This document shows positions 1-57,168 of a DNA stretch of 57,168 nt, one piece after another. Position numbers and translations under genes: made by a program. Within the stretch, counting starts at the first letter, position 1, and every line of letters starts with the position of its first letter. Source of the DNA: a virus (taxonomy: Duplodnaviria; Caudoviricetes); IMG/VR virus record IMGVR_UViG_3300026026_000119, positions 1 through 57,168 of that record. The stretch is one strand, 5' to 3'. The notes below the pieces were generated by a model that saw only the letters and a list, made by a program, of their open reading frames with translations, did no database searches and had not been told where the DNA came from.

Positions 1-203
1 AGATAATCTAGCGAACAATCGGCTACTTTCGAGATTTCCAAGAAGTGCGCGACCCCTGGGGAAAGAACGCCTTGCTCCCATCGACAGGCGGTGTTTTGCG
101 TCACTCCCATCTCGCGGGCGAACGCCGCTTGAGTAAATCCCGCCCGTTCCCTCGCGAGCGCGATCCGCCTCCCGATCTCCTTAGACGCGGCTTTCTTGTG
201 CAC
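1..203 (-). CDS. XRE-family HTH repressor (CI-like), 3' truncated by window edge
   Basis: Not in ORF track. Manual translation from GTG at 203: MHKKAASKEIGRRIALARERAGFTQAAFAREMGVTQNTACRWEQGVLSPGVAHFLEISKVADCSLDY. GGAGG RBS at 215-219; divergent from a second HTH gene. Confidence 0.85.
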   Translation of the reverse strand, partial: MHKKAASKEIGRRIALARERAGFTQAAFAREMGVTQNTACRWEQGVLSPGVAHFLEISKVADCSLDY

Positions 204-204
204 G

Positions 205-267
205 GTTAACTATGCCTCCAAAAAGTTCTTGACGCCATTTCGTAACTAGTATATTCGAGTTAGGTAT
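205..267. promoter_or_regulatory. Divergent immunity (lysis/lysogeny) control region
   Basis: AT-rich gap between two divergent HTH genes; TTGACG at 229-234, TATATT at 250-255, inverted repeat TAACT-N10-AGTTA at 243-262. Confidence 0.55.
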
Positions 268-813
268 ATGTTTTCTCGTAAGGGCACTGTACCAAGAGAC
301 TCGCGACAGTCGCGGCTGGCCGCGATGATGCAGTTTCAAGCAGACGAAGCGGCTCGATTTGGACGGGGCAAGGACGCTCCCAAGCTTGAAAGCGTTTTGC
401 AGATCGCCGCCATGCGCCAGCACGAGGGGTTGAGTCAGCGAAAGTTAGGCGACCGCATAGGGGTCGAGGCCAATACCATCGCCCGCTATGAGCGTGGGGA
501 AATGTGTCCGTCATACGAGAAGCTACAAGCACTGGCGGAGGTTTTTCATTGCAAGCTCGAAGAGCTTTTCATCAAGCGCGAGTACTCGACCGATGAGCCG
601 GTAAACGGCAAGGGGCCTTGGGGGGGCGGTAAGGACGGCGGAAAAGCACCGAAAAAAAACGCGGGCGCCTCTCCTAAGAAAGAAACCAAAGCTTACTGCG
701 AGCCGAGCGATGGCGCAACCGGCGCGATCGGGTCGGACGCAAAGACGGACAAAGCTCTCAAACTGCGAGCGATCAAAGGAGACCGACAATGCTGCAAGAA
801 ACCCGAACGTTAG
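268..813 (+). CDS. Cro-like XRE HTH regulator with basic low-complexity C-tail
   Basis: GLSQRKLGDRIGVEANTIARYERGEMCPSYEKLQALAEVFHCKLEELF is a canonical HTH_3 pattern. Start codon uncertain. Confidence 0.85.
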   Translation: MFSRKGTVPRDSRQSRLAAMMQFQADEAARFGRGKDAPKLESVLQIAAMRQHEGLSQRKLGDRIGVEANTIARYERGEMCPSYEKLQALAEVFHCKLEELFIKREYSTDEPVNGKGPWGGGKDGGKAPKKNAGASPKKETKAYCEPSDGATGAIGSDAKTDKALKLRAIKGDRQCCKKPER

Positions 814-1208
814 CCGTGCTACTGACCGAAGAAGAGTTGCGAATCAAGGCCGACGAGCTGGCACACGTGTGGCTCGACATGGCGAAGGTCGAAGAGGAAA
901 AAAAGGCTGTCAATAGCCGCTACAAAAGTCAGCTCGATGAGCTGATGCAAAAAGCGAGTGGACTGAGTGACGAGGTGGCCGAAAGGCGCGCCTACCGCCC
1001 AGTGGTGTGCGAGTGGCGTCCCGAGTACGTCTCGCAGCAGATGTTTTGCATTCGCACCGACGCGGAGGAAATCGTCGAAAAGCGCACCATGACCAAGGAC
1101 GAGTTGCAGCTAGAGCTACCGATTTCCAGTGCTCGCCGGCGGCACAAAAAGGCGGAGGTCGCCGAGGCGATAGACCAAGTATTAGAAGGCGAAGAAGACG
1201 GCAACTAA
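789..1208 (+). CDS. Phage hypothetical coiled-coil protein
   Basis: AAGGAG RBS, helical/charged composition, coupled to neighbours. Confidence 0.75.
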   Translation: MLQETRTLAVLLTEEELRIKADELAHVWLDMAKVEEEKKAVNSRYKSQLDELMQKASGLSDEVAERRAYRPVVCEWRPEYVSQQMFCIRTDAEEIVEKRTMTKDELQLELPISSARRRHKKAEVAEAIDQVLEGEEDGN

Positions 1209-1366
1209 TGCGCGGGTTTATGTCCATGGTGCTGCGGAGCGTTCGGCTTTGGATAAGGCGCTGTACTGACCCGTCCCGGTCGCGGTATCGCTGCAATCTC
1301 CAAGCCGAGCGCTTGGCGGCACCATGGCATAGACAGATCAAACTTTTTAAGTCGCTATCGCTCTGA
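1208..1366 (+). CDS. Small hypothetical protein (52 aa)
   Basis: ATG overlaps upstream stop (TAATG); fills the operon gap. Confidence 0.4.
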   Translation: MRGFMSMVLRSVRLWIRRCTDPSRSRYRCNLQAERLAAPWHRQIKLFKSLSL

Positions 1367-1392
1367 CGACCGCCACCGAGGCAACCGACGCT

Positions 1393-2781
1393 TTGACAGA
1401 CCCGAAAAAAGGCAACCGTATCCGAACCATCAAGCCCGAGGTCTACCTTGCCGAAGACCTTTGGGACCTTGGCCAAGAAACCGGTTTGCCCGTCTTTCAA
1501 GCCTTCACCGGTCTATGGTGCCAGGCGGACCGCGAGGGACGATTTGAGTGGCGTCCGCGCGCCCTAAAATCGCTCGTCTTGCCGTACTGGGATGGGGACT
1601 TCTCACGCGTGCTCGACGCGTTAGCCACGCGTGGGTTTGTAGTTAAGTATGCTACCGGTGGGCGCGAGTACGGCTACGTGCGCACTTTCTCACGCCATCA
1701 ATCAATCAACAGTCGAGAGGCCGCGTCCATTCTTCCACCGCCTCCCGAGGGCGAACCGGAAAATCCAACAGATTCAAACACTTCGACGCGTGGGGGACGC
1801 GTGGGGGACGCGTCACCGACCCGCGACTCACTCGTGGCCGACGCGACACCGACGCAAACCCCACCCGTCCCGACGCGGAGCAGCGTGGAAGGGAAAGGAA
1901 AGGAAGGGAATTCCAGAACGTTGCGTAACCCGGTAGAAGTAATTGCAAGTCTTACGCGCGAGCGCGCGCACGAGGCCGACGCCCAAACGCCGAGTGAGAC
2001 CGAACCCGACTGCACGCCAAAACCGGGTGACACGCCGCACGGTTCGGTACCCTCACCCTCGGAGCGCGATTCGGAGCCGAAGCCGCTAGGAAAAATCTTG
2101 CCCTCGATGCCGGGCCTTGCCCCGCTTTCGAGCACGGCGCTCAAGGCGCAAGAGATGTTGCTCGCCAAGCGAGTCAAAGCGGGAATCGTTGCGGTTCCCG
2201 GCAACGGAGCTTGTGCCAAACCGCTAAAATCTAGGCCCGAGCCAACCACAACGCCAAAGCCGCCGGCGGCGCCGACGCCGACCTCGCCCAAAGCCGCCGA
2301 GCCGCCCGAAGAGCCGAAGCTGTTTGACAGCAACGTTTTGGCAAAGCTAATCGACGTCGAGCGGCGAATGAAAAATCTTACTTCGTATAGACCCAAGCAT
2401 AGCGACTATCAACTTCGTCAAGACGCCGTCGATGAAATCGTTGCGATTGCCGAAGAAAAAAATCTTTCTCCCGTTCGGGTAGCGCGCCAATCGCTTCGAA
2501 ACTTCTACAAATCCACCGAGCCGTTCTTGCACAACAACAGTTACCCGCTCGGCTCATGGGTTCAAAAGATCGGGCATTACTTCGAGCCGCCTAAGCCGAT
2601 CAAATCAAAACCGGGCTACGGTCCCGACTCCGAGGGGACGGGCAACACCAAGGCGATTTACGACAAAGCCAACAAAGAATGGGACCGAAAGCAGCGAGAA
2701 CTCGAAGAGGTCCTCGCCAAGGAGGCCGAGGAGGACAGGCTTGCCGCGTTGGCGACGCAATCTCAGGAGATAGCAAAATGA
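1393..2781 (+). CDS. Phage replication initiator (N-terminal wHTH, Pro-rich linker)
   Basis: N-terminus RIRTIKPE...GLWCQADREGRFEW...GFVVKY...FSRHQSIN resembles phage replisome-organiser initiators; follows Cro; contains an internal iteron array. Confidence 0.75.
   Translation: MTDPKKGNRIRTIKPEVYLAEDLWDLGQETGLPVFQAFTGLWCQADREGRFEWRPRALKSLVLPYWDGDFSRVLDALATRGFVVKYATGGREYGYVRTFSRHQSINSREAASILPPPPEGEPENPTDSNTSTRGGRVGDASPTRDSLVADATPTQTPPVPTRSSVEGKGKEGNSRTLRNPVEVIASLTRERAHEADAQTPSETEPDCTPKPGDTPHGSVPSPSERDSEPKPLGKILPSMPGLAPLSSTALKAQEMLLAKRVKAGIVAVPGNGACAKPLKSRPEPTTTPKPPAAPTPTSPKAAEPPEEPKLFDSNVLAKLIDVERRMKNLTSYRPKHSDYQLRQDAVDEIVAIAEEKNLSPVRVARQSLRNFYKSTEPFLHNNSYPLGSWVQKIGHYFEPPKPIKSKPGYGPDSEGTGNTKAIYDKANKEWDRKQRELEEVLAKEAEEDRLAALATQSQEIAK
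1785..1882 (+). repeat. 11-bp period iteron-like array (candidate replication origin)
   Basis: GACGCGTGGGG, GACGCGTGGGG, GACGCGTCACC, GACCCGCGACT, CACTCGTGGCC, GACGCGACACC, GACGCAAACCC, then two weaker units. Period is not a multiple of 3. Confidence 0.7.
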
Positions 2782-2912
2782 ATAAGTCTACCGAAGATAA
2801 CATCAAATACGCCATGAGCGAAAGGCGCTCGCGCAACGACGGGTATGTCTCCGTCCAAGAACGGGCGCTTTTTTTGCTGACTTACACGAGTTATACCGAG
2901 CGATGCCCGTAA
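2778..2912 (+). CDS. Small hypothetical protein (44 aa)
   Basis: AGGAGA RBS; ATG overlaps the initiator stop; MNKSTEDNIKY... Confidence 0.5.
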   Translation: MNKSTEDNIKYAMSERRSRNDGYVSVQERALFLLTYTSYTERCP

Positions 2913-3307
2913 GGTTAGAGCCGTTGACTTTTTTCGTACCAGGACCTCCGGTTGGCAAACAGCGTCCAAGGCTGGGGGCTCGGGGCAAAGTGTTCACTCC
3001 GCAAGAGACTCACACGTATGAATCCAAAGTCGCGTTCTACTGCCGCGAGGAGCTCAGGCGGCGGCTGATGTGGCTAAAGATCGTTGGGCTCAAGGGTATC
3101 GATTACTGGTTTGTAATGAACCTCGATATCGTGTATCCGTCCAAACGCCACCCGGACCAAGACAATGTTATCAAGTCTATCCAAGACGGACTTCAGGGCG
3201 TTATTTGGGAAAACGACAAAACGGTACTGCCGCGTGTGATGAGCGTGGCGATTACCAAAAGCCGACTCGAAGGCGTAATCGTAAGCGTTGAGCAATACAA
3301 TGTGTAA
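2903..3307 (+). CDS. rusA: RusA-family Holliday junction resolvase
   Basis: PGPPVGKQRPR N-terminus and HPDQDNVIKSIQDGLQGVIWEND catalytic segment. Confidence 0.9.
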   Translation: MPVRLEPLTFFVPGPPVGKQRPRLGARGKVFTPQETHTYESKVAFYCREELRRRLMWLKIVGLKGIDYWFVMNLDIVYPSKRHPDQDNVIKSIQDGLQGVIWENDKTVLPRVMSVAITKSRLEGVIVSVEQYNV

Positions 3308-3644
3308 TGCAACTCCCGTAAGACTACGCGTTGTAAACGATATCGTGCCTCCCTCGCCTAACGGACTTGAGGTCGTTCGGGTCGATACTTTGGCAAAGTA
3401 CAACTACCCGCACCGCTACCCGGCGGTGCTTTTGAATTTCGAGGGGGTAAAGAATCCTCGCGCTTTTGCCGCCGATGATTTCGAGATGGCATTGCGTGCG
3501 GGTCTAATTCCCGATATAAATGTATCTGACGTAAAACTCGCGTTTCGAGGAAAAAACCTGGCTTGCCGTTGCCCACTACCGGAGCGCGGCAAGCCTGATT
3601 ATTGTCCCGTCGTACGTTTACTGAGGATAGCCAATGAAGACTAA
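3300..3644 (+). CDS. DUF4326-like protein (possibly degenerate)
   Basis: C-terminal FRGKNLACRCP...C...LLRIAN matches the LRGKxLxCxC...CH...LAN pattern, but the His is missing. Confidence 0.55.
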   Translation: MCNATPVRLRVVNDIVPPSPNGLEVVRVDTLAKYNYPHRYPAVLLNFEGVKNPRAFAADDFEMALRAGLIPDINVSDVKLAFRGKNLACRCPLPERGKPDYCPVVRLLRIANED

Positions 3645-4173
3645 GTTACTATTCCTATTCTTGACCGCATCGGTAGCGCCTAAAGTAGCGGCCGAGGCCC
3701 CAACCGAAGACGCCGTATGGCTCGCCAAAGCGATGGTCGCCGAGGCCGATTTCAAACAGGAAAAAGACCACGCCGCACTCGGTTACGTGCTTTTGAGAAA
3801 GCACAAAATCGTCAAGAGACACAACCCCGATGCAACTCTGACCGACATGATTCGAGCCTATTGCTCGGGCTTCAAGCGCCAGTATCGCGGCTTTTACCGC
3901 CGCTCGCCGCGTCTCGAATGGATCTACAACCTCGACGCCGAGGGCAATGAGCCCAACAAGTGGCCCCGAAAACTGCCGTGGGAAAAGTACCGCCCCATGT
4001 GGCTCACGGTGCTGCAACGAGCCCAGAGCGTGATCGACGGCGATATCAAAGACCCGTGCCGGGGACGGGCGAGCTATTGGGGCGGTCCTATGGACAATCC
4101 CTCCTCTCGCCTTCGCCGCGTCGATTGCGGAAAAACCGCTAACTACTTTTACTCCATGAGACGTGCGACATGA
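3634..4173 (+). CDS. Secreted cell-wall hydrolase-like protein (SleB/Hydrolase_2-like)
   Basis: Signal peptide MKTKLLFLFLTASVA; DAVWLAKAMVAEA catalytic-Glu-like motif; DPCRGRASYW...NYFY C-terminus. Confidence 0.6.
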   Translation: MKTKLLFLFLTASVAPKVAAEAPTEDAVWLAKAMVAEADFKQEKDHAALGYVLLRKHKIVKRHNPDATLTDMIRAYCSGFKRQYRGFYRRSPRLEWIYNLDAEGNEPNKWPRKLPWEKYRPMWLTVLQRAQSVIDGDIKDPCRGRASYWGGPMDNPSSRLRRVDCGKTANYFYSMRRAT

Positions 4174-4409
4174 CCGAGATGAACTCAGCTCGTCACGACC
4201 CGACCGGCTACGCAGCGGCGTGCGCACACACCAAAATCACCGTTGAGAAATTCGGTGAAGACGGCTACATCCGAGCCGAGCGCTGGTACTGCCTTGGGTG
4301 CGGTATGGAGTTTGTCCCGCTGATAGTGCAGCGGCACTTTTTACTCACGTATATCCGTACAAGACTAACGTATGTAAAAAATCGCGTTCTAGCGATGCTG
4401 GGGGTTTAG
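4170..4409 (+). CDS. Small Zn-ribbon protein
   Basis: CAH...RWYCLGCG; ATGA overlap; paralog at 9434-9688. Confidence 0.65.
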   Translation: MTEMNSARHDPTGYAAACAHTKITVEKFGEDGYIRAERWYCLGCGMEFVPLIVQRHFLLTYIRTRLTYVKNRVLAMLGV

Positions 4410-4414
4410 CGAAC

Positions 4415-4816
4415 ATGAAGCAATCACACGAAGAAATCGTTGCCGGCGATCCGTACTACGATTTTGATATCGCGCAAATCCGTACGATGGCGCACGTACA
4501 TGTCAATGAAGCAGATTCTCATCAAAAGCTATCCGATCGCAAAGCTTGGGTCGAGGGCTGGTTTCTCGACACCGCTCTCGGCCTGCTAATGGATACCGAC
4601 GAGTGGTGCTTGAATAACCGAAAAGCGTCTGTCTTGCTGGCCGTTAGAGACAACGGCCCCGACGGCGCTGGCCTTCGTCTCGATATCGATATAGAGCCCG
4701 ATAGCACAACTATCAGGCCCACCGAACTTGCTTCGATTCGGCTTTCGCCGCGCCAAGCATTTGTGCTGGCGCAATCGCTTCTGTCGGCGGTTGCTCTTAG
4801 AGAGACCACTGAATGA
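4415..4816 (+). CDS. Hypothetical protein
   Basis: Start re-assigned to ATG 4415 (MKQSHEE) to avoid overlap; coupled to next gene. Confidence 0.65.
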   Translation: MKQSHEEIVAGDPYYDFDIAQIRTMAHVHVNEADSHQKLSDRKAWVEGWFLDTALGLLMDTDEWCLNNRKASVLLAVRDNGPDGAGLRLDIDIEPDSTTIRPTELASIRLSPRQAFVLAQSLLSAVALRETTE

Positions 4817-5019
4817 AAGCCTCCGTTGACCAAGAGATTGCGCGCAACAAGCGCGCTCGCGGCGTGATACTACGTGACGTGTATCGTCATTTACTCGATA
4901 AAGACCCGGCGCGCCTTATCGAAGCGGAGGTCGAGTTTTCCAGACTTAGCCGGGAGTACTTGAAACTCATGGAAACAAGGCATGGGGACGCTCTCGCCGC
5001 GTTTCACGTGAAACGATAA
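4813..5019 (+). CDS. Hypothetical protein
   Basis: ATGA overlap, operon context. Confidence 0.6.
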   Translation: MKASVDQEIARNKRARGVILRDVYRHLLDKDPARLIEAEVEFSRLSREYLKLMETRHGDALAAFHVKR

Positions 5020-5023
5020 ATCC

Positions 5024-5260
5024 ATGAAAGAGACTGTCATTGTTCAATGGCTATTCGATGAGAATCGCCCTCTTCGGCGTATCGTGAAAATCGACGGCAA
5101 GTACTATGTGCAAATCAACGTTGGCAAGGAAGTCGAAGACGAATGGAAATCAATCAAGGAAGTTTCCAACGAAAGGCCTTTTGCCGCAATCTACAGACTA
5201 ACGATCGAGCTTAAACGAATCGGACAATACTTTGACGAAAGAAGGCCCCTGCTATCATGA
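5024..5260 (+). CDS. Hypothetical protein
   Basis: Operon context; stop overlaps next start. Confidence 0.6.
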   Translation: MKETVIVQWLFDENRPLRRIVKIDGKYYVQINVGKEVEDEWKSIKEVSNERPFAAIYRLTIELKRIGQYFDERRPLLS

Positions 5261-5784
5261 ACCCACTGACCGGCAAGCTCGTTATCGGTACGCTCCAAGG
5301 CGATAGGGATCTGCTCAACAGCGAAAAGCACGTCGAGCGCGCGTTGACCGAGATTACCGAGCGCACGAAAATGAAGCTCATCAACGGCCCGCACCTGATA
5401 CGAGTTGTAGCCGACACCAAAACGCCGGCCGACCCCGAGGCTGATTCGGGCGGAGTCACCGGTACCGCCGTTTGGTCGACCTCGGGGGCGATGATCCATA
5501 CCTGGCCCGAGCTCGGACGCGCCGAGTTTGTCGTTCACTCGTGTAAGGCGTTTAAAATCGAGCACGTAAGGTTCATTATGGAATCGACCTTCAGAGCAAA
5601 AGAGCTCTCTATCCATGATGTCTCCTGGACGCTCACCGCCGAGTCTCGGCCTCAACAGCACGCCCGGACCGACCCCGAGCGGCTTCAGGAGTACCGCGAG
5701 CTATTGGCCGATGTCTATCGATGTCTCGATGAACTCGGGCAAGACGCGTTCAAAAACCGAATACGTGAAACACTGGCGAGGTAG
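5257..5784 (+). CDS. S-adenosylmethionine decarboxylase-like pyruvoyl proenzyme (variant active site)
   Basis: GGVTGTAVWSTSGAMIHTWPE...HSCKAF corresponds to the class 1b AdoMetDC motif GGxTG...ESH..IHTWPE...(T/S)C. Confidence 0.8.
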   Translation: MNPLTGKLVIGTLQGDRDLLNSEKHVERALTEITERTKMKLINGPHLIRVVADTKTPADPEADSGGVTGTAVWSTSGAMIHTWPELGRAEFVVHSCKAFKIEHVRFIMESTFRAKELSIHDVSWTLTAESRPQQHARTDPERLQEYRELLADVYRCLDELGQDAFKNRIRETLAR

Positions 5785-5788
5785 ACCG

Positions 5789-6097
5789 ATGCGCTCTTTG
5801 ATTCTTGAAGTCATGAACTATAACAACGGCCGAGTTCGCGTGATAGCTCGGTTTGAAGCATCGCCAGAACCGCCCCCTGGCGTAAACGCCGATATCACCG
5901 CGCGCTACTTCGACCGAGAGTTTAGCATCGTAGAAATCGGAACAATCTCCAAGCCCGAAGTGATGGGCGAAGACTTTATCAAAGAAGCCGCCCTCGCTAC
6001 CGGCGAGTTGAAAATGCCGCTTTACGAAATGAGCACTATTCTAAGAGACGCGGCCGAAAAGCTTTTCAAAACCAATGGCAGCCGAAAAGGCCTCTAA
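5789..6097 (+). CDS. Hypothetical protein, paralog A
   Basis: GAGGT RBS, ATG 5789; similar to 6109-6453. Confidence 0.7.
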   Translation: MRSLILEVMNYNNGRVRVIARFEASPEPPPGVNADITARYFDREFSIVEIGTISKPEVMGEDFIKEAALATGELKMPLYEMSTILRDAAEKLFKTNGSRKGL

Positions 6098-6108
6098 AGG
6101 TTAATAAA

Positions 6109-6453
6109 ATGCGAACCTTCTCGATAGAGATAACCACCGATAACGACCGAGATTTCACTATTAGAGTCGGCGCGAGGTTTCAGCCCACAGCCATGGATAA
6201 AGACCGCGACAGAGCTTACAAGGCTTTAGAATCGAAGTTTGCTTTGCGCGATCTCGACTACTACCGTGGCACTTCTTCATTGGGCGAAAAGTTTATCTGC
6301 GATGCAAGTAACGTTTTCGAAGAGCCAAGAAGGGCTCTCTATACGATGACCCAGATACTTGCACGAGCTTGCGAAAAGCTTTTCCCTTATGACCGAGAGC
6401 AATACCAAGAGGAGGTTACAAGACAACCGCCGCGCGGGTGTGATACGCTTTGA
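6109..6453 (+). CDS. Hypothetical protein, paralog B
   Basis: Shares ARF...GExFI...LYxMxxILxxAxEKLF with 5789-6097. Confidence 0.7.
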   Translation: MRTFSIEITTDNDRDFTIRVGARFQPTAMDKDRDRAYKALESKFALRDLDYYRGTSSLGEKFICDASNVFEEPRRALYTMTQILARACEKLFPYDREQYQEEVTRQPPRGCDTL

Positions 6454-6478
6454 GCCGACGTAAAAGGAGACCGCTACC

Positions 6479-6901
6479 ATGGGATTAGCACTCACAATCG
6501 AATCTTCCGACAAGGCTGTACAGTACGCTTTGACGGGCAGAAAGACCGAGATACGTCAATGCTGCAACGCCGATTGGTCTCTTGAACAGATCAAGATGCC
6601 CGACAACTCCACCCGAGCCGCCATCTGCGGCAAGTCGGGACAGAAGTACTGGATGGTCGGCGAGAAGGTGGGAATAAAAGCTTATTCCACCGGCCCCGTT
6701 GTCGGTAAGGTGCGCGTCGTGGCAGTGAGGATCGAGCAGCTTCAAGACATCAACGACGCTGGCGCTTACGCCTGTGCGGTAGAGCCCGCGACCCGAGAGC
6801 GCTACTTTGCCGTTTGGGATACGCTAAATAACCAACAGGGATGGAAGTCCACCGACAACCCGAAGGTGGTGGTGATAAACTTCGCCCCCGTTTCCCCGTA
6901 A
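6479..6901 (+). CDS. ASCH-domain protein
   Basis: GRKTEIR motif; VRIEQLQDI; W...NPKVVVINF C-terminus; AAGGAG RBS. Confidence 0.8.
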   Translation: MGLALTIESSDKAVQYALTGRKTEIRQCCNADWSLEQIKMPDNSTRAAICGKSGQKYWMVGEKVGIKAYSTGPVVGKVRVVAVRIEQLQDINDAGAYACAVEPATRERYFAVWDTLNNQQGWKSTDNPKVVVINFAPVSP

Positions 6902-6948
6902 CGACACATAGAGTAAGAGGCGGCTATAAGGCGGCGCAAAAAGAAAAC

Positions 6949-7143
6949 CTAACCCGCTTTTACCATCCTCTCGCGAACCTTACTGGCAGAGCGCTTTAGA
7001 TTCGGAAAACCGCCCCATACCCTCGTTATTTTTTTCATATCGAAGTAATCAACGGCGCTATGGCCAGCCCAGAACTCGCGCTCCTGATCCTCGTTTTCAA
7101 AAACCGGGATTGGCTTTATCTTTTTACTTTCTCTTTTGTTCAT
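6949..7143 (-). CDS. BrnA/CopG-type antitoxin, lacking the C-terminal RHH domain (64 aa)
   Basis: IPVFENEDQEREFWAGHSAVDYFD...FPNLK is the CopG_antitoxin N-terminus; ATG overlaps the toxin 3' end. Confidence 0.8.
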   Translation of the reverse strand: MNKRESKKIKPIPVFENEDQEREFWAGHSAVDYFDMKKITRVWGGFPNLKRSASKVRERMVKAG

Positions 7144-7435
7144 ACACTTTACTTTCTTCTCGGTTCTGGTCTCGCGCTGAGATAACCCGTACAAGTTTCG
7201 CTCGAATGGTAAAAACTATAAACAGACACCGTCCTTCATCCGTCTTTCCGTAAACGCCATAACGCGGCTCAACGGAGGAATGATTGAGGTCTTCAAAAAA
7301 ATCGATTGGCTCGTTGTGAAAAACCTGCTCCGCCTCTTCAACCGAGACTCGATGCGATTTCCAGTTCTTGTACAAATTGCCCTCGTCCCATTGAAAGCCT
7401 TGTCGAACGTCAATGAACCTTAGAGCATCGTTCAC
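7124..7435 (-). CDS. brnT: BrnT-family ribonuclease toxin
   Basis: FQWDEGNLYKNWKSHRVSVEEAEQVF...HS..EPRY...VFTIR...RVISAR...E...Y. Confidence 0.92.
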   Translation of the reverse strand: MNDALRFIDVRQGFQWDEGNLYKNWKSHRVSVEEAEQVFHNEPIDFFEDLNHSSVEPRYGVYGKTDEGRCLFIVFTIRAKLVRVISARDQNREESKVYEQKRK

Positions 7436-7440
7436 AAACT

Positions 7441-7470
7441 TACGTTATACCCGCAACGTATAGGCGTCAA
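7441..7470 (-). promoter_or_regulatory. Sigma70-like promoter of the TA operon with overlapping inverted repeat
   Basis: TTGACG-N17-TAACGT, -10 box 6 nt before the GTG; TACGTT...AACGTA inverted repeat 7441-7460. Confidence 0.65.
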
Positions 7471-7552
7471 GCCGCCTTACGCTTGCCCGTCCCCGAGAGC
7501 TGTGTCGAAGTGCCGTTGCGAACTACCCTAAAATATTGGACAGTTGCCAGCT

Positions 7553-7849
7553 CTACCGCTCGCACTCGTCCACCGCCGCGCACGTCTCGGCCTTGATTCG
7601 GCAATCGAGATCCCACCGAAGTATTCCGCTTGCCTGCACGTTGTTGCAAACCTCGGAGCAGTTGGCCTGCGTTGCCGCCCAATCGCACCCCAGCTCGTCG
7701 CCGTGCGCGCATACGCTCTTGCAAGTAGCCTCAACCGGTACCGGCTCGTGCGGCGGTACAGGAGTAGGAGCGGGACCGCAGCCGTTGCTACAGCCGAGGA
7801 TTATCAATACAAGTATCGGCGCCATTGGCATGGGGGTTACCTTTCGCAT
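7553..7849 (-). CDS. Cys-rich lipoprotein, paralog 2
   Basis: Hydrophobic stretch plus ILGC lipobox-like motif; CxxxC repeats; ends VDECER. Start re-assigned to 7849. Confidence 0.75.
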   Translation of the reverse strand: MRKVTPMPMAPILVLIILGCSNGCGPAPTPVPPHEPVPVEATCKSVCAHGDELGCDWAATQANCSEVCNNVQASGILRWDLDCRIKAETCAAVDECER

Positions 7850-8196
7850 TGGTCGACCGCCTTTTTGGTTTTTGCCCCAGCGCGACACTTGAGGTTCCAC
7901 TTGATAAGTTTGCTCGCCTGCACGTCTTTGCAAACGCTTTCGCACGTGACGCCCTTGGGATGCTTGGTGGCCGCCGGGTGCTTGAGCTTGGCCATGTTAG
8001 CGCACGCCTGAGCGCACGTAACCGCCTTTGCCGCCTCGGCCGTGGTAACAGAAGGAGCACTGATTACCACGACCGAGGACGGCTCTACAACCCGTGTCGC
8101 TGGCTTGGGAGCGAGTTCGGTAACCTTGATGGCCGTCGGGTTACCATTGCTGCTACAGGCTAAGAAGATAAATACGCTGGCGATAAATACGCGCAT
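7837..8196 (-). CDS. Cys-rich lipoprotein, paralog 1
   Basis: MRVFIASVFIFLAC lipobox; CxxxC repeats; ends VDQCER. Confidence 0.75.
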   Translation of the reverse strand: MRVFIASVFIFLACSSNGNPTAIKVTELAPKPATRVVEPSSVVVISAPSVTTAEAAKAVTCAQACANMAKLKHPAATKHPKGVTCESVCKDVQASKLIKWNLKCRAGAKTKKAVDQCER

Positions 8197-8199
8197 GGC

Positions 8200-9009
8200 T
8201 TAAGCCGCCTTTGCGAAATACGCCGCGTGCTCGACGATCCAAAAGTCGTCGCAAAACTCCGATAGTAGGTACTCCCAAGAGAATCGGCACCAACCGTCAT
8301 CGCCCCAATCGTCAGCCCAAGAGTTCGGCACGTCCACTCCGTCCTCATCGTAGCCCGCTGCAATAAGAGCGTGGCCTCCGGCGATGTCGCCCCACGAGGG
8401 CAGAGGTACGAGCTTTCCTTTGTACTCGTTATAGCAAAACTGATTGCTCACCTGAGCGCCGAAAAGCACAAGGTGCCTTGGCCTTTGGCTGATAGCTTGC
8501 TGGATACCGAGCTTTCGCTCGGGGCCGCTACCGAGTATGCGGTGATAGGTGAGCGCCGTTTTCTGCTTATTGGCGAGGACAAACGCCATCGTATCGGGCA
8601 TCAACGACCAGTAGGGCCGGTCTTTGTCATCGCTGCCCGTACGGTACGGCCACGCGCTTTCGGCCGGAAAGCCGAGCTTGGCAAGCGCTTCAAACACCGT
8701 TCTGTAATCGGTGCCCTCGGGCTCGACGGGGTTGCCTTGCGAGGCCATGGCGAGCTTATAGCCAAACAGGCGAGAGCCGAGCACGGGATTGACTATGCCT
8801 TGCTCGACGTGGCAAGCGCGAATGTTCTGCATTACCGCGTTCAGCACGCACGTCGGTAAATTGCCTTGGTCCAGAATGTTGAGTATCAAGTCTTTAGCGG
8901 AGGCAGCCTTGGGCGGCTCAACCGCTTTTAGAATCCGCGTTGCGGACCAGTCGGGCTTTTGCCCCGGCTCTTTGGGCGGCGACGGCTTCCAGCCTAAGCG
9001 GTTTTTCAC
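8200..9009 (-). CDS. Papain-family (C1) cysteine peptidase
   Basis: DQGNLPTC (oxyanion Gln, catalytic Cys), GGHALIAAGYD (His), NSWADDWGDDG (Asn). Confidence 0.9.
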   Translation of the reverse strand: MKNRLGWKPSPPKEPGQKPDWSATRILKAVEPPKAASAKDLILNILDQGNLPTCVLNAVMQNIRACHVEQGIVNPVLGSRLFGYKLAMASQGNPVEPEGTDYRTVFEALAKLGFPAESAWPYRTGSDDKDRPYWSLMPDTMAFVLANKQKTALTYHRILGSGPERKLGIQQAISQRPRHLVLFGAQVSNQFCYNEYKGKLVPLPSWGDIAGGHALIAAGYDEDGVDVPNSWADDWGDDGWCRFSWEYLLSEFCDDFWIVEHAAYFAKAA

Positions 9010-9437
9010 CGCGCCCTCGGGAAGTTCGGCTTTGCGACAAGGAGATGGCCGCCCGCTCGCGCGCTGTAAAGCCCTTTGCTCTGCTCTTTGACCCCGTACT
9101 TATCGAGGATTTGCAGCATATCGGCCCACGCCTTTTCGAACTTATCAAGTGCGGCGACATAGTCCTTGTCGCTGACGTCTTTGGCCCCGCGAGCGATTTG
9201 TATTAGACCTTCCAAAGCCAACCGAGTGGATTGAATCACATCGTTTGCGATTCTCTGCCCGTTGGCATCAGGCCGTTGTGCAAACCACATGTCAACGAAA
9301 TTCTGTATCTCGTCAATGACGATAGTGTTTTGCATAATCGCGTCCGCTATCTTGACGATGAGCGGAATCGCGGCGCAGCCGCTTAGAGTCAGTGCCGTAA
9401 CGAGAAATATAATGGACAGGCGATTGCGTGTTTTCAT
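9006..9437 (-). CDS. Alpha-helical lipoprotein
   Basis: MKTRNRLSIIFLVTALTLSGC, a canonical lipobox; start re-assigned to 9437. Confidence 0.8.
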   Translation of the reverse strand: MKTRNRLSIIFLVTALTLSGCAAIPLIVKIADAIMQNTIVIDEIQNFVDMWFAQRPDANGQRIANDVIQSTRLALEGLIQIARGAKDVSDKDYVAALDKFEKAWADMLQILDKYGVKEQSKGLYSARAGGHLLVAKPNFPRAR

Positions 9438-9688
9438 GATCGAAATATACCAGAGCACTTAAACAAAATAAATAGCCACAACTGTTTATACCAAGGCGGA
9501 TTATAGACCCGCGGGGCAAACACAAGCCCGCATTTGCTACACGTCCAGCGATCGATTTTTATTTTTCCGTCAACGTGGTCGACGGGATTATAAACTACCT
9601 TCGAATGGGTACAGCAAACGGGCGTGGTTTCTAAATCGTCGTACTCAAAACCCGTCAAGAATTCTCCGGCTTTAGCGAATGTACACAT
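9434..9688 (-). CDS. Small Zn-ribbon protein
   Basis: CTH...RWTCSKCG; paralog of 4170-4409. Confidence 0.6.
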   Translation of the reverse strand: MCTFAKAGEFLTGFEYDDLETTPVCCTHSKVVYNPVDHVDGKIKIDRWTCSKCGLVFAPRVYNPPWYKQLWLFILFKCSGIFRS

Positions 9689-10074
9689 CTTTCGATTTTC
9701 GCCAAGAGAAACTGCTCTAACGTCTTCTGGTCTGCAAAGCCGAGAAGCTTGGCAAGAGTGCCCGCGTTTTGTCCAATATAAGTTTGCACCGCGATAAGAG
9801 TCTGTCTCTTGGCATCCTGTTGCGCTTCGATGGGGATCTTGCCGTCCTTTGTGTTGGCTCGGATATTGTCCACAAAGGTCTGCGCGGTATTTGTTACCGC
9901 TGTAGTAATCAGCTCATCGACATGAAGCAAGGCGGTTTGCACGTCTTGGTCTTTTATTTTCGAACGAATCAGCCTCGCCGACTCGGTCGATAGCCACGCG
10001 ATAAGCGCCATAATTACCGGCGAAAGATAGACCATTATCTGATAGAGCATATTGGTAGTGTCAACTTTGTTCAT
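9655..10074 (-). CDS. Holin-like protein (LL-H-like)
   Basis: Single N-terminal TM, then AVxxTxQTFVD...KDGK; adjacent to endolysin. Confidence 0.65.
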   Translation of the reverse strand: MNKVDTTNMLYQIMVYLSPVIMALIAWLSTESARLIRSKIKDQDVQTALLHVDELITTAVTNTAQTFVDNIRANTKDGKIPIEAQQDAKRQTLIAVQTYIGQNAGTLAKLLGFADQKTLEQFLLAKIERCVHSLKPENS

Positions 10075-10757
10075 GGCTCGCTTTCCTTTCGGTAAACGTC
10101 ATCAAGGATTTTCGGCAAACAGTACTTCATCCAAACCGGGCTTGGATCGGTCTTGTTGGGATTATACATGAAGTGGCCGTGCTCGAATTTCTTTCGCTCC
10201 CAACCCCACTTGAGGCGGCACGCTGCAACTATCATCTTGGCAAACTCTTGTTGTTCGGCAGTAAAGCTCTCGTACCACTTGCCGCCGACCTCCACCACTT
10301 TTATCGGCTCGATTAGAAGAGACTGTTTTTGCGCGTATGGCCAGCGGTAAAAAAGTCGCGACCCTGCGGGCTTTTCCTTGACCTCACCGACGTTTTCAAG
10401 CTCTACGCCCAATAGGTGCATGTTGAGATTTACCGGCTTATCCCCGCACCCGTAAGCGATGGCCTTCCATTTCTTGCCAATATGCCACGCGCCCTTGTTA
10501 GTCGGGATCGATTGAATACCGCGACCCTCGCGCGTGATCAGCAAATGCCAGCTCCGGGGTAGTTCACCCTCAACGGGCATCTTCTCGATCCAGTGCGCCA
10601 GCTCTTCATCGCCCCGAGGCGGTGTATCGGATATCGTTGCATGCCAGCACAACCCATTTGGCGGCTGCACGATAAAGCACGTCCGCACCGACGGTATGTG
10701 AATCAGTGGCGGGTCTTTGTCGCCCGCGACAAACCAGCTATCGGTTGAGATCATCAT
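10071..10757 (-). CDS. Endolysin, N-acetylmuramoyl-L-alanine amidase (Amidase_2)
   Basis: WHAT, SWHLLI, AWHIG, GVELEN, GH...KTDP Zn-amidase motifs. Confidence 0.88.
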   Translation of the reverse strand: MMISTDSWFVAGDKDPPLIHIPSVRTCFIVQPPNGLCWHATISDTPPRGDEELAHWIEKMPVEGELPRSWHLLITREGRGIQSIPTNKGAWHIGKKWKAIAYGCGDKPVNLNMHLLGVELENVGEVKEKPAGSRLFYRWPYAQKQSLLIEPIKVVEVGGKWYESFTAEQQEFAKMIVAACRLKWGWERKKFEHGHFMYNPNKTDPSPVWMKYCLPKILDDVYRKESEP

Positions 10758-10794
10758 CTGTCAAACCTCGCAAAGGCCGGGGTTATAAGACCAC

Positions 10795-10983
10795 TTACTT
10801 ATTTGGCCCGCCGGACGGCCTTTTGGACGCGGGCCTCGGGTCTACTGACAGTCGCTTTTCTCGCATCAGTTCAAAAGCCTCCTGTTCTCGCCGTTCGCTT
10901 TCTTCGAGCTTTTTCTGCACCTTGTGAAGCAGCTTAGCGAGTTCGGGGTCGAACCGAAAAATGCTTTTGATTGACTCCTTCAT
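10795..10983 (-). CDS. Small hypothetical protein
   Basis: Operon context in lysis cassette. Confidence 0.55.
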   Translation of the reverse strand: MKESIKSIFRFDPELAKLLHKVQKKLEESERREQEAFELMREKRLSVDPRPASKRPSGGPNK

Positions 10984-10986
10984 TGG

Positions 10987-11289
10987 CTATCTGTCGTCGA
11001 TGGTTTTGCGCTCTTTTCTCGGCGGCTTTGCCCTCAAAAGCACCTCGTTGGCGCATCGGTTGAAATCGGTCAGAGTTTGTACCATGACTTCGCCGCGCTC
11101 CAAAAACTCTTGATAGTTTCTGTCGAGCATATCGGAGCGCTTTTCTTTTTCCGCAATAAGCTCGCGCTGAGCCGTTTCGAGCGCGGCCCAGATTTTAGAC
11201 CGGTCTCGCGCGAGCCACGCCATACCGAATAGCAAAATCACATTGAGAGGCGTGGTGTACGGCCCGAGCGCTCTTAGTACTTCTTCCAA
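10987..11289 (-). CDS. Single-TM coiled-coil protein (holin/antiholin-like)
   Basis: N-terminal TM PLNVILLFGMAWLA followed by coiled coil; upstream of endolysin. Confidence 0.55.
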   Translation of the reverse strand: MEEVLRALGPYTTPLNVILLFGMAWLARDRSKIWAALETAQRELIAEKEKRSDMLDRNYQEFLERGEVMVQTLTDFNRCANEVLLRAKPPRKERKTIDDR

Positions 11290-11295
11290 GCGGTT

Positions 11296-12348
11296 TTACG
11301 CTCGCGCGAAGATTATCGCGATTTCGCAAGCTCCCGTGCTCGGACTGCCAGTAACCGATAGAGTTGCGATAAGCTGAGTAGCGCTCGCGTAGGTCAAAAG
11401 CGCCCACACGGGGTTCATGCCCGTCTTGGTCAGATCGTTATCGGTCGTAGCCTGAAGCTCATCGACCGCGCCCGCTTTGCCAACCGAAAGCGTGGGGCTC
11501 GTGCCGTTGAATAGCTCGGTGACCTTTACGAGGACCGCCAAAACCTTGGCGCCCGCTGGCACTACGGCCCCCACGTTATTGGCTCCCGTGTTGGAAAACG
11601 TGATAGCAACGGTGCGGACTTCGAGCTTTTTGGCTTCGTCGGCAACGGTGATGTCTTTGTCCTGCACCGTGAGGATTCGTGTCTGACCCGCGGTAACTCC
11701 CGAAACCAAAAGCTGAGCGCGGCTTGTCGCCTCGCCCGCGGCCTGTACCGTAAGGCTCGTATCCTTGATGTTGACGGTACAGGTGTTGTCTAAGGTCTTT
11801 GCCCCGAGCGATTGGCTATTGGTAGTGCCTACAACGGCTCCCGTGGCCCCGTGCGCAGCGGTGAGGCCCGCGTGCGTGGTTAGGTCCGCACTGGAACCCT
11901 GGTCAAGCCACGCGCTTGTCGTGGCGTCCCAAAGGTACACGTGGTCCGCGGAGTAGGTGTTGGTACCGCCCGATAGAGCGGTTGTGACCTTGATGCTCTG
12001 CCCGTCAAAGGGCGTGTAGGCTACCCACGCGCCGCTTTCCCCGCGGTACAAGGTCTTCAGAACGTAGACCCCGCCGGCGGTGGTACAGATGTAGATAGCG
12101 CCATTGACAACGGCGGCGACCGAGCCGCCATTGATCTGGCCCGTAACCACCGCGCCGGCGCGCACTTCGAGGTAGCGCTTGGTGACAAAACCGTCATCGG
12201 TATCAGGAGAGGCGCCACGCATCGCCACAAAGCCGTCTCCGGCCTTGTTGAGCGCGTCTAAGCCCTCGGTGCTCAGGTAGTTTCTCCCAAGCCGAGGGCC
12301 TCCCGAGCCAAACTGCAAAACGTCTCTTACTTTCGCCAATAGGTTCAT
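11296..12348 (-). CDS. Virion fibre/appendage protein
   Basis: G/A/T-rich beta composition, HGATGAVVGT fibre-type motif; AAGGAG RBS. Confidence 0.7.
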   Translation of the reverse strand: MNLLAKVRDVLQFGSGGPRLGRNYLSTEGLDALNKAGDGFVAMRGASPDTDDGFVTKRYLEVRAGAVVTGQINGGSVAAVVNGAIYICTTAGGVYVLKTLYRGESGAWVAYTPFDGQSIKVTTALSGGTNTYSADHVYLWDATTSAWLDQGSSADLTTHAGLTAAHGATGAVVGTTNSQSLGAKTLDNTCTVNIKDTSLTVQAAGEATSRAQLLVSGVTAGQTRILTVQDKDITVADEAKKLEVRTVAITFSNTGANNVGAVVPAGAKVLAVLVKVTELFNGTSPTLSVGKAGAVDELQATTDNDLTKTGMNPVWALLTYASATQLIATLSVTGSPSTGACEIAIIFARA

Positions 12349-12378
12349 GATCGTCTCTCCTTTTACCGATAGTTTACA

Positions 12379-13185
12379 CTAAATCAGCTTGTCGGCCCTA
12401 ACCCAAATGGTTGGGATCGGTACCGCATTGATAAACGACGGCGACGCGGGAAACTGGTCCGGTAGCGCCGCGTAAGTAAAAGCTACGCTCAGTCCGTAGT
12501 TGGGGTTGTTCGGCAAGGTGCTCGACCAGCCGAGTAGGTTTTGAAGCCCGTCTTTGGTAAAGCAGCGAATCGTAGGAGTGCCATTACTGACGACGACCAT
12601 CCAATAAAAGCCCGGATCGAGTTTCTGATTGCCGGTGATTTTCTTGGCTCCCGTCGTTGAGATATCCACTTCGCCGGCGTCGTACTTGAGCTTCTTCGGG
12701 TATCCGAGCTTGTCCTTGTATATACCGAGTCGCGCGCTTCCCGTCCCGGCGGTGGTAACGTTTATCGCGATTCGGTCGATGCGCAGAGCTATCGGCAATA
12801 TCAGCGGCATAGCGTATAGAGTGTTTGCCGCGATAGCGCCAGTGGTCAGGTTCGCACCCGTGCTCGGCGACGAGTACCAAGCGTCGTAGTTGTCGGTACC
12901 AACTTTGAAAAGAGAATCGGTGCCTATAATCATGCCCGTGGTTTTGTCTTCTGGGGCAAGACCTGCGTCCTGCACGGCGCTTTTTTCCGCCGCGCTCATC
13001 TCGACAAAGTTTCCCGCCACTATCTTCTGATAGTAAAGCGGTAAATCCGTTACCGGCTGAGCTCCGTCGTTGAGCGCGACTTGCGTCATCGTGCCCGCGT
13101 CGTAATCGGGATCTCCCGTGAACTCCGAGTATCCGTACCGAAGCACCGCGCCCGTAGCGTTATCCGTCAATGCGTTATATGCCAT
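12379..13185 (-). CDS. Virion fibre-associated protein
   Basis: Beta-sandwich C-terminus (ARLGIY...PGFYW); AGGAGG RBS. Confidence 0.65.
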   Translation of the reverse strand: MAYNALTDNATGAVLRYGYSEFTGDPDYDAGTMTQVALNDGAQPVTDLPLYYQKIVAGNFVEMSAAEKSAVQDAGLAPEDKTTGMIIGTDSLFKVGTDNYDAWYSSPSTGANLTTGAIAANTLYAMPLILPIALRIDRIAINVTTAGTGSARLGIYKDKLGYPKKLKYDAGEVDISTTGAKKITGNQKLDPGFYWMVVVSNGTPTIRCFTKDGLQNLLGWSSTLPNNPNYGLSVAFTYAALPDQFPASPSFINAVPIPTIWVRADKLI

Positions 13186-13194
13186 CTAATCCTC

Positions 13195-15936
13195 CTAAAT
13201 AAACTCTGTAAAACCAACAGCCCAGATCGAGCAGCTTTCAGTAGTAGCACTGTTCGCGTACTCAATGATTTGCGATCCATCCGTAGGTACGTCCATGACC
13301 GAGCTGGCGGTATCTCTGAACGGTCCACCTAGCGCGTTCTCCGCATTACTGCCGCCATACTGAACCCAAGTGCCAGGATCTACTGTCGCGCCGTTAGGAC
13401 GTATCTTTACATATGAAGTGTAGGATCTACCCGACCAATGCTGAATCAAAAAGCATCCTAGTGTCGAAGTCGGCGGGATAAACGAGGCGCAGTTGACATC
13501 GGTAAAAGAGGTTGCGGTGCCTCCGTTGAGGACGTTTACGGTGCTTTGCGCCTCCCCCGAGTATTTATACTTGCGCAAGGTGCCGGCCGCGATTTCTTGT
13601 ACCGCCGCCATAAGGTTGCCCGAACCGTTATTGCGCCATACTCCAAGCCGTTTTTTCTTGGTGTATCCGCTTGGCAACGTCGGAGAGCTGGAACTGAGAC
13701 TAAACAAACCCGCGTACGTGACGGTGCTCGGATTGTAAATCAGCCAGATATAGTACCAAGTTGCCGACGCCTCCGAGCCGGTATCAAGCCCGTTTGCACC
13801 CGAAGCGGTAAGGCTTATCGTTATCGTAGCGGTGGGTTGTAAATTCGTCGTGTCGTCATCGCTCCTCGCGCACCCAACCGCTATATCGATCTGATAGTTG
13901 GGATTGGTGCCGTTCCTCGATAAGCCTAGTCGCGCAATATACCCAGTCGGCCATGCAGGTACGCGCCACGTTTTATCCCACCCGAAAAACTGCGGGGACG
14001 CGCCCGCCGCTATTACTTCCTCGTAGTCGGTGCCAGCCGCTCCTATGCCCATAACCCCGGAGGTGACCTTGACAAGTCCCGAGCCGGTAGCGCGCTTGGC
14101 AGCCTTGCCCGAGGTGCCACTGAAAAGCATTATCTCGCTATCGACCGACGCCGCTGGCCAGTTGGAGTCTAATAGCTGTAGGGCGTCCGAGACGTTGCCA
14201 AGGCTGACTTGAGTTTTAGTAACCGAGTGCGGATTGGCCACGCTGGCGATATGGCTATCGATCGTGGCGTGACTGTTGGTGCCTATGCTCGCACTAGCGA
14301 GATCGGCGTGACTGATATTGCCCGGAACCACGTCCACGTCTATCGTGTGGGGCGTAGCGTTGTCGGTAACCGAGACCTTGGTGGAGGCGGCCTTGACGTT
14401 CTTGAACTGCAAATCCACGCCCGACTTCTGCACGAAGACGCCAACACCGCTAGTGCCAACATTGCTCGCTGTGTTTACCTCGCCACCGCCCGCGCCGCTT
14501 ATCATCGTGGCAAGGCCGAATTTGCCCGACGGCGTAAACACCGCGTACGCGGTATTACTGTCGTCGGTAGTTCCCTGCTGAATCGTGACGTAACCGAGGA
14601 ATATACACGTAGTAAGATCGGGGTCGAACGTGAAACCGTCCTGTAGGTGAGCGAGGGCGGTAGCCTTGTCGTCGTAATACGTCTGTCCATATTGGACTAC
14701 AACGATCAAATCAACCGAGGCGTATTTGAAAAAATACTGATTTGTCCACTTGCCCGACGGAACGCTGACCAGTCCCGCATTGCTACCGGGGTCGTAATTG
14801 TTCGGGTCGAGGTTATACCCGTAGGAAGTGGGAACAAAAACGTCGCTTGTATTCCTATATGCTCCTACCAAAAGCTGCGGATTGCCTATCGCGTTAGCGA
14901 TCGTACTGAGGTCCTTGGCGCTGTTGTAGTAGTTGCCGTCGCGCTTGAACGCGGAGCCCGCAGTTCGCTTGACTCTCAGATCGGTGCCATATGGCCCCAT
15001 AACGTTGCCCGAAATCTTGAAATCGCCGAACCACTCTAAAAACTCCAACGTCTGCTGCTGCACGTCGTACGCGATATTGGTCACCGGAGAGACGTTGGTG
15101 AGATAAGAATGATTCTCGTGGCCAACGCCTCCGAGCATGATGTAGTCGCGCCAATCGACAGCACTAGGCCTAGAGGCGAACTCGATAACATCGCCGTCCG
15201 CGTCGATAGCGAGATACGAGATAGTGGAGGAGCCGAGGTAAGTAAGCGAGACGCTGGTTTTGGTGTCCCACTGAACGCGGGTACGCACGGGGTTTTCCGG
15301 GTCAGTATAGTTATTCACTATATACCCGACGCCCGCGGAGATATCTACCGTGGTAGTAGGATCGGCGCCGTGCTTGGTGATCACTCCGCCCTTTAATAGG
15401 CCAGTCGACATAACGTTGGAAAGGAGTTCCGGCTCGCCAGAGGTCATACGCAACTCAAGGTCGTCGGTACCAACTACATCGCTTCCCGGAGCGTTAGAAA
15501 ACACGAACCGTACCCCAGCGTCGGTACCGGTTTGCACTCCTATGGTAGCGCCCGAGACGGCCATCCCGGCGGCGAAATCTGCCGCCCGAACCATCGGAGT
15601 GCTCGCGCCCTTCCAAAGATAGACGCCGTCCTGAGAGGTTGCCGTCTGCTGGTCGCATATTACCCGCAAATCGGTGCTCATGGTTTGGCTATCGATAGTA
15701 GCTCCTGGAGCCGACAGATCGAGATTGCCCTGAGCGCGCACAAAGGCGGGGTCTTTGTTTTTCTTAGCCAGCCACATCGCGTAGGTAGTCGGATTGCCGT
15801 CTGCGGTAGGAGCTGCTACCTCGACGGTGCCATCGGAAAAGTCGTGTTCTCCGGTCCACGCGTAATCGTCCGCAAGATCGACAATCGTAGAGTCGGCCGC
15901 CGATTCTTCAATATTATCACGACTAGTCTTTGTCAT
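13195..15936 (-). CDS. Long tail fibre protein (913 aa)
   Basis: Fibre modules ATID...RVI..Q....DGVY, HIASVANPHSVTKTQV.LGNV, and GANGLDTG...WYYIW..PTLPSGYTKK. Confidence 0.8.
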   Translation of the reverse strand: MTKTSRDNIEESAADSTIVDLADDYAWTGEHDFSDGTVEVAAPTADGNPTTYAMWLAKKNKDPAFVRAQGNLDLSAPGATIDSQTMSTDLRVICDQQTATSQDGVYLWKGASTPMVRAADFAAGMAVSGATIGVQTGTDAGVRFVFSNAPGSDVVGTDDLELRMTSGEPELLSNVMSTGLLKGGVITKHGADPTTTVDISAGVGYIVNNYTDPENPVRTRVQWDTKTSVSLTYLGSSTISYLAIDADGDVIEFASRPSAVDWRDYIMLGGVGHENHSYLTNVSPVTNIAYDVQQQTLEFLEWFGDFKISGNVMGPYGTDLRVKRTAGSAFKRDGNYYNSAKDLSTIANAIGNPQLLVGAYRNTSDVFVPTSYGYNLDPNNYDPGSNAGLVSVPSGKWTNQYFFKYASVDLIVVVQYGQTYYDDKATALAHLQDGFTFDPDLTTCIFLGYVTIQQGTTDDSNTAYAVFTPSGKFGLATMISGAGGGEVNTASNVGTSGVGVFVQKSGVDLQFKNVKAASTKVSVTDNATPHTIDVDVVPGNISHADLASASIGTNSHATIDSHIASVANPHSVTKTQVSLGNVSDALQLLDSNWPAASVDSEIMLFSGTSGKAAKRATGSGLVKVTSGVMGIGAAGTDYEEVIAAGASPQFFGWDKTWRVPAWPTGYIARLGLSRNGTNPNYQIDIAVGCARSDDDTTNLQPTATITISLTASGANGLDTGSEASATWYYIWLIYNPSTVTYAGLFSLSSSSPTLPSGYTKKKRLGVWRNNGSGNLMAAVQEIAAGTLRKYKYSGEAQSTVNVLNGGTATSFTDVNCASFIPPTSTLGCFLIQHWSGRSYTSYVKIRPNGATVDPGTWVQYGGSNAENALGGPFRDTASSVMDVPTDGSQIIEYANSATTESCSIWAVGFTEFI

Positions 15937-16460
15937 ACCGCCACCATCGTATAGGTTACCTGCACCACTTTATTCGTCTTTATATCCCCAGTAAGTCCGG
16001 TAGCTCCGCCGTTGCCGTTTATATGGACCTCGTTACCGTTTTGTATTTCGTAGTCTGGCGTAGCTCCCGTCGAACCAACCAGCACCTTGTTGACTTGCAT
16101 CGGACCTTTGTGCATCACCAATAGCACCATACCCGAATCTATAGGAGCGCCCGCCAATGTAAAAAATCCCGCCGCGTCCTCACCAGCGGTTATCTTGTGA
16201 TACTCTTGAACTAATATCGGCACGGTCGGAAGGTCGGCAAGCACGGGGTCCCACGCTGTGTTCCCATCGTTTCGCCGATAGAGTTTATGCTCGTCCTTCC
16301 GCCAGAACAGTTCTTGCGCCTGCGCTTCGCTCGGGAACGAAGAACCGCTCGGTATTATCAACGTACCGCCTATGTCGCGGTCGAACTGATACGTTCCGGC
16401 AATAACCCGTGGTGTTGATTCGTCGATTACGATAAAGGCTTCCATATCAACTCCTAACAC
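15933..16460 (-). CDS. Fibre-associated structural protein
   Basis: ELFWRKD..KLY motif; operon context; start may be 16445. Confidence 0.6.
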   Translation of the reverse strand: MLGVDMEAFIVIDESTPRVIAGTYQFDRDIGGTLIIPSGSSFPSEAQAQELFWRKDEHKLYRRNDGNTAWDPVLADLPTVPILVQEYHKITAGEDAAGFFTLAGAPIDSGMVLLVMHKGPMQVNKVLVGSTGATPDYEIQNGNEVHINGNGGATGLTGDIKTNKVVQVTYTMVAV

Positions 16461-17067
16461 AAGTTACACTAGTTAGCCTGCTGCCGGTCCACGCGTACGT
16501 TTTGGTTAGCGTCTCAACCAGAGTGCCCGAGCCGTCGTACTGTTTTTCAACCGACCCGGTCATCTTGCCCGAGCCGTACGTGTAGTCGTACTCGCGTATT
16601 TTCAAGGTCTTGCCAGCGCTGGTCCACACGGTGGCATTGGAAACATAGCCGCCCGAGTACGTGTATTCCTCGTAATAGCTCTCATCGAGCTCGTGCGTGA
16701 GCGTATCAAGAAGCCGATGGTTGTCGGCGGAGACTTTATCGGTCAGATCGACCTCGGCCCCTCCCGCATCTGGAATCCAAAAAAGCCCATCGTCGCTGGT
16801 TTTTTTATAGATTCGGCCCCGGCCCGCACCCGCGTTTCCCGGAGCCGTGGTATCGATGATTTCGATATAGCCATCGACCTCGGCGTCTCCGAGCGCATGT
16901 ACCAGTGCCGTGGCCGAGCCGAGCTGTAGCTCCTCGGTGCTAAGAAGCGCACCTACCGCAAGATTTCCCGAGGCTGATTTGCGCTCAAACGAGTCGGCTT
17001 GTAGCGCTTCTCCACTGGCCACTTGAGCCAAGAAGCCGTCGGAGCCGAGTATCAGCGCTATAGCCAT
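16447..17067 (-). CDS. Fibre-associated protein with Tyr-rich beta-hairpin C-terminus
   Basis: N-terminus paralogous to 17835-20183; YTY repeats. Confidence 0.65.
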   Translation of the reverse strand: MAIALILGSDGFLAQVASGEALQADSFERKSASGNLAVGALLSTEELQLGSATALVHALGDAEVDGYIEIIDTTAPGNAGAGRGRIYKKTSDDGLFWIPDAGGAEVDLTDKVSADNHRLLDTLTHELDESYYEEYTYSGGYVSNATVWTSAGKTLKIREYDYTYGSGKMTGSVEKQYDGSGTLVETLTKTYAWTGSRLTSVTCVRS

Positions 17068-17831
17068 TAGGCAACTTGAACCCTCTTTCCCGCGCTCTCG
17101 GGATCGAAGTTACAAATCGCAAATCCCTCTTCGGTTTTCAAAAACTTTACCGCGTATCCAGGAGGTAAACTCGGCTGCAAAGCGTCCAGTATCTCGTTGA
17201 CGCAAACCTGCATTTTATCAGCGGCGGCCTTGCAGCTCGGGTCCGTCTTTATCGCCAGCGCGATATCCGCTGATAGCTTGGCTTTAGCCGCCGCCGTTAG
17301 AGCAGCTACTAACGGAGCGGCCACCGTGCGGTGCGCACTCTCGCAATAAAGCAGCTTGTACTTGAGCGCCTCGGGGATGGTCGCTCTGACCTCACCCTTG
17401 TCATTGGCCGCTATTGGCGACGGAGGCGGCACAAGGCGCGGCACCGGTCTTGGCAACGCTGTTACGGGCGCGTGTATTGGAGGCAGAGAGTCTGCGGGCA
17501 CTCCCGCGTTAGCGGCCTCGCGGCGTTGCCGCAAGGCGTCCATTTCGGCTTGCTTTTTGAGCCGCCTTTCCTCACGCGCCTTTTCCCGCTCGTCTACAAG
17601 CGGGACCGCCTTGGCCGTCGGCGGCTCGGTCTTTACCGTGGCTAAAAGCTCGGGCGATAGTACCGCCTTTTCGATTGGGATAGGCAGCGGGGGCGGTTTG
17701 GGTAACGCAACATCGGCGGGTTTGTTGACCGGGATGATTTGCGATACCGACACCGCGGCACCGGGGGAGGGCTTTTTTACCGACGGCTTTTTACTCACCG
17801 CCGGCGTTTTTGGTTTACTCTTTATAGCCAT
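17067..17831 (-). CDS. Hypothetical Pro/Lys-rich protein
   Basis: Coupled ORF; low-complexity N-half, helical C-half. Confidence 0.65.
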   Translation of the reverse strand: MAIKSKPKTPAVSKKPSVKKPSPGAAVSVSQIIPVNKPADVALPKPPPLPIPIEKAVLSPELLATVKTEPPTAKAVPLVDEREKAREERRLKKQAEMDALRQRREAANAGVPADSLPPIHAPVTALPRPVPRLVPPPSPIAANDKGEVRATIPEALKYKLLYCESAHRTVAAPLVAALTAAAKAKLSADIALAIKTDPSCKAAADKMQVCVNEILDALQPSLPPGYAVKFLKTEEGFAICNFDPESAGKRVQVA

Positions 17832-17834
17832 TTG

Positions 17835-20183
17835 TTAGCTCAGAATAACGGTCGGTCCTGGATCGAGAAACATCGAAGTAGCGGTATGCGCAAACCCTAA
17901 GCGCTTGAACGCGTCTGCCGCGTCGTTAGGAGCGGAGGCCAGAGCCACTGGTTTGCCCGTCCCCTCGGGGCCAAACAGGGCCGCTCCTGCGGTCCACGAA
18001 GCTCCCGAGTCGGTCACAAGCGCGCCAGGTAGCGCTACCTTGGCAAGCACCGTGCCGCCGGGGTTGCCGGTACCGCCCGTGACGAATATACCGATAAAGC
18101 GCGGGTTGGCCGATTCGTTGCCGTCCCAAAGAGTCACGCGTCCCGTGGTAGTAGACTGCGCGGCGCAATCGCCTGCCGCCACCGTAATGCCGTTTTCAAT
18201 CGGTAGCGCTTGGTACGGGCCGAGCACTTGCACATCGGCCAAGGCGTTGAGAGCACCGATGATAGAGGTAACTCCCTCGAACACCTCGCCGGCGGCCGTC
18301 TCCGAAAGAGTGCGGTCCGAACTCTGAGAGAGCGTAATGCCGCTATTGCCAACGTCGTCGAACACGAGCTCGGCGGCCGCAGCGTCAAAGCTCAGATTGC
18401 CCGAGGAGGTATTGAAGTGAGAGGCGCCTGCGGCGTCAATCGTAATGCCGCTTGCTCCCGCGTTGATATCGACAAGGGCGGCGTTTACCTCGACCTCGGT
18501 CGAACTCGCGTTACCAACGGTAATCGTTCGAGCCGCGGCCCCGGTACCGATATTGACGTTTTGCGCTACTGCATCGGCGCCGATGCTAATGGCGCCACCG
18601 CTGCTTTCGATACCAATAGTGCCCGTAGCATCGATTTCCACCGAGGCCGCGTCCGCGTTCAATACTCCTGCGGCGGTGACTACTACATTGCCCGAGCTGG
18701 TGGTCGAAAGCGTCAGGTCGGCGGCTGCGACGGTGAAGTGGGAGTTGCCCGCGGCGTCAATAGTGATTGCGGCCCCGGAGTTGATATCTACAACACCCGA
18801 GCCTGCGGTTGTAATCACCGCGTTCTGATTAGTGGTCGGGGTAACTTCCGCCTTACCAGAACCATCCACTAGGAGAACGGTGGTAGAGCCGTCTACCACT
18901 TTCAAAGCATTACCCGTACCGCCGTTTTCGATCGTGACCGCGTCGCCTACCACATTGGCGCCGGTAGAGACTTTGAGCGTCAAACCATCGGTCTTGGGGA
19001 TCGTCCAGGTGCCGGTGAACGCCTCCGCCACGCCGATCGCGTTCTGATACGTGATAGAGGTGGGCGTCGGCACTCCGGTAATGGTGAATGGCCCGTCGTT
19101 AGCGGGCGTAGTGGAGCCTGTGATAACTACCGTCTGACCGATCATGCCCGTCAGGAACGTCGCTCCCGAGTCCGTCAGGGTCATGCTTGGAGCCGTGCCG
19201 CTAAACGAGTCACCGGTACCGGTGGCTTGCGCGGGGGTTTTGCTTACTTCCAAGACCGTGGTGGTATCGCCCGACGTGTCGTTTGAGAAATCGATTATCC
19301 CTTGGCCAGCGGTCACGGCGATGGTATTGCCCGCTTCGTAGGAGCTTTGCAGCGTACCGGTAGCGCTGCTAATAGCTTGATCGAGTTCGTCAAGCGCGGT
19401 CATCAAGTCGGTCGAAGTGCTGCTTACATGAGTCAAGAGAGTGGCATCGATACCAATCGCGTACGCGCCCGCTTGCGTACCTGAAGCGTTGAGGCGATAC
19501 GCATCGGAGTTAGGCGAGTTGTCGTTGACCGCTTGCAGCCACAACGCTTGTAAGTAGTCGGTGACCGAGGAGCCGATTGAGACCTTGCCGACCCCGGCAA
19601 CGCTCCACGTACCGGTAAACGCTTCCGCTGCTCCCGAGCCGTTGGAATAGGTAACCGAAGTCGGCCCAGGAACGGTCAGGATTGTGAACGTCCCGTTATT
19701 GCCGCCCGTGGTCGCTCCCGCGATAGTGATGGATTTGCCAACGAAGCTCGCGTCGAATGCGCCTGACGAGTCGGTCAGCGTCATTGCGGGAGCTGTGCCC
19801 GAAAACGAATCGCCAACTCCCGTGGCCGTCTGTCCGACGATAAGGTCGGCCTTGAGAGTGACGACGTCTAAGACTCCGCCTCCGATATGGACGTCGTCCC
19901 CGTCGCCGCTACCGAGGTTCACGTCTCCGTTGGCGGTGAAAACTCCGGTAACCGTCTCGTCGGTAGAGACGGTTTCAGATCCATCAACGGTCAGGTCGCC
20001 CATGACCCGGACCATTTCGCCGAGTTTGCCGAGTTGCAGCTCGTCGCTCGCTCCGAGGTTGGCGCCGATGGTCATATCGGTGCCAGCGGTGCGCTGGCTG
20101 ATAACGTCTATGTCGAGCGAATCGCCAACCGCCAGTTGTGCTAAAAATCCAGTACTCGAATCAAGTTTTAGAGCTAATGCCAT
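17835..20183 (-). CDS. Large fibre/appendage protein with duplicated ~75-aa module
   Basis: G/A/T/S-rich; two copies of GDSFSGTAPxMTLTD...AEAFTGTW; AGGAG RBS. Confidence 0.75.
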   Translation of the reverse strand: MALALKLDSSTGFLAQLAVGDSLDIDVISQRTAGTDMTIGANLGASDELQLGKLGEMVRVMGDLTVDGSETVSTDETVTGVFTANGDVNLGSGDGDDVHIGGGVLDVVTLKADLIVGQTATGVGDSFSGTAPAMTLTDSSGAFDASFVGKSITIAGATTGGNNGTFTILTVPGPTSVTYSNGSGAAEAFTGTWSVAGVGKVSIGSSVTDYLQALWLQAVNDNSPNSDAYRLNASGTQAGAYAIGIDATLLTHVSSTSTDLMTALDELDQAISSATGTLQSSYEAGNTIAVTAGQGIIDFSNDTSGDTTTVLEVSKTPAQATGTGDSFSGTAPSMTLTDSGATFLTGMIGQTVVITGSTTPANDGPFTITGVPTPTSITYQNAIGVAEAFTGTWTIPKTDGLTLKVSTGANVVGDAVTIENGGTGNALKVVDGSTTVLLVDGSGKAEVTPTTNQNAVITTAGSGVVDINSGAAITIDAAGNSHFTVAAADLTLSTTSSGNVVVTAAGVLNADAASVEIDATGTIGIESSGGAISIGADAVAQNVNIGTGAAARTITVGNASSTEVEVNAALVDINAGASGITIDAAGASHFNTSSGNLSFDAAAAELVFDDVGNSGITLSQSSDRTLSETAAGEVFEGVTSIIGALNALADVQVLGPYQALPIENGITVAAGDCAAQSTTTGRVTLWDGNESANPRFIGIFVTGGTGNPGGTVLAKVALPGALVTDSGASWTAGAALFGPEGTGKPVALASAPNDAADAFKRLGFAHTATSMFLDPGPTVILS

Positions 20184-20195
20184 TGCCAGACTCCT

Positions 20196-20621
20196 TTATG
20201 GAACCGCGTCAAAAATCGCGTCCAAATCGATATCGTATTGATTCTCGGTGCCCGTTACATCGGCAAACATCTTGCCGCCCGTGCGCGCTACGCCGTTTCT
20301 GAGTGTATTGTTGGGGGCGATGAAGTTTTCGATCATGCGCTGCGCGGTCTCGTTTTCGCACTGCAAAACGTCATCGGGCGCCATGCTAATGACGGGACAC
20401 TTATTTTTGCCGTAAACCACTAGAGGGCCGGTAAGGTTAGTTTTGTCAAAAGCCACTCGAAACGAGAACTGTCCGTCTCGCATAAACGGCTCTGCCACCG
20501 CTTGGTTGAGCGCATACAGCTTTACATCGATGGTTGAGCCTTGCGTCTTGTCCGATATGGTGACTTTTCTCGGCTTGTTCTTTTTGGTTTTCTTAGGCTT
20601 TTTCGCCTTCATCGTGCCCAT
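20196..20621 (-). CDS. Hypothetical protein, Lys-rich N-terminus
   Basis: GGGAG RBS, operon context. Confidence 0.65.
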   Translation of the reverse strand: MGTMKAKKPKKTKKNKPRKVTISDKTQGSTIDVKLYALNQAVAEPFMRDGQFSFRVAFDKTNLTGPLVVYGKNKCPVISMAPDDVLQCENETAQRMIENFIAPNNTLRNGVARTGGKMFADVTGTENQYDIDLDAIFDAVP

Positions 20622-20634
20622 GGGTATACTCCCT

Positions 20635-21282
20635 TTATAAAGCTATCGGCTGTTCGGGGTCAAGAAGTAGCGCCGTATCGCTCAAAGCTTGTCCTACCTT
20701 TTGCATTACAAGACCGAGTGTAGTGGGAAGCGGTGGTTCGATTATACCGCCGTTTGTTCCTAAAAAGATATCCGCACCCGCAGTCAGGCCCGAGTATCCG
20801 TCGATTACGCCAAAGTAGGTAACGATTGCCGAGGTAGAGGTGGGTTTGGCGATAGCCGCGCCGATGATCGGCGCCCGACCCGGCACGGAGTTATCCGCCC
20901 GGTCGACTGCGTACGAGCCGCTGATGTAGACCATATCTCGAACGGCGACATCGACGGTAGCCGAATATAGTCCCACTAGGATCGGGTCCTCGCCCATCGC
21001 CCGGTGCCGCTCGGCGTGCTGCGCGAGGCTATAGGCGCCGATAATATCGAACCCTCCGAGGTACAGCCATCCGCCCGAGCCATCGGCGGCATACAGGCCC
21101 GGCACATCGCCCCCGATTTGCTCCACGACTCGGTTTCGGTCGGCACTGGTCTGCGCGATAGCAAGCCGAGCCGCTTCGTTGAGCACGGCGTTGAATCCCG
21201 CAATAGGATGAATCCCTCGGCCCTTGGGGTCGCTTGGGTACCTATCGGAAGCCTTAATGGCGCCGTGCTCTATTCTTCTCAA
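20635..21282 (-). CDS. Structural protein with cement/fibre-type C-terminal domain
   Basis: GLTAGADIFL...QKVGQALS pattern shared with neighbours. Confidence 0.6.
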   Translation of the reverse strand: MRRIEHGAIKASDRYPSDPKGRGIHPIAGFNAVLNEAARLAIAQTSADRNRVVEQIGGDVPGLYAADGSGGWLYLGGFDIIGAYSLAQHAERHRAMGEDPILVGLYSATVDVAVRDMVYISGSYAVDRADNSVPGRAPIIGAAIAKPTSTSAIVTYFGVIDGYSGLTAGADIFLGTNGGIIEPPLPTTLGLVMQKVGQALSDTALLLDPEQPIAL

Positions 21283-21794
21283 GGTCTCGATGCTCCTGCA
21301 ACTACTGGAACGTTCAGGGCCAGCACTAGGATTTGATCGGCGGTCACGTAAGAAGCTTCCGAGATATCGGTATCGTCAAACACCCCGACCGATGGCTCAA
21401 CGACAAACGCGCTTGTGCCAAGCACGCACTCGGCATCTCCGAGTGGTCCTATCCACCATATGTCGTACGCGTACCAGCCGGGAACAAAGCTGCGCATTCG
21501 GGTGCCGGGTATCAGGAAATCCACTCGGCCGATATCGAGCTCGGGGTCTGCTCCTATAACCACCTCGTTTCGGTATTCGGCTTCGTCATCGAGGTCCCAC
21601 GAGCGCCGGCGCACCGTCAGTACCATGCGCGACAGCTCGATATCGACCGGATCTCCGCCAGGACGGACTACTGCCATTCGCACGAGCATTCCCGAGCCCC
21701 AATATCCCCGAAGAGTTCGGCGGGGATTGATCGGTACCAGTGGCCCTCGTACCGAGCCGTCCTCGACAACGCCTACGACATACGCGATTGACAT
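21279..21794 (-). CDS. BppU-like/Ig-like baseplate accessory protein
   Basis: G.PVDI...LTVR...GRVDFLI...GWYAYDIW...F.VEP.V pattern. Confidence 0.5.
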   Translation of the reverse strand: MSIAYVVGVVEDGSVRGPLVPINPRRTLRGYWGSGMLVRMAVVRPGGDPVDIELSRMVLTVRRRSWDLDDEAEYRNEVVIGADPELDIGRVDFLIPGTRMRSFVPGWYAYDIWWIGPLGDAECVLGTSAFVVEPSVGVFDDTDISEASYVTADQILVLALNVPVVAGASRP

Positions 21795-21797
21795 CGT

Positions 21798-22646
21798 CTA
21801 ACTCCCTCCTCCGCCTCCGCCGATATAATACGCGTAGTTGGTAAAGAAGACGTACGCGTAATCGCCGCTCGGTTCGACTACATGGCCAACGCATCTGGTG
21901 TAAGTGCCAGGAGAAAGAGAAATATAACCCGAGTCATCGATGAAGATCGGGTCTCCGACGTTTGCCCCTGGCAGATAGACCGAAGTTGGCACCATTCCGA
22001 AAGTCAACACCCTGCATAGCGTGTCGGGCGATACGGAGAATCCTTCATACGTCGCATCTCCTGTTACAAGACCTATCGGCATCCACTCTATAGATTGATA
22101 AGAGCCTAACATCGGCAATACCGATACGATCAGCTCTTCTTCCGGCCAGCCTTCTTTCAGAAGCGAGGCACCAATAAACGTAACGGCTTGGTACGTTGTA
22201 CACTTATTAGCGTCGGCCCACATCGCGACCATCTTGCCCGGATTGGCCTTGAAGTCATTAAGTCTTTTGAGCAAAAAGTTGACCGCGTACTTCCACCCTC
22301 CGTTTTTTTCGGAATCTACTTCCGTCGTTTCGCCCGCAGCCGGCAGTCGAACTAGGTTATCTTTGACGTCGTAAATATATACCGCAGCGGTGGCGATAGA
22401 TTCGGTAGCAAGTCCCTCGTCTACGGTAAGACGGATAAGATAGGTTCCCTCGCAATCGGGAACGAAAGACGTTGAGGCCGCTGTCTCGTCATCGAGCTCT
22501 GCATCACTATAATCGGGAATATCGGCAAGCTCCCAAAGATATGTTTGCTCGTCTCCGTCGTCATCGTTGCTCAGGTCGACTTCATCGCCGATTTGCGCCT
22601 CATAAGCCCATGGGTCCCCGTTTATCAGTATACTTGCAGTAGCCAT
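21798..22646 (-). CDS. Structural protein with N-terminal PKD/Ig-like domain
   Basis: TYLWEL..P...SFVPD.EGTYLIRLTV. Confidence 0.65.
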   Translation of the reverse strand: MATASILINGDPWAYEAQIGDEVDLSNDDDGDEQTYLWELADIPDYSDAELDDETAASTSFVPDCEGTYLIRLTVDEGLATESIATAAVYIYDVKDNLVRLPAAGETTEVDSEKNGGWKYAVNFLLKRLNDFKANPGKMVAMWADANKCTTYQAVTFIGASLLKEGWPEEELIVSVLPMLGSYQSIEWMPIGLVTGDATYEGFSVSPDTLCRVLTFGMVPTSVYLPGANVGDPIFIDDSGYISLSPGTYTRCVGHVVEPSGDYAYVFFTNYAYYIGGGGGGS

Positions 22647-22655
22647 AACCGCCTC

Positions 22656-24218
22656 CTATAAAGACCAGCCGTTCACGTATAGGTTGACAACGTTTACTCC
22701 GGTCGACGATATCGAGCTCATAATGACGTTGAACGCGAGCGTCGCGTCGCTGGCCGTATCGTGGTTTAGAGCAATCTCGAACGGTCCTCGACTGAAATAG
22801 ACCGACCCCGATGGGTCGAGGTTCTCGCGATACATCCAGAGCGACGGTCCGGTGCATCCCTGACGATTGATGTACATGATGGTCAAGCCGCAGCCGATCA
22901 TGCCCTCAATAGAGACCATCACCGTCTTCGCGTTACTCGGGATTTTGCCCAACAGGTTTATCGTGTGTACTTGTTCCCCGCTCGGATTGGTATCGGTAAA
23001 CGAGAACTTGAGCGGATCGTAAGACGTGTATTCAGGCCGCTGTAATACGATATGTTTGCCGCCGCTTGTTTGCTGATAGTAAGCGTGCTTGTTCGGGTCA
23101 TCGAGCCAATAGCTCACTACGTGAACCGCTTTTTCCGCAGGCACCGATTCGAACTGAGCAAACAAACCCGTTGTCAGCCATGGCACCTCTAGGCTTGCGT
23201 GGTGGCCTCCGCGAATAGGCTGGATATTGGTAGCGACCGGGATACCTTTAGTAGTGTGATGCGCGTCGTTCTCGGTGGAGTTACTGTCTCGAATAACGAC
23301 CGGATACGCTTCGATCCCATTGGCTATTAGCGGCACTAGATACATGTGTTCAAGAGTGCTTACCGCGCGTGTATACCCTTGCATTATCTCTTCCTGAACG
23401 CCCGCGCCGCCGACAAAGCGCGCGAAAACGCGGTTGGAGCCGACACGCGCGTGAAAGTTCGATGAGTACCACGAGCCGCCTCCGCCTTTAGAAACAACGT
23501 AAAAATCATCAACCACAACATCGTTTCTATGCTGCGTGCCGTATGTGCCGACGATGTACGGACAAATGTCGCCTATCGCGTCTCGGATATCGTTTCTTAA
23601 ATCGTAAAACACGTTTGAAGAGGCGGCTCCGGTGCCGTGGAAGTGCCCGTCGGCATCGGTAAAAAACATCATAATCGGCGTCCACGGAGCTCCGGAGAAA
23701 GCGGGGAAATACGCTGCCGGCGGATACGTGCCGCCAGCTATAATCTGAAACTCTATTTGAGTCTCGATCTGCTTGGGTTTGGTGCCGGGAACAAACGCGC
23801 CGGTAGTGGGATTGAGTATATCGACGCTTGCGGAGGTAACGGTAACTTCCACCACGCGCGCTTCGAGCATGTAGCCCGTATAAGCTATTGCGGTATGATT
23901 TACGGTCAGCGCGTTGCGAAGGTATCCGATACGAGCGGGGTCCTCTAGCGTGGCTGGTACTGCGGGGTAGCTCAAGCTGTACTGGCACAAGATGCCCGGA
24001 TTGACGACAAGGCCAAGGCCATCGGCCGAAGGGACAACGTCAAGTCCGAGGGTATAGCTTTTGGACTCGGTATTGACTGTTGAGCCGATACCCGCGATAT
24101 AGCGAGTAGCGCCCAAAAAGCGCATAAACATCGCGAGCATTCGCGATTGCATCGCTTGCGCGTTGTTGATATCAGAAGAAAGAGGCCGCTCCCGAACACT
24201 TATATTTATTCTATCCAT
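22656..24218 (-). CDS. Baseplate-anchored fibre/receptor-binding protein, paralog 2
   Basis: Position after baseplate; homologous along its length to 24229-25776. Confidence 0.7.
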   Translation of the reverse strand: MDRINISVRERPLSSDINNAQAMQSRMLAMFMRFLGATRYIAGIGSTVNTESKSYTLGLDVVPSADGLGLVVNPGILCQYSLSYPAVPATLEDPARIGYLRNALTVNHTAIAYTGYMLEARVVEVTVTSASVDILNPTTGAFVPGTKPKQIETQIEFQIIAGGTYPPAAYFPAFSGAPWTPIMMFFTDADGHFHGTGAASSNVFYDLRNDIRDAIGDICPYIVGTYGTQHRNDVVVDDFYVVSKGGGGSWYSSNFHARVGSNRVFARFVGGAGVQEEIMQGYTRAVSTLEHMYLVPLIANGIEAYPVVIRDSNSTENDAHHTTKGIPVATNIQPIRGGHHASLEVPWLTTGLFAQFESVPAEKAVHVVSYWLDDPNKHAYYQQTSGGKHIVLQRPEYTSYDPLKFSFTDTNPSGEQVHTINLLGKIPSNAKTVMVSIEGMIGCGLTIMYINRQGCTGPSLWMYRENLDPSGSVYFSRGPFEIALNHDTASDATLAFNVIMSSISSTGVNVVNLYVNGWSL

Positions 24219-24228
24219 AACGCGCTCC

Positions 24229-25776
24229 TTAGTAGCTCCAACCTAAAATCTTCATCGTGATATCGATCGTGCCGGTTGCGGGCATTGTTACCGGGTGAAC
24301 GATAAGGTCGATTTGCTGATCGTCGCTGTTTTCGCTGTGAAACAGGCACGGTATTGTGTGCGGGCCGTATTCCATATAAGTTGAATCGTTTACCATTTGC
24401 ACGATGGTATCAGTGGCGGTTAGCCCGTGAGGCACTATTGCCATAACGGTGGCTCCGACGCCTACGTTTGTCACCGCGATATGCACCATGACCGCTCGGG
24501 CGTTGGCGGGTACAAGACCGCGCAGATCGGCGCTAAAGGTCGCCGCTGCACTCGGATCGGTCATGTTGAATAAAAAGGCTAGGTCGTCGGTAGTGACTGC
24601 GCGTTTTACCATGGTAAAGACGCCGCCTGCGCTTTGAGAAAATTTGCACGGCTGTAAAGTGGTCTTGAGCTTGTACGTGGTTACGTAAAGCGTTTTGTCG
24701 GAAGGGACCGGATCGAAGTTTTGCCACAACCCGGTTGCAAACGGTAGGTCGGCGGACGCGTGAGGCCCTCCCGAAATCGGCTGTATATCGGTGACCATCA
24801 AAATGCCCTTATGAGTAGCGTACGCGGTTAGGAGGTACTCCATATCGTAGTTGACGATGGGAAACACTTCGACACCGTTACTGACCGCAGCCACAAGGTA
24901 CAGGTGCTCCATTGCGTCGATGGCTGGCGTATAGGTATCGCTATTGACAACGGCCGCTCGTTTATTGCCGCCTGCGTTCCTGAACCACGCTCGATGAAAG
25001 CCAACTCGGCCGACGAAATTCGCATCGAAGTGATGCGAGTACGAGTTGGTGGCTACGTGTATTGAGTAGTTTTCTACGACCGCATCGTTTTTCGCCGGCG
25101 CGTAGGTCAACGTTTCTGGCCAAAGCGGTAAATCGCTGAGCATATCTCTTAGGTCGGGCCGGAAATCTATCACGGGGAAAACCGTAGTCGGTCCGTGATA
25201 CTCGCCAGACGAATCGGTATGAAACGCCATGATCGGTACCCAATCGCCCCCGGTAAAAGCGGGGATAGCGTTGACGGTACCGCCTCCGAACGAATCAAGC
25301 TCTTGGAACTCGATTTCGGTTATCGTCTGTTTGGGCTTGACGGTGGGCACAAAGTTTCCCGTAGCCGGGTCTAGGATATCTACTGTAATACTCGAAACAA
25401 TGGTTTCTATTACCCGCGCTTCGATAACGTGCCAGCTACTTGCCGTTGAGTTGTGCGCTATTTCAAGCATCTCTCTGAGGTACCCTACCCGCATAGCGTC
25501 TTCGAGCGCACCGGGAGCGGCGGGAAACGTTTCGCTGTACTGACACAACACTCCAGGATTGATATGCAGTAAATACCCTGTGGAATCGGGCACAATATCG
25601 AGTCCGAGGCAAAAGCTTTGCGGTACGGTGTTGACGGTATGATTGTTGCCCGAGATAAGCCGTTTGGCTCCTAGTAGCCGCAAGAAACTCGCAAGCATTC
25701 GCGATTGCATCGCTTGAAGGTTGTTGATGTCGGTCGAGGTCGCCTTCTCAAGCGTGTTGATTGTTACTCTATCCAT
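24229..25776 (-). CDS. Baseplate-anchored fibre/receptor-binding protein, paralog 1
   Basis: MDR..I...DINNxQAMQSRML N-terminus shared with paralog 2. Confidence 0.7.
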   Translation of the reverse strand: MDRVTINTLEKATSTDINNLQAMQSRMLASFLRLLGAKRLISGNNHTVNTVPQSFCLGLDIVPDSTGYLLHINPGVLCQYSETFPAAPGALEDAMRVGYLREMLEIAHNSTASSWHVIEARVIETIVSSITVDILDPATGNFVPTVKPKQTITEIEFQELDSFGGGTVNAIPAFTGGDWVPIMAFHTDSSGEYHGPTTVFPVIDFRPDLRDMLSDLPLWPETLTYAPAKNDAVVENYSIHVATNSYSHHFDANFVGRVGFHRAWFRNAGGNKRAAVVNSDTYTPAIDAMEHLYLVAAVSNGVEVFPIVNYDMEYLLTAYATHKGILMVTDIQPISGGPHASADLPFATGLWQNFDPVPSDKTLYVTTYKLKTTLQPCKFSQSAGGVFTMVKRAVTTDDLAFLFNMTDPSAAATFSADLRGLVPANARAVMVHIAVTNVGVGATVMAIVPHGLTATDTIVQMVNDSTYMEYGPHTIPCLFHSENSDDQQIDLIVHPVTMPATGTIDITMKILGWSY

Positions 25777-25803
25777 ATTGCATATCTCCGCCGTTTGATA
25801 ATC

Positions 25804-28788
25804 CTATACAAGCCGCTCAAATACATATTCGCTTGTGCCTTTGTACACGCGCCCGAAACTTATCAGCGCGAGCATGGTCAAATCGCCTCCGATAGAAACG
25901 GTGTTCCACTCGGCCACGGTGTTTCCGATCGGCCGCTGCTCGGTCCACGTCTCTCCTCGGTCGTGGCTTATCCAGAGCCTTCCGGACGTCTCGCCGATAA
26001 AAATCGTTTGGTTGTCGGGACCGACTGCGGGATTGGTCCAGTCACCTGTCGTCGATTCCGGAGGCGTAATCACGCTCCAAGTCGAGCCGCCGTTGACAGA
26101 CAGATAGACTTGTCCCGCGTCTTCGGCCGCAACGACCGTCTGATTGTCAGGACCTATCGCCACTCCGTTCCAGAAGCCATCGACATTGCCCTTGGGCTGA
26201 AGCTCGGTATAAGTGCTCCACGCGTTTTCCGTTTTGAAGATTCGCCAGTTACCGTAACAGATAACCATGTGGAGACTATCGGAGCCGATACCTATACTTT
26301 CGATATTGAGCGTAGTAGGCGGCACCGGTCCGCTAACCACTGTCCAATCGACCCCGCGATTGAGACTAATGAGCATTTGTCCCGTGGTATTAAAGCTCAG
26401 ATCGAAAGCGGCCATTGTCGTACTATCATTGCCCACCGCTACGGTAAATATATTGTCGTAGCCAATCGCGGTTGTGATATCGGTCCACGTAGCTCCGCCG
26501 TCCAAAGATATCCAGATAAGATAGTGCCCAGCCGAAATATTGTACTCGGCAATCAGCATCGCCTTGCCATCGCCGCCCACCCCGCTGGTGCGCCAGTAAT
26601 GAAAGCCGTGCTCGTAAGGATCGGCTTCGATCCACGTTACTAGCCACGAGAAAAGCTCGGTAATGCGGTAGTAGTCAAGGATGGCCGCCACTCCTACAGG
26701 CCGTACGTTTTGAAGCTGTAAACACAAAGACGCGTAAATCGGGCCTCTCATATAATCGTATCCGTCGTATGCTCCCAGCGACACGAGCGGATAATCCGGG
26801 TCGCTCTGATAGTATTTCACGGGGCTATCGTAAGCGGGCGCGCCTCGCCAGCCGTAGCCGACCTTGGGACCTAATGCCGGACGAAAATCGGTTGGCGTAT
26901 CACCCGGATCGTCGTAAGCAAAGCCGAAATCAAGTAGCGTCAAATCCATATGCACGACAACGATAAACGCGCCGCGCTTTTCTACTTCGTCAAGCCAGCG
27001 GTTTCTAAACGGAGACGGTTCGCGCGGGTCGTCGTAGACAAAAGTGGTATCGTCGTAGTCGGGACTGGTCGGAGGCGTCGTTTGATACGTAGCGGTGCCG
27101 GGATTGGGGCTCGGAGCGTCCCAGCACGTTTGGTAATCAAGTTGCCACGTTTCGATGATTTCATACGGTAAGCCGTATTGAGAAAGAAGCCTTGCGCATA
27201 GCCTTTCGACCGCTCCCGGAGAGACGGTATCGGGCAAGGTGCGGATTCTAAGCCGATATGCGTCATCGCTTTCGCCCGTGATTCTTTTCACGTTACGCTC
27301 GTCGCCGACAACGTCTAAGCACGCCGCGCGCCCTCCGGAGGTATCGGATGGTTGCGATACGGTCAAAAGCTCATCGGTGTACGGCGCTACCACTTCTACA
27401 ATCGAGCCGAGCGAGTAGCGCCAAATGGTATCGTTGTCCCAATACAGCCACCAGAGTTGACCGTTTATATTGAATAAATCGGCAGCTCCGTTTCCCACCG
27501 AGACCGTTTCGGGCGTACCTCCGGTTTTGGCTACTCGGTAGACCGAATCGCTATCACCCCAGTAAACGTAATCTCCAAGCACCGCCACTTCTAATGGCCA
27601 GTAAAGCCCCGTGGCAAGTGGCACAACGGCGCCCCCGGCTAAAGGCACGGCGTTGACGGTACCAAGGTACGAGCCGGAAAACGTAAACCAAGAGTAATAG
27701 ACGTTATCCAAATCAAAATCTAAGAATGCGAAATAATCAGCGCCCGTTGCAAGGGTTGTAAACGTGCCCCCAGAACTATCGACCGAGAACAGTCCGCTTG
27801 TCGAGCCGTAGTCCTGAGTCCAATAAACTCGTCCGAGCCAGTAGCGCATGTAATAGACTTCGCCATCGGAAGACGTATCGTAAAGCGGGGTGACCGAACC
27901 GCCCGATTTGGATACCTTACCAAGGTGGTACGTATTGTACACAAGGTACAAATCGGTGCTCGCTCCGGCTAGGTCAATGTAGTTTACCCGTGTAAGACCG
28001 GAAGCAAGTGTGTCGACCGAGCCGCCGGCGACAGGGGTGCGTTTGACGTACCCGTCGCTTGTGCCCCAGTAGACGTACGTACCATCGGTCTTCATGTCAT
28101 TGATTTGCGCCGAAGCCTCCGTTGCGATTAGCTCGATAGTGCCTCCTGAGATAAGCCTGCGACTAATGGTGTAAGGGTCGCCGTATTGCCCTCGTACCCA
28201 GTAGACGTACTCTCCGGAGGCGTCTACGCTCCACATGTCAAAAGAGCCTTGCGTAGGAATGATATTGACGGTACCGCCAGGAGAGACGACCGATGCGTTA
28301 CCGAGATCGAGCCATTCGATCGTATCGATATTGCCTTCTATCACCTCGCCGTTCTGGCGCGTCCACGCGCCTTTGACGTTCCACTCGTATCCGTATGCAA
28401 TAGCCTCGACCGCTACGTCATGAGGGCCAAGGTCAGTGGCGCCGAAGCTGACATCTTCTTTGGTTACAAAGCGTCTACCGCCGATGCTGGTTTTGACGAT
28501 AGTGCCCGCTTTTATGGTATAGGCGCCTGCGGTGGCAACTGTTCGAGAAAATCTAACAGTTCCCGTCGCCTTGCTACCCCCTTCGGCATAGACAGCGTAC
28601 GAGCCTTTTTCAAACCGATTGATCGCCAGAGACGCTCGGGCTCCCACTTGCGCAATGGCTTTGATTATCTCGTAGCCCGAGCTGTTGTTGAGCTTCCACT
28701 CGGCGATATGCTCGCCCAATAGCCGATCGAGAAGGGCGAGAAAGTGCGCCTCGTCAAACGGTAGCTGGTCGAAGTCTAAGGCGGCCAT
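25804..28788 (-). CDS. Baseplate wedge protein with inserted beta-propeller and C-terminal Asp-box propeller
   Basis: Start re-assigned to 28788 (MAALDF). J-like ATGTVRF...IKAGTIV; YVYW blade repeats; GESDDAYRLRI; SxDxGxTW repeats. Confidence 0.75.
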   Translation of the reverse strand: MAALDFDQLPFDEAHFLALLDRLLGEHIAEWKLNNSSGYEIIKAIAQVGARASLAINRFEKGSYAVYAEGGSKATGTVRFSRTVATAGAYTIKAGTIVKTSIGGRRFVTKEDVSFGATDLGPHDVAVEAIAYGYEWNVKGAWTRQNGEVIEGNIDTIEWLDLGNASVVSPGGTVNIIPTQGSFDMWSVDASGEYVYWVRGQYGDPYTISRRLISGGTIELIATEASAQINDMKTDGTYVYWGTSDGYVKRTPVAGGSVDTLASGLTRVNYIDLAGASTDLYLVYNTYHLGKVSKSGGSVTPLYDTSSDGEVYYMRYWLGRVYWTQDYGSTSGLFSVDSSGGTFTTLATGADYFAFLDFDLDNVYYSWFTFSGSYLGTVNAVPLAGGAVVPLATGLYWPLEVAVLGDYVYWGDSDSVYRVAKTGGTPETVSVGNGAADLFNINGQLWWLYWDNDTIWRYSLGSIVEVVAPYTDELLTVSQPSDTSGGRAACLDVVGDERNVKRITGESDDAYRLRIRTLPDTVSPGAVERLCARLLSQYGLPYEIIETWQLDYQTCWDAPSPNPGTATYQTTPPTSPDYDDTTFVYDDPREPSPFRNRWLDEVEKRGAFIVVVHMDLTLLDFGFAYDDPGDTPTDFRPALGPKVGYGWRGAPAYDSPVKYYQSDPDYPLVSLGAYDGYDYMRGPIYASLCLQLQNVRPVGVAAILDYYRITELFSWLVTWIEADPYEHGFHYWRTSGVGGDGKAMLIAEYNISAGHYLIWISLDGGATWTDITTAIGYDNIFTVAVGNDSTTMAAFDLSFNTTGQMLISLNRGVDWTVVSGPVPPTTLNIESIGIGSDSLHMVICYGNWRIFKTENAWSTYTELQPKGNVDGFWNGVAIGPDNQTVVAAEDAGQVYLSVNGGSTWSVITPPESTTGDWTNPAVGPDNQTIFIGETSGRLWISHDRGETWTEQRPIGNTVAEWNTVSIGGDLTMLALISFGRVYKGTSEYVFERLV

Positions 28789-28792
28789 GGCT

Positions 28793-29992
28793 TTACACCG
28801 CGTCCGGGTTCGACGTGCCGGCAAGCGCCATGTCGGGTTGAACGGTGGATGCCCTGACAAGCCCGAGCGTGGTTCTGAGCACTTCGAGCGCTGTTGGCAC
28901 TACATCGCCTGCGGGGCTAAGTACCTCGTCACCCGAAACGATGAGGTTACGAACGTCTCTGAGCGCGTTGACGATTATCGTTGAGGTAAGAGTTTCGCCG
29001 GGATTGAGCGAGTTGACGGCGTTCACCACCGCTACTCGCGCCATATAGGCGACCAGATCGGCGTTAGCGCCGGCGGCGAAAGAAAGCGCTAGAACCACCG
29101 GCTGCATGATGACCTTGGCGACCATAACGTCGATATACACTCCGATAGGGCGAGTATCATAAAGGCTTGCGAAAACCGCCTGTGCAAGCACTTGGCTTTG
29201 AGTGGCGTACGTCGGTGGTACCGCGTCGAGGGTCGCGAGCTTGTCGGTGTACTGGTCGGTGATAATGAGTTGAGCGAGCTTTGCCGGTCTTCCCATATCG
29301 TCTAAGACCTCAAGGCCGCGAGCTCGGGTTACTCCCGGATATCTGAGCGCCTGCTCTTGGATCGCGGGCGAGGTACCGCGCCGCACGGTTGAGAAAAACA
29401 GCCTCGCTCGGTCGATATACGCTTCGTCCGATTCCTCGTCGACCGCTCCTGCGGTAGCCAGGGGGTTGTTGACCGCAAGGTCATCGGGAGCGCTTGGGAT
29501 AGTATCGACGATACTGGTAATGGTACCGACGGTGGCCGCTTGGCTGACTCCGGCGGCAGTGGACTGCACTTGCACCGTTACCGGTCCGACAGAGCCCGAC
29601 GGGAACGTTGCAGCCACGATGGTATAAAACACGATGCCATCGGGAGTTGTAAGCTTTGTGTTTTTGGGTATTGCGAAAGAGCCCGCCGTCGGATTAGTTG
29701 TAGTAAACACAACCGAGCCTTGAGCGGGTGAGGCTGCGTTTCTCAAAAGCCCGTATCTATCGTAGATAAGCTTATCGAGAGCTCGCCGTCGAGAGGTACC
29801 GAGAGTCAACGCGGAGCACACTCGGGCAAGCTGGCCGACGACCTCGTCGCCAACGGCCGAATCGGCCGCTGCGATTACGTTAGCGTCCGAGCCGTCGCGC
29901 TCAATCATCTCGCGACTTATCTTGTCGTTGTAAGCGAGCATTGCGTCACGGGCAATTTCAAAAAAATCGCTATAGGTCGGGAAATCTGACAT
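28793..29992 (-). CDS. Baseplate J-like protein
   Basis: ASPAQGSVVF...IPKNT...V.NPLATAGAVDEESDEAYIDR...RGT..AI...PGV. Confidence 0.88.
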   Translation of the reverse strand: MSDFPTYSDFFEIARDAMLAYNDKISREMIERDGSDANVIAAADSAVGDEVVGQLARVCSALTLGTSRRRALDKLIYDRYGLLRNAASPAQGSVVFTTTNPTAGSFAIPKNTKLTTPDGIVFYTIVAATFPSGSVGPVTVQVQSTAAGVSQAATVGTITSIVDTIPSAPDDLAVNNPLATAGAVDEESDEAYIDRARLFFSTVRRGTSPAIQEQALRYPGVTRARGLEVLDDMGRPAKLAQLIITDQYTDKLATLDAVPPTYATQSQVLAQAVFASLYDTRPIGVYIDVMVAKVIMQPVVLALSFAAGANADLVAYMARVAVVNAVNSLNPGETLTSTIIVNALRDVRNLIVSGDEVLSPAGDVVPTALEVLRTTLGLVRASTVQPDMALAGTSNPDAV

Positions 29993-30003
29993 TGTCCGCT
30001 CTC

Positions 30004-30816
30004 CTAATGCTTGGCCTCAATCGCCATCGATACGTTTTGGTTATCTACCAGCTTTACCCGCACTTCAATCACAAGATGCCCATCGGAAAATAGCTGTAGC
30101 CGAGTACTGACGTCTTGAAACCTCTGCTCTTTGAGCAGCTCTCTTTGTATTTGCGCTCGAAGCGCAACCAAGTCGTTTGAAAAAATCGGCTCGTTGACTC
30201 GAAGGCCGATCCCGAAATCGGGTAGATGAAAGTATCCTCCCGGCAGTGTTGATAGCCTTCGGATAATCATCTTTTGCCAGAAGTCGTTTCCCCCTTGTAA
30301 CCGATAATCGCCCGTCGATTGTACCGATAGCGTATTGGCGGGACGAGTGGTGTCGAATGCGAAGCTTTCGAAATCATACGGGCCGGAGTTAGCCTGAGCT
30401 TGAGGAGCGGCAAGGCAGCCGGGTAGTACCACGCTCTCGGAGCGGTCCGTTGAGCCATCGTCGCCGAGCACAGTAGCGTAAACGGTGTGCTCGATTAGAA
30501 ACGAGTTGAGCTTTGGCAGTAGATAGATAATGTAAGTATTTTCGACCACTACCCCGTCAACCGATTTTGCCGTGACCGCAAGGATAGGTAGCGAGCCAAG
30601 CGTCGAGCTCACTACCGACCAGCTCGCCGGGTTGAGAGCGTCATGGTAACCGATTTGCGAGACGGCCAGAATATCGTTATCGAACGTGACCTCTATTTCG
30701 CGCTCGCTCACGATTCGGCAATACATGCTCGGGCCGACCGGAGGAGGCGGCTCGGGCTCGGGCTCGCCCCCAAGGCCGTAAGGCGACAGGCCGTACTCGG
30801 TTAGTCCCCAAGACAT
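30004..30816 (-). CDS. Baseplate gp25/gpW-like protein with N-terminal extension
   Basis: C-terminal IIRRLST.PG...HLPDFGIGL...IQREL; precedes J. Confidence 0.7.
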   Translation of the reverse strand: MSWGLTEYGLSPYGLGGEPEPEPPPPVGPSMYCRIVSEREIEVTFDNDILAVSQIGYHDALNPASWSVVSSTLGSLPILAVTAKSVDGVVVENTYIIYLLPKLNSFLIEHTVYATVLGDDGSTDRSESVVLPGCLAAPQAQANSGPYDFESFAFDTTRPANTLSVQSTGDYRLQGGNDFWQKMIIRRLSTLPGGYFHLPDFGIGLRVNEPIFSNDLVALRAQIQRELLKEQRFQDVSTRLQLFSDGHLVIEVRVKLVDNQNVSMAIEAKH

Positions 30817-31077
30817 TTAAGAAACGCTCCCCGGCGCTGCAATCGCGGTTCCCGTTCCTGGTCCAGAGGCCGCAGTTCCCGCCATTACCAGCGAGACGCT
30901 GGTAACCGTTACGATAGAGTCTACTTGCGCGAAGGTCGTAATGTGTTCGACTATCGCGTTACCTATGCCCTTCCAAATAGCTTGTCGTTGCGCATCTCCC
31001 GCGGTTGGCGTTGCAGCTACCGCGTCATCAAGCGCCTTCAGTAGTGCCGCTCCTAAAGTATCTCCGTTCATTGCCAT
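30817..31077 (-). CDS. Small baseplate/spike-associated protein
   Basis: Located between spike and gp25-like gene; GNAIVEHI...GPGTGT. Confidence 0.6.
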   Translation of the reverse strand: MAMNGDTLGAALLKALDDAVAATPTAGDAQRQAIWKGIGNAIVEHITTFAQVDSIVTVTSVSLVMAGTAASGPGTGTAIAAPGSVS

Positions 31078-31084
31078 ATCAGCC

Positions 31085-31687
31085 TCACTTTTTCACAAAC
31101 ACCGTGCTGCTCGCTTGACCAAGTGCGAAATACGGCGTGCCGGTAAACGGGTCTATCGCTTCGCCATTGAGCGCGCCGTCAGCTCCCGGAGGGATGGCGG
31201 GCAGCTCGTCGCTGTGTCCGATACGCACCGTCGAGCCGCTCTCGGCGTAGATTTGAACGGTAGCTCCCTCGCTCACTACCAGCTTGATATTGCTCCCGGC
31301 CTTGGCGCGAATGACGCGGTTACTGCCTTCGAAATCGGCGTGTGGCGGGTCGGCTTTGTTGTGCGCTCGACAGATAATAATCGGTCCCTGAGCCGGGTCG
31401 CCCATCGGAACGGCCATCAGCACCACGTCATCGACTTCTAACGGGCAGTGGTCGCCAAACTGTGCCCCCGCGTATGGAGTACCGAGTAGACAAGTCTCGG
31501 CGGTTCCATCGGGTATCATAGCGACATCGACGAAGTTGCCGTGTTCGGCGTCAAACCCGATCTCTTTGACTATCGCAAGCGAGAGCCAAACGCGCGTATC
31601 GACTCCGGGCCTCGAAGCGATAGCCGAAAGCGCAGACGAATCAACGCTCTTTCTGGCCATCACATTGCCTCTTGGCATCGCTTTCAT
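31085..31687 (-). CDS. Baseplate spike/assembly V-like protein
   Basis: YAG..FG...PLEVDDVVLMAVP.GDP..G OB-fold pattern; start may be 31660. Confidence 0.7.
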   Translation of the reverse strand: MKAMPRGNVMARKSVDSSALSAIASRPGVDTRVWLSLAIVKEIGFDAEHGNFVDVAMIPDGTAETCLLGTPYAGAQFGDHCPLEVDDVVLMAVPMGDPAQGPIIICRAHNKADPPHADFEGSNRVIRAKAGSNIKLVVSEGATVQIYAESGSTVRIGHSDELPAIPPGADGALNGEAIDPFTGTPYFALGQASSTVFVKK

Positions 31688-33492
31688 TACAAGCCCTCCA
31701 TCTCTTCAAGGGTAAAGACCATATCGGGCGCAGTAGCGGCAAGCTTACTGAGAGACTTTACGCCTTTACTCTTGGTAGACTTCTTGCCGACCTTGGGGCC
31801 GACGTCCGCCCGTGCCTCGATAAAGTTCTGGAAGTCAAAGCTGACCTTGACCCCGTCGGTAACGCTCCAAGCAAACGACACATGGCTCACGCGAAAGAAG
31901 CGCTGAAGCTCGGCGACCTGGCCCCGAGCGGTAGCAACGATTACCCGCGCGAGGTTCTTGTCCCCGAGCGTAGCGGTCATGGTGGTTACCATCTGATCGA
32001 AGCTCACAGACGCAAAATCGACAACCGAAGAAGAAAGAGGCGGTATGGACCGAATGCCTTTTCGGCTTACGTCAAACTCGATGCCATCGCCGGGTTTGAG
32101 TTTCAACAAATCGGCGTCTAGGTTATCGCCGCCAAAGCTTGCGAGGTTATGCGTAGTACACGTTCCCCCGAGCTCGCAGCGGCCGATCTCTTCGTATAGG
32201 CCACGAGCGATTTGCTCAAGCTGAGTTTTGTCCGAAATGCCCGCTACCGATATGGTCACTGCCTCGGACTCGGCGTCCTTGGCGTTAGGCGCCGTCTTTG
32301 TAACCCGAGCTTTCTTCTCTTCTGGTTTCGGCCATACGCCCACGATAAAGCGCTCTTTGCCTTTTTTATCGGGGTTATCTCCGACCGCTCTTACTATCTT
32401 GGGCCTTTGAGCGCCAGCGAACTTCCTATCGAAACTCACGCTCTCGATATCGTGGCCGTACACAAGGCGCCTAACCGCCAGCGGACCTCCTGGAATTTGG
32501 TCTTGCGAGGGCGCGATAACCGAGCGTTTATTGCCCTTGGCAAACGGGGTCGGATCGTCTTTGCCGCCCGAGTCTAACTGTCGATAGATGCCCTTGACCG
32601 GACGGATGTAGAGCTTTTTGCCACGAAAATACGGAATGGCGCCGCACACGTAGCTAAACTGCACGATCATATCCCAAAAGCTAAACTTGCCCGTTCCAGC
32701 TCCCTTGGGATTGGCGATAGCCGATTTCTTGTCACCCTTGGCCCCTTTTCTATGGCGAGCAGACGCAGACGCCTTTCCAGGAGCGGGGACCCCCTTGGGC
32801 CATTCGCTCGGGTCCGGAGGTGCGATTTCGATCTTGCTCCACATCTTGGCAAACGAAAGCAAATCCCGTACTACGTCGTGTAAAGGCTTGCTCTGGTCGA
32901 TTTGCTCTAAGACCGAAGCCTGCATATTGGGTTCATGATCGAGCGGTACGTCCAATAGTAGCCCGCGCAAGTCTCTTCCCGAAATAGTCACCTCGCTTCC
33001 CGAGTCGTTGTGCACCACTTCCCACTCGTCCACCGTTCCGATCATCAAAAGCGCATCGTCATTGGGAGCGCCCGAAGAAAGCCGCGACTTTAGTACCGAT
33101 TGCCGGTGCCCCTCGGGCCGAGTCATTCCGTCGGCAAAATCTCCTGCTTTGATGGTATCGAGGTAAACCGAAATGGAGGCCGCTCGTACGGTACGAGGGT
33201 CTATCGGTAGCTCCATGAAATCGAAGGTAAAGCGAAACTGAGAAGCTTGGCGGTATCCTTGAAGCTCGACCGAGCCGCTTTTAGGCACTCGGGCGGCGAC
33301 AAAGCTATAGTCCTCGTTACCCTGCTGCATTATCAAAGGAGCGCTTGCAGTAAGCGCCGAAGCCAACCCCTCGGGCGATATATCTACCGTAGCACTCGAT
33401 ATATCCTGGACCTCGGGGTCGGGGATGATATGGAGCGATTCGTCAAACATAATGGTGAACTCCACCACCATGCTAGGGTAGAAGACTTGCAC
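31687..33492 (-). CDS. Baseplate hub protein (gp44/gpD-like)
   Basis: GTVDEW...VTISGRDLRGLLLD; position before spike. Confidence 0.75.
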   Translation of the reverse strand: MQVFYPSMVVEFTIMFDESLHIIPDPEVQDISSATVDISPEGLASALTASAPLIMQQGNEDYSFVAARVPKSGSVELQGYRQASQFRFTFDFMELPIDPRTVRAASISVYLDTIKAGDFADGMTRPEGHRQSVLKSRLSSGAPNDDALLMIGTVDEWEVVHNDSGSEVTISGRDLRGLLLDVPLDHEPNMQASVLEQIDQSKPLHDVVRDLLSFAKMWSKIEIAPPDPSEWPKGVPAPGKASASARHRKGAKGDKKSAIANPKGAGTGKFSFWDMIVQFSYVCGAIPYFRGKKLYIRPVKGIYRQLDSGGKDDPTPFAKGNKRSVIAPSQDQIPGGPLAVRRLVYGHDIESVSFDRKFAGAQRPKIVRAVGDNPDKKGKERFIVGVWPKPEEKKARVTKTAPNAKDAESEAVTISVAGISDKTQLEQIARGLYEEIGRCELGGTCTTHNLASFGGDNLDADLLKLKPGDGIEFDVSRKGIRSIPPLSSSVVDFASVSFDQMVTTMTATLGDKNLARVIVATARGQVAELQRFFRVSHVSFAWSVTDGVKVSFDFQNFIEARADVGPKVGKKSTKSKGVKSLSKLAATAPDMVFTLEEMEGL

Positions 33493-34822
33493 AAAAACCT
33501 TCCGCGCTATCTTTGGGTATCATTATCACTTGGCCAGCGACCATGAACGGGTCGCTCAGGCCGTTGAACATCATGATACGTTTCCACTCATTGGCATCGC
33601 CTGTAAACCTCACCGCGATGTCTCTTAGGTGCTCGCCCTGCTTGGCTTCGTAAATCGCGCGCAAATCGCTTTGAATGGAAGCGAGCATTTCCGCTCGTCT
33701 CATCGCCGCGATTGAGGCGATTTTGCGAGAGGCGCGTTTGACTTGGTGAGCCACTTGCGCGCGCCCGATTACGTCCACCGCCGAGGTCTTGGCCGCGCCG
33801 TCCGCGGGAGTAACGTTATTGCCAGAGCCGGTCTGAGTGAGCGCTTGGCTGCGCGTAGTAGTAGCGCCAAAGCTATCGGAGCGTTGCCCGTTGCGGTGCT
33901 GCTCCGCAAACGGTTGGAGCTCGAAACTGTGTCCGATAGCCTTGGCTTGGGCTACTACCGAATAGAGAGTGGAAGCTATACGACGAGTTGCCGACGATGG
34001 CAAGTTGACAAGTTTGTTGACGCTAGTGACCGCGTTTTGCATTTGCTCAACGAGCGCCAAGAGCGCCTGCATTTGACTGACCACTAGGTCGTCGAGTTCA
34101 TCGGCGATGGCTCCGACCTCGTCTACGATAGCGGCAAGGTCGGCCACCGCTCCTCGGATTTCGTCAATGGTACTGGCGGTTGGCTTGGGAAGCTTTTCGA
34201 CTTTCGGCTTTTCCCCGCGACTAATCCAAGTAAAGCTCATTTCCCATTCGCAGTCGTGGGCGTTATGCCATTTGGGCGACCACTTTTCTAAAAACCCTTG
34301 CCGCCGCTGCGCGTCCCACGTCACTTGCAAGAGCTGGCCCTCGCGCGTGATTGAATCAAATAGCTCGATTGCGTCTCGTACCGATTCGACCGGCTTTTTG
34401 TTTTTAGTGATTGGCGCCTTGAACTCCGCGTCCTCGCCAAAGCCGCCCGACAGAGATCCGCTCACGGCTACAAGCGCGTTTCTCGCTCCTTTGATGGCCT
34501 GAGATATTCCGCCGGCGGCCCCGCCCCCGTCGGGCTTGGCTATGAATCTGTCCTTCCAATATCCATTGATAACCGACGGCTCTTCCTTGGCGCCGAGGAT
34601 GGTAGCTGTAGCTTCGGCGTATCCGGGAAGCCACGTAGTAGATATGCGCTGTGAGACTCCGAGCTCAAACGGCCGATAGGGCATGCCGCGGCCTGAAAGA
34701 GAGACGACGCGCTTTTGTCCCGACAGCTCTTCGATAACGAACGCGCCTCCAGTATCGGACGGAGTGCTTCCCGTTCCTGCTAAAAGTCCTATCGCTCCTT
34801 CTACTAGTCCGCCAAAACCCAT
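33473..34822 (-). CDS. Tail tube initiator-like protein with C-terminal LysM domain
   Basis: YEAKQGEHLRDIAVRF.G....WKRI...NGL....AGQVIMIP. Confidence 0.75.
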   Translation of the reverse strand: MGFGGLVEGAIGLLAGTGSTPSDTGGAFVIEELSGQKRVVSLSGRGMPYRPFELGVSQRISTTWLPGYAEATATILGAKEEPSVINGYWKDRFIAKPDGGGAAGGISQAIKGARNALVAVSGSLSGGFGEDAEFKAPITKNKKPVESVRDAIELFDSITREGQLLQVTWDAQRRQGFLEKWSPKWHNAHDCEWEMSFTWISRGEKPKVEKLPKPTASTIDEIRGAVADLAAIVDEVGAIADELDDLVVSQMQALLALVEQMQNAVTSVNKLVNLPSSATRRIASTLYSVVAQAKAIGHSFELQPFAEQHRNGQRSDSFGATTTRSQALTQTGSGNNVTPADGAAKTSAVDVIGRAQVAHQVKRASRKIASIAAMRRAEMLASIQSDLRAIYEAKQGEHLRDIAVRFTGDANEWKRIMMFNGLSDPFMVAGQVIMIPKDSAEGFCASLLP

Positions 34823-34827
34823 AGCGA

Positions 34828-36864
34828 TTACCTCACGGCAAAGCTTGGTTCAAAAGCGCTTTGAAGCTTTTGCGCACCGATGCGCCCAACGTCTTTAGCA
34901 AAAGCGACCGCGATACGGTCCGGGTCAAACCCCTCGGCAAACTTCTGCTCGATGGTAAAGCGGCTGTAACGAAAGTCCTGAGTCATCTTTCCACCGCCCG
35001 TACCCGCAGGGGAGGGCTTGAAGACTTCGGGGGTAGTGCCCCACGTCTTTACGCTACCGGCTTCCGCGGCGTTTTTCTGAGAGTCAGCGACCATATCCCA
35101 CTGCTTGCCGACCTTGGGTGCCTTGTTGCTCATCGATTGCAGATCGGCTCCGAGCTTGTTGAGCCAGCCAACGATAAAATCTACCACCTCATCGAACGCC
35201 TTAATCCACAACGAAATGCCCTGATAGATCTCATCAAACCCCGGCTTTAGATAATCGTAAATGGACGTCGCGATGTAGTTGAAGACTCCTAATAGGATTT
35301 TCAGTACTGGCGTAAGTATCCTAAATATACCAAGTAACCCGGTAAAGATTGGAATGATCGCGATACCGAGGAAACTCATTATCGGTTTAGCGATATTCAT
35401 AAACGCACTACCGAAGAGCACGCCGGCGGCGATGATATCTTCGAAGATTCCTGCAAACATTCCGCCCCAAGAGGCAAAGAGCTTACTGAACGTATCCCAC
35501 TGGTCTTGTACCGTACCGATAGCGCCTACTACCGCGACCGCTACTACCGCCAGTGGCCCAAGGGCTGCGGTAATGCCCGCGATCGCTCCGCCTCCAGCGG
35601 CAGCTCCTCCCGCAGCTCCGCCCGCTCCCGCTGCGCCCGCCGCGGCTCCTCCGGCGGCCGCTGCGCCTCCCGCTCCGGTAGCCGCGGTCGCTCCCCCCAT
35701 CGCGGTAGGCACAAACCACTCGGGCATGGTAGCTGCTGCTACTTGCGCCATGGGAGCCGCCGCCGCGGCTCCTGCGGCTTTTACCGCCGATGCAGCTCCG
35801 CCTTTACCTCCGATGCCAAGAGCGCCTAGCACGGGCGTGGCTTTTGTCATTAGATAGACCCCGCCGATAACGGAGCTGAAAAGTTTCGCCTTCTCGATAA
35901 TGACGTCCCAGTGATCGGCTACGTACTTCATCAAGTCTGCAAAACGCTCTATGCCATGAGCAACCTTGGTTGCGATAAGGGTTCCGACCTCCTGAATCTT
36001 TTTCGCCATGGGAGTTAGCTCGCCGTTGGAATCAATGAGGGCGTCTCGAAGGCGTATCATCACCTTTTCTTGCGCTTCGAATATCGGCGCGGTTGCTCCC
36101 TTGACCATCGACTTGATCGTTTTACTTACCGCCGCCTCTGCCCCTCCGAAGTCGTCGCGCATGGCCTTGACGGTAGGCTCCATCTTATCAAGCGCTTGCA
36201 TTAGCAGTTTGGTACGCTCGGGAGCCGATAGTTTATTGAACTTCTCGAAAGTCATATCGGCGTGCCCCTTGAGCTGCTGCATCATCATAATGAGCTGCAT
36301 ACCGCCCGAGGTCCTCATCGAGAGCATACCCTCGTCGGGCATCAGTGCTCTACGTATCGTATAGGCGGCCGAGTCTGCTCCGACTCCCATCGCGTTGAAC
36401 GCCTCAAGCGATTTGGTGCTCATCCTAGTCATCGATTCCAAGGTGCCCCCGGTGGCGCCCTTGATTACCGGCAGCATATCTTCGACCGCTGATATGTATT
36501 GCTGAGTAGGACCGGGTAAAAACGTAGTGGCCTTGCGGATCTGATTGATGGTTTCCGCCGACTGCTCCATTCCCTTGTTGAAGTCTTTGGCCATACCGAA
36601 TGCTTGCAAAGTTCCGGTAAACTTCTGCCGAGTCTCGTGGGCAGCGTCGCCCATCGCGGCTATCGACTTCATAGCCGCCATCGCTCCCCCCCCGAGTCCG
36701 ATCAATGCAAGAGCTTTGGTAAACGGATTGAGAATGCTGGTAGCAGACGAAAGAGCCTGACCGGCCTTGCCGGCGGCCGCTCCCACCGAGTTCATTTGAT
36801 TGACGTACTGGCCAACCCCTACAGCGGAAAATATAGTTCTTGCTTGCTCGGTGGTATCAGCCAT
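34828..36864 (-). CDS. Tape measure protein (678 aa)
   Basis: Helical Ala/Gly-rich sequence with hydrophobic segments; follows chaperone. Confidence 0.85.
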   Translation of the reverse strand: MADTTEQARTIFSAVGVGQYVNQMNSVGAAAGKAGQALSSATSILNPFTKALALIGLGGGAMAAMKSIAAMGDAAHETRQKFTGTLQAFGMAKDFNKGMEQSAETINQIRKATTFLPGPTQQYISAVEDMLPVIKGATGGTLESMTRMSTKSLEAFNAMGVGADSAAYTIRRALMPDEGMLSMRTSGGMQLIMMMQQLKGHADMTFEKFNKLSAPERTKLLMQALDKMEPTVKAMRDDFGGAEAAVSKTIKSMVKGATAPIFEAQEKVMIRLRDALIDSNGELTPMAKKIQEVGTLIATKVAHGIERFADLMKYVADHWDVIIEKAKLFSSVIGGVYLMTKATPVLGALGIGGKGGAASAVKAAGAAAAAPMAQVAAATMPEWFVPTAMGGATAATGAGGAAAAGGAAAGAAGAGGAAGGAAAGGGAIAGITAALGPLAVVAVAVVGAIGTVQDQWDTFSKLFASWGGMFAGIFEDIIAAGVLFGSAFMNIAKPIMSFLGIAIIPIFTGLLGIFRILTPVLKILLGVFNYIATSIYDYLKPGFDEIYQGISLWIKAFDEVVDFIVGWLNKLGADLQSMSNKAPKVGKQWDMVADSQKNAAEAGSVKTWGTTPEVFKPSPAGTGGGKMTQDFRYSRFTIEQKFAEGFDPDRIAVAFAKDVGRIGAQKLQSAFEPSFAVR

Positions 36865-36865
36865 A

Positions 36866-37470
36866 TCACATGTCCGTTTCTAGGCGCGATGCCATTGAGT
36901 CCTTTTCCCGTCTTAGTAGCTCCGCTACCTCATCAGCGAGCATGTAAAACCTCCGAGCTGGCATTGCCAAAACAACGTTGACGGGTTGATGCCCGTATCG
37001 GCCGAGAAACGCCACCGTTTGCATGATCGTCCGCTCAAGCGGTGGCGAGTGCTGGATCTGGTAGGCAAAAGAGCCGACTGTTAGCCAACCTCCACTGTTT
37101 CGTCCGCTAAAAAATCTTTCATGTCAGCGGGCTCGGGCGTATGGATTTTTCCGTAGGCGCCGATAACAAACTGTCGGCCTTTCTCTCCTATCGCGTTCCA
37201 AATCCGATCCGAAGAGCCATCGGCTGTAGTGACCTTCTGACCGTTGGCTTTTCGCAAAGCCTCAAGAGGCGCCTCGTACAAAAACCGCAAGCTGTTATTG
37301 CCGCATCGGTTTAGAACGAGAAGCATTTCGTCCATGGTCAGCTCCATAAGGCCCACGGTATTGACGCCCGAGCGAGTGGAGATTTCTTTATTGAATTTAT
37401 ACACGTATACAGGCCGACCGGTAACCCGCTCGGCTTGCTCTAGTAGTTTCTGTTCAAACTCGTTTGCCAT
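36866..37470 (-). CDS. Tail assembly chaperone, -1 frameshift-extended (GT-like) form
   Basis: Slippery T TTT TTA at 37114-37108; the -1 frame stays open for 80 codons to TGA 36868-36866, 1 nt before the tape measure ATG. Confidence 0.8.
37081..37470 (-). CDS. Tail assembly chaperone (G-like)
   Basis: Between tube and tape measure; GAGGG RBS. Confidence 0.8.
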   Translation of the reverse strand: MANEFEQKLLEQAERVTGRPVYVYKFNKEISTRSGVNTVGLMELTMDEMLLVLNRCGNNSLRFLYEAPLEALRKANGQKVTTADGSSDRIWNAIGEKGRQFVIGAYGKIHTPEPADMKDFLADETVEVG

Positions 37471-37506
37471 TTGTCTTTCCCTCTTTTATCGCCCCGCTTA
37501 TATGCC

Positions 37507-37935
37507 TCAGTTGACTACCGTGGCTTCAGGAGCTTCGAAATCTAGCTTCACGGTACCGAACTCATTTCGGCCACCGAACGTCATGGGAATGTCGCCAAAC
37601 TCGACATCGGAAATCGTGATACGAGGACGGCTCCCGTTAGGATGTTGCAAGGTGGCTTTGATATTGATTTTGGTTCCCGCGGTGCGCGTTCGAGCACGGC
37701 CCACGACCTTATTGATAAAGTCCAAGACGCCCGTGTTATCAAGGTGCATCTCAAGGTTTCCCGAGATACCCATAAACAGCGAGTCCTTGCGGTTAGTGGT
37801 CTCGTTCAAATAGCCTTCCGAGCTTTTGCTTAGCTGCCAGGTGACCTCGAAACTTCGGATGGCGGTGAGGTTTCTTTGAGGAGAACCGTCGGCGATTATT
37901 GTGATTTCAACCTCTTGACCTTTAATCCTTTGCAT
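37507..37935 (-). CDS. Tail tube protein
   Basis: 142-aa beta-rich ORF directly after sheath. Confidence 0.8.
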   Translation of the reverse strand: MQRIKGQEVEITIIADGSPQRNLTAIRSFEVTWQLSKSSEGYLNETTNRKDSLFMGISGNLEMHLDNTGVLDFINKVVGRARTRTAGTKINIKATLQHPNGSRPRITISDVEFGDIPMTFGGRNEFGTVKLDFEAPEATVVN

Positions 37936-37958
37936 TTGCTATTTCTCCGTGGTTGACC

Positions 37959-38008
37959 CTTAAACGACGAAAGGCTCGCTTGGTAATCCAAACGAGCCCT
38001 ATCCTCTC
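37959..38008 (-). terminator. Terminator-like hairpin, repeat unit 2
   Basis: GGCTCGTTTGG-ATTA-CCAAGCGAGCC followed by TTTCGTCGTTT. Confidence 0.55.
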
Positions 38009-38014
38009 AATACG

Positions 38015-38064
38015 CTTAAACGAGAAAAGGCTGTCTCGGTTTCCCGAAACAGCCCTATCCTCTC
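38015..38064 (-). terminator. Terminator-like hairpin, repeat unit 1
   Basis: GGCTGTTTCGG-GAAA-CCGAGACAGCC followed by TTTTCTCGTTT. Confidence 0.65.
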
Positions 38065-38122
38065 GAAAGAGAGTGCGGCCGCAGTAGCTCAGGGGGGTGT
38101 CCGAGCTACATTTCTCACTTAT

Positions 38123-38151
38123 AGAATAGGTGAGTTACGTAGATCGGTCAA
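38123..38151 (-). promoter_or_regulatory. Sigma70-like promoter downstream of sheath
   Basis: TTGACC (38151-38146)-N17-TATTCT (38128-38123). Confidence 0.7.
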
Positions 38152-38155
38152 GACT

Positions 38156-40210
38156 CTACGCCGCTTGCGCGATAACCACGCCTTCGCCGATATTGCACTG
38201 AAGCACAATAAAGTCAGAGGTGGGAGTGGTACGCACTCGTACGATAATCACGTAAATGCCCTTGGCCTCTAACTCGGGAGTATTGCCGCCGTGAGAATCG
38301 ACTTGGTACTGCGTAATGCGACTTGCCGCGGGGTTATTGGGGCTAAGCAGCTCGTTGAGAAACGCTACTACCTCGGTCTCGGCATCGTCTTTGAGACCTT
38401 GGGTAAGAGGCTGTTTGGAAAAGTATACGAGCCGCTCAGCAAGCGAGTCCTCGATGAAGTCCGCGATGCGCCTGCGATTGATGTTGGTCTCGCCCGAGAC
38501 AAGACTTGTGGTGATACCGCTCTGAATGATGGGACCGGCGGTCCGGTCGATACGAATGCCTGCTATGCCCTTGTTGCGCATCAGAGTGTACTCACCGATT
38601 CCAAGCTCTCCTACTCCGCGCTGAATACCCATGATGGGCGAGAAGATTTCCGGTACCGGCGCCGACGCTTGACCGGGGTTGCGCTCCGGAGGCAGTACCG
38701 ACAAAAGACTCGCTAAATAATGGTCCATCGAGTCGTCGAGTATGCCGTCCTCGGTAAAGTCGCTATTGGCCGTGGCAATCAATGTACCGACCGCCTCGGG
38801 CACTGAATGTACAACGCCTGGCCATGCGTAAAAAACGCGCTCGTTTCGAGTCGCTCCTACCCCTGGATCGGAATCTGATACGGCGCTAAGCACGCTCAGG
38901 GTTTGCACCGAGGGCGAGATAATCGCAACGCGTCCCCGGCCCTTGTTGCTCGCTTCCAGCACGTGGCTCTTGAGCTTAGTGGCAATGGTGGAGTACTTGC
39001 GAGCCGCTACCACGATATTGATATCGCGAGTGGGCGATTGCTGGCTCACAAGGCCATCGATAGCCGATTGGTACAAAGCAGCGATTGCGGCGGAGGCCGC
39101 CGGGTTAGACACCTGAGTAGCGGCGGTAAAGGCGGTGGCGGTAGTGGGGTGAATCATCCCGCCTAAGCCGCTTAGCACGTCGGCCGAATCGCCCGTAAGA
39201 GCAGCGGGCGCAACCGCGGGCACAAGAAGTCCAGCGGCAGTAAACGTGCCGTCTGTAAGACCGCCAGAAGAGTTTGTGATCGGACGAATCGGAATGATAA
39301 AGCCGCCCGCGTCGTTCGAGTCGTAGCCGCCGGGAGTCGAAGTGCCAAGGGTGCGCTCGGGCGCACTGTCGGCGTCAGGCGAGCGGTGAAGCCGCCATGG
39401 AATCGCGGTCCTGTCGCCAGCAATGGCAAAGGTAACGCCATCGAGCCGCTCGATCACGATATCGTGACCGGTAGACGGCGTGCTGTAGACGCGATAGGTG
39501 CCCGCTTCCGCGGGTGCAACCGCTCCGGCGTTGTTGTTGCCAATAACGATAATGTCGCCCTTACGAGCGCCGAGGTTGCCATCGGGCCGCACGATTGTGG
39601 ACCAATCAATAGCGGCGGAGCTAAACGTCTGAGTCACGGCAGTAGAGGCGGTAGCGAGCGTGCCGCCTACTCCGTCTGCGATAGTCGGGTAGTTAGTAAA
39701 CTGTACTCGCTTTGCGACCTTGAGACGACCGGTGCTGATACGGAACTCTCGGCCCGCTGAAATCGTAGCTCCCTCAACGGGCACAACGGGCGTCGTGTTG
39801 GTAGAGGTAGTGCATAGCGGAAGCTGGCGCCAGAAGCGCGAGCCTTGAGCCGAAGCGAGATTGACGGGCGCTACTATCAAGCGGCTAAACTTCTTGTTTC
39901 TAAGCGCGGCAAAGAGATTGCCTAAGCTCTTGCCGAACTCGCCCAACGTGGCATCCCAGCCGCCGATTTTGTTTACCAAGTCGCTAGAGCCGAACACCTC
40001 GGTCGGCTGTATCTTGGTAGAGATTACTCCCGCGGTATCGTAGGTAGTAGCCAAGCCGCAATCGGCCGCTTCCCCTACAAACGCGACGGTTCCGACGCCC
40101 ACGCCATTGACCGCTCCTGGTGGCGGCAAGTCAATGATGATCACGCCTTCGATTTGTCGGATGACTTCTACGCCGGGATAGAAACCGTATCTGCGAATAA
40201 AACCAGCCAT
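38156..40210 (-). CDS. Tail sheath protein
   Basis: PGV.V...GVGVGTVAFVGE N-terminus; INRRRIADFI...FLNEL C-terminus; AGGAGG RBS. Confidence 0.92.
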   Translation of the reverse strand: MAGFIRRYGFYPGVEVIRQIEGVIIIDLPPPGAVNGVGVGTVAFVGEAADCGLATTYDTAGVISTKIQPTEVFGSSDLVNKIGGWDATLGEFGKSLGNLFAALRNKKFSRLIVAPVNLASAQGSRFWRQLPLCTTSTNTTPVVPVEGATISAGREFRISTGRLKVAKRVQFTNYPTIADGVGGTLATASTAVTQTFSSAAIDWSTIVRPDGNLGARKGDIIVIGNNNAGAVAPAEAGTYRVYSTPSTGHDIVIERLDGVTFAIAGDRTAIPWRLHRSPDADSAPERTLGTSTPGGYDSNDAGGFIIPIRPITNSSGGLTDGTFTAAGLLVPAVAPAALTGDSADVLSGLGGMIHPTTATAFTAATQVSNPAASAAIAALYQSAIDGLVSQQSPTRDINIVVAARKYSTIATKLKSHVLEASNKGRGRVAIISPSVQTLSVLSAVSDSDPGVGATRNERVFYAWPGVVHSVPEAVGTLIATANSDFTEDGILDDSMDHYLASLLSVLPPERNPGQASAPVPEIFSPIMGIQRGVGELGIGEYTLMRNKGIAGIRIDRTAGPIIQSGITTSLVSGETNINRRRIADFIEDSLAERLVYFSKQPLTQGLKDDAETEVVAFLNELLSPNNPAASRITQYQVDSHGGNTPELEAKGIYVIIVRVRTTPTSDFIVLQCNIGEGVVIAQAA

Positions 40211-40266
40211 GGGAGCTACCTCCTATTGCAATAGTACTCTATGTCTAATGGGTATAACACATTTAC

Positions 40267-40941
40267 CTATTCAATCGCTACGTCCGGACCGATACCGCCT
40301 TGACCGCTCTCGGCCTCGCCAGCGTCGATTCTGAAGTCAGGCTTGGGTACGATTCCGACAAAGCGCATCTGAGGGCACATACCGTCTAAGATAACTCGCC
40401 CCACTCGGATTCGCCGCTGCGCCACTACCGGGCCGTCTTCGTATTTATTGTCAAGCTTCTCGAACGTTGCTCTCACGTTATGGTAATGCGGCAGCTCAAG
40501 GATAAATCCGCTACGCCAATCGCACGGGTCAAAAGCGTCTTCGAGCATTGCCATAAGCGCCATACGCTCAACCGGATCGGTGGCGGTAAACTCAACCGAG
40601 ATTCGCAGTTTCAGTTCCGACGCCTTACGAAGCTGTAGTCCATCGCCTATATCGTAGGTTTGCGGCGTGAGATTGGAAGTGTCGTAAATGCCATCGCCTT
40701 CGGCATAAACGCACGCGCTCGGATACTTGGAATCGTTCTCGGGCTCACTCCAGGTTTCGAGCACCTGCTTGAAGTAACTGCGCCGCCCTCCTACCCAATC
40801 GATACTAAGCTGTCTTAGGTACTCGGCTACCCCTCGGGTCATCGCCGTGCGAACATCGGTCTCGCGCCGCGACGTAACCGACTGCTCGTCTCCGGGCAGA
40901 GGTATCAATCGAGTCGTGGCGGTAGACGAATCGTAAGCCAT
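40267..40941 (-). CDS. Tail completion/terminator-like protein
   Basis: Position before sheath; YPSACV motif. Confidence 0.6.
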   Translation of the reverse strand: MAYDSSTATTRLIPLPGDEQSVTSRRETDVRTAMTRGVAEYLRQLSIDWVGGRRSYFKQVLETWSEPENDSKYPSACVYAEGDGIYDTSNLTPQTYDIGDGLQLRKASELKLRISVEFTATDPVERMALMAMLEDAFDPCDWRSGFILELPHYHNVRATFEKLDNKYEDGPVVAQRRIRVGRVILDGMCPQMRFVGIVPKPDFRIDAGEAESGQGGIGPDVAIE

Positions 40942-41444
40942 CAGCCCACCTTTGCCATTCGGATGGCCTCTTTGGTTGAGTCCTCTTTGGCTTTATCGAG
41001 GCCCGATTTGAACCGCTTCTTGGCAAAGCGTTGAAACGGTAGTGAGCTCATGAGCGGAGTAGGGGCGATGCCTTTGGTAGCAATCTTTCGCGACACGACG
41101 TACCCGAGGGTAGGGTCGCCGAGCTTTCTGCCGCACCATGCGGCTATCTTACTAATCGGCGGCCACTTGCCCGGCTTTCGCCCGAACTCTACCCAAAAAT
41201 GATGAGGAGCCGTGTTGATAAACTCTATCTCTAATCCGCCGTGTCTTTTTTTCGTAGCCCAGCCTCGAAGGAGCGCTCCGAGATCAATCTTTTTGGCTGC
41301 ATGCGTGCGCGCCCTCAAATCGTTGAGACAATCGTTAGTGGCTTTTTCCCATTCCTTTTTGACCGCTTTATGCAAAAGCGCAGCTCGCCTCTTGTTCATC
41401 TTGCCAAGCTGCTTGAGACCGATATTGAAGTGATAGATAGCCAT
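40941..41444 (-). CDS. Neck protein (HK97 gp10-like)
   Basis: DLGALLRGW...NTAPH..WVEFGRKPGKWPP...I..W...IATKG; start re-assigned to 41444. Confidence 0.75.
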   Translation of the reverse strand: MAIYHFNIGLKQLGKMNKRRAALLHKAVKKEWEKATNDCLNDLRARTHAAKKIDLGALLRGWATKKRHGGLEIEFINTAPHHFWVEFGRKPGKWPPISKIAAWCGRKLGDPTLGYVVSRKIATKGIAPTPLMSSLPFQRFAKKRFKSGLDKAKEDSTKEAIRMAKVG

Positions 41445-42016
41445 CAGTGGTGAATCTCCCCCACGCGCTCCCTGTCGGCCACCACTCGTATCAGCCTTAC
41501 GATCCACTGATTGTTTATCAGGTCAAGGTGAGGGGCGGCGTTGATAATAAACCGCCGTCTTGGGCCTAATCCATCCGGTTGCAGTAGCCTTACCTCCCAA
41601 TAGAAGTTTTCATCCGCACCGATATCGATTCCACCGGGCTCTCGGCCGCATAACTCGTCTTCTGTATACCGAGCGCTTACCTGTGAAATACTAAACGAGC
41701 CTTGCTCCTGGCTACCGATGTTTTCAAGCACGGTGTTTACCGCGTTGAGGTTATCGACCTTGGGAGTAGGCAATACGTAAGTCTCGCTTACAAGTTCCTC
41801 TAATCCCACGCCCCGCTCGCCTCCCGTCCAGCGCGTCTTTATCATGAGCACCTGATAAGGCCGCGTGCCAAGGCAAGTAGCGAGGTCTCGCACGGCGTCT
41901 ACGCACGGCGTGAGGTTACGCGCGAAAGTTCGCGTAAACTCAGTGGGCGACAGTACGGTAAACCGGTGATGGCAGCGGCACGGTACCTGTCCGCATTTAG
42001 CTCCGCCGCATCCCAT
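41444..42016 (-). CDS. Head closure/neck protein
   Basis: Position in head-tail joining block. Confidence 0.55.
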   Translation of the reverse strand: MGCGGAKCGQVPCRCHHRFTVLSPTEFTRTFARNLTPCVDAVRDLATCLGTRPYQVLMIKTRWTGGERGVGLEELVSETYVLPTPKVDNLNAVNTVLENIGSQEQGSFSISQVSARYTEDELCGREPGGIDIGADENFYWEVRLLQPDGLGPRRRFIINAAPHLDLINNQWIVRLIRVVADRERVGEIHH

Positions 42017-42017
42017 G

Positions 42018-42482
42018 TTATCCGTACACCGCTATCGAGCGACCTGGGCCGCCACCGCGGTACCGATGAGCATAGGGGTAGAACGGCACTCCGAGCGCAT
42101 CGCAAAGCCTTTTGCCCCATCGGACGTATTCTCGCTCGATAAGGTCGGGATGAGTAAGTCCCGATTGCGCTCCTCGAAGACGAATCTCGCCTATCTGCTC
42201 GACGGCGAGAAAGCAGCCGACGTTTTCGAGCTGCTCTTCGAACTTATTAAGATTGGCTATACACCTTCGCACAATCTCTACGCCGTAGGGATTGGTCAGA
42301 AGGTTATTGATAGCGGACTCGACTAAGAACGCGGTCTGTACGGGGCGCGAGACGCCAAACTGCAAAGACGCGGCCACCATGGTCGAGCCAAACGAAGTTA
42401 GCATATATCCGAGGTGAAACCTGATTTGCGACTTCTCTTCTTCGGTCAACGCGACTGATGTTGGCATAGTCCGTTTCGCCAT
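42018..42482 (-). CDS. Head-tail adaptor-like protein
   Basis: LTEEEKSQIRFHLGY N-terminus; helical; position after capsid. Start uncertain. Confidence 0.6.
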   Translation of the reverse strand: MAKRTMPTSVALTEEEKSQIRFHLGYMLTSFGSTMVAASLQFGVSRPVQTAFLVESAINNLLTNPYGVEIVRRCIANLNKFEEQLENVGCFLAVEQIGEIRLRGAQSGLTHPDLIEREYVRWGKRLCDALGVPFYPYAHRYRGGGPGRSIAVYG

Positions 42483-43231
42483 TCCTCGGGAGTTTTTGAA
42501 AACTTACTTGCGTTACAGCTTCTACAAGCGGGGGCCAGGTTCTCTTTTATATTATTCCCTCCGCGAGAAATCGGCAATATGTGGTCGATCTCGGTTGCGG
42601 GTTCACCGCAATAAACACACGGTGTTTTCAATAACTCTTTTCGTTCTTGAGCCGTCAAGCCGTTTTTTCGAAGTGCATATCGCTGCTTGTAATACTTTTT
42701 CCTAAGAGCCTTGTGCTTGTCGGGGTACTTTATTTCCCAGCGTTTTGCCGATTCGTTTCGCTTTTTAGGATCGGCGGCATATCGTCTTTTCGCACGCTCT
42801 TTTTCGTAATCGGGATGTTTATCTATCCAAGCCTTGACCGATGCCTGTGCTTTTTTAGGATGACGTTTTCTGTACTTTCTTTGAAGCCTCGCGTGTGCGC
42901 CGGGGTTTTTCTCTCGCCATAGGTACATTCTTTGCTTTTCGCATACTTTGCACTTGGGCTCGTAACACAAAAACCTACCGTCTTTTTTCCTGGGCCAGAA
43001 TTCGGTAACGGGCTTTTCCGCTCCACATCCCTTACACGTCTTTACGGAAAGAGCCTTGTCCCGAACGTGCTCTTTGAAACCCGCCGCCTCCCTCTTTCCC
43101 CTATACCTTTCGCGATAAAGCTCGTTGTAACACGCGCGGCATTGATTTCTAGGTACCTTGGATTTGCCCGTGGCGCCGAACTCGACTATCGATTGCTCAC
43201 GATTACAAATGGAGCACAACTTCTGTTCCAT
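42446..43231 (-). CDS. Free-standing HNH endonuclease with two Zn-finger repeats
   Basis: CxxC..EF..CxxC twice; CVYCG..ATEIDHILPISRGG.N...NLAPACRSCNASK. Confidence 0.92.
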   Translation of the reverse strand: MEQKLCSICNREQSIVEFGATGKSKVPRNQCRACYNELYRERYRGKREAAGFKEHVRDKALSVKTCKGCGAEKPVTEFWPRKKDGRFLCYEPKCKVCEKQRMYLWREKNPGAHARLQRKYRKRHPKKAQASVKAWIDKHPDYEKERAKRRYAADPKKRNESAKRWEIKYPDKHKALRKKYYKQRYALRKNGLTAQERKELLKTPCVYCGEPATEIDHILPISRGGNNIKENLAPACRSCNASKFSKTPEEWRNGLCQHQSR

Positions 43232-43282
43232 ACTGCAAGTTTACCGCGAAACCGTGGTAACGCAACCAGTCCTTTTCTACGC

Positions 43283-43639
43283 CTACTCCTTTACCAGCTC
43301 TAGCGCGACCCCCGCGTTGCGCATTCTCTCAATGCACCCTGGGCCATGTGAGTGCTCACCGACAAGATTGCCCTTTCTAAGCTTTATCATCGAAGATTCC
43401 CAGCTAATGCGCTTGTCGCTCAACACGCGATAGACAACCGGGGCGGCCGCCACGGGAGCGGTCACTACTGTCGGCCATTTGTCCTTGGCCTTGGTCGCTT
43501 CTGCTACGTGAGCGGGCGCGGCAATCGGAGAAGGAGCCGCTGGCGGCTCTGGCTTACGATGCTCGACCGCGCCTACCTTTGACTGCTCAATCGGATCAAC
43601 AGGTCTGCCGGTTTCATCTCTTTTTTTCCCTAACGCCAT
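43283..43639 (-). CDS. Hypothetical head-region protein
   Basis: AAGGAGAGG RBS; Pro/Ala-rich linker. Confidence 0.7.
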   Translation of the reverse strand: MALGKKRDETGRPVDPIEQSKVGAVEHRKPEPPAAPSPIAAPAHVAEATKAKDKWPTVVTAPVAAAPVVYRVLSDKRISWESSMIKLRKGNLVGEHSHGPGCIERMRNAGVALELVKE

Positions 43640-43698
43640 AGGACCTCTCCTTCAAAAGTTAAGGTGGCAACGCGGCGTCTCAAAGTATGAAAAAAGCT

Positions 43699-43992
43699 TT
43701 AAGCCATTTGACGAGTGGCTAACTCGGCACTTTTATCAAACATAAGAGACGCCGCAGAGCATAGAAGCGTAAAAACGCTCACGAGCTCCTCGATAACAGA
43801 AGTGATTCGCGAATCACTAATATATCGTGTCGCCGAAAGACCGGTCGCGGTTCTATGGCAAAAGCCAAGGATTGCGACCGGTTCACGGGGTAACAAGACC
43901 CCTAAATGGAGCCCGAAGGCTCCTGCAAAGGAGCAATGTCGCAACGAGTGCAATAATGCTCCTTTGACAAAATATATGACCGACCCGCTCAT
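43699..43992 (-). CDS. Hypothetical protein
   Basis: ATG overlaps capsid stop (TAATG). Confidence 0.45.
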   Translation of the reverse strand: MSGSVIYFVKGALLHSLRHCSFAGAFGLHLGVLLPREPVAILGFCHRTATGLSATRYISDSRITSVIEELVSVFTLLCSAASLMFDKSAELATRQMA

Positions 43993-45392
43993 TACTCCGT
44001 GTGCTCAACCGCTACAAATCTCTTGTAGCGCGAGGCATCGCCCACCGCCGCATCGGTACGAGCCGGCCAGTCAGCAATGATTTTCCACGAAGTAGCAACC
44101 GTGTCTTGTAGGCGGTTGAGAGGTCCACGAATGATGAGCTGGATACGCTCACTGAACACCTCAATGCCGTTGTTGACAATCTTGGGCTCTCCGACCTTGC
44201 CGGTAATGCCCGCTTCGGTAAGTAGGTTGGCGAGGTCCGAGTAGTACTCGTAGATTCCGCCCTGCGCGGTAAAGAGCATCCGGTGAACTTTCGCTCCCGT
44301 GGTGGCTCCCGTGTTGTACAGCTCGCCGGCAAACGGGTCGCGCTGATCAAATGTCGCCGTCAGGCCGCCGACAACCGACGAGGGGATCGGACTCTCAGAG
44401 TTGCGGAAAAACACCGTACCAAGGAGCTCGCCAAGCGCAAACTGCCGGTACATGTAGTGATCGGGTAGTGCGGTCAGTAACCGCTGGAACTCGTCATCGG
44501 AGAAAATCTTCGATTGGCTCACGGGGTCAAGATGGCAGTGGAAACGGCCGTCGGGATGCTCGGGAACGTTCTGCTCCCAAAGGTGAGCCACCGCGGCGCG
44601 AACATCGGCCAAGGTCGGGATATCGGTAGAGGCTGTAAGGTCATCGACCTTCAGGCCGCCACCTACTCGGACTAGATAAGTGCGGTCATCGGCCACGACG
44701 TACGCGCGGTCCGCGCACCCGGTGGTAAGCACGGCGCTCAGAGTGAGCGTGCCGGGACCGACTTCGTCGCCCGCGGTGTCAGGCGTAAAGCCAATGACGT
44801 TACGAGCCTCCGCTCCGCCGGTCATGTAGATACTGACGGCAAGCGGGTTGGTGCTGCTGACGATATTGAACGCCACCTTGGAGCCCGAGTTACTGCGCGC
44901 TCGGGTAAAGCCGTTGAGGCGCTTGACTCGAAGCGTGGCAACCGCTCCGTGACTTCCGTCGGCAACGGTATGTCCCGCGAGCGCGGTGTTGTACATCTGG
45001 TTGCGCACTTTGCGGTTCAACGTCTGTGCCGCTTGAAGCCCGAGCTGATGGCTGTTGCGAAGGAACAAATCGGCAATCGCCTGCATGCTGGTGGGCATGT
45101 GCGTATCCATGGTGCCCGCGTACTGTTGAAGCTGCGCGGTCCACTGCTCCATCGGATAGTTCACGGGCGTCGGGTCGGTGCCGGGAACCAGCGGGGTCAT
45201 ATCCGGCGGTATAAGGCCCGGCGCGGTGAAGATCATCGAGTCGCCGATTCCAGCGGGCCAGGGCACGGGAGCCGCCTCGCCGCGATACAGAAGGCGCGGA
45301 AACAGGGCATCGTGAAACGCCCGCTCCAAAATACCCTCTTGCACAATGGATCGGATTTCCGGAGTCTGAAGGATTACTGAAAAATCTGGCAT
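43992..45392 (-). CDS. Major capsid protein
   Basis: GDSMIFT...PLVPG.DP...LQQYAG...LGLQAAQTLN..VR HK97-fold pattern; follows scaffold; GAGGAG RBS. Confidence 0.88.
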   Translation of the reverse strand: MPDFSVILQTPEIRSIVQEGILERAFHDALFPRLLYRGEAAPVPWPAGIGDSMIFTAPGLIPPDMTPLVPGTDPTPVNYPMEQWTAQLQQYAGTMDTHMPTSMQAIADLFLRNSHQLGLQAAQTLNRKVRNQMYNTALAGHTVADGSHGAVATLRVKRLNGFTRARSNSGSKVAFNIVSSTNPLAVSIYMTGGAEARNVIGFTPDTAGDEVGPGTLTLSAVLTTGCADRAYVVADDRTYLVRVGGGLKVDDLTASTDIPTLADVRAAVAHLWEQNVPEHPDGRFHCHLDPVSQSKIFSDDEFQRLLTALPDHYMYRQFALGELLGTVFFRNSESPIPSSVVGGLTATFDQRDPFAGELYNTGATTGAKVHRMLFTAQGGIYEYYSDLANLLTEAGITGKVGEPKIVNNGIEVFSERIQLIIRGPLNRLQDTVATSWKIIADWPARTDAAVGDASRYKRFVAVEHTE

Positions 45393-45440
45393 TGCCTATC
45401 TCCTCGGTTTCACAAGCCCCTTTTGCAGGGGGTTTATTTC

Positions 45441-45469
45441 ATCGTATCAAAAGCCTTTACTGTATACAA
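45441..45469 (-). promoter_or_regulatory. Sigma70-like promoter upstream of major capsid gene
   Basis: TTGTAT-N17-TACGAT, followed by a CCCC/GGGG leader hairpin. Confidence 0.55.
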
Positions 45470-45481
45470 CGTTGACGTTCT

Positions 45482-46342
45482 CTACATCATAGCCGCGGGA
45501 TTGGTCAGTCCGTGCTTTCGTAAAAGCGCTTGATACTCGTCTTGACTGAGCTTTCTCGCATCAATCGTCTTATCGTCTACCGCTTTTTGAGTCACCGTTA
45601 CCGTAGAGCCAGCCGCGGGAGCGGTAGTTTCCGAACCCGTGGGGGCGGTAGTGGCAAGCTGCTGCTCGGCGTGAAACAGGAACGGATGGGTTTGCTTTAG
45701 ACCACTGAAAAACTTGTTCTCATCAAACCCTGAAAGCTCCTGCTCACTCTTGCCCTTCATCTGCTTGTTGAGCATATCAATCGCAAAATCGATATGTCGC
45801 ACTCCCGCATACGCGGCTGCGATTGAAAGGTCTTTGATAACATCGGCTTTGTCCCGAGCGTCCTCGGCTTCCTTACGTTTCTTTATCTCTTGTCCAAGAC
45901 GCGCCAAAATCCGCTTCTTCTGATCGATCCACTGGCCCTTGCCACTGTCGTCTTGATCGTTAGAGCGCCGGCCATTGTCGTTAGCCGCTTGTTTGTTCGC
46001 CTTCTTCTGAGTCGATTGGCTAAGCTTTGAATCGAGCTCTTCAAATGAGCTGACGCCAAGAGACTTGAGCTTTTGCTGAAACTCCGCCTCTGCACGACGG
46101 CGGCCCTTTTCTTCGGACTTGCGGCGAATCGTAGCAAACGCATCTCCACCTTGTCGCTGGCTCTGAGCGCCTTGCCCGCTGGCGTTATCGTTAGCCGCTT
46201 GTGACTGTGACGATTGCGAGCCCGAAGCCGCTTTGGCAGCGTCCATCGTAGTGACTGTGCCTACGGGACCTGTAGCTGTAGATTGACTATCGGCTCCGGT
46301 TCCCTCGCCGGCGTCGGTAGTGGCTGTGCTTTCTACTGTCAT
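45482..46342 (-). CDS. Capsid scaffolding protein
   Basis: Disordered N-terminus, coiled coil, LKQTHPFLF motif; start re-assigned to 46342. Confidence 0.75.
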   Translation of the reverse strand: MTVESTATTDAGEGTGADSQSTATGPVGTVTTMDAAKAASGSQSSQSQAANDNASGQGAQSQRQGGDAFATIRRKSEEKGRRRAEAEFQQKLKSLGVSSFEELDSKLSQSTQKKANKQAANDNGRRSNDQDDSGKGQWIDQKKRILARLGQEIKKRKEAEDARDKADVIKDLSIAAAYAGVRHIDFAIDMLNKQMKGKSEQELSGFDENKFFSGLKQTHPFLFHAEQQLATTAPTGSETTAPAAGSTVTVTQKAVDDKTIDARKLSQDEYQALLRKHGLTNPAAMM

Positions 46343-46373
46343 AACATACCCACCTTTTTGCCGTGTGGCGTTT

Positions 46374-46847
46374 CTAAGTATTAGGAGCAAACGCCGCGGT
46401 CAGATCCGATTCTGAGCGAGGCGTGTATTGAATGGTAAAGCCGTTGATGTACTTGCCGCTTTCGAACGTGAGCGTCTTGCCATCGTTACTGATCTTTGTC
46501 CGAGTGCTAGAGGCGGTGCCCGATGCATCAGTTATCGCTCTGGCTCCCGTAGCGGCGTAGTTACTGGACGGCACCGCGGTTACTCGCAGTGTCAACACTT
46601 TGCCGATAGCCGGAAGATTGACGCCATCGCGCAAAGTATCGATGCCCGTGATCGTAGCGGCGGCCTTGGTCGTGGCCGCCGTGATGTCCACGGAGTTTAC
46701 TCCCGTGGTAGAGCCGAGCCCCGTCACTACGGCTTTGATGACCGAGTGGCGTTTTGGACCGACCTTGCGCAGTGCATCGGCAAGGTCGTTCAAGTTGCTT
46801 TTTTCGAGTTTCTTTTGGACCGATTCGGTTGCGGTAGCAGTGGTCAT
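46374..46847 (-). CDS. Head decoration-like protein, paralog 2
   Basis: Thr/Ala-rich beta protein; strongly similar to 46895-47341. Confidence 0.65.
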   Translation of the reverse strand: MTTATATESVQKKLEKSNLNDLADALRKVGPKRHSVIKAVVTGLGSTTGVNSVDITAATTKAAATITGIDTLRDGVNLPAIGKVLTLRVTAVPSSNYAATGARAITDASGTASSTRTKISNDGKTLTFESGKYINGFTIQYTPRSESDLTAAFAPNT

Positions 46848-46894
46848 CGATTGCCTCAAATCTTATGGGTTAGACGTAGGCGCCGAGATAGCTA

Positions 46895-47341
46895 TTACGT
46901 GGTGGGCGCAAATAGCGTAGTGGGCGCGATTTCCGAGCGCGGTACGTATTGGAGCACAAACGCTGTCACAACGTCTTCGAACGTAATGACCTCGCCCGTG
47001 TCGTCGATGGTGGCTACCGTAGCGGAGGCGGTGCCCCCTACGTCGGTCACGATTCGGTCGCCGGCCGCGGCGGTGCCCGCTGTCACTCGGAGCGATAGGA
47101 CCGAGCCTATTGGCGGTAGCATCTCGCCATCCTTTAGGGTATCGATACCCGTAATGGTGGCGGCGGCTTTGACAAGCGCTCCGGTGATATCGGGGTTGAT
47201 ATCAGCGGTCAGGCCACTGACCACGACCTTGATTACCGAATGGCGTTTGCCGCCCACTTTCCTAAGCGCCTCGGCAAGGTCGTTTAGGTCGCCTTTTTCT
47301 AACACCTTCTGAATCGACTCGGTTCCAGTACTGGTTGACAT
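46895..47341 (-). CDS. Head decoration-like protein, paralog 1
   Basis: TESIQKVLEK.DLNDLAEALRKVG.KRHSVIK...QYxPRSE...FAP. Confidence 0.65.
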   Translation of the reverse strand: MSTSTGTESIQKVLEKGDLNDLAEALRKVGGKRHSVIKVVVSGLTADINPDITGALVKAAATITGIDTLKDGEMLPPIGSVLSLRVTAGTAAAGDRIVTDVGGTASATVATIDDTGEVITFEDVVTAFVLQYVPRSEIAPTTLFAPTT

Positions 47342-47353
47342 GTCTATCCTCCG

Positions 47354-47740
47354 CTATAACGGCTTTTGAGCCATGAACACTTTTACGGTTGTCGGCACTC
47401 CCGTTACGCGAGTCAAAGATATCGCGGTGTACGGCACTGTCCTAGACATGACGGCTAGAAACGGGTCAACGGGAAAGACCTGATCATCGCCGTCGTCACT
47501 TGAAACGGTAGCCATCACTTTGCCGCCTACCGTTCTCATAATAAGCACATGAACGCTATCGAGTCCGCCAAGCGGCACATCGTGCGCGTCGTCCGAATCG
47601 AGGACGATATTGGTTTGCGTCTTGTTATCGATGGTTAGTCGCTCATCGATAGACGCGCTCACTTGCGGATCACCCGAGCCCTGCGCCCCGGTCTGGGGCG
47701 TAGTCTCGTAGGCGCCGCTCAATCTAAAAAGGTCGCTCAT
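47354..47740 (-). CDS. Beta-rich head-region structural protein
   Basis: Operon context, jelly-roll-like composition. Confidence 0.65.
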   Translation of the reverse strand: MSDLFRLSGAYETTPQTGAQGSGDPQVSASIDERLTIDNKTQTNIVLDSDDAHDVPLGGLDSVHVLIMRTVGGKVMATVSSDDGDDQVFPVDPFLAVMSRTVPYTAISLTRVTGVPTTVKVFMAQKPL

Positions 47741-47743
47741 GCC

Positions 47744-47926
47744 TTACTTGAGAGTAAAGGGCTTGGGGGCTGGACCCTGGGGAAGCGGCTTTTGCTGAAA
47801 CAAATCGTCGATAGGAGCATCGGCGACCGCATCGCGATACTTGCCCTCTCCGGCCTCAATCGCGTCTTGAGGGTTGGGGGTGCCGCGCTCTTGTCCGATT
47901 GAACTTGCATCTGGTTTACCGGCCAT
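47744..47926 (-). CDS. Small head-module peptide 4 (60 aa)
   Basis: AGGAGAG RBS; EGKY; ends PKPFTLK. Confidence 0.75.
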   Translation of the reverse strand: MAGKPDASSIGQERGTPNPQDAIEAGEGKYRDAVADAPIDDLFQQKPLPQGPAPKPFTLK

Positions 47927-47962
47927 ATCACTCTCCTGTGGGTTACCTAACCGTACCTTGGA

Positions 47963-48139
47963 CTACTTCAAGCTCTTGAATGGGTTTACCGTTTGTACCC
48001 GAACCGCTTGGGTAGAAGTGGGAACGGAGCTGCGCATCTGCTCGATACCCTGACCGTTCTGGTACTTGCCCTCGAATAGCTCGGCGCAATGGTTGACGCC
48101 TTTGCCGATTTTCTCGGCGCACTGTTCGTTATCGGTCAT
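47963..48139 (-). CDS. Small head-module peptide 3 (58 aa, not in ORF track)
   Basis: AAGGAG RBS; MTDNEQCAEKIGKGVNHCAELFEGKYQNGQGIEQMRSSVPTSTQAVRVQTVNPFKSLK. Confidence 0.75.
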   Translation of the reverse strand: MTDNEQCAEKIGKGVNHCAELFEGKYQNGQGIEQMRSSVPTSTQAVRVQTVNPFKSLK

Positions 48140-48151
48140 AGAAAAGCTCCT

Positions 48152-48391
48152 TTACTTTTTGAAACTACAGTTCGAATCAAAAGCGCGTTTGCCGCGAATC
48201 GCATAGGCGCTTGTAGGCTGCGCGGCTTCGGCGATGTCCTGATAGCGCTTGCCAGACTCGGGATGATTAGAAGGCACGCCCGCTTGAGAGTCGTACTCTA
48301 CATCGGTGTCGAAGTTAGCCGGCACGTTTTTGCTTTCGGCTATCGACCGAAGGCTGCGAGTCTGTCCTTTGGGTAGTTGAGACTTGAACAT
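48152..48391 (-). CDS. Small head-module peptide 2 (79 aa)
   Basis: GAGGAGG RBS, TAATG coupling; ESGKRYQ; ends SFKK. Confidence 0.7.
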   Translation of the reverse strand: MFKSQLPKGQTRSLRSIAESKNVPANFDTDVEYDSQAGVPSNHPESGKRYQDIAEAAQPTSAYAIRGKRAFDSNCSFKK

Positions 48392-48696
48392 TACCGGCCT
48401 CCTCTGAGGTTAGAAAACGGCGACGGGGTAGTGATATGAGTAGGGGCGGGATGTTGTGGTGTGCGATTGCCCTTGCGAGCGCCAATGGCGGTATCCCCGC
48501 TTAGCCCCTGATGAATTCCACCAGCGTTTGCCTGTGCGAAATACTCTTTTTCAGCGTGGACAAAACCCGCTGGCTTTTCGGCCATCGCCGCTCTATCCAC
48601 TGGCATTCCGTCGTAAGACCCGGTGCGAGCACCTTTGGGCGCAGACGGCGCGAAATCGGCTTGCGCTTCTATCGGACCGTTTGGAATAGTGGCCAT
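48391..48696 (-). CDS. Small head-module peptide 1 (101 aa)
   Basis: Disordered A/G/P-rich sequence; ends PSPFSNLRGGR. Confidence 0.7.
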   Translation of the reverse strand: MATIPNGPIEAQADFAPSAPKGARTGSYDGMPVDRAAMAEKPAGFVHAEKEYFAQANAGGIHQGLSGDTAIGARKGNRTPQHPAPTHITTPSPFSNLRGGR

Positions 48697-48734
48697 TTCT
48701 CGAAGATACGCTTTCTAAAGTTTATCCGCAAGCG

Positions 48735-49385
48735 TCACTCGCCCAGCTCTTCTTCGGTAAACTCCTCTTCCTCTTCGGCCGGCTCTTCTTCTTTTTCCTC
48801 TTCGTTAGAGGACAAATCGGTGTTACCCACAATCTCTTTGGCCGCTACAAAGAGCCATGAGGTTACAAGGTCGCCATCGTCAATCATGCCCGTGCCCGCA
48901 AGGTAGGTGCCGAGCGTACGGATGTCCTCAAGACTCGCGTCCGATAGAGATTGCATAGCGTCTTGAAGCTCTTCGGGAAGCGCGTTGTAATCGTCTTTGA
49001 TGATATCGATTGCGTCCCCCTCGGCGTCTTGTCCGTGAAGTACCGAGGCATCGAGGCCCGAGTCGTTGGCACTGGCTTCAATCGCAGGAGCGCTCTCTTC
49101 AAGAAGCGGAGCTAAATCGCTGTATTTACCGTTCTCGTAGCTATTGAAATCCACCGGAGACTCCTGCTTGTCTTTGCCCTTTTTGCCTTTGCCTTTTTGC
49201 TGCTGTTGCTGCTGCTGTTGAGGGTTGCCTTTGCCGCCCTTGGCGTTTTGGCCGCCTTTACCAAAGCGATTGCCTTTACCGGGTTTGCCGGGTTTGCCGC
49301 CCTTGCCTTTGCCCTGCATTTGCGGGTTGCCTTTGTCTTTACGCGCACCGCCTGTAAAAGCCGCCATTTTTGCCGGGTCGATCAT
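48735..49385 (-). CDS. Charge-segregated protein (K/G/Q-rich N-terminus, acidic C-terminus)
   Basis: AAGGAGAGG RBS; KGKGKGGKPGKPGKG, Q7 run, poly-E tail. Confidence 0.75.
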   Translation of the reverse strand: MIDPAKMAAFTGGARKDKGNPQMQGKGKGGKPGKPGKGNRFGKGGQNAKGGKGNPQQQQQQQQKGKGKKGKDKQESPVDFNSYENGKYSDLAPLLEESAPAIEASANDSGLDASVLHGQDAEGDAIDIIKDDYNALPEELQDAMQSLSDASLEDIRTLGTYLAGTGMIDDGDLVTSWLFVAAKEIVGNTDLSSNEEEKEEEPAEEEEEFTEEELGE

Positions 49386-49446
49386 AACCTCTCCTTTTTA
49401 TGAGTACATCGCGTCAAGCACACTTCAGGATACAGAAGATACCGCT

Positions 49447-50364
49447 TTACTTCAACTCTACTCGTTCGCCCCTCTGGTAGTACCACGCGGGAATCCCCCA
49501 CTCTTTCATCCAAGGTTGAATCACCGCTCGGTCGTTAGGGCGATTGGGCGGATGCTCCCAACTCATCCCTATCATCTCTTCGGGAGCCGGGTCGTCATCG
49601 GGCATGTAAAACATACCATCGGCTTCGGCAATCTGTCCGTGTAATGCTATCGAATCGTCCGATACCCTGTCGTCAAAAGGCTCACCCGTCAAATCATCCA
49701 CGTATTCAACCCACCGCTTAAAGAGACCTGGAAGCTCGCCCACCATTTCGCGAATCCCTAGGTCTTGCACTTGGTTATAGGCACGGCTTGTTTCGGTGCG
49801 CGCTATGCGTTCAATCATCCACCACTGCGAGTCCACCGCGTCTATCACTTCGCTAATGGCATCGTTGACCGTTATCTCGCCAATCGATAGCGACGAGAGC
49901 CGCTCCTTGACCTTGAGCGCGATACCCGAGCCCGCCTCTGCTACCGAAGAGATACGCGCTCTTTGTAAACCCTTGAGCTGCTTTATCGCAAGCCGCTCGG
50001 AGCGAATCGTTTCGTCAAGAGGAGAGGATTTGCCGCTTCTGGCCTTTCCCAAAAACTGCCCGAGACGGTGAACGCCTTCGTTGAGCACCGTGTGAGTCTG
50101 CATCGAGAACTCTCCGGCCACTTTCGATAGAGCATCAACGATATGCTCGTTTGCAACCTTTTCGATGCGCCTTGCCGTGGCAGCGTTGGTAAGGCTTCTG
50201 CGCTGCGCCTTGAACGTGGTTCCGAGCGAGCGCGATAGACGAGCGATGCCCGTGTCGTACTCGGTTCTCAGACCCGCAAGCGCCTGTTTATCCACTACGC
50301 GCACAAGCGCCCGTCGGTGACCTATTACTGCGTTTTTGACCGATTCGCTTATACGGGGTTTCAT
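49447..50364 (-). CDS. Head morphogenesis protein (SPP1 gp7/Mu gpF-like)
   Basis: ERIARTETSRAYN...KRW...DDRV...HGQ...HPPNRPNDR; start re-assigned to 50364. Confidence 0.85.
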   Translation of the reverse strand: MKPRISESVKNAVIGHRRALVRVVDKQALAGLRTEYDTGIARLSRSLGTTFKAQRRSLTNAATARRIEKVANEHIVDALSKVAGEFSMQTHTVLNEGVHRLGQFLGKARSGKSSPLDETIRSERLAIKQLKGLQRARISSVAEAGSGIALKVKERLSSLSIGEITVNDAISEVIDAVDSQWWMIERIARTETSRAYNQVQDLGIREMVGELPGLFKRWVEYVDDLTGEPFDDRVSDDSIALHGQIAEADGMFYMPDDDPAPEEMIGMSWEHPPNRPNDRAVIQPWMKEWGIPAWYYQRGERVELK

Positions 50365-50458
50365 GGTCGTCGAGTTTTTTTGACAGTCGCTTAGCCTACA
50401 AGATAAGTTTGCCGTTATGTACAACGCCGAGGTTTGGATGTGAAACGATCTTCACCAC

Positions 50459-50492
50459 AATTCCGGAATGCTAGTATTCCGGAATTCCGGAA
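50459..50492. repeat. 8-bp period tandem palindromes TTCCGGAA
   Basis: TTCCGGAA-TGCTAGTA-TTCCGGAA-TTCCGGAA at 50461-50492 in a ~190-bp intergenic gap. Confidence 0.75.
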
Positions 50493-50557
50493 GACTATTT
50501 CGCCGTAACGGACGCCCTCGTTATCAATTTTGTTGACTTTTGCTTTCAACTGAGAAC

Positions 50558-50896
50558 CTATCCGTTCGCTTCAACAAGGCTCTCTCGGCGGTGTCTTTGG
50601 ATATCTTTCTTTAGCCGTTTAGGAACCCGATTTACCGCCCTTGCGATTGACCATTCAACAAGCGTGTTTCTGATTCCAAACCAGCACGTCTTTATCCGCC
50701 ACGCGAGTAAAAACCATAGAAGCTTTGAAGCGGCCTTGTGCGAGACGTTGAACATGACCATCTCGCGTTTTCCGTGTATGACAAGTATCCCCTCGATTTT
50801 GGCAATCACCGCTACTTCTCTGTTGTCGGCTTCGACGAACCGAAAGGCGCGCTCGGCGCCGATTCCGATAAACCTATCCCAAAGGCTTGGTTTCAT
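50558..50896 (-). CDS. Hypothetical protein
   Basis: GAGGGG RBS, coupled start. Confidence 0.65.
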   Translation of the reverse strand: MKPSLWDRFIGIGAERAFRFVEADNREVAVIAKIEGILVIHGKREMVMFNVSHKAASKLLWFLLAWRIKTCWFGIRNTLVEWSIARAVNRVPKRLKKDIQRHRRESLVEANG

Positions 50897-51528
50897 TTCT
50901 TACCCCTCTTGGTTTGCGCCTCCATAGCGTCTAGCCGCGTGTAGTAATCGGGTATTTCCGCCAGGTGGTCTTTGGTAATTGCCTTGGCTATGTCCCGATC
51001 ATCGGTGTGTTCGAGCTCGTGCTCGATACCCATGGCAAGTTGAGTCGGATCGAACTTGCTGTCGTCCAAATCGCTATGTTTCCCTACCGGCCCGTTTTGC
51101 TCTTTTTTTTTATCCGTCTCTCGGTTTTGCTCGTTGGGCTTTTGCTCGCCTACTCCCTCTTGTCGCGCCTCTTGGTGAATCGAGTCATGGCATTTATCGC
51201 AAATGGTAGCCATGTTGTTGAGCTCGTTGATGTGGCCCTTTTTCTTGAGCCACTCGCTGTCCGGGATACCGCCCTTGTGATGAAGGCCAATGGGGCTATC
51301 GGTACGACCGCATTTTTTGCACGTGTAGCCATCGCGCCTAAACACGTGAAGGGCAACACTGGCGGGCAGTCCCCCTACTCCGTTGTTATGGAGCTTGACG
51401 CCTTTGGCCTTGGCCTCTTGGCGCATCTTGATAAGCGCGCCCCGCTCTTCTCGGCTCATGTTGATACGCTTTTTGTCGCGCTCTTGTTTAGCCTCGGCCT
51501 TGGCGAGTATGACTAGCTTTTCGCTCAT
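50893..51528 (-). CDS. HNH nuclease fused to a DUF5661-like domain
   Basis: VFRRDGYTCKKCG...LHH...N..TICDKCHDSIH, then QLAMGIEHELEHTDD..IA..I.KDHLAEIPDYYTRL; start re-assigned to 51528. Confidence 0.8.
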   Translation of the reverse strand: MSEKLVILAKAEAKQERDKKRINMSREERGALIKMRQEAKAKGVKLHNNGVGGLPASVALHVFRRDGYTCKKCGRTDSPIGLHHKGGIPDSEWLKKKGHINELNNMATICDKCHDSIHQEARQEGVGEQKPNEQNRETDKKKEQNGPVGKHSDLDDSKFDPTQLAMGIEHELEHTDDRDIAKAITKDHLAEIPDYYTRLDAMEAQTKRGKK

Positions 51529-52052
51529 CGCGCCACCTGTACTAGCGGTTTTTCGGGACCGGGTCCCCGATTGAACTCCACCTCTACCCAGCTCGGAAGA
51601 TGAGCAAGCGAGCGCTCGAAACTCGGACCGCACTGTTTGCAGCTATACGCTACGCCAAGCCTAACGTAAGGCCGCGGCTTTCCGTCCGGACCGCGAAACT
51701 GCACGATGCGCTTGAAAAGTTCTGTCGGAGGGGCGCCATTGACCAGGGGCGCAAGACCGTTATCATTTGCCACCTCCGAATACGGCCCGAACGTAATGGC
51801 GCGCATGATTACTTGCTGAGAGCCGCATGCTTGGCATTTAGCGTTCAGAGGAAAGGCGTGTTTAGCGTGCATTTCCTCCGGCGTCATCCGGCCTCCCATG
51901 AAACGCTTACGGTGAATGTTTTCAGTTTTTGCCATAGTCTTTGCCATTGTCGTTAGCGGGTTTGCTGTACTTGGAATGGCCGAGTACTCGTGCGGTGGCG
52001 CGCTGCACCTGGTAAGCTCGTTTGATGCCACTGCCGCGGCATATCTCGTCAA
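51525..52052 (-). CDS. Zn-finger (CxxC...CxxC) hypothetical protein
   Basis: CQACG and CKQCG; start uncertain. Confidence 0.65.
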   Translation of the reverse strand: MTRYAAAVASNELTRCSAPPHEYSAIPSTANPLTTMAKTMAKTENIHRKRFMGGRMTPEEMHAKHAFPLNAKCQACGSQQVIMRAITFGPYSEVANDNGLAPLVNGAPPTELFKRIVQFRGPDGKPRPYVRLGVAYSCKQCGPSFERSLAHLPSWVEVEFNRGPGPEKPLVQVAR

Positions 52053-52516
52053 GCCTCTTGGCTATCTTCTTCGCTTTGGTTTTCAAATCCATCGCCATAA
52101 GTTTCAGCCACCGTTTTCCAGCTCCCGTGTGTTATTCGAAACGCGCGGTCGTCTAAGTATAAGTGCGCTATTACCTTGCCCTGATCGCCGCTATCTATCG
52201 CGTCAAACACGCCTCTCAAATCTCGGTTGATGCACCGAATCATGTTGTGATAGGCGCGCTCCCATTTCAGTTGGCTGTCGGCCCAGTTTTTTTCGTCAAA
52301 CGGAACAATGCCGTTTTTCCACAAAGGGTTTTTCCGCCAGTCTTTTCTTTGAGCGGTATTGGCGCGGCACGAGGTGAGAATAAGCGTGTGACCGGCGGAC
52401 TTGAGCGATTGAAGAGCGATACGCGCTTCAGGCAGCACGTAAAGCTTTTCCTTCGGCTCGCCGTAATCATGACTGCGCTCTACGACGGTGCCATCAAAGT
52501 CTACCGCGATTATCAT
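52049..52516 (-). CDS. HAD-superfamily phosphatase-like protein
   Basis: IIAVDFDGT motif I, LILTSCR motif II, GK...YLDDRA motifs III/IV. Confidence 0.85.
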   Translation of the reverse strand: MIIAVDFDGTVVERSHDYGEPKEKLYVLPEARIALQSLKSAGHTLILTSCRANTAQRKDWRKNPLWKNGIVPFDEKNWADSQLKWERAYHNMIRCINRDLRGVFDAIDSGDQGKVIAHLYLDDRAFRITHGSWKTVAETYGDGFENQSEEDSQEA

Positions 52517-52923
52517 AGAGCCCTCGCTGCAAAGCCGGGCTTTTTGGCTTTCTTGGAAAACGTTTCAAGCCTTGCCAACGACTTCGATATATCGAGCGCG
52601 CGGTACTTACGGATCAGCGTATTTTCTTCCATTGCCGCATCGAAGTAGCCTTCAAGCACCAGCTCCCTAAATCTCGGCCACGTGGTCTTGAGATACTTGT
52701 TCGTCCAGAACGCCACCTCGCCCCAACCTTCCGAGCCGCTCAGACGACCTTGGGAAACCACGCGGTAGTAGAGCTTATCCTCGGGGTCAAACCACGTAAT
52801 GCCCGAGCGAATAGGCGCTACGGCACTCGGCTCGTCTTTGGCCGGGTCGTTGAATACGGGAGGCTTTTCCGGTCGCTGGTTAGCCCAGATAATCCTACCG
52901 CGATAAATAAGACGAGTGGTCAA
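52513..52923 (-). CDS. Hypothetical protein
   Basis: Coupled to portal stop and HAD start. Confidence 0.6.
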   Translation of the reverse strand: MTTRLIYRGRIIWANQRPEKPPVFNDPAKDEPSAVAPIRSGITWFDPEDKLYYRVVSQGRLSGSEGWGEVAFWTNKYLKTTWPRFRELVLEGYFDAAMEENTLIRKYRALDISKSLARLETFSKKAKKPGFAARAL

Positions 52924-54602
52924 AGCTTAGTCTTTCCCGACATCACGCCAGCTCCCGCTTGGCTCATAATCTTTTGCATCACGTCGGCACTCTCGGCTTT
53001 CATTTCCTTCTCGGCCGCTGCCTTGACCTTGGCGATGTTATCGATTTGGAAGTAGGGCGCTATGTGCTTTATCGCAGTCTCTAGGTCGATAAGACCAGTC
53101 ATCTTGGCTTGAGACGACGAGACAACCGCTTGGCCCGCGTCCGCAAGAGACGGCTCGCCGTAGTTAGGCCAAATCAGCTCAACGGTAGTACCGCGCCCTA
53201 GAACCCGTTCGGTAACCGTGACGTTCTCGCCTGACGAATCACTCTCGACTTTCGGCGGTAGCTTTATCGTGCGCGATATGAGCCTAACGTTACTCTCGGC
53301 GCCCGAGACGTTGGGCTCCTCAAGCTGACGGGCGGCTTTGACAACGAGCTTTAGTAGCCGGTAGATTCCCACCCCGTATTGCTCCCGAAGCTTGTCGGCG
53401 GTCTCAAGCATCGAGCTATAGTTGGTGGCTACTTCTTCTTCGGTGCGAGCGGGGCCTTCGAAGTTGGTATCCAAAACGCATTGCGACACTTCGAGCGCGA
53501 GAGTGCGAAGCTCCTTGGCTAAATCCATCGCCGTGCGAGGACCGTTGCCAGTGATTTCCATGTAGTTGACCGAACCGCCTTTTTCTACCCAGAGCGCGTT
53601 TTCGCTTCCCTTGCGAACGCCATTGGCAAACCCTTCGCTGTCTGAAGAGATCACAAGCGACGGGTCGCAGTTGGCCAAAACCCCTCGGTTGGCTTGTGAC
53701 AAAAGCGCGTCTATCGACTCGGATAAGTCGTAGACGCCCTCGCAATCGCTCCAGCCGTCTTCTGACCCCTGCACCTCGTGGTTCTGTATCCAAACTACCG
53801 GCACAAATCCAAACCCGTGCTCGACCTGGTAGACCTTGTACGCCGGGTCGTTCCAATCGGGCTCCTCATCGTCTTCGGCGGGCACCGCGGGCCAAATGCG
53901 GTCGCGCATCTTATCTATAACCCGGCGGTACCAAAACTGGGCTATGTACCACTCGCCAGTGGCGGGGTCTCGTAACTCCTTGGGATAGAGATACCGCTTC
54001 TCGTAGCTGCGCAAAGTGCCGCTCTCGACGTCCTCGAAATCGACAAAGCTCCACCTCGGGTCGTGCACTTCGACTACAGGCACGCCGTTGACGAACTTGA
54101 AGCCCACCGCTACCGAACCCATCGCGCCGCCGTAGGTACGCGCTAAAATCATTCGCGACCAGAGCCGAGTCTCGGTGATAAACGCCTGAATCCAATCGTC
54201 GGTCTGCTTGTCGTCAATGACGTGAATCTTGGGCGCTCTTTTCTTACCGAAAAGAAGGCCCGTGAATCGGTTGACGATAACGCGAGTCAAGTGGTAGGGC
54301 GCTGTAGGTTTTCGAAACTTCAACGGCAAAGTCTGACCAGAATCCATAAAGCCAGGCGGTAGAACTCCCGACTGCGCCACCACCTCGCTTTCGATATGCT
54401 CAAGGTTTTCTTTTCCGTCCCAATCGACCTTACGACCGTGATAATGCTGGCATGCATAAAACGCCCATAATCGGTTGAGTTCGATTTGCCGCGAGTTAAG
54501 GCTTCCCGCCAAATGCTTAGTCTCGTTCATCGCTCCCGATATCGGGTCGGCGTAAATCATCTTTCGCGCTGCATCGGGGTTTGAAGGGGTCGCGCTAGAC
54601 AT
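52920..54602 (-). CDS. Portal protein
   Basis: IVNRFTGLLFG; HGFGFVPVVWIQN...G.SD; follows terminase. Confidence 0.88.
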   Translation of the reverse strand: MSSATPSNPDAARKMIYADPISGAMNETKHLAGSLNSRQIELNRLWAFYACQHYHGRKVDWDGKENLEHIESEVVAQSGVLPPGFMDSGQTLPLKFRKPTAPYHLTRVIVNRFTGLLFGKKRAPKIHVIDDKQTDDWIQAFITETRLWSRMILARTYGGAMGSVAVGFKFVNGVPVVEVHDPRWSFVDFEDVESGTLRSYEKRYLYPKELRDPATGEWYIAQFWYRRVIDKMRDRIWPAVPAEDDEEPDWNDPAYKVYQVEHGFGFVPVVWIQNHEVQGSEDGWSDCEGVYDLSESIDALLSQANRGVLANCDPSLVISSDSEGFANGVRKGSENALWVEKGGSVNYMEITGNGPRTAMDLAKELRTLALEVSQCVLDTNFEGPARTEEEVATNYSSMLETADKLREQYGVGIYRLLKLVVKAARQLEEPNVSGAESNVRLISRTIKLPPKVESDSSGENVTVTERVLGRGTTVELIWPNYGEPSLADAGQAVVSSSQAKMTGLIDLETAIKHIAPYFQIDNIAKVKAAAEKEMKAESADVMQKIMSQAGAGVMSGKTKL

Positions 54603-54612
54603 AAGCTTTGTT

Positions 54613-56112
54613 CTACCTCGACATGGTATCGATATGGAAGGCCCGCGCCTTGGGTTTGACTATAACCATCTTACTCCCTTCGCGAGCGAAAAAGGAGGCC
54701 ATCAGCCTATCTCCGGTATGCGCTCTCGGGTCGTAATAAATAAGCTCGTTTATCCACCGCTGTACTTCGGGATGACAGATAAGCGTCTGGTCGCCGTTTT
54801 CAAGCTCGGTGCGACGTGAAGGGATGATCCATTTACCAGCCGCCATCTCCGCGCCGATGCTCTCTACCCCGTACTCGGGGTGATGCGCTCGCGCGGTTGT
54901 GGTGTATGGCTCGATAGGGATACTGGCTTGGTTCTTGGTAAACTGAATGATGAAGTCTTGAGCGGCGTTGTTCTCGACTACGACTAGGCTCTGATATCTA
55001 CGCTGCACGTCTATTATAAGGTCTACAATCTCGGGGCCGTGGAACTTGCCCGCGGTGATATCAAGCACCTCCCGGCTATCATCGGGGTGTACCACGATAG
55101 TAAATAGAACCGTTTCCGCTGAGCCGTCCCGCTCCTGTACCGCAAGATCCACTCCCGTAAACGTGCGATAGCCATCGGGCACCTGCATGAGAGCGTAGCA
55201 AAGGTTCTTGCCGTCGCCCCTTTCCTTACATAGCTCTATCCACTCGGCTTTGAATCGGCTTTCGGTATCGGCGATGTACCGGCATAGCATCTGCCGGTCG
55301 AACTCTAACGGACCAAGCTCAACGCGCTTTTTCTCGATACGCTCCAGCGGCCACTGAGTAGGAAAGGTGGATTTGCCCTCTTCGTCAATCACGGGCGAGC
55401 GCATAGAGTGGTACAAGGGGTTGCTAGACAAAAGATGCATCAGGTCGTCCGGATGCCACACCATGCCGAGTACCCATACCCGAGAGTCGGCTGTAAGCCG
55501 GCCTTCGAGCGTGCTCTTGAACCACTTGATAGAATCTGCTCTCATCGCATCGGTACGAGTAGATTCGTAGTCAAGCGCGTCATCGAGAATCAATAAATCG
55601 ATACGCGAACCAAGCACGTTGCCGTGAATACCGCACGTCTGAAAACTCGGGTCTTTGGCAAGCGTTTCTCGCTGTACGGTAAACCAGTGCCCTGTCCACG
55701 ACGAGCTCGGGTCAGGCACAAGCTTTGGAAACACCGCTCTGACATCAGCGCTTTGAATGATGTACTTAGCCACCTGGCTACTAATCTTGCCCGCCATACC
55801 ATCGGTGTTAGATACCACCACGACCCGCAGATTCGGATTGTGCCCGAGCTCCCATATCGACCGGCCTACGCTTATCTGTTGAGTCTTGGCGCTCTCGACG
55901 TGCCCCCAGATAACGACGCGGTCGTATCGGCTCAGTAGCCGATGCCAGCGGTAGTGCATTGGGCTATTGAAGATGCGAGAGCCGTTTTCTTCGTTGCGAA
56001 GCGCATAAGAGCAAAAAGCCGCCGGGTCCTCTCTCGCCATCGAAAGGTGAGTTCTTTCGGCAGCAATCACCTTAAGGGCAACATCGTTTTCTACCGCTAC
56101 GGTTTCCATCAA
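54613..56112 (-). CDS. terL: Terminase large subunit
   Basis: Walker A-like GHVESAKT, Walker B LLILDD, WHPDDL, nuclease GVDLA...VENN...HTGDRLMA. Confidence 0.93.
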   Translation of the reverse strand: MMETVAVENDVALKVIAAERTHLSMAREDPAAFCSYALRNEENGSRIFNSPMHYRWHRLLSRYDRVVIWGHVESAKTQQISVGRSIWELGHNPNLRVVVVSNTDGMAGKISSQVAKYIIQSADVRAVFPKLVPDPSSSWTGHWFTVQRETLAKDPSFQTCGIHGNVLGSRIDLLILDDALDYESTRTDAMRADSIKWFKSTLEGRLTADSRVWVLGMVWHPDDLMHLLSSNPLYHSMRSPVIDEEGKSTFPTQWPLERIEKKRVELGPLEFDRQMLCRYIADTESRFKAEWIELCKERGDGKNLCYALMQVPDGYRTFTGVDLAVQERDGSAETVLFTIVVHPDDSREVLDITAGKFHGPEIVDLIIDVQRRYQSLVVVENNAAQDFIIQFTKNQASIPIEPYTTTARAHHPEYGVESIGAEMAAGKWIIPSRRTELENGDQTLICHPEVQRWINELIYYDPRAHTGDRLMASFFAREGSKMVIVKPKARAFHIDTMSR

Positions 56113-56912
56113 TGAACGTGTTTGCCGTTAGTCGGCGCTTGGCTTTTTTCGTCCTCGACCGCCCATAGCTCCTTCTGCCTTCTCAACTCGATAGCCCCCT
56201 GTACCGCTTGCATCGCAATCTTTAGCCTCGTCTCTGCTTCTTCAGTGGTCATCGTCTCAACGCCTTCAATCGCGATAATCGCAGTCGGGTCGCCGAGGTA
56301 CAGCCGCTCCATTTCCGTCACTTGCTGCGAAAGACTTACCACCTTGGCCACTACGTTGGTCATTTGATCCAAAATCGAAAGTATCGCTCTGGCATCGAAC
56401 TTCTCGGGCTCCCTGCCGCACGTAGGACACGGCGCACTGCCCGGCTCGCGAGTCTTGTCGCGGTATAGCATCGCCTGAAGCTTTTCCTTACACCGCTCAC
56501 CCATGGCGATTGCGGTGCGCATGATATCAGCGGTGGCCGCTAGAGCCTGCATGACGTTGGAACGGGCAAGGCGCAGGATTTGCCCCTGCACCTTTCGCGA
56601 TTCAATCGCATCGGTTTTTGCATCGCTCATCTCTTTGTCTTGAGCGCGGTTTTCCTCCCTCTGCTCTTCGATAACATGAGCTCGCGCCGCTATCTGTTCG
56701 GAGGCGAGTATTTCCTTTATAGGCCGCTTATCTACTTGGTCAGAACAGCCGAAAAAGTAAGCACGCTTAGCCGTCCTCGGATCTACGCCAGCGGCAGATC
56801 CCGCCATGGAATGCTTTTGAGGCGCATTTCTGTATGACTCCAAAAGCGCCCCAAACACCTCTTTTGTTATCGGATGCCTTCCTTTTCGGCCAATCGCACT
56901 TGTTTTCTTCAT
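56109..56912 (-). CDS. Probable terminase small subunit
   Basis: Immediately upstream of terL; HTH-like N-terminus, coiled coil, MERLYLGDPT. Confidence 0.6.
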   Translation of the reverse strand: MKKTSAIGRKGRHPITKEVFGALLESYRNAPQKHSMAGSAAGVDPRTAKRAYFFGCSDQVDKRPIKEILASEQIAARAHVIEEQREENRAQDKEMSDAKTDAIESRKVQGQILRLARSNVMQALAATADIMRTAIAMGERCKEKLQAMLYRDKTREPGSAPCPTCGREPEKFDARAILSILDQMTNVVAKVVSLSQQVTEMERLYLGDPTAIIAIEGVETMTTEEAETRLKIAMQAVQGAIELRRQKELWAVEDEKSQAPTNGKHVH

Positions 56913-57003
56913 GCCTATATTCTAACCATACTATTGCACCGAGCACTAATGCTAGAGGCAATTGATTGGATTGCGCACCCGCTTTGATGGTTATACTTGC
57001 TCT

Positions 57004-57168
57004 ATGGCTAAAAAGAAAATTGCTCTTCCCTCTGCCCCCGCTGCCCCGATAAGCACTCCCGCTCCCGTAATGGAGTTCCGAGAATCGGCCGCCGAGTGGG
57101 TAGAGCTGGATAAAATAAAAGGGTGGGACAGAAACCCACGTACCCATGACATCGATGCCATTGCCGAC
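57004..57168 (+). CDS. ParB/Srx-like N-terminal domain protein, 3' truncated
   Basis: Manual translation: MAKKKIALPSAPAAPISTPAPVMEFRESAAEWVELDKIKGWDRNPRTHDIDAIAD. Confidence 0.75.
   Translation, partial: MAKKKIALPSAPAAPISTPAPVMEFRESAAEWVELDKIKGWDRNPRTHDIDAIAD

Follow-up and report, generated by a model that had tools for sequence, protein, structure and literature searches.

The window, by which we mean the whole stretch of 57,168 nt analyzed here, carries on its minus strand terminase, portal, major head, neck, and sheath genes, then a spacer with several structured features, and then the tail tube gene (Table 1). Tape measure, baseplate hub, baseplate wedge, fiber-like, and endolysin-like genes follow the tube gene, and the tail and lysis genes behind the spacer amount to ~30 kb, in agreement with an earlier note on this DNA. 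The C-terminal part of the sheath ORF matches the PHROG tail sheath family phrog_23 (E 8.9e-6), and 335 sheath homologues were found at E ≤ 0.001 among the 8000 candidates scored. For the tube gene, the AlphaFold2 model of the product (pLDDT 92.5) has its best Foldseek matches among entries containing the tube proteins of diffocin, PVC, AFP, and pyocin R2 (E down to 1.4e-7, TM up to 0.80), so that the tube fold identity is confirmed at the level of the predicted structure.

Table 1. Features between the sheath and tube genes and the two flanking genes (positions in the window)
Feature	Position	Strand	Basis
Tail sheath gene, 684 aa	38156..40210	-	ORF list; stop TAG at 38158-38156
Sigma-70-like promoter, TTGACC-17-TATTCT	38123..38151	-	Also returned by consensus scan; TTGACC at 38151-38146, 17-nt gap, TATTCT at 38128-38123
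Variable 5′ hairpin P0, GUAGCUCGG...CUGAGCUAC	38084..38109	-	Fold and relatives
Palindrome TGCGGCCGCA	38083-38074	-	Sequence
Single-stranded motif GCCGCAC (family consensus GCYNCAC)	38073..38079	-	Alignments A2 and A3
P1 hairpin, CUCUC-UUUC-GAGAG	38060..38073	-	Covariation, 50-sequence alignment
Conserved linker and helix base GAUAGGGC	38052..38059	-	ATAGGG in sheath-to-tube spacers
P2 hairpin, 13 pairs, GAAA loop, terminator-like	38027..38056	-	Terminator scan, covariation
U-rich tail 1 UUCUCGUUUA	38017..38026	-	Terminator scan
Repeated flank of unit 2 GAGAGGAUAGGGCU	37995..38008	-	Exact second copy of P1 3′ arm, linker, and P2 base
P2′ hairpin of unit 2, 13 pairs, AUUA loop	37971..38000	-	Sequence, inverted-repeat search, fold
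U-rich tail 2 UCGUCGUUUA	37961..37970	-	Sequence
Tube-gene Shine-Dalgarno GGAGA, 8 nt before ATG	37944..37948	-	Sequence
Tail tube gene, 142 aa	37507..37935	-	AlphaFold2 and Foldseek

The promoter that the earlier note had read from the letters was found at the same place by a consensus scan. It is one of only two TTGAC-N17-19-TAnnnT sites on the minus strand of the window, and transcription from it would start near 38117. Both promoter boxes lie in inverted repeats (CGTAGA/TCTACG, with 6-nt arms, and CTCAC/GTGAG, with 5-nt arms). These repeats are present in the window as first described but are not evident, by eye, in the printed sequences of relatives, and by our estimate arms of 6 and 5 nt are expected by chance. 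P0, the palindrome, and the P1 hairpin likewise stand on the minus strand where they had been placed. The last C of GCCGCAC is the first base of P1, and the UUCUC of tail 1 can also pair with the GAGAG of unit 2.

Several short assembled contigs of two metatranscriptome runs map to the region: X14 at 37061-37332, 38077-38303, and 38880-39151, and X21 at 39259-39464. The contig at 38077-38303, which is of low depth and may reflect DNA carry-over, covers the 3′ end of the sheath gene, the promoter, and the start of the leader as far as GCCGCAC, within which it breaks off; the contigs show neither transcript ends nor strand.

The cassette in related phages

A locus search for relatives with a single protein as query found nothing, and one with an alignment as query succeeded. 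The comparison set consists of 85 related loci and the window, and the covariance model used throughout is R1. On the sheath strand, 57 of the 85 related loci and the window each give a single full match to the model, and when whole contigs are searched, each of five relatives (three of them 100% complete) has one strong match. No listed relative has two full cassettes. Judged by these sequence comparisons, the conserved unit is one promoter with one folded-RNA cassette and not, as the earlier note had proposed, a twin co-varying repeat. Its family is a large, uncultivated one of contractile-tailed myoviruses with genomes of ~90 kb and is known from metagenomes only. Neither blastn of the locus nor tblastn of the sheath protein matched any INPHARED phage, and we therefore know of no studied relative.

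The order of elements in the cassette is a sigma-70-like promoter, GCYNCAC, P1, (G/A)AUAGGGC, the long and GC-rich P2 with its U-rich tail, and a ribosome site that belongs to the tube gene or to a gene inserted before it. The sequence of P0 is not conserved; some hairpin occupies the same place in many relatives, and none does in others. ATAGGG is present in 61 of the 75 sheath-to-tube spacers, and its invariance in the seed alignment is partly circular since the sequences there were selected by it; one locus (L025) departs from the motif with AUAGGCG.

The promoter is part of the conserved arrangement. TTGAC-N17-19-[TC]AnnnT occurs 9-43 nt upstream of GCYNCAC in 27 of 58 cassettes, compared with four of 1060 coding controls, and for the looser pattern TTGnnn-N16-18-TAnnnT at the same distance the counts are 34 of 58 and three of 1060. 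A scan of one complete relative for a shared promoter family returned only two matches to TTGAC-N17-TAnnnT. A sigma-70 promoter compactly joined to a stem-loop is also found in the PeSL elements of T4-type phages, which are multi-copy and linked to gene shuffling; the cassette, in contrast, is single-copy, with one strong covariance-model match per genome.

When 50 distinct sequences are aligned with MAFFT, 92.9% of the cells are paired, compared with 73.1% in shuffles, and 113 cells are changed on both sides, compared with 30 in shuffles; out of 500 shuffles none reaches the alignment on any of five measures, and slid controls pair at 36-62%. Both partners change in all four modelled pairs of P1, where 93% of the cells in the 50 sequences are paired, and in six of the nine modelled pairs of P2. 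G-U pairs are common on the sense strand (for example, pair 54-96 is GU in 29 sequences and GC in 20). The alignment supports the formation of both helices on the sense-strand RNA, with which the frequent G-U pairs are consistent.

These pairs bear on a possible role at the DNA level, whether as a protein-binding site, a target of recombination or of homing endonucleases, or a hairpin promoter used by a phage polymerase or sigma factor. The homing-type endonuclease genes that in many cases are inserted right next to the cassette would fit such a role, as would the Sigma70_r2 protein encoded by four of five relatives. We nevertheless regard it as extremely unlikely: the sense-strand G-U pairs would be A-C mismatches on the opposite strand, the distance from GCYNCAC to AUAGGGC (that is, the length of P1) varies so widely in the printed sequences as to be incompatible with a -35/-10 pair, and GATAGGGC is not repeated before other operons.

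In four contigs the cassette lies ~7-18 kb downstream of the sheath gene, and the tube gene again directly follows it. The cassette is therefore tied to the tube gene and not to the sheath-tube junction as such; the location between sheath and tube given in the earlier note is true of the window. Insertions fall to either side of the cassette, before the promoter or beyond the U tail. The exception is the divergent clade of L057, L058, and L061, where an inserted gene begins right after ATAGGGC and P2 is absent; R1 does not call these loci. The Shine-Dalgarno sequence often abuts the U tail in relatives. The relatives with sheath-tube spacers of 3-56 nt have no cassette, which is consequently not essential to this tail type.

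The whole window has no match in Rfam 15 at the gathering score, and permissive Rfam scans of the spacer and five relatives gave sub-threshold matches only. One of these, Chloroflexi-1 RNA (RF01698) against P1/P2 of L091, scores 27.7 bits for a gathering score of 80; we rejected membership, as the match is sub-threshold, stems from the long hairpin, and is not seen for the window or four other relatives. A pattern scan of viral contigs for GCCGCAC-N8-30-GATAGGGC returned at least 120 stretches, and among the 80 loci listed three are true cassettes by the covariance model (L134, L140, and L164), the rest being chance. Two of the checks proposed in the earlier note gave no family match in Rfam and, by covariance model, an element conserved in related phages. 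It is a covariation-backed phage RNA motif absent from Rfam 15: a new motif of a kind already known.

Terminator-like hairpins and the second unit

P2 has the GC-rich hairpin and U-rich tract that mark a Rho-independent terminator in sequence. It comprises 12-20 pairs in relatives (median -27 kcal/mol), and in 44 of 51 cases at least five U occur within the 9 nt after the hairpin (background T = 0.18), in tracts that are interrupted (UUUYNNNUUU). In this phage P2 (hairpin 1, 13 pairs) is the strongest terminator-like structure of the whole window; the terminator scan passes unit 1 and does not pass unit 2, which has four U in 8. The expectation of a structured sense-strand RNA with a conserved promoter-like sequence before it and terminator-like hairpins at its end is borne out by the relatives.

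Tandem terminators are common, and the resemblance of both hairpins to intrinsic terminators might suggest that they simply close the head-neck-sheath transcript, with the promoter-like sequence and the flanks incidental or unrelated. We hold this to be very unlikely. With the promoter ahead of the terminator, the hairpin cannot merely end an upstream operon before a new start, and the two are conserved together. The cassette also tracks the tube gene and not the sheath gene, P1 and the invariant flanks would be superfluous for termination, and two hairpins occur in this phage only.

The 236-nt stretch of the window folds at -96.5 kcal/mol, compared with -67.8 ± 4.9 in 200 shuffles, none of which is equally good (z = -5.9). 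Two direct units had been described in it, and the repeat search returns them as a direct repeat of 53 nt with 77% identity at a spacing of 56. The 14-mer GAGAGGATAGGGCT occurs exactly twice in the 57-kb window, and the ATAGGG flank sequence is found on the minus strand only in units 1 and 2. The compensatory differences reported between the stems were also recovered: the 13-pair stems of P2 and P2′ differ by three pair changes (G-C to C-G, U-A to G-C, and C-G to U-A), and both retain the U-G pair. Contigs from two other DNA runs (X2 at 37355-38960 and X3 at 37957-38255) span the twin units without differences, so these are not an assembly artefact.

Unit 2 is a partial covariance-model match (model positions 18-90, 27.3 bits). 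A pattern scan of metagenome contigs with the repeated flanks of the window gave 65 loci, none of them true by the covariance model, and hence no closer relative with twin units was found. On this comparison the second unit is a lineage-specific duplication of the P2 half of the cassette. We rejected a repeat-array RNA (a ToxI-like antitoxin, CRISPR-repeat mimic, or decoy), there being one cassette per relative and only a partial copy in unit 2; the protein decoy suggested earlier fails likewise, as the repeats on which it would be built are not kept in relatives. More generally, what looks like a repeat in a single genome can turn out to be a lineage-specific duplication of one conserved element.

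Possible roles in tail gene expression

The cassette is probably a checkpoint for tail gene expression. The reading we prefer, tentatively and at somewhat less than an even chance, is that it provides a dedicated promoter and leader for the tube gene, with P2 as a promoter-proximal intrinsic terminator whose read-through would need a factor. For polymerase that initiates at this promoter or reads in from the sheath gene, P2 and its U tract would act as an intrinsic terminator, so that by default a short leader RNA would be made, in this phage of ~100 nt (to tail 1) or ~155 nt (to tail 2), and transcription of the tube gene and the ~30 kb of tail and lysis genes would require that the terminator be overridden. 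The duplicated P2 half would place two terminators in series, an arrangement more in keeping with a processive than with a local override. The override would come from a trans-acting factor that reads the invariant nucleotides, either a phage protein or a polymerase modified at the leader. We consider a trans-acting factor most likely because there is no covarying alternative helix and because near-invariant nucleotides flank P1 and form the base of P2.

The alternative helix was sought as one candidate pairing, of the 14 nt upstream with the 5′ strand of P2, in 52 sequences, and gave no covariation signal: duplex energies average -9.4 kcal/mol for cognate and -9.2 kcal/mol for non-cognate pairs (permutation p = 0.23). 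A classical structural-switch attenuator or riboswitch is accordingly not supported by this pairing. The attenuation or antitermination role proposed in the earlier note is reasonable, given the ~30 kb of tail and lysis genes downstream, but in the form of a structural switch it is unsupported. Pairing of GCC (in GCYNCAC) with GGC (in AUAGGGC) was also set aside, as by eye it shows one compensating change (A with U in L002) against two mismatches (L007 and L019). Three further candidates suggested by the alignment do not fit all of the sequences: a CsrA site (GGA is GAA in some aligned sequences), mimicry of a Shine-Dalgarno or anti-Shine-Dalgarno sequence by P1 (the P1 arms vary among sequences), and a sigma -10-like pause at TAGGGC, which lacks the T at -7.

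Promoter and terminator stand in the same order in the lambdoid PR′-qut-tR′ region (6S RNA), where terminator(s) follow the promoter, a short RNA is made by default, and Q gives processive override of late genes. At the sequence level the two arrangements share a consensus-like promoter, intrinsic terminator(s) within ~100-200 nt, and a long late operon behind. Unlike the lambdoid region, however, the cassette does not precede all late genes but lies within the block of structural genes, with those for head, neck, and sheath before it; what is conserved in it is an RNA hairpin and motifs at the RNA level instead of a DNA element bound by Q; and a sigma-dependent pause element could not be identified. 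Nor do the five genomes, three of them complete, contain a homologue of Q (PF06530 and PF03589, positive controls detected), as the earlier note had found for the window. The NusG NGN domain (PF02357) is also absent from these five phage genomes, although the host may encode a paralogue. A search for T7-type polymerases matched none of the five genomes, but no control genome matched either, so that this result carries no weight.

The putL and putR sites of HK022 consist of two adjacent stem-loops in ~65-70 nt just downstream of a promoter. The cassette resembles them in its two adjacent stem-loops after a promoter and in having no recognizable antiterminator protein, but differs in that its second stem bears a U tract and is itself terminator-like. 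We found no evidence for the put-like, factor-free mechanism that had been suggested for this locus. A bolder form of the argument, which we think unlikely to be right but worth stating, is that the cassette is a new antitermination device: the nascent GCYNCAC-P1-AUAGGGC, alone (as in put) or with an unrecognized small phage protein, would make host RNA polymerase terminator-resistant, and conversion at the built-in test terminator would license the tube gene and the ~30 kb of tail and lysis genes.

A reading with little termination at P2 has its own appeal. The tube protein is a very abundant virion protein, required in hundreds of copies, and a strong terminator (here two) before a gene of such high copy number would be costly, even counter-productive. 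P1 and P2 could instead belong to a high-expression 5′ UTR of a tube transcript made from the promoter, shielding the mRNA from 5′-end-dependent decay while the U-rich stretch ahead of the Shine-Dalgarno sequence boosts translation. In T7, gene 10 combines a promoter of its own with a 5′ stem-loop and a U-rich enhancer, and the cassette always stands directly before the tube gene or a gene inserted there, often with the Shine-Dalgarno sequence abutting the U tail. We hold this explanation to be possible but doubtful. Bacterial polymerase terminates at hairpins of this type, which are GC-rich, 12-20 pairs long, and followed by U's, and stabilizer hairpins would not need the invariant GCYNCAC and AUAGGGC. 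Moreover, 10-40 nt precede P1 in many relatives, so that the hairpins are not at the extreme 5′ end, and in L036, L040, L044, L057, and L059 the tube gene is cut off from the cassette by a convergent gene.

The leader RNA might also act elsewhere. In phiKZ (gp182) and 201phi2-1 (gp277, sRNA005), premature termination upstream of a conserved tail gene is reported to yield a 5′UTR-derived small RNA that related phages share in position and predicted structure; its authors speculate that it regulates tail formation (PMC11512511). The resemblance lies in a transcription start with a terminator immediately behind it, ahead of a conserved tail gene, an arrangement that is predicted for the cassette. 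Those phages belong to a different group, jumbo phages with their own polymerases, and their RNA was shown by transcript mapping, whereas the cassette is known from sequence comparison.

With this precedent (PMC11512511), the cassette might be the gene of a trans-acting small RNA of ~65-110 nt, its adjacency to the tube gene being mere synteny and GCYNCAC a seed or protein-binding site directed at host or phage targets. It forms an autonomous promoter-to-terminator unit that stays intact through most rearrangements, and its 5′ motif is conserved and single-stranded. No target is evident, however: 7-mer complements in the window and one complete relative are scattered in genes about as often as chance predicts. 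A role in cis is also favored by the tight link to the tube start, which holds in every examined genome. We rate a small RNA gene as distinctly unlikely, although it could coexist with the leader model as a 5′UTR-derived small RNA.

Under the modest readings, as a leader or a small RNA, the cassette still yields a compact promoter-leader-terminator part. If the antitermination device is real, it would be a timing switch for tail synthesis in a myovirus family without a recognizable Q, N, or NusG-type factor. If P2 is a regulated terminator, as we prefer, the cassette would be a control point that splits the expression of head, neck, and sheath from that of tube, baseplate, fiber, and lysis genes, and it would offer an RNA bait of ~65 nt, with ~15 near-invariant nucleotides, for a new RNA-binding or polymerase-modifying factor.

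The locus in the window

The window, a viral metagenome contig of 57,168 bp, has its sheath–tube spacer within a run of head and tail genes on one strand (see table). The 142-aa protein encoded after the spacer has only a weak PHROG match, whose function is unknown. Modelled with AlphaFold2 (pLDDT 92.5), it resembles entries that include the diffocin, PVC, AFP, and pyocin R2 tube proteins, with E values as low as 1.4e-7, and this predicted fold identifies it as the tail tube.

Positions of features in the window
Feature	Position	Strand	Description
HNH or endonuclease VII-type gene	50893-51633	-	amid the head genes
HNH or endonuclease VII-type gene	42446-43231	-	amid the head genes
Head-side genes		-	in order: terminase large subunit, portal, head proteins, major head protein, then neck/tail-completion protein
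Sheath	38156-40210	-	684 aa
Sheath–tube spacer		-	220 nt
Start-stop pair ATG TAG	38111-38106	-	GAGAAA before it; at predicted leader 5′ end
Tail tube	37507-37935	-	142 aa
Genes after the tube		-	129-aa protein, tape measure, baseplate hub and wedge, large fibre-like proteins, endolysin-like gene
Second TTGAC-N17-19-TAnnnT site	7470-7442	-	before a 103-aa open frame
103-aa open frame	7124-7435

The earlier note had proposed a structured RNA with twin hairpins in this spacer, and all of the features that it listed are present. These are the TTGACC-17-TATTCT promoter, also recovered by a consensus scan, the hairpins GUAGCUC and CUCUC/GAGAG, the palindrome TGCGGCCGCA, and two direct units. The units, which lie 56 nt apart, have a length of 53 nt and an identity of 77%, and their identical 14-nt flank, GAGAGGATAGGGCT, is found only twice in the window. 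Since both units are spanned unchanged by contigs from two other DNA runs, the duplication is real. The spacer is far more stably folded than its shuffles (z = -5.9), and no terminator-like site in the 57 kb is stronger than hairpin 1. The inverted repeats described at the promoter boxes exist in the window, where they are short (5-6 nt), and are not seen in the relatives inspected; nor is the ATG TAG pair of the leader.

A cassette shared among relatives

Cultured phages gave no match. Among 8000 candidates scored there are 335 sheath homologues at E <= 0.001, all metagenomic, and the alignment query yielded 80 viral loci and five genome-bin loci. Both sheath and tube were located in 75 loci, with spacers of 3 to 2287 nt, 61 of which contain ATAGGG. 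When compared side by side, the spacers have one cassette in common: a promoter, TTGAC(G/A)-N17-TAGnnT; a stretch of 9-43 nt, often with a hairpin within it; the motif GCYNCAC; a 4-9 bp hairpin with freely variable arms (P1); the linker (G/A)AUAGGGC; a hairpin of 12-20 pairs beginning at GGGC (P2); and the tail GCC(C/U)UUUYNNNUUU, then GGAGG and the start codon. The 123-130 nt spacers of three loci (L064, L067, L070) have a different structure with two GC-rich hairpins; these loci show neither ATAGGG nor a covariance model match, and the whole L067 contig likewise has no match.

The promoter pattern TTGAC-N17-19-[TC]AnnnT occurs in 27 of 58 cassettes versus 4 of 1060 same-strand coding controls, and TTGnnn-N16-18-TAnnnT in 34 versus 3; a graded promoter score agrees with these counts. 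The - strand of the window has only two TTGAC-N17-19-TAnnnT sites, the cassette's included. The median energy of P2 is -27 kcal/mol, and in 44 of 51 cassettes the nine bases that follow the hairpin include at least five U (background T, 0.18).

Covariation was measured in a MAFFT alignment of 50 distinct sequences. Paired cells amount to 92.9% versus 73.1% when shuffled, cells changed on both sides number 113 versus 30, and both-side changes are seen in 10 of the 13 pairs; none of 500 shuffles attains any of these measures. Sliding the partner by one to three columns reduces pairing to 36-62%. The abundance of G-U pairs on the sense strand points to the cassette forming a sense-strand RNA. The seed sequences were selected for ATAGGG, whose invariance is thus partly circular; the covariance model built from the cassette alignment (R1) recovered two loci outside the seed, L025 (AUAGGCG) and L078. 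No Rfam family matches the element.

R1 has one full match in the window (47.6 bits). The second unit matches R1 positions 18-90 (27.3 bits, filters off) and lacks GCYNCAC; in its P1-like helix the repeated GAGAG pairs with UUCUC from the first U tail. This unit thus arose by tandem duplication of the P2 half. Compensatory differences between the stems, as the earlier note claimed, do occur: three compensatory changes keep the 13-pair stems paired while the flanks are identical, and the constraint on the two units follows the pattern seen across the family. The twin arrangement is found in no listed relative. In two loci (L227, L229) part of the P2 base is present a second time (AAUAGGGCGCAC and AGAGGGCGCAC), ~40 nt upstream of P1 and directly preceding GCUACAC or GCUUCAC, which is another lineage-specific partial duplication inside the cassette.

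Linkage to the tube gene

In 57 of the 85 related loci R1 has a single full match, which lies on the sheath strand; it also gives one strong match on each of five whole contigs from relatives, three of them complete genomes of 92-94 kb. Six contigs with short or different spacers gave nothing below E 0.1. In four loci (L038, L060, L066, L072), no tube gene directly follows the sheath; the cassette is found ~7-18 kb further downstream, with the tube gene starting immediately behind it. Inserted genes include HNH endonucleases, which occur on both strands, as well as additional structural-looking genes and a tube paralogue. They lie before the promoter or beyond the U tail, except in the divergent L057/L058/L061 clade, in which the inserted gene begins right after ATAGGGC and P2 is absent. 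Because the cassette of those four loci stays with the tube and insertions, with that one exception, fall outside it, promoter-P1-P2 is the unit, one that goes with the tube gene and not with the sheath–tube junction.

A divergent subgroup (L055, L057, L058, L061), not called by the covariance model, retains GCGCAC-hairpin-AUACAAUAGGGC, with P2 weak or replaced. The tube paralogue (144 aa; L075 spacer positions 128-562) separates the cassette from the ordinary tube gene. Genes with HNH-type motifs, read by eye in translations, adjoin the cassette in many relatives: directly after it on the same strand (L007, L017, L061), on the opposite strand (L036, L040, L044, L057, L059), or upstream (L076, L079). 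A protein of ~220-240 aa recurs on the opposite strand among these insertions. The conserved cassette sequence may be a homing target.

Possible mechanism and known systems

The order of parts (promoter, leader, terminator, gene) matches that of an attenuator or a lambdoid PR′-tR′ cassette, not that of an operon end and a new start. Near-invariant single-stranded nucleotides, an invariant P2 base, and a pyrimidine-rich 5′ arm at the base of P1 go beyond what a bare terminator needs, and we interpret them as a site that a trans factor would recognise. In the window, the tube gene lies behind two P2-type hairpins with no promoter between them; termination is therefore either efficiently overridden, which would favour a processive mechanism, or weak, which would favour reading the cassette as an mRNA stabiliser. 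The one candidate switch examined, in which bases upstream of GCC pair with the P2 5′ strand, finds no support, cognate pairing being no better than non-cognate (P = 0.23).

The five genomes contain no Q gene, no NusG-type gene, and, in a search run without a positive control, no T7-type polymerase gene. A Sigma70_r2 protein is encoded in four of five relatives at E <= 0.1, three passing the Pfam cut-off, and none is found in the window, itself only an estimated 65% complete. The loci concerned are L095 (G002:2679-2861), L096, L097, and L098; the open frames of the three complete genomes measure 191-218 aa, and that of the relative G001 has 332 aa.

In lambda, the 6S RNA is made from PR′ to tR′, a short RNA running from promoter to terminator; by its sequence, the cassette is an arrangement of the same kind. 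In 201phi2-1 and phiKZ, mapping revealed 5′UTR-derived small RNAs that premature termination generates ahead of a conserved tail gene (PMC11512511), again the kind of arrangement predicted for the window. Among the literature titles listed, none deals with conserved elements preceding the tail-tube genes of this phage family. The kind of device is already known; what is new is the motif, the combination of invariant flanks with no alternative helix, and the strictness with which it is tied to the tube gene.
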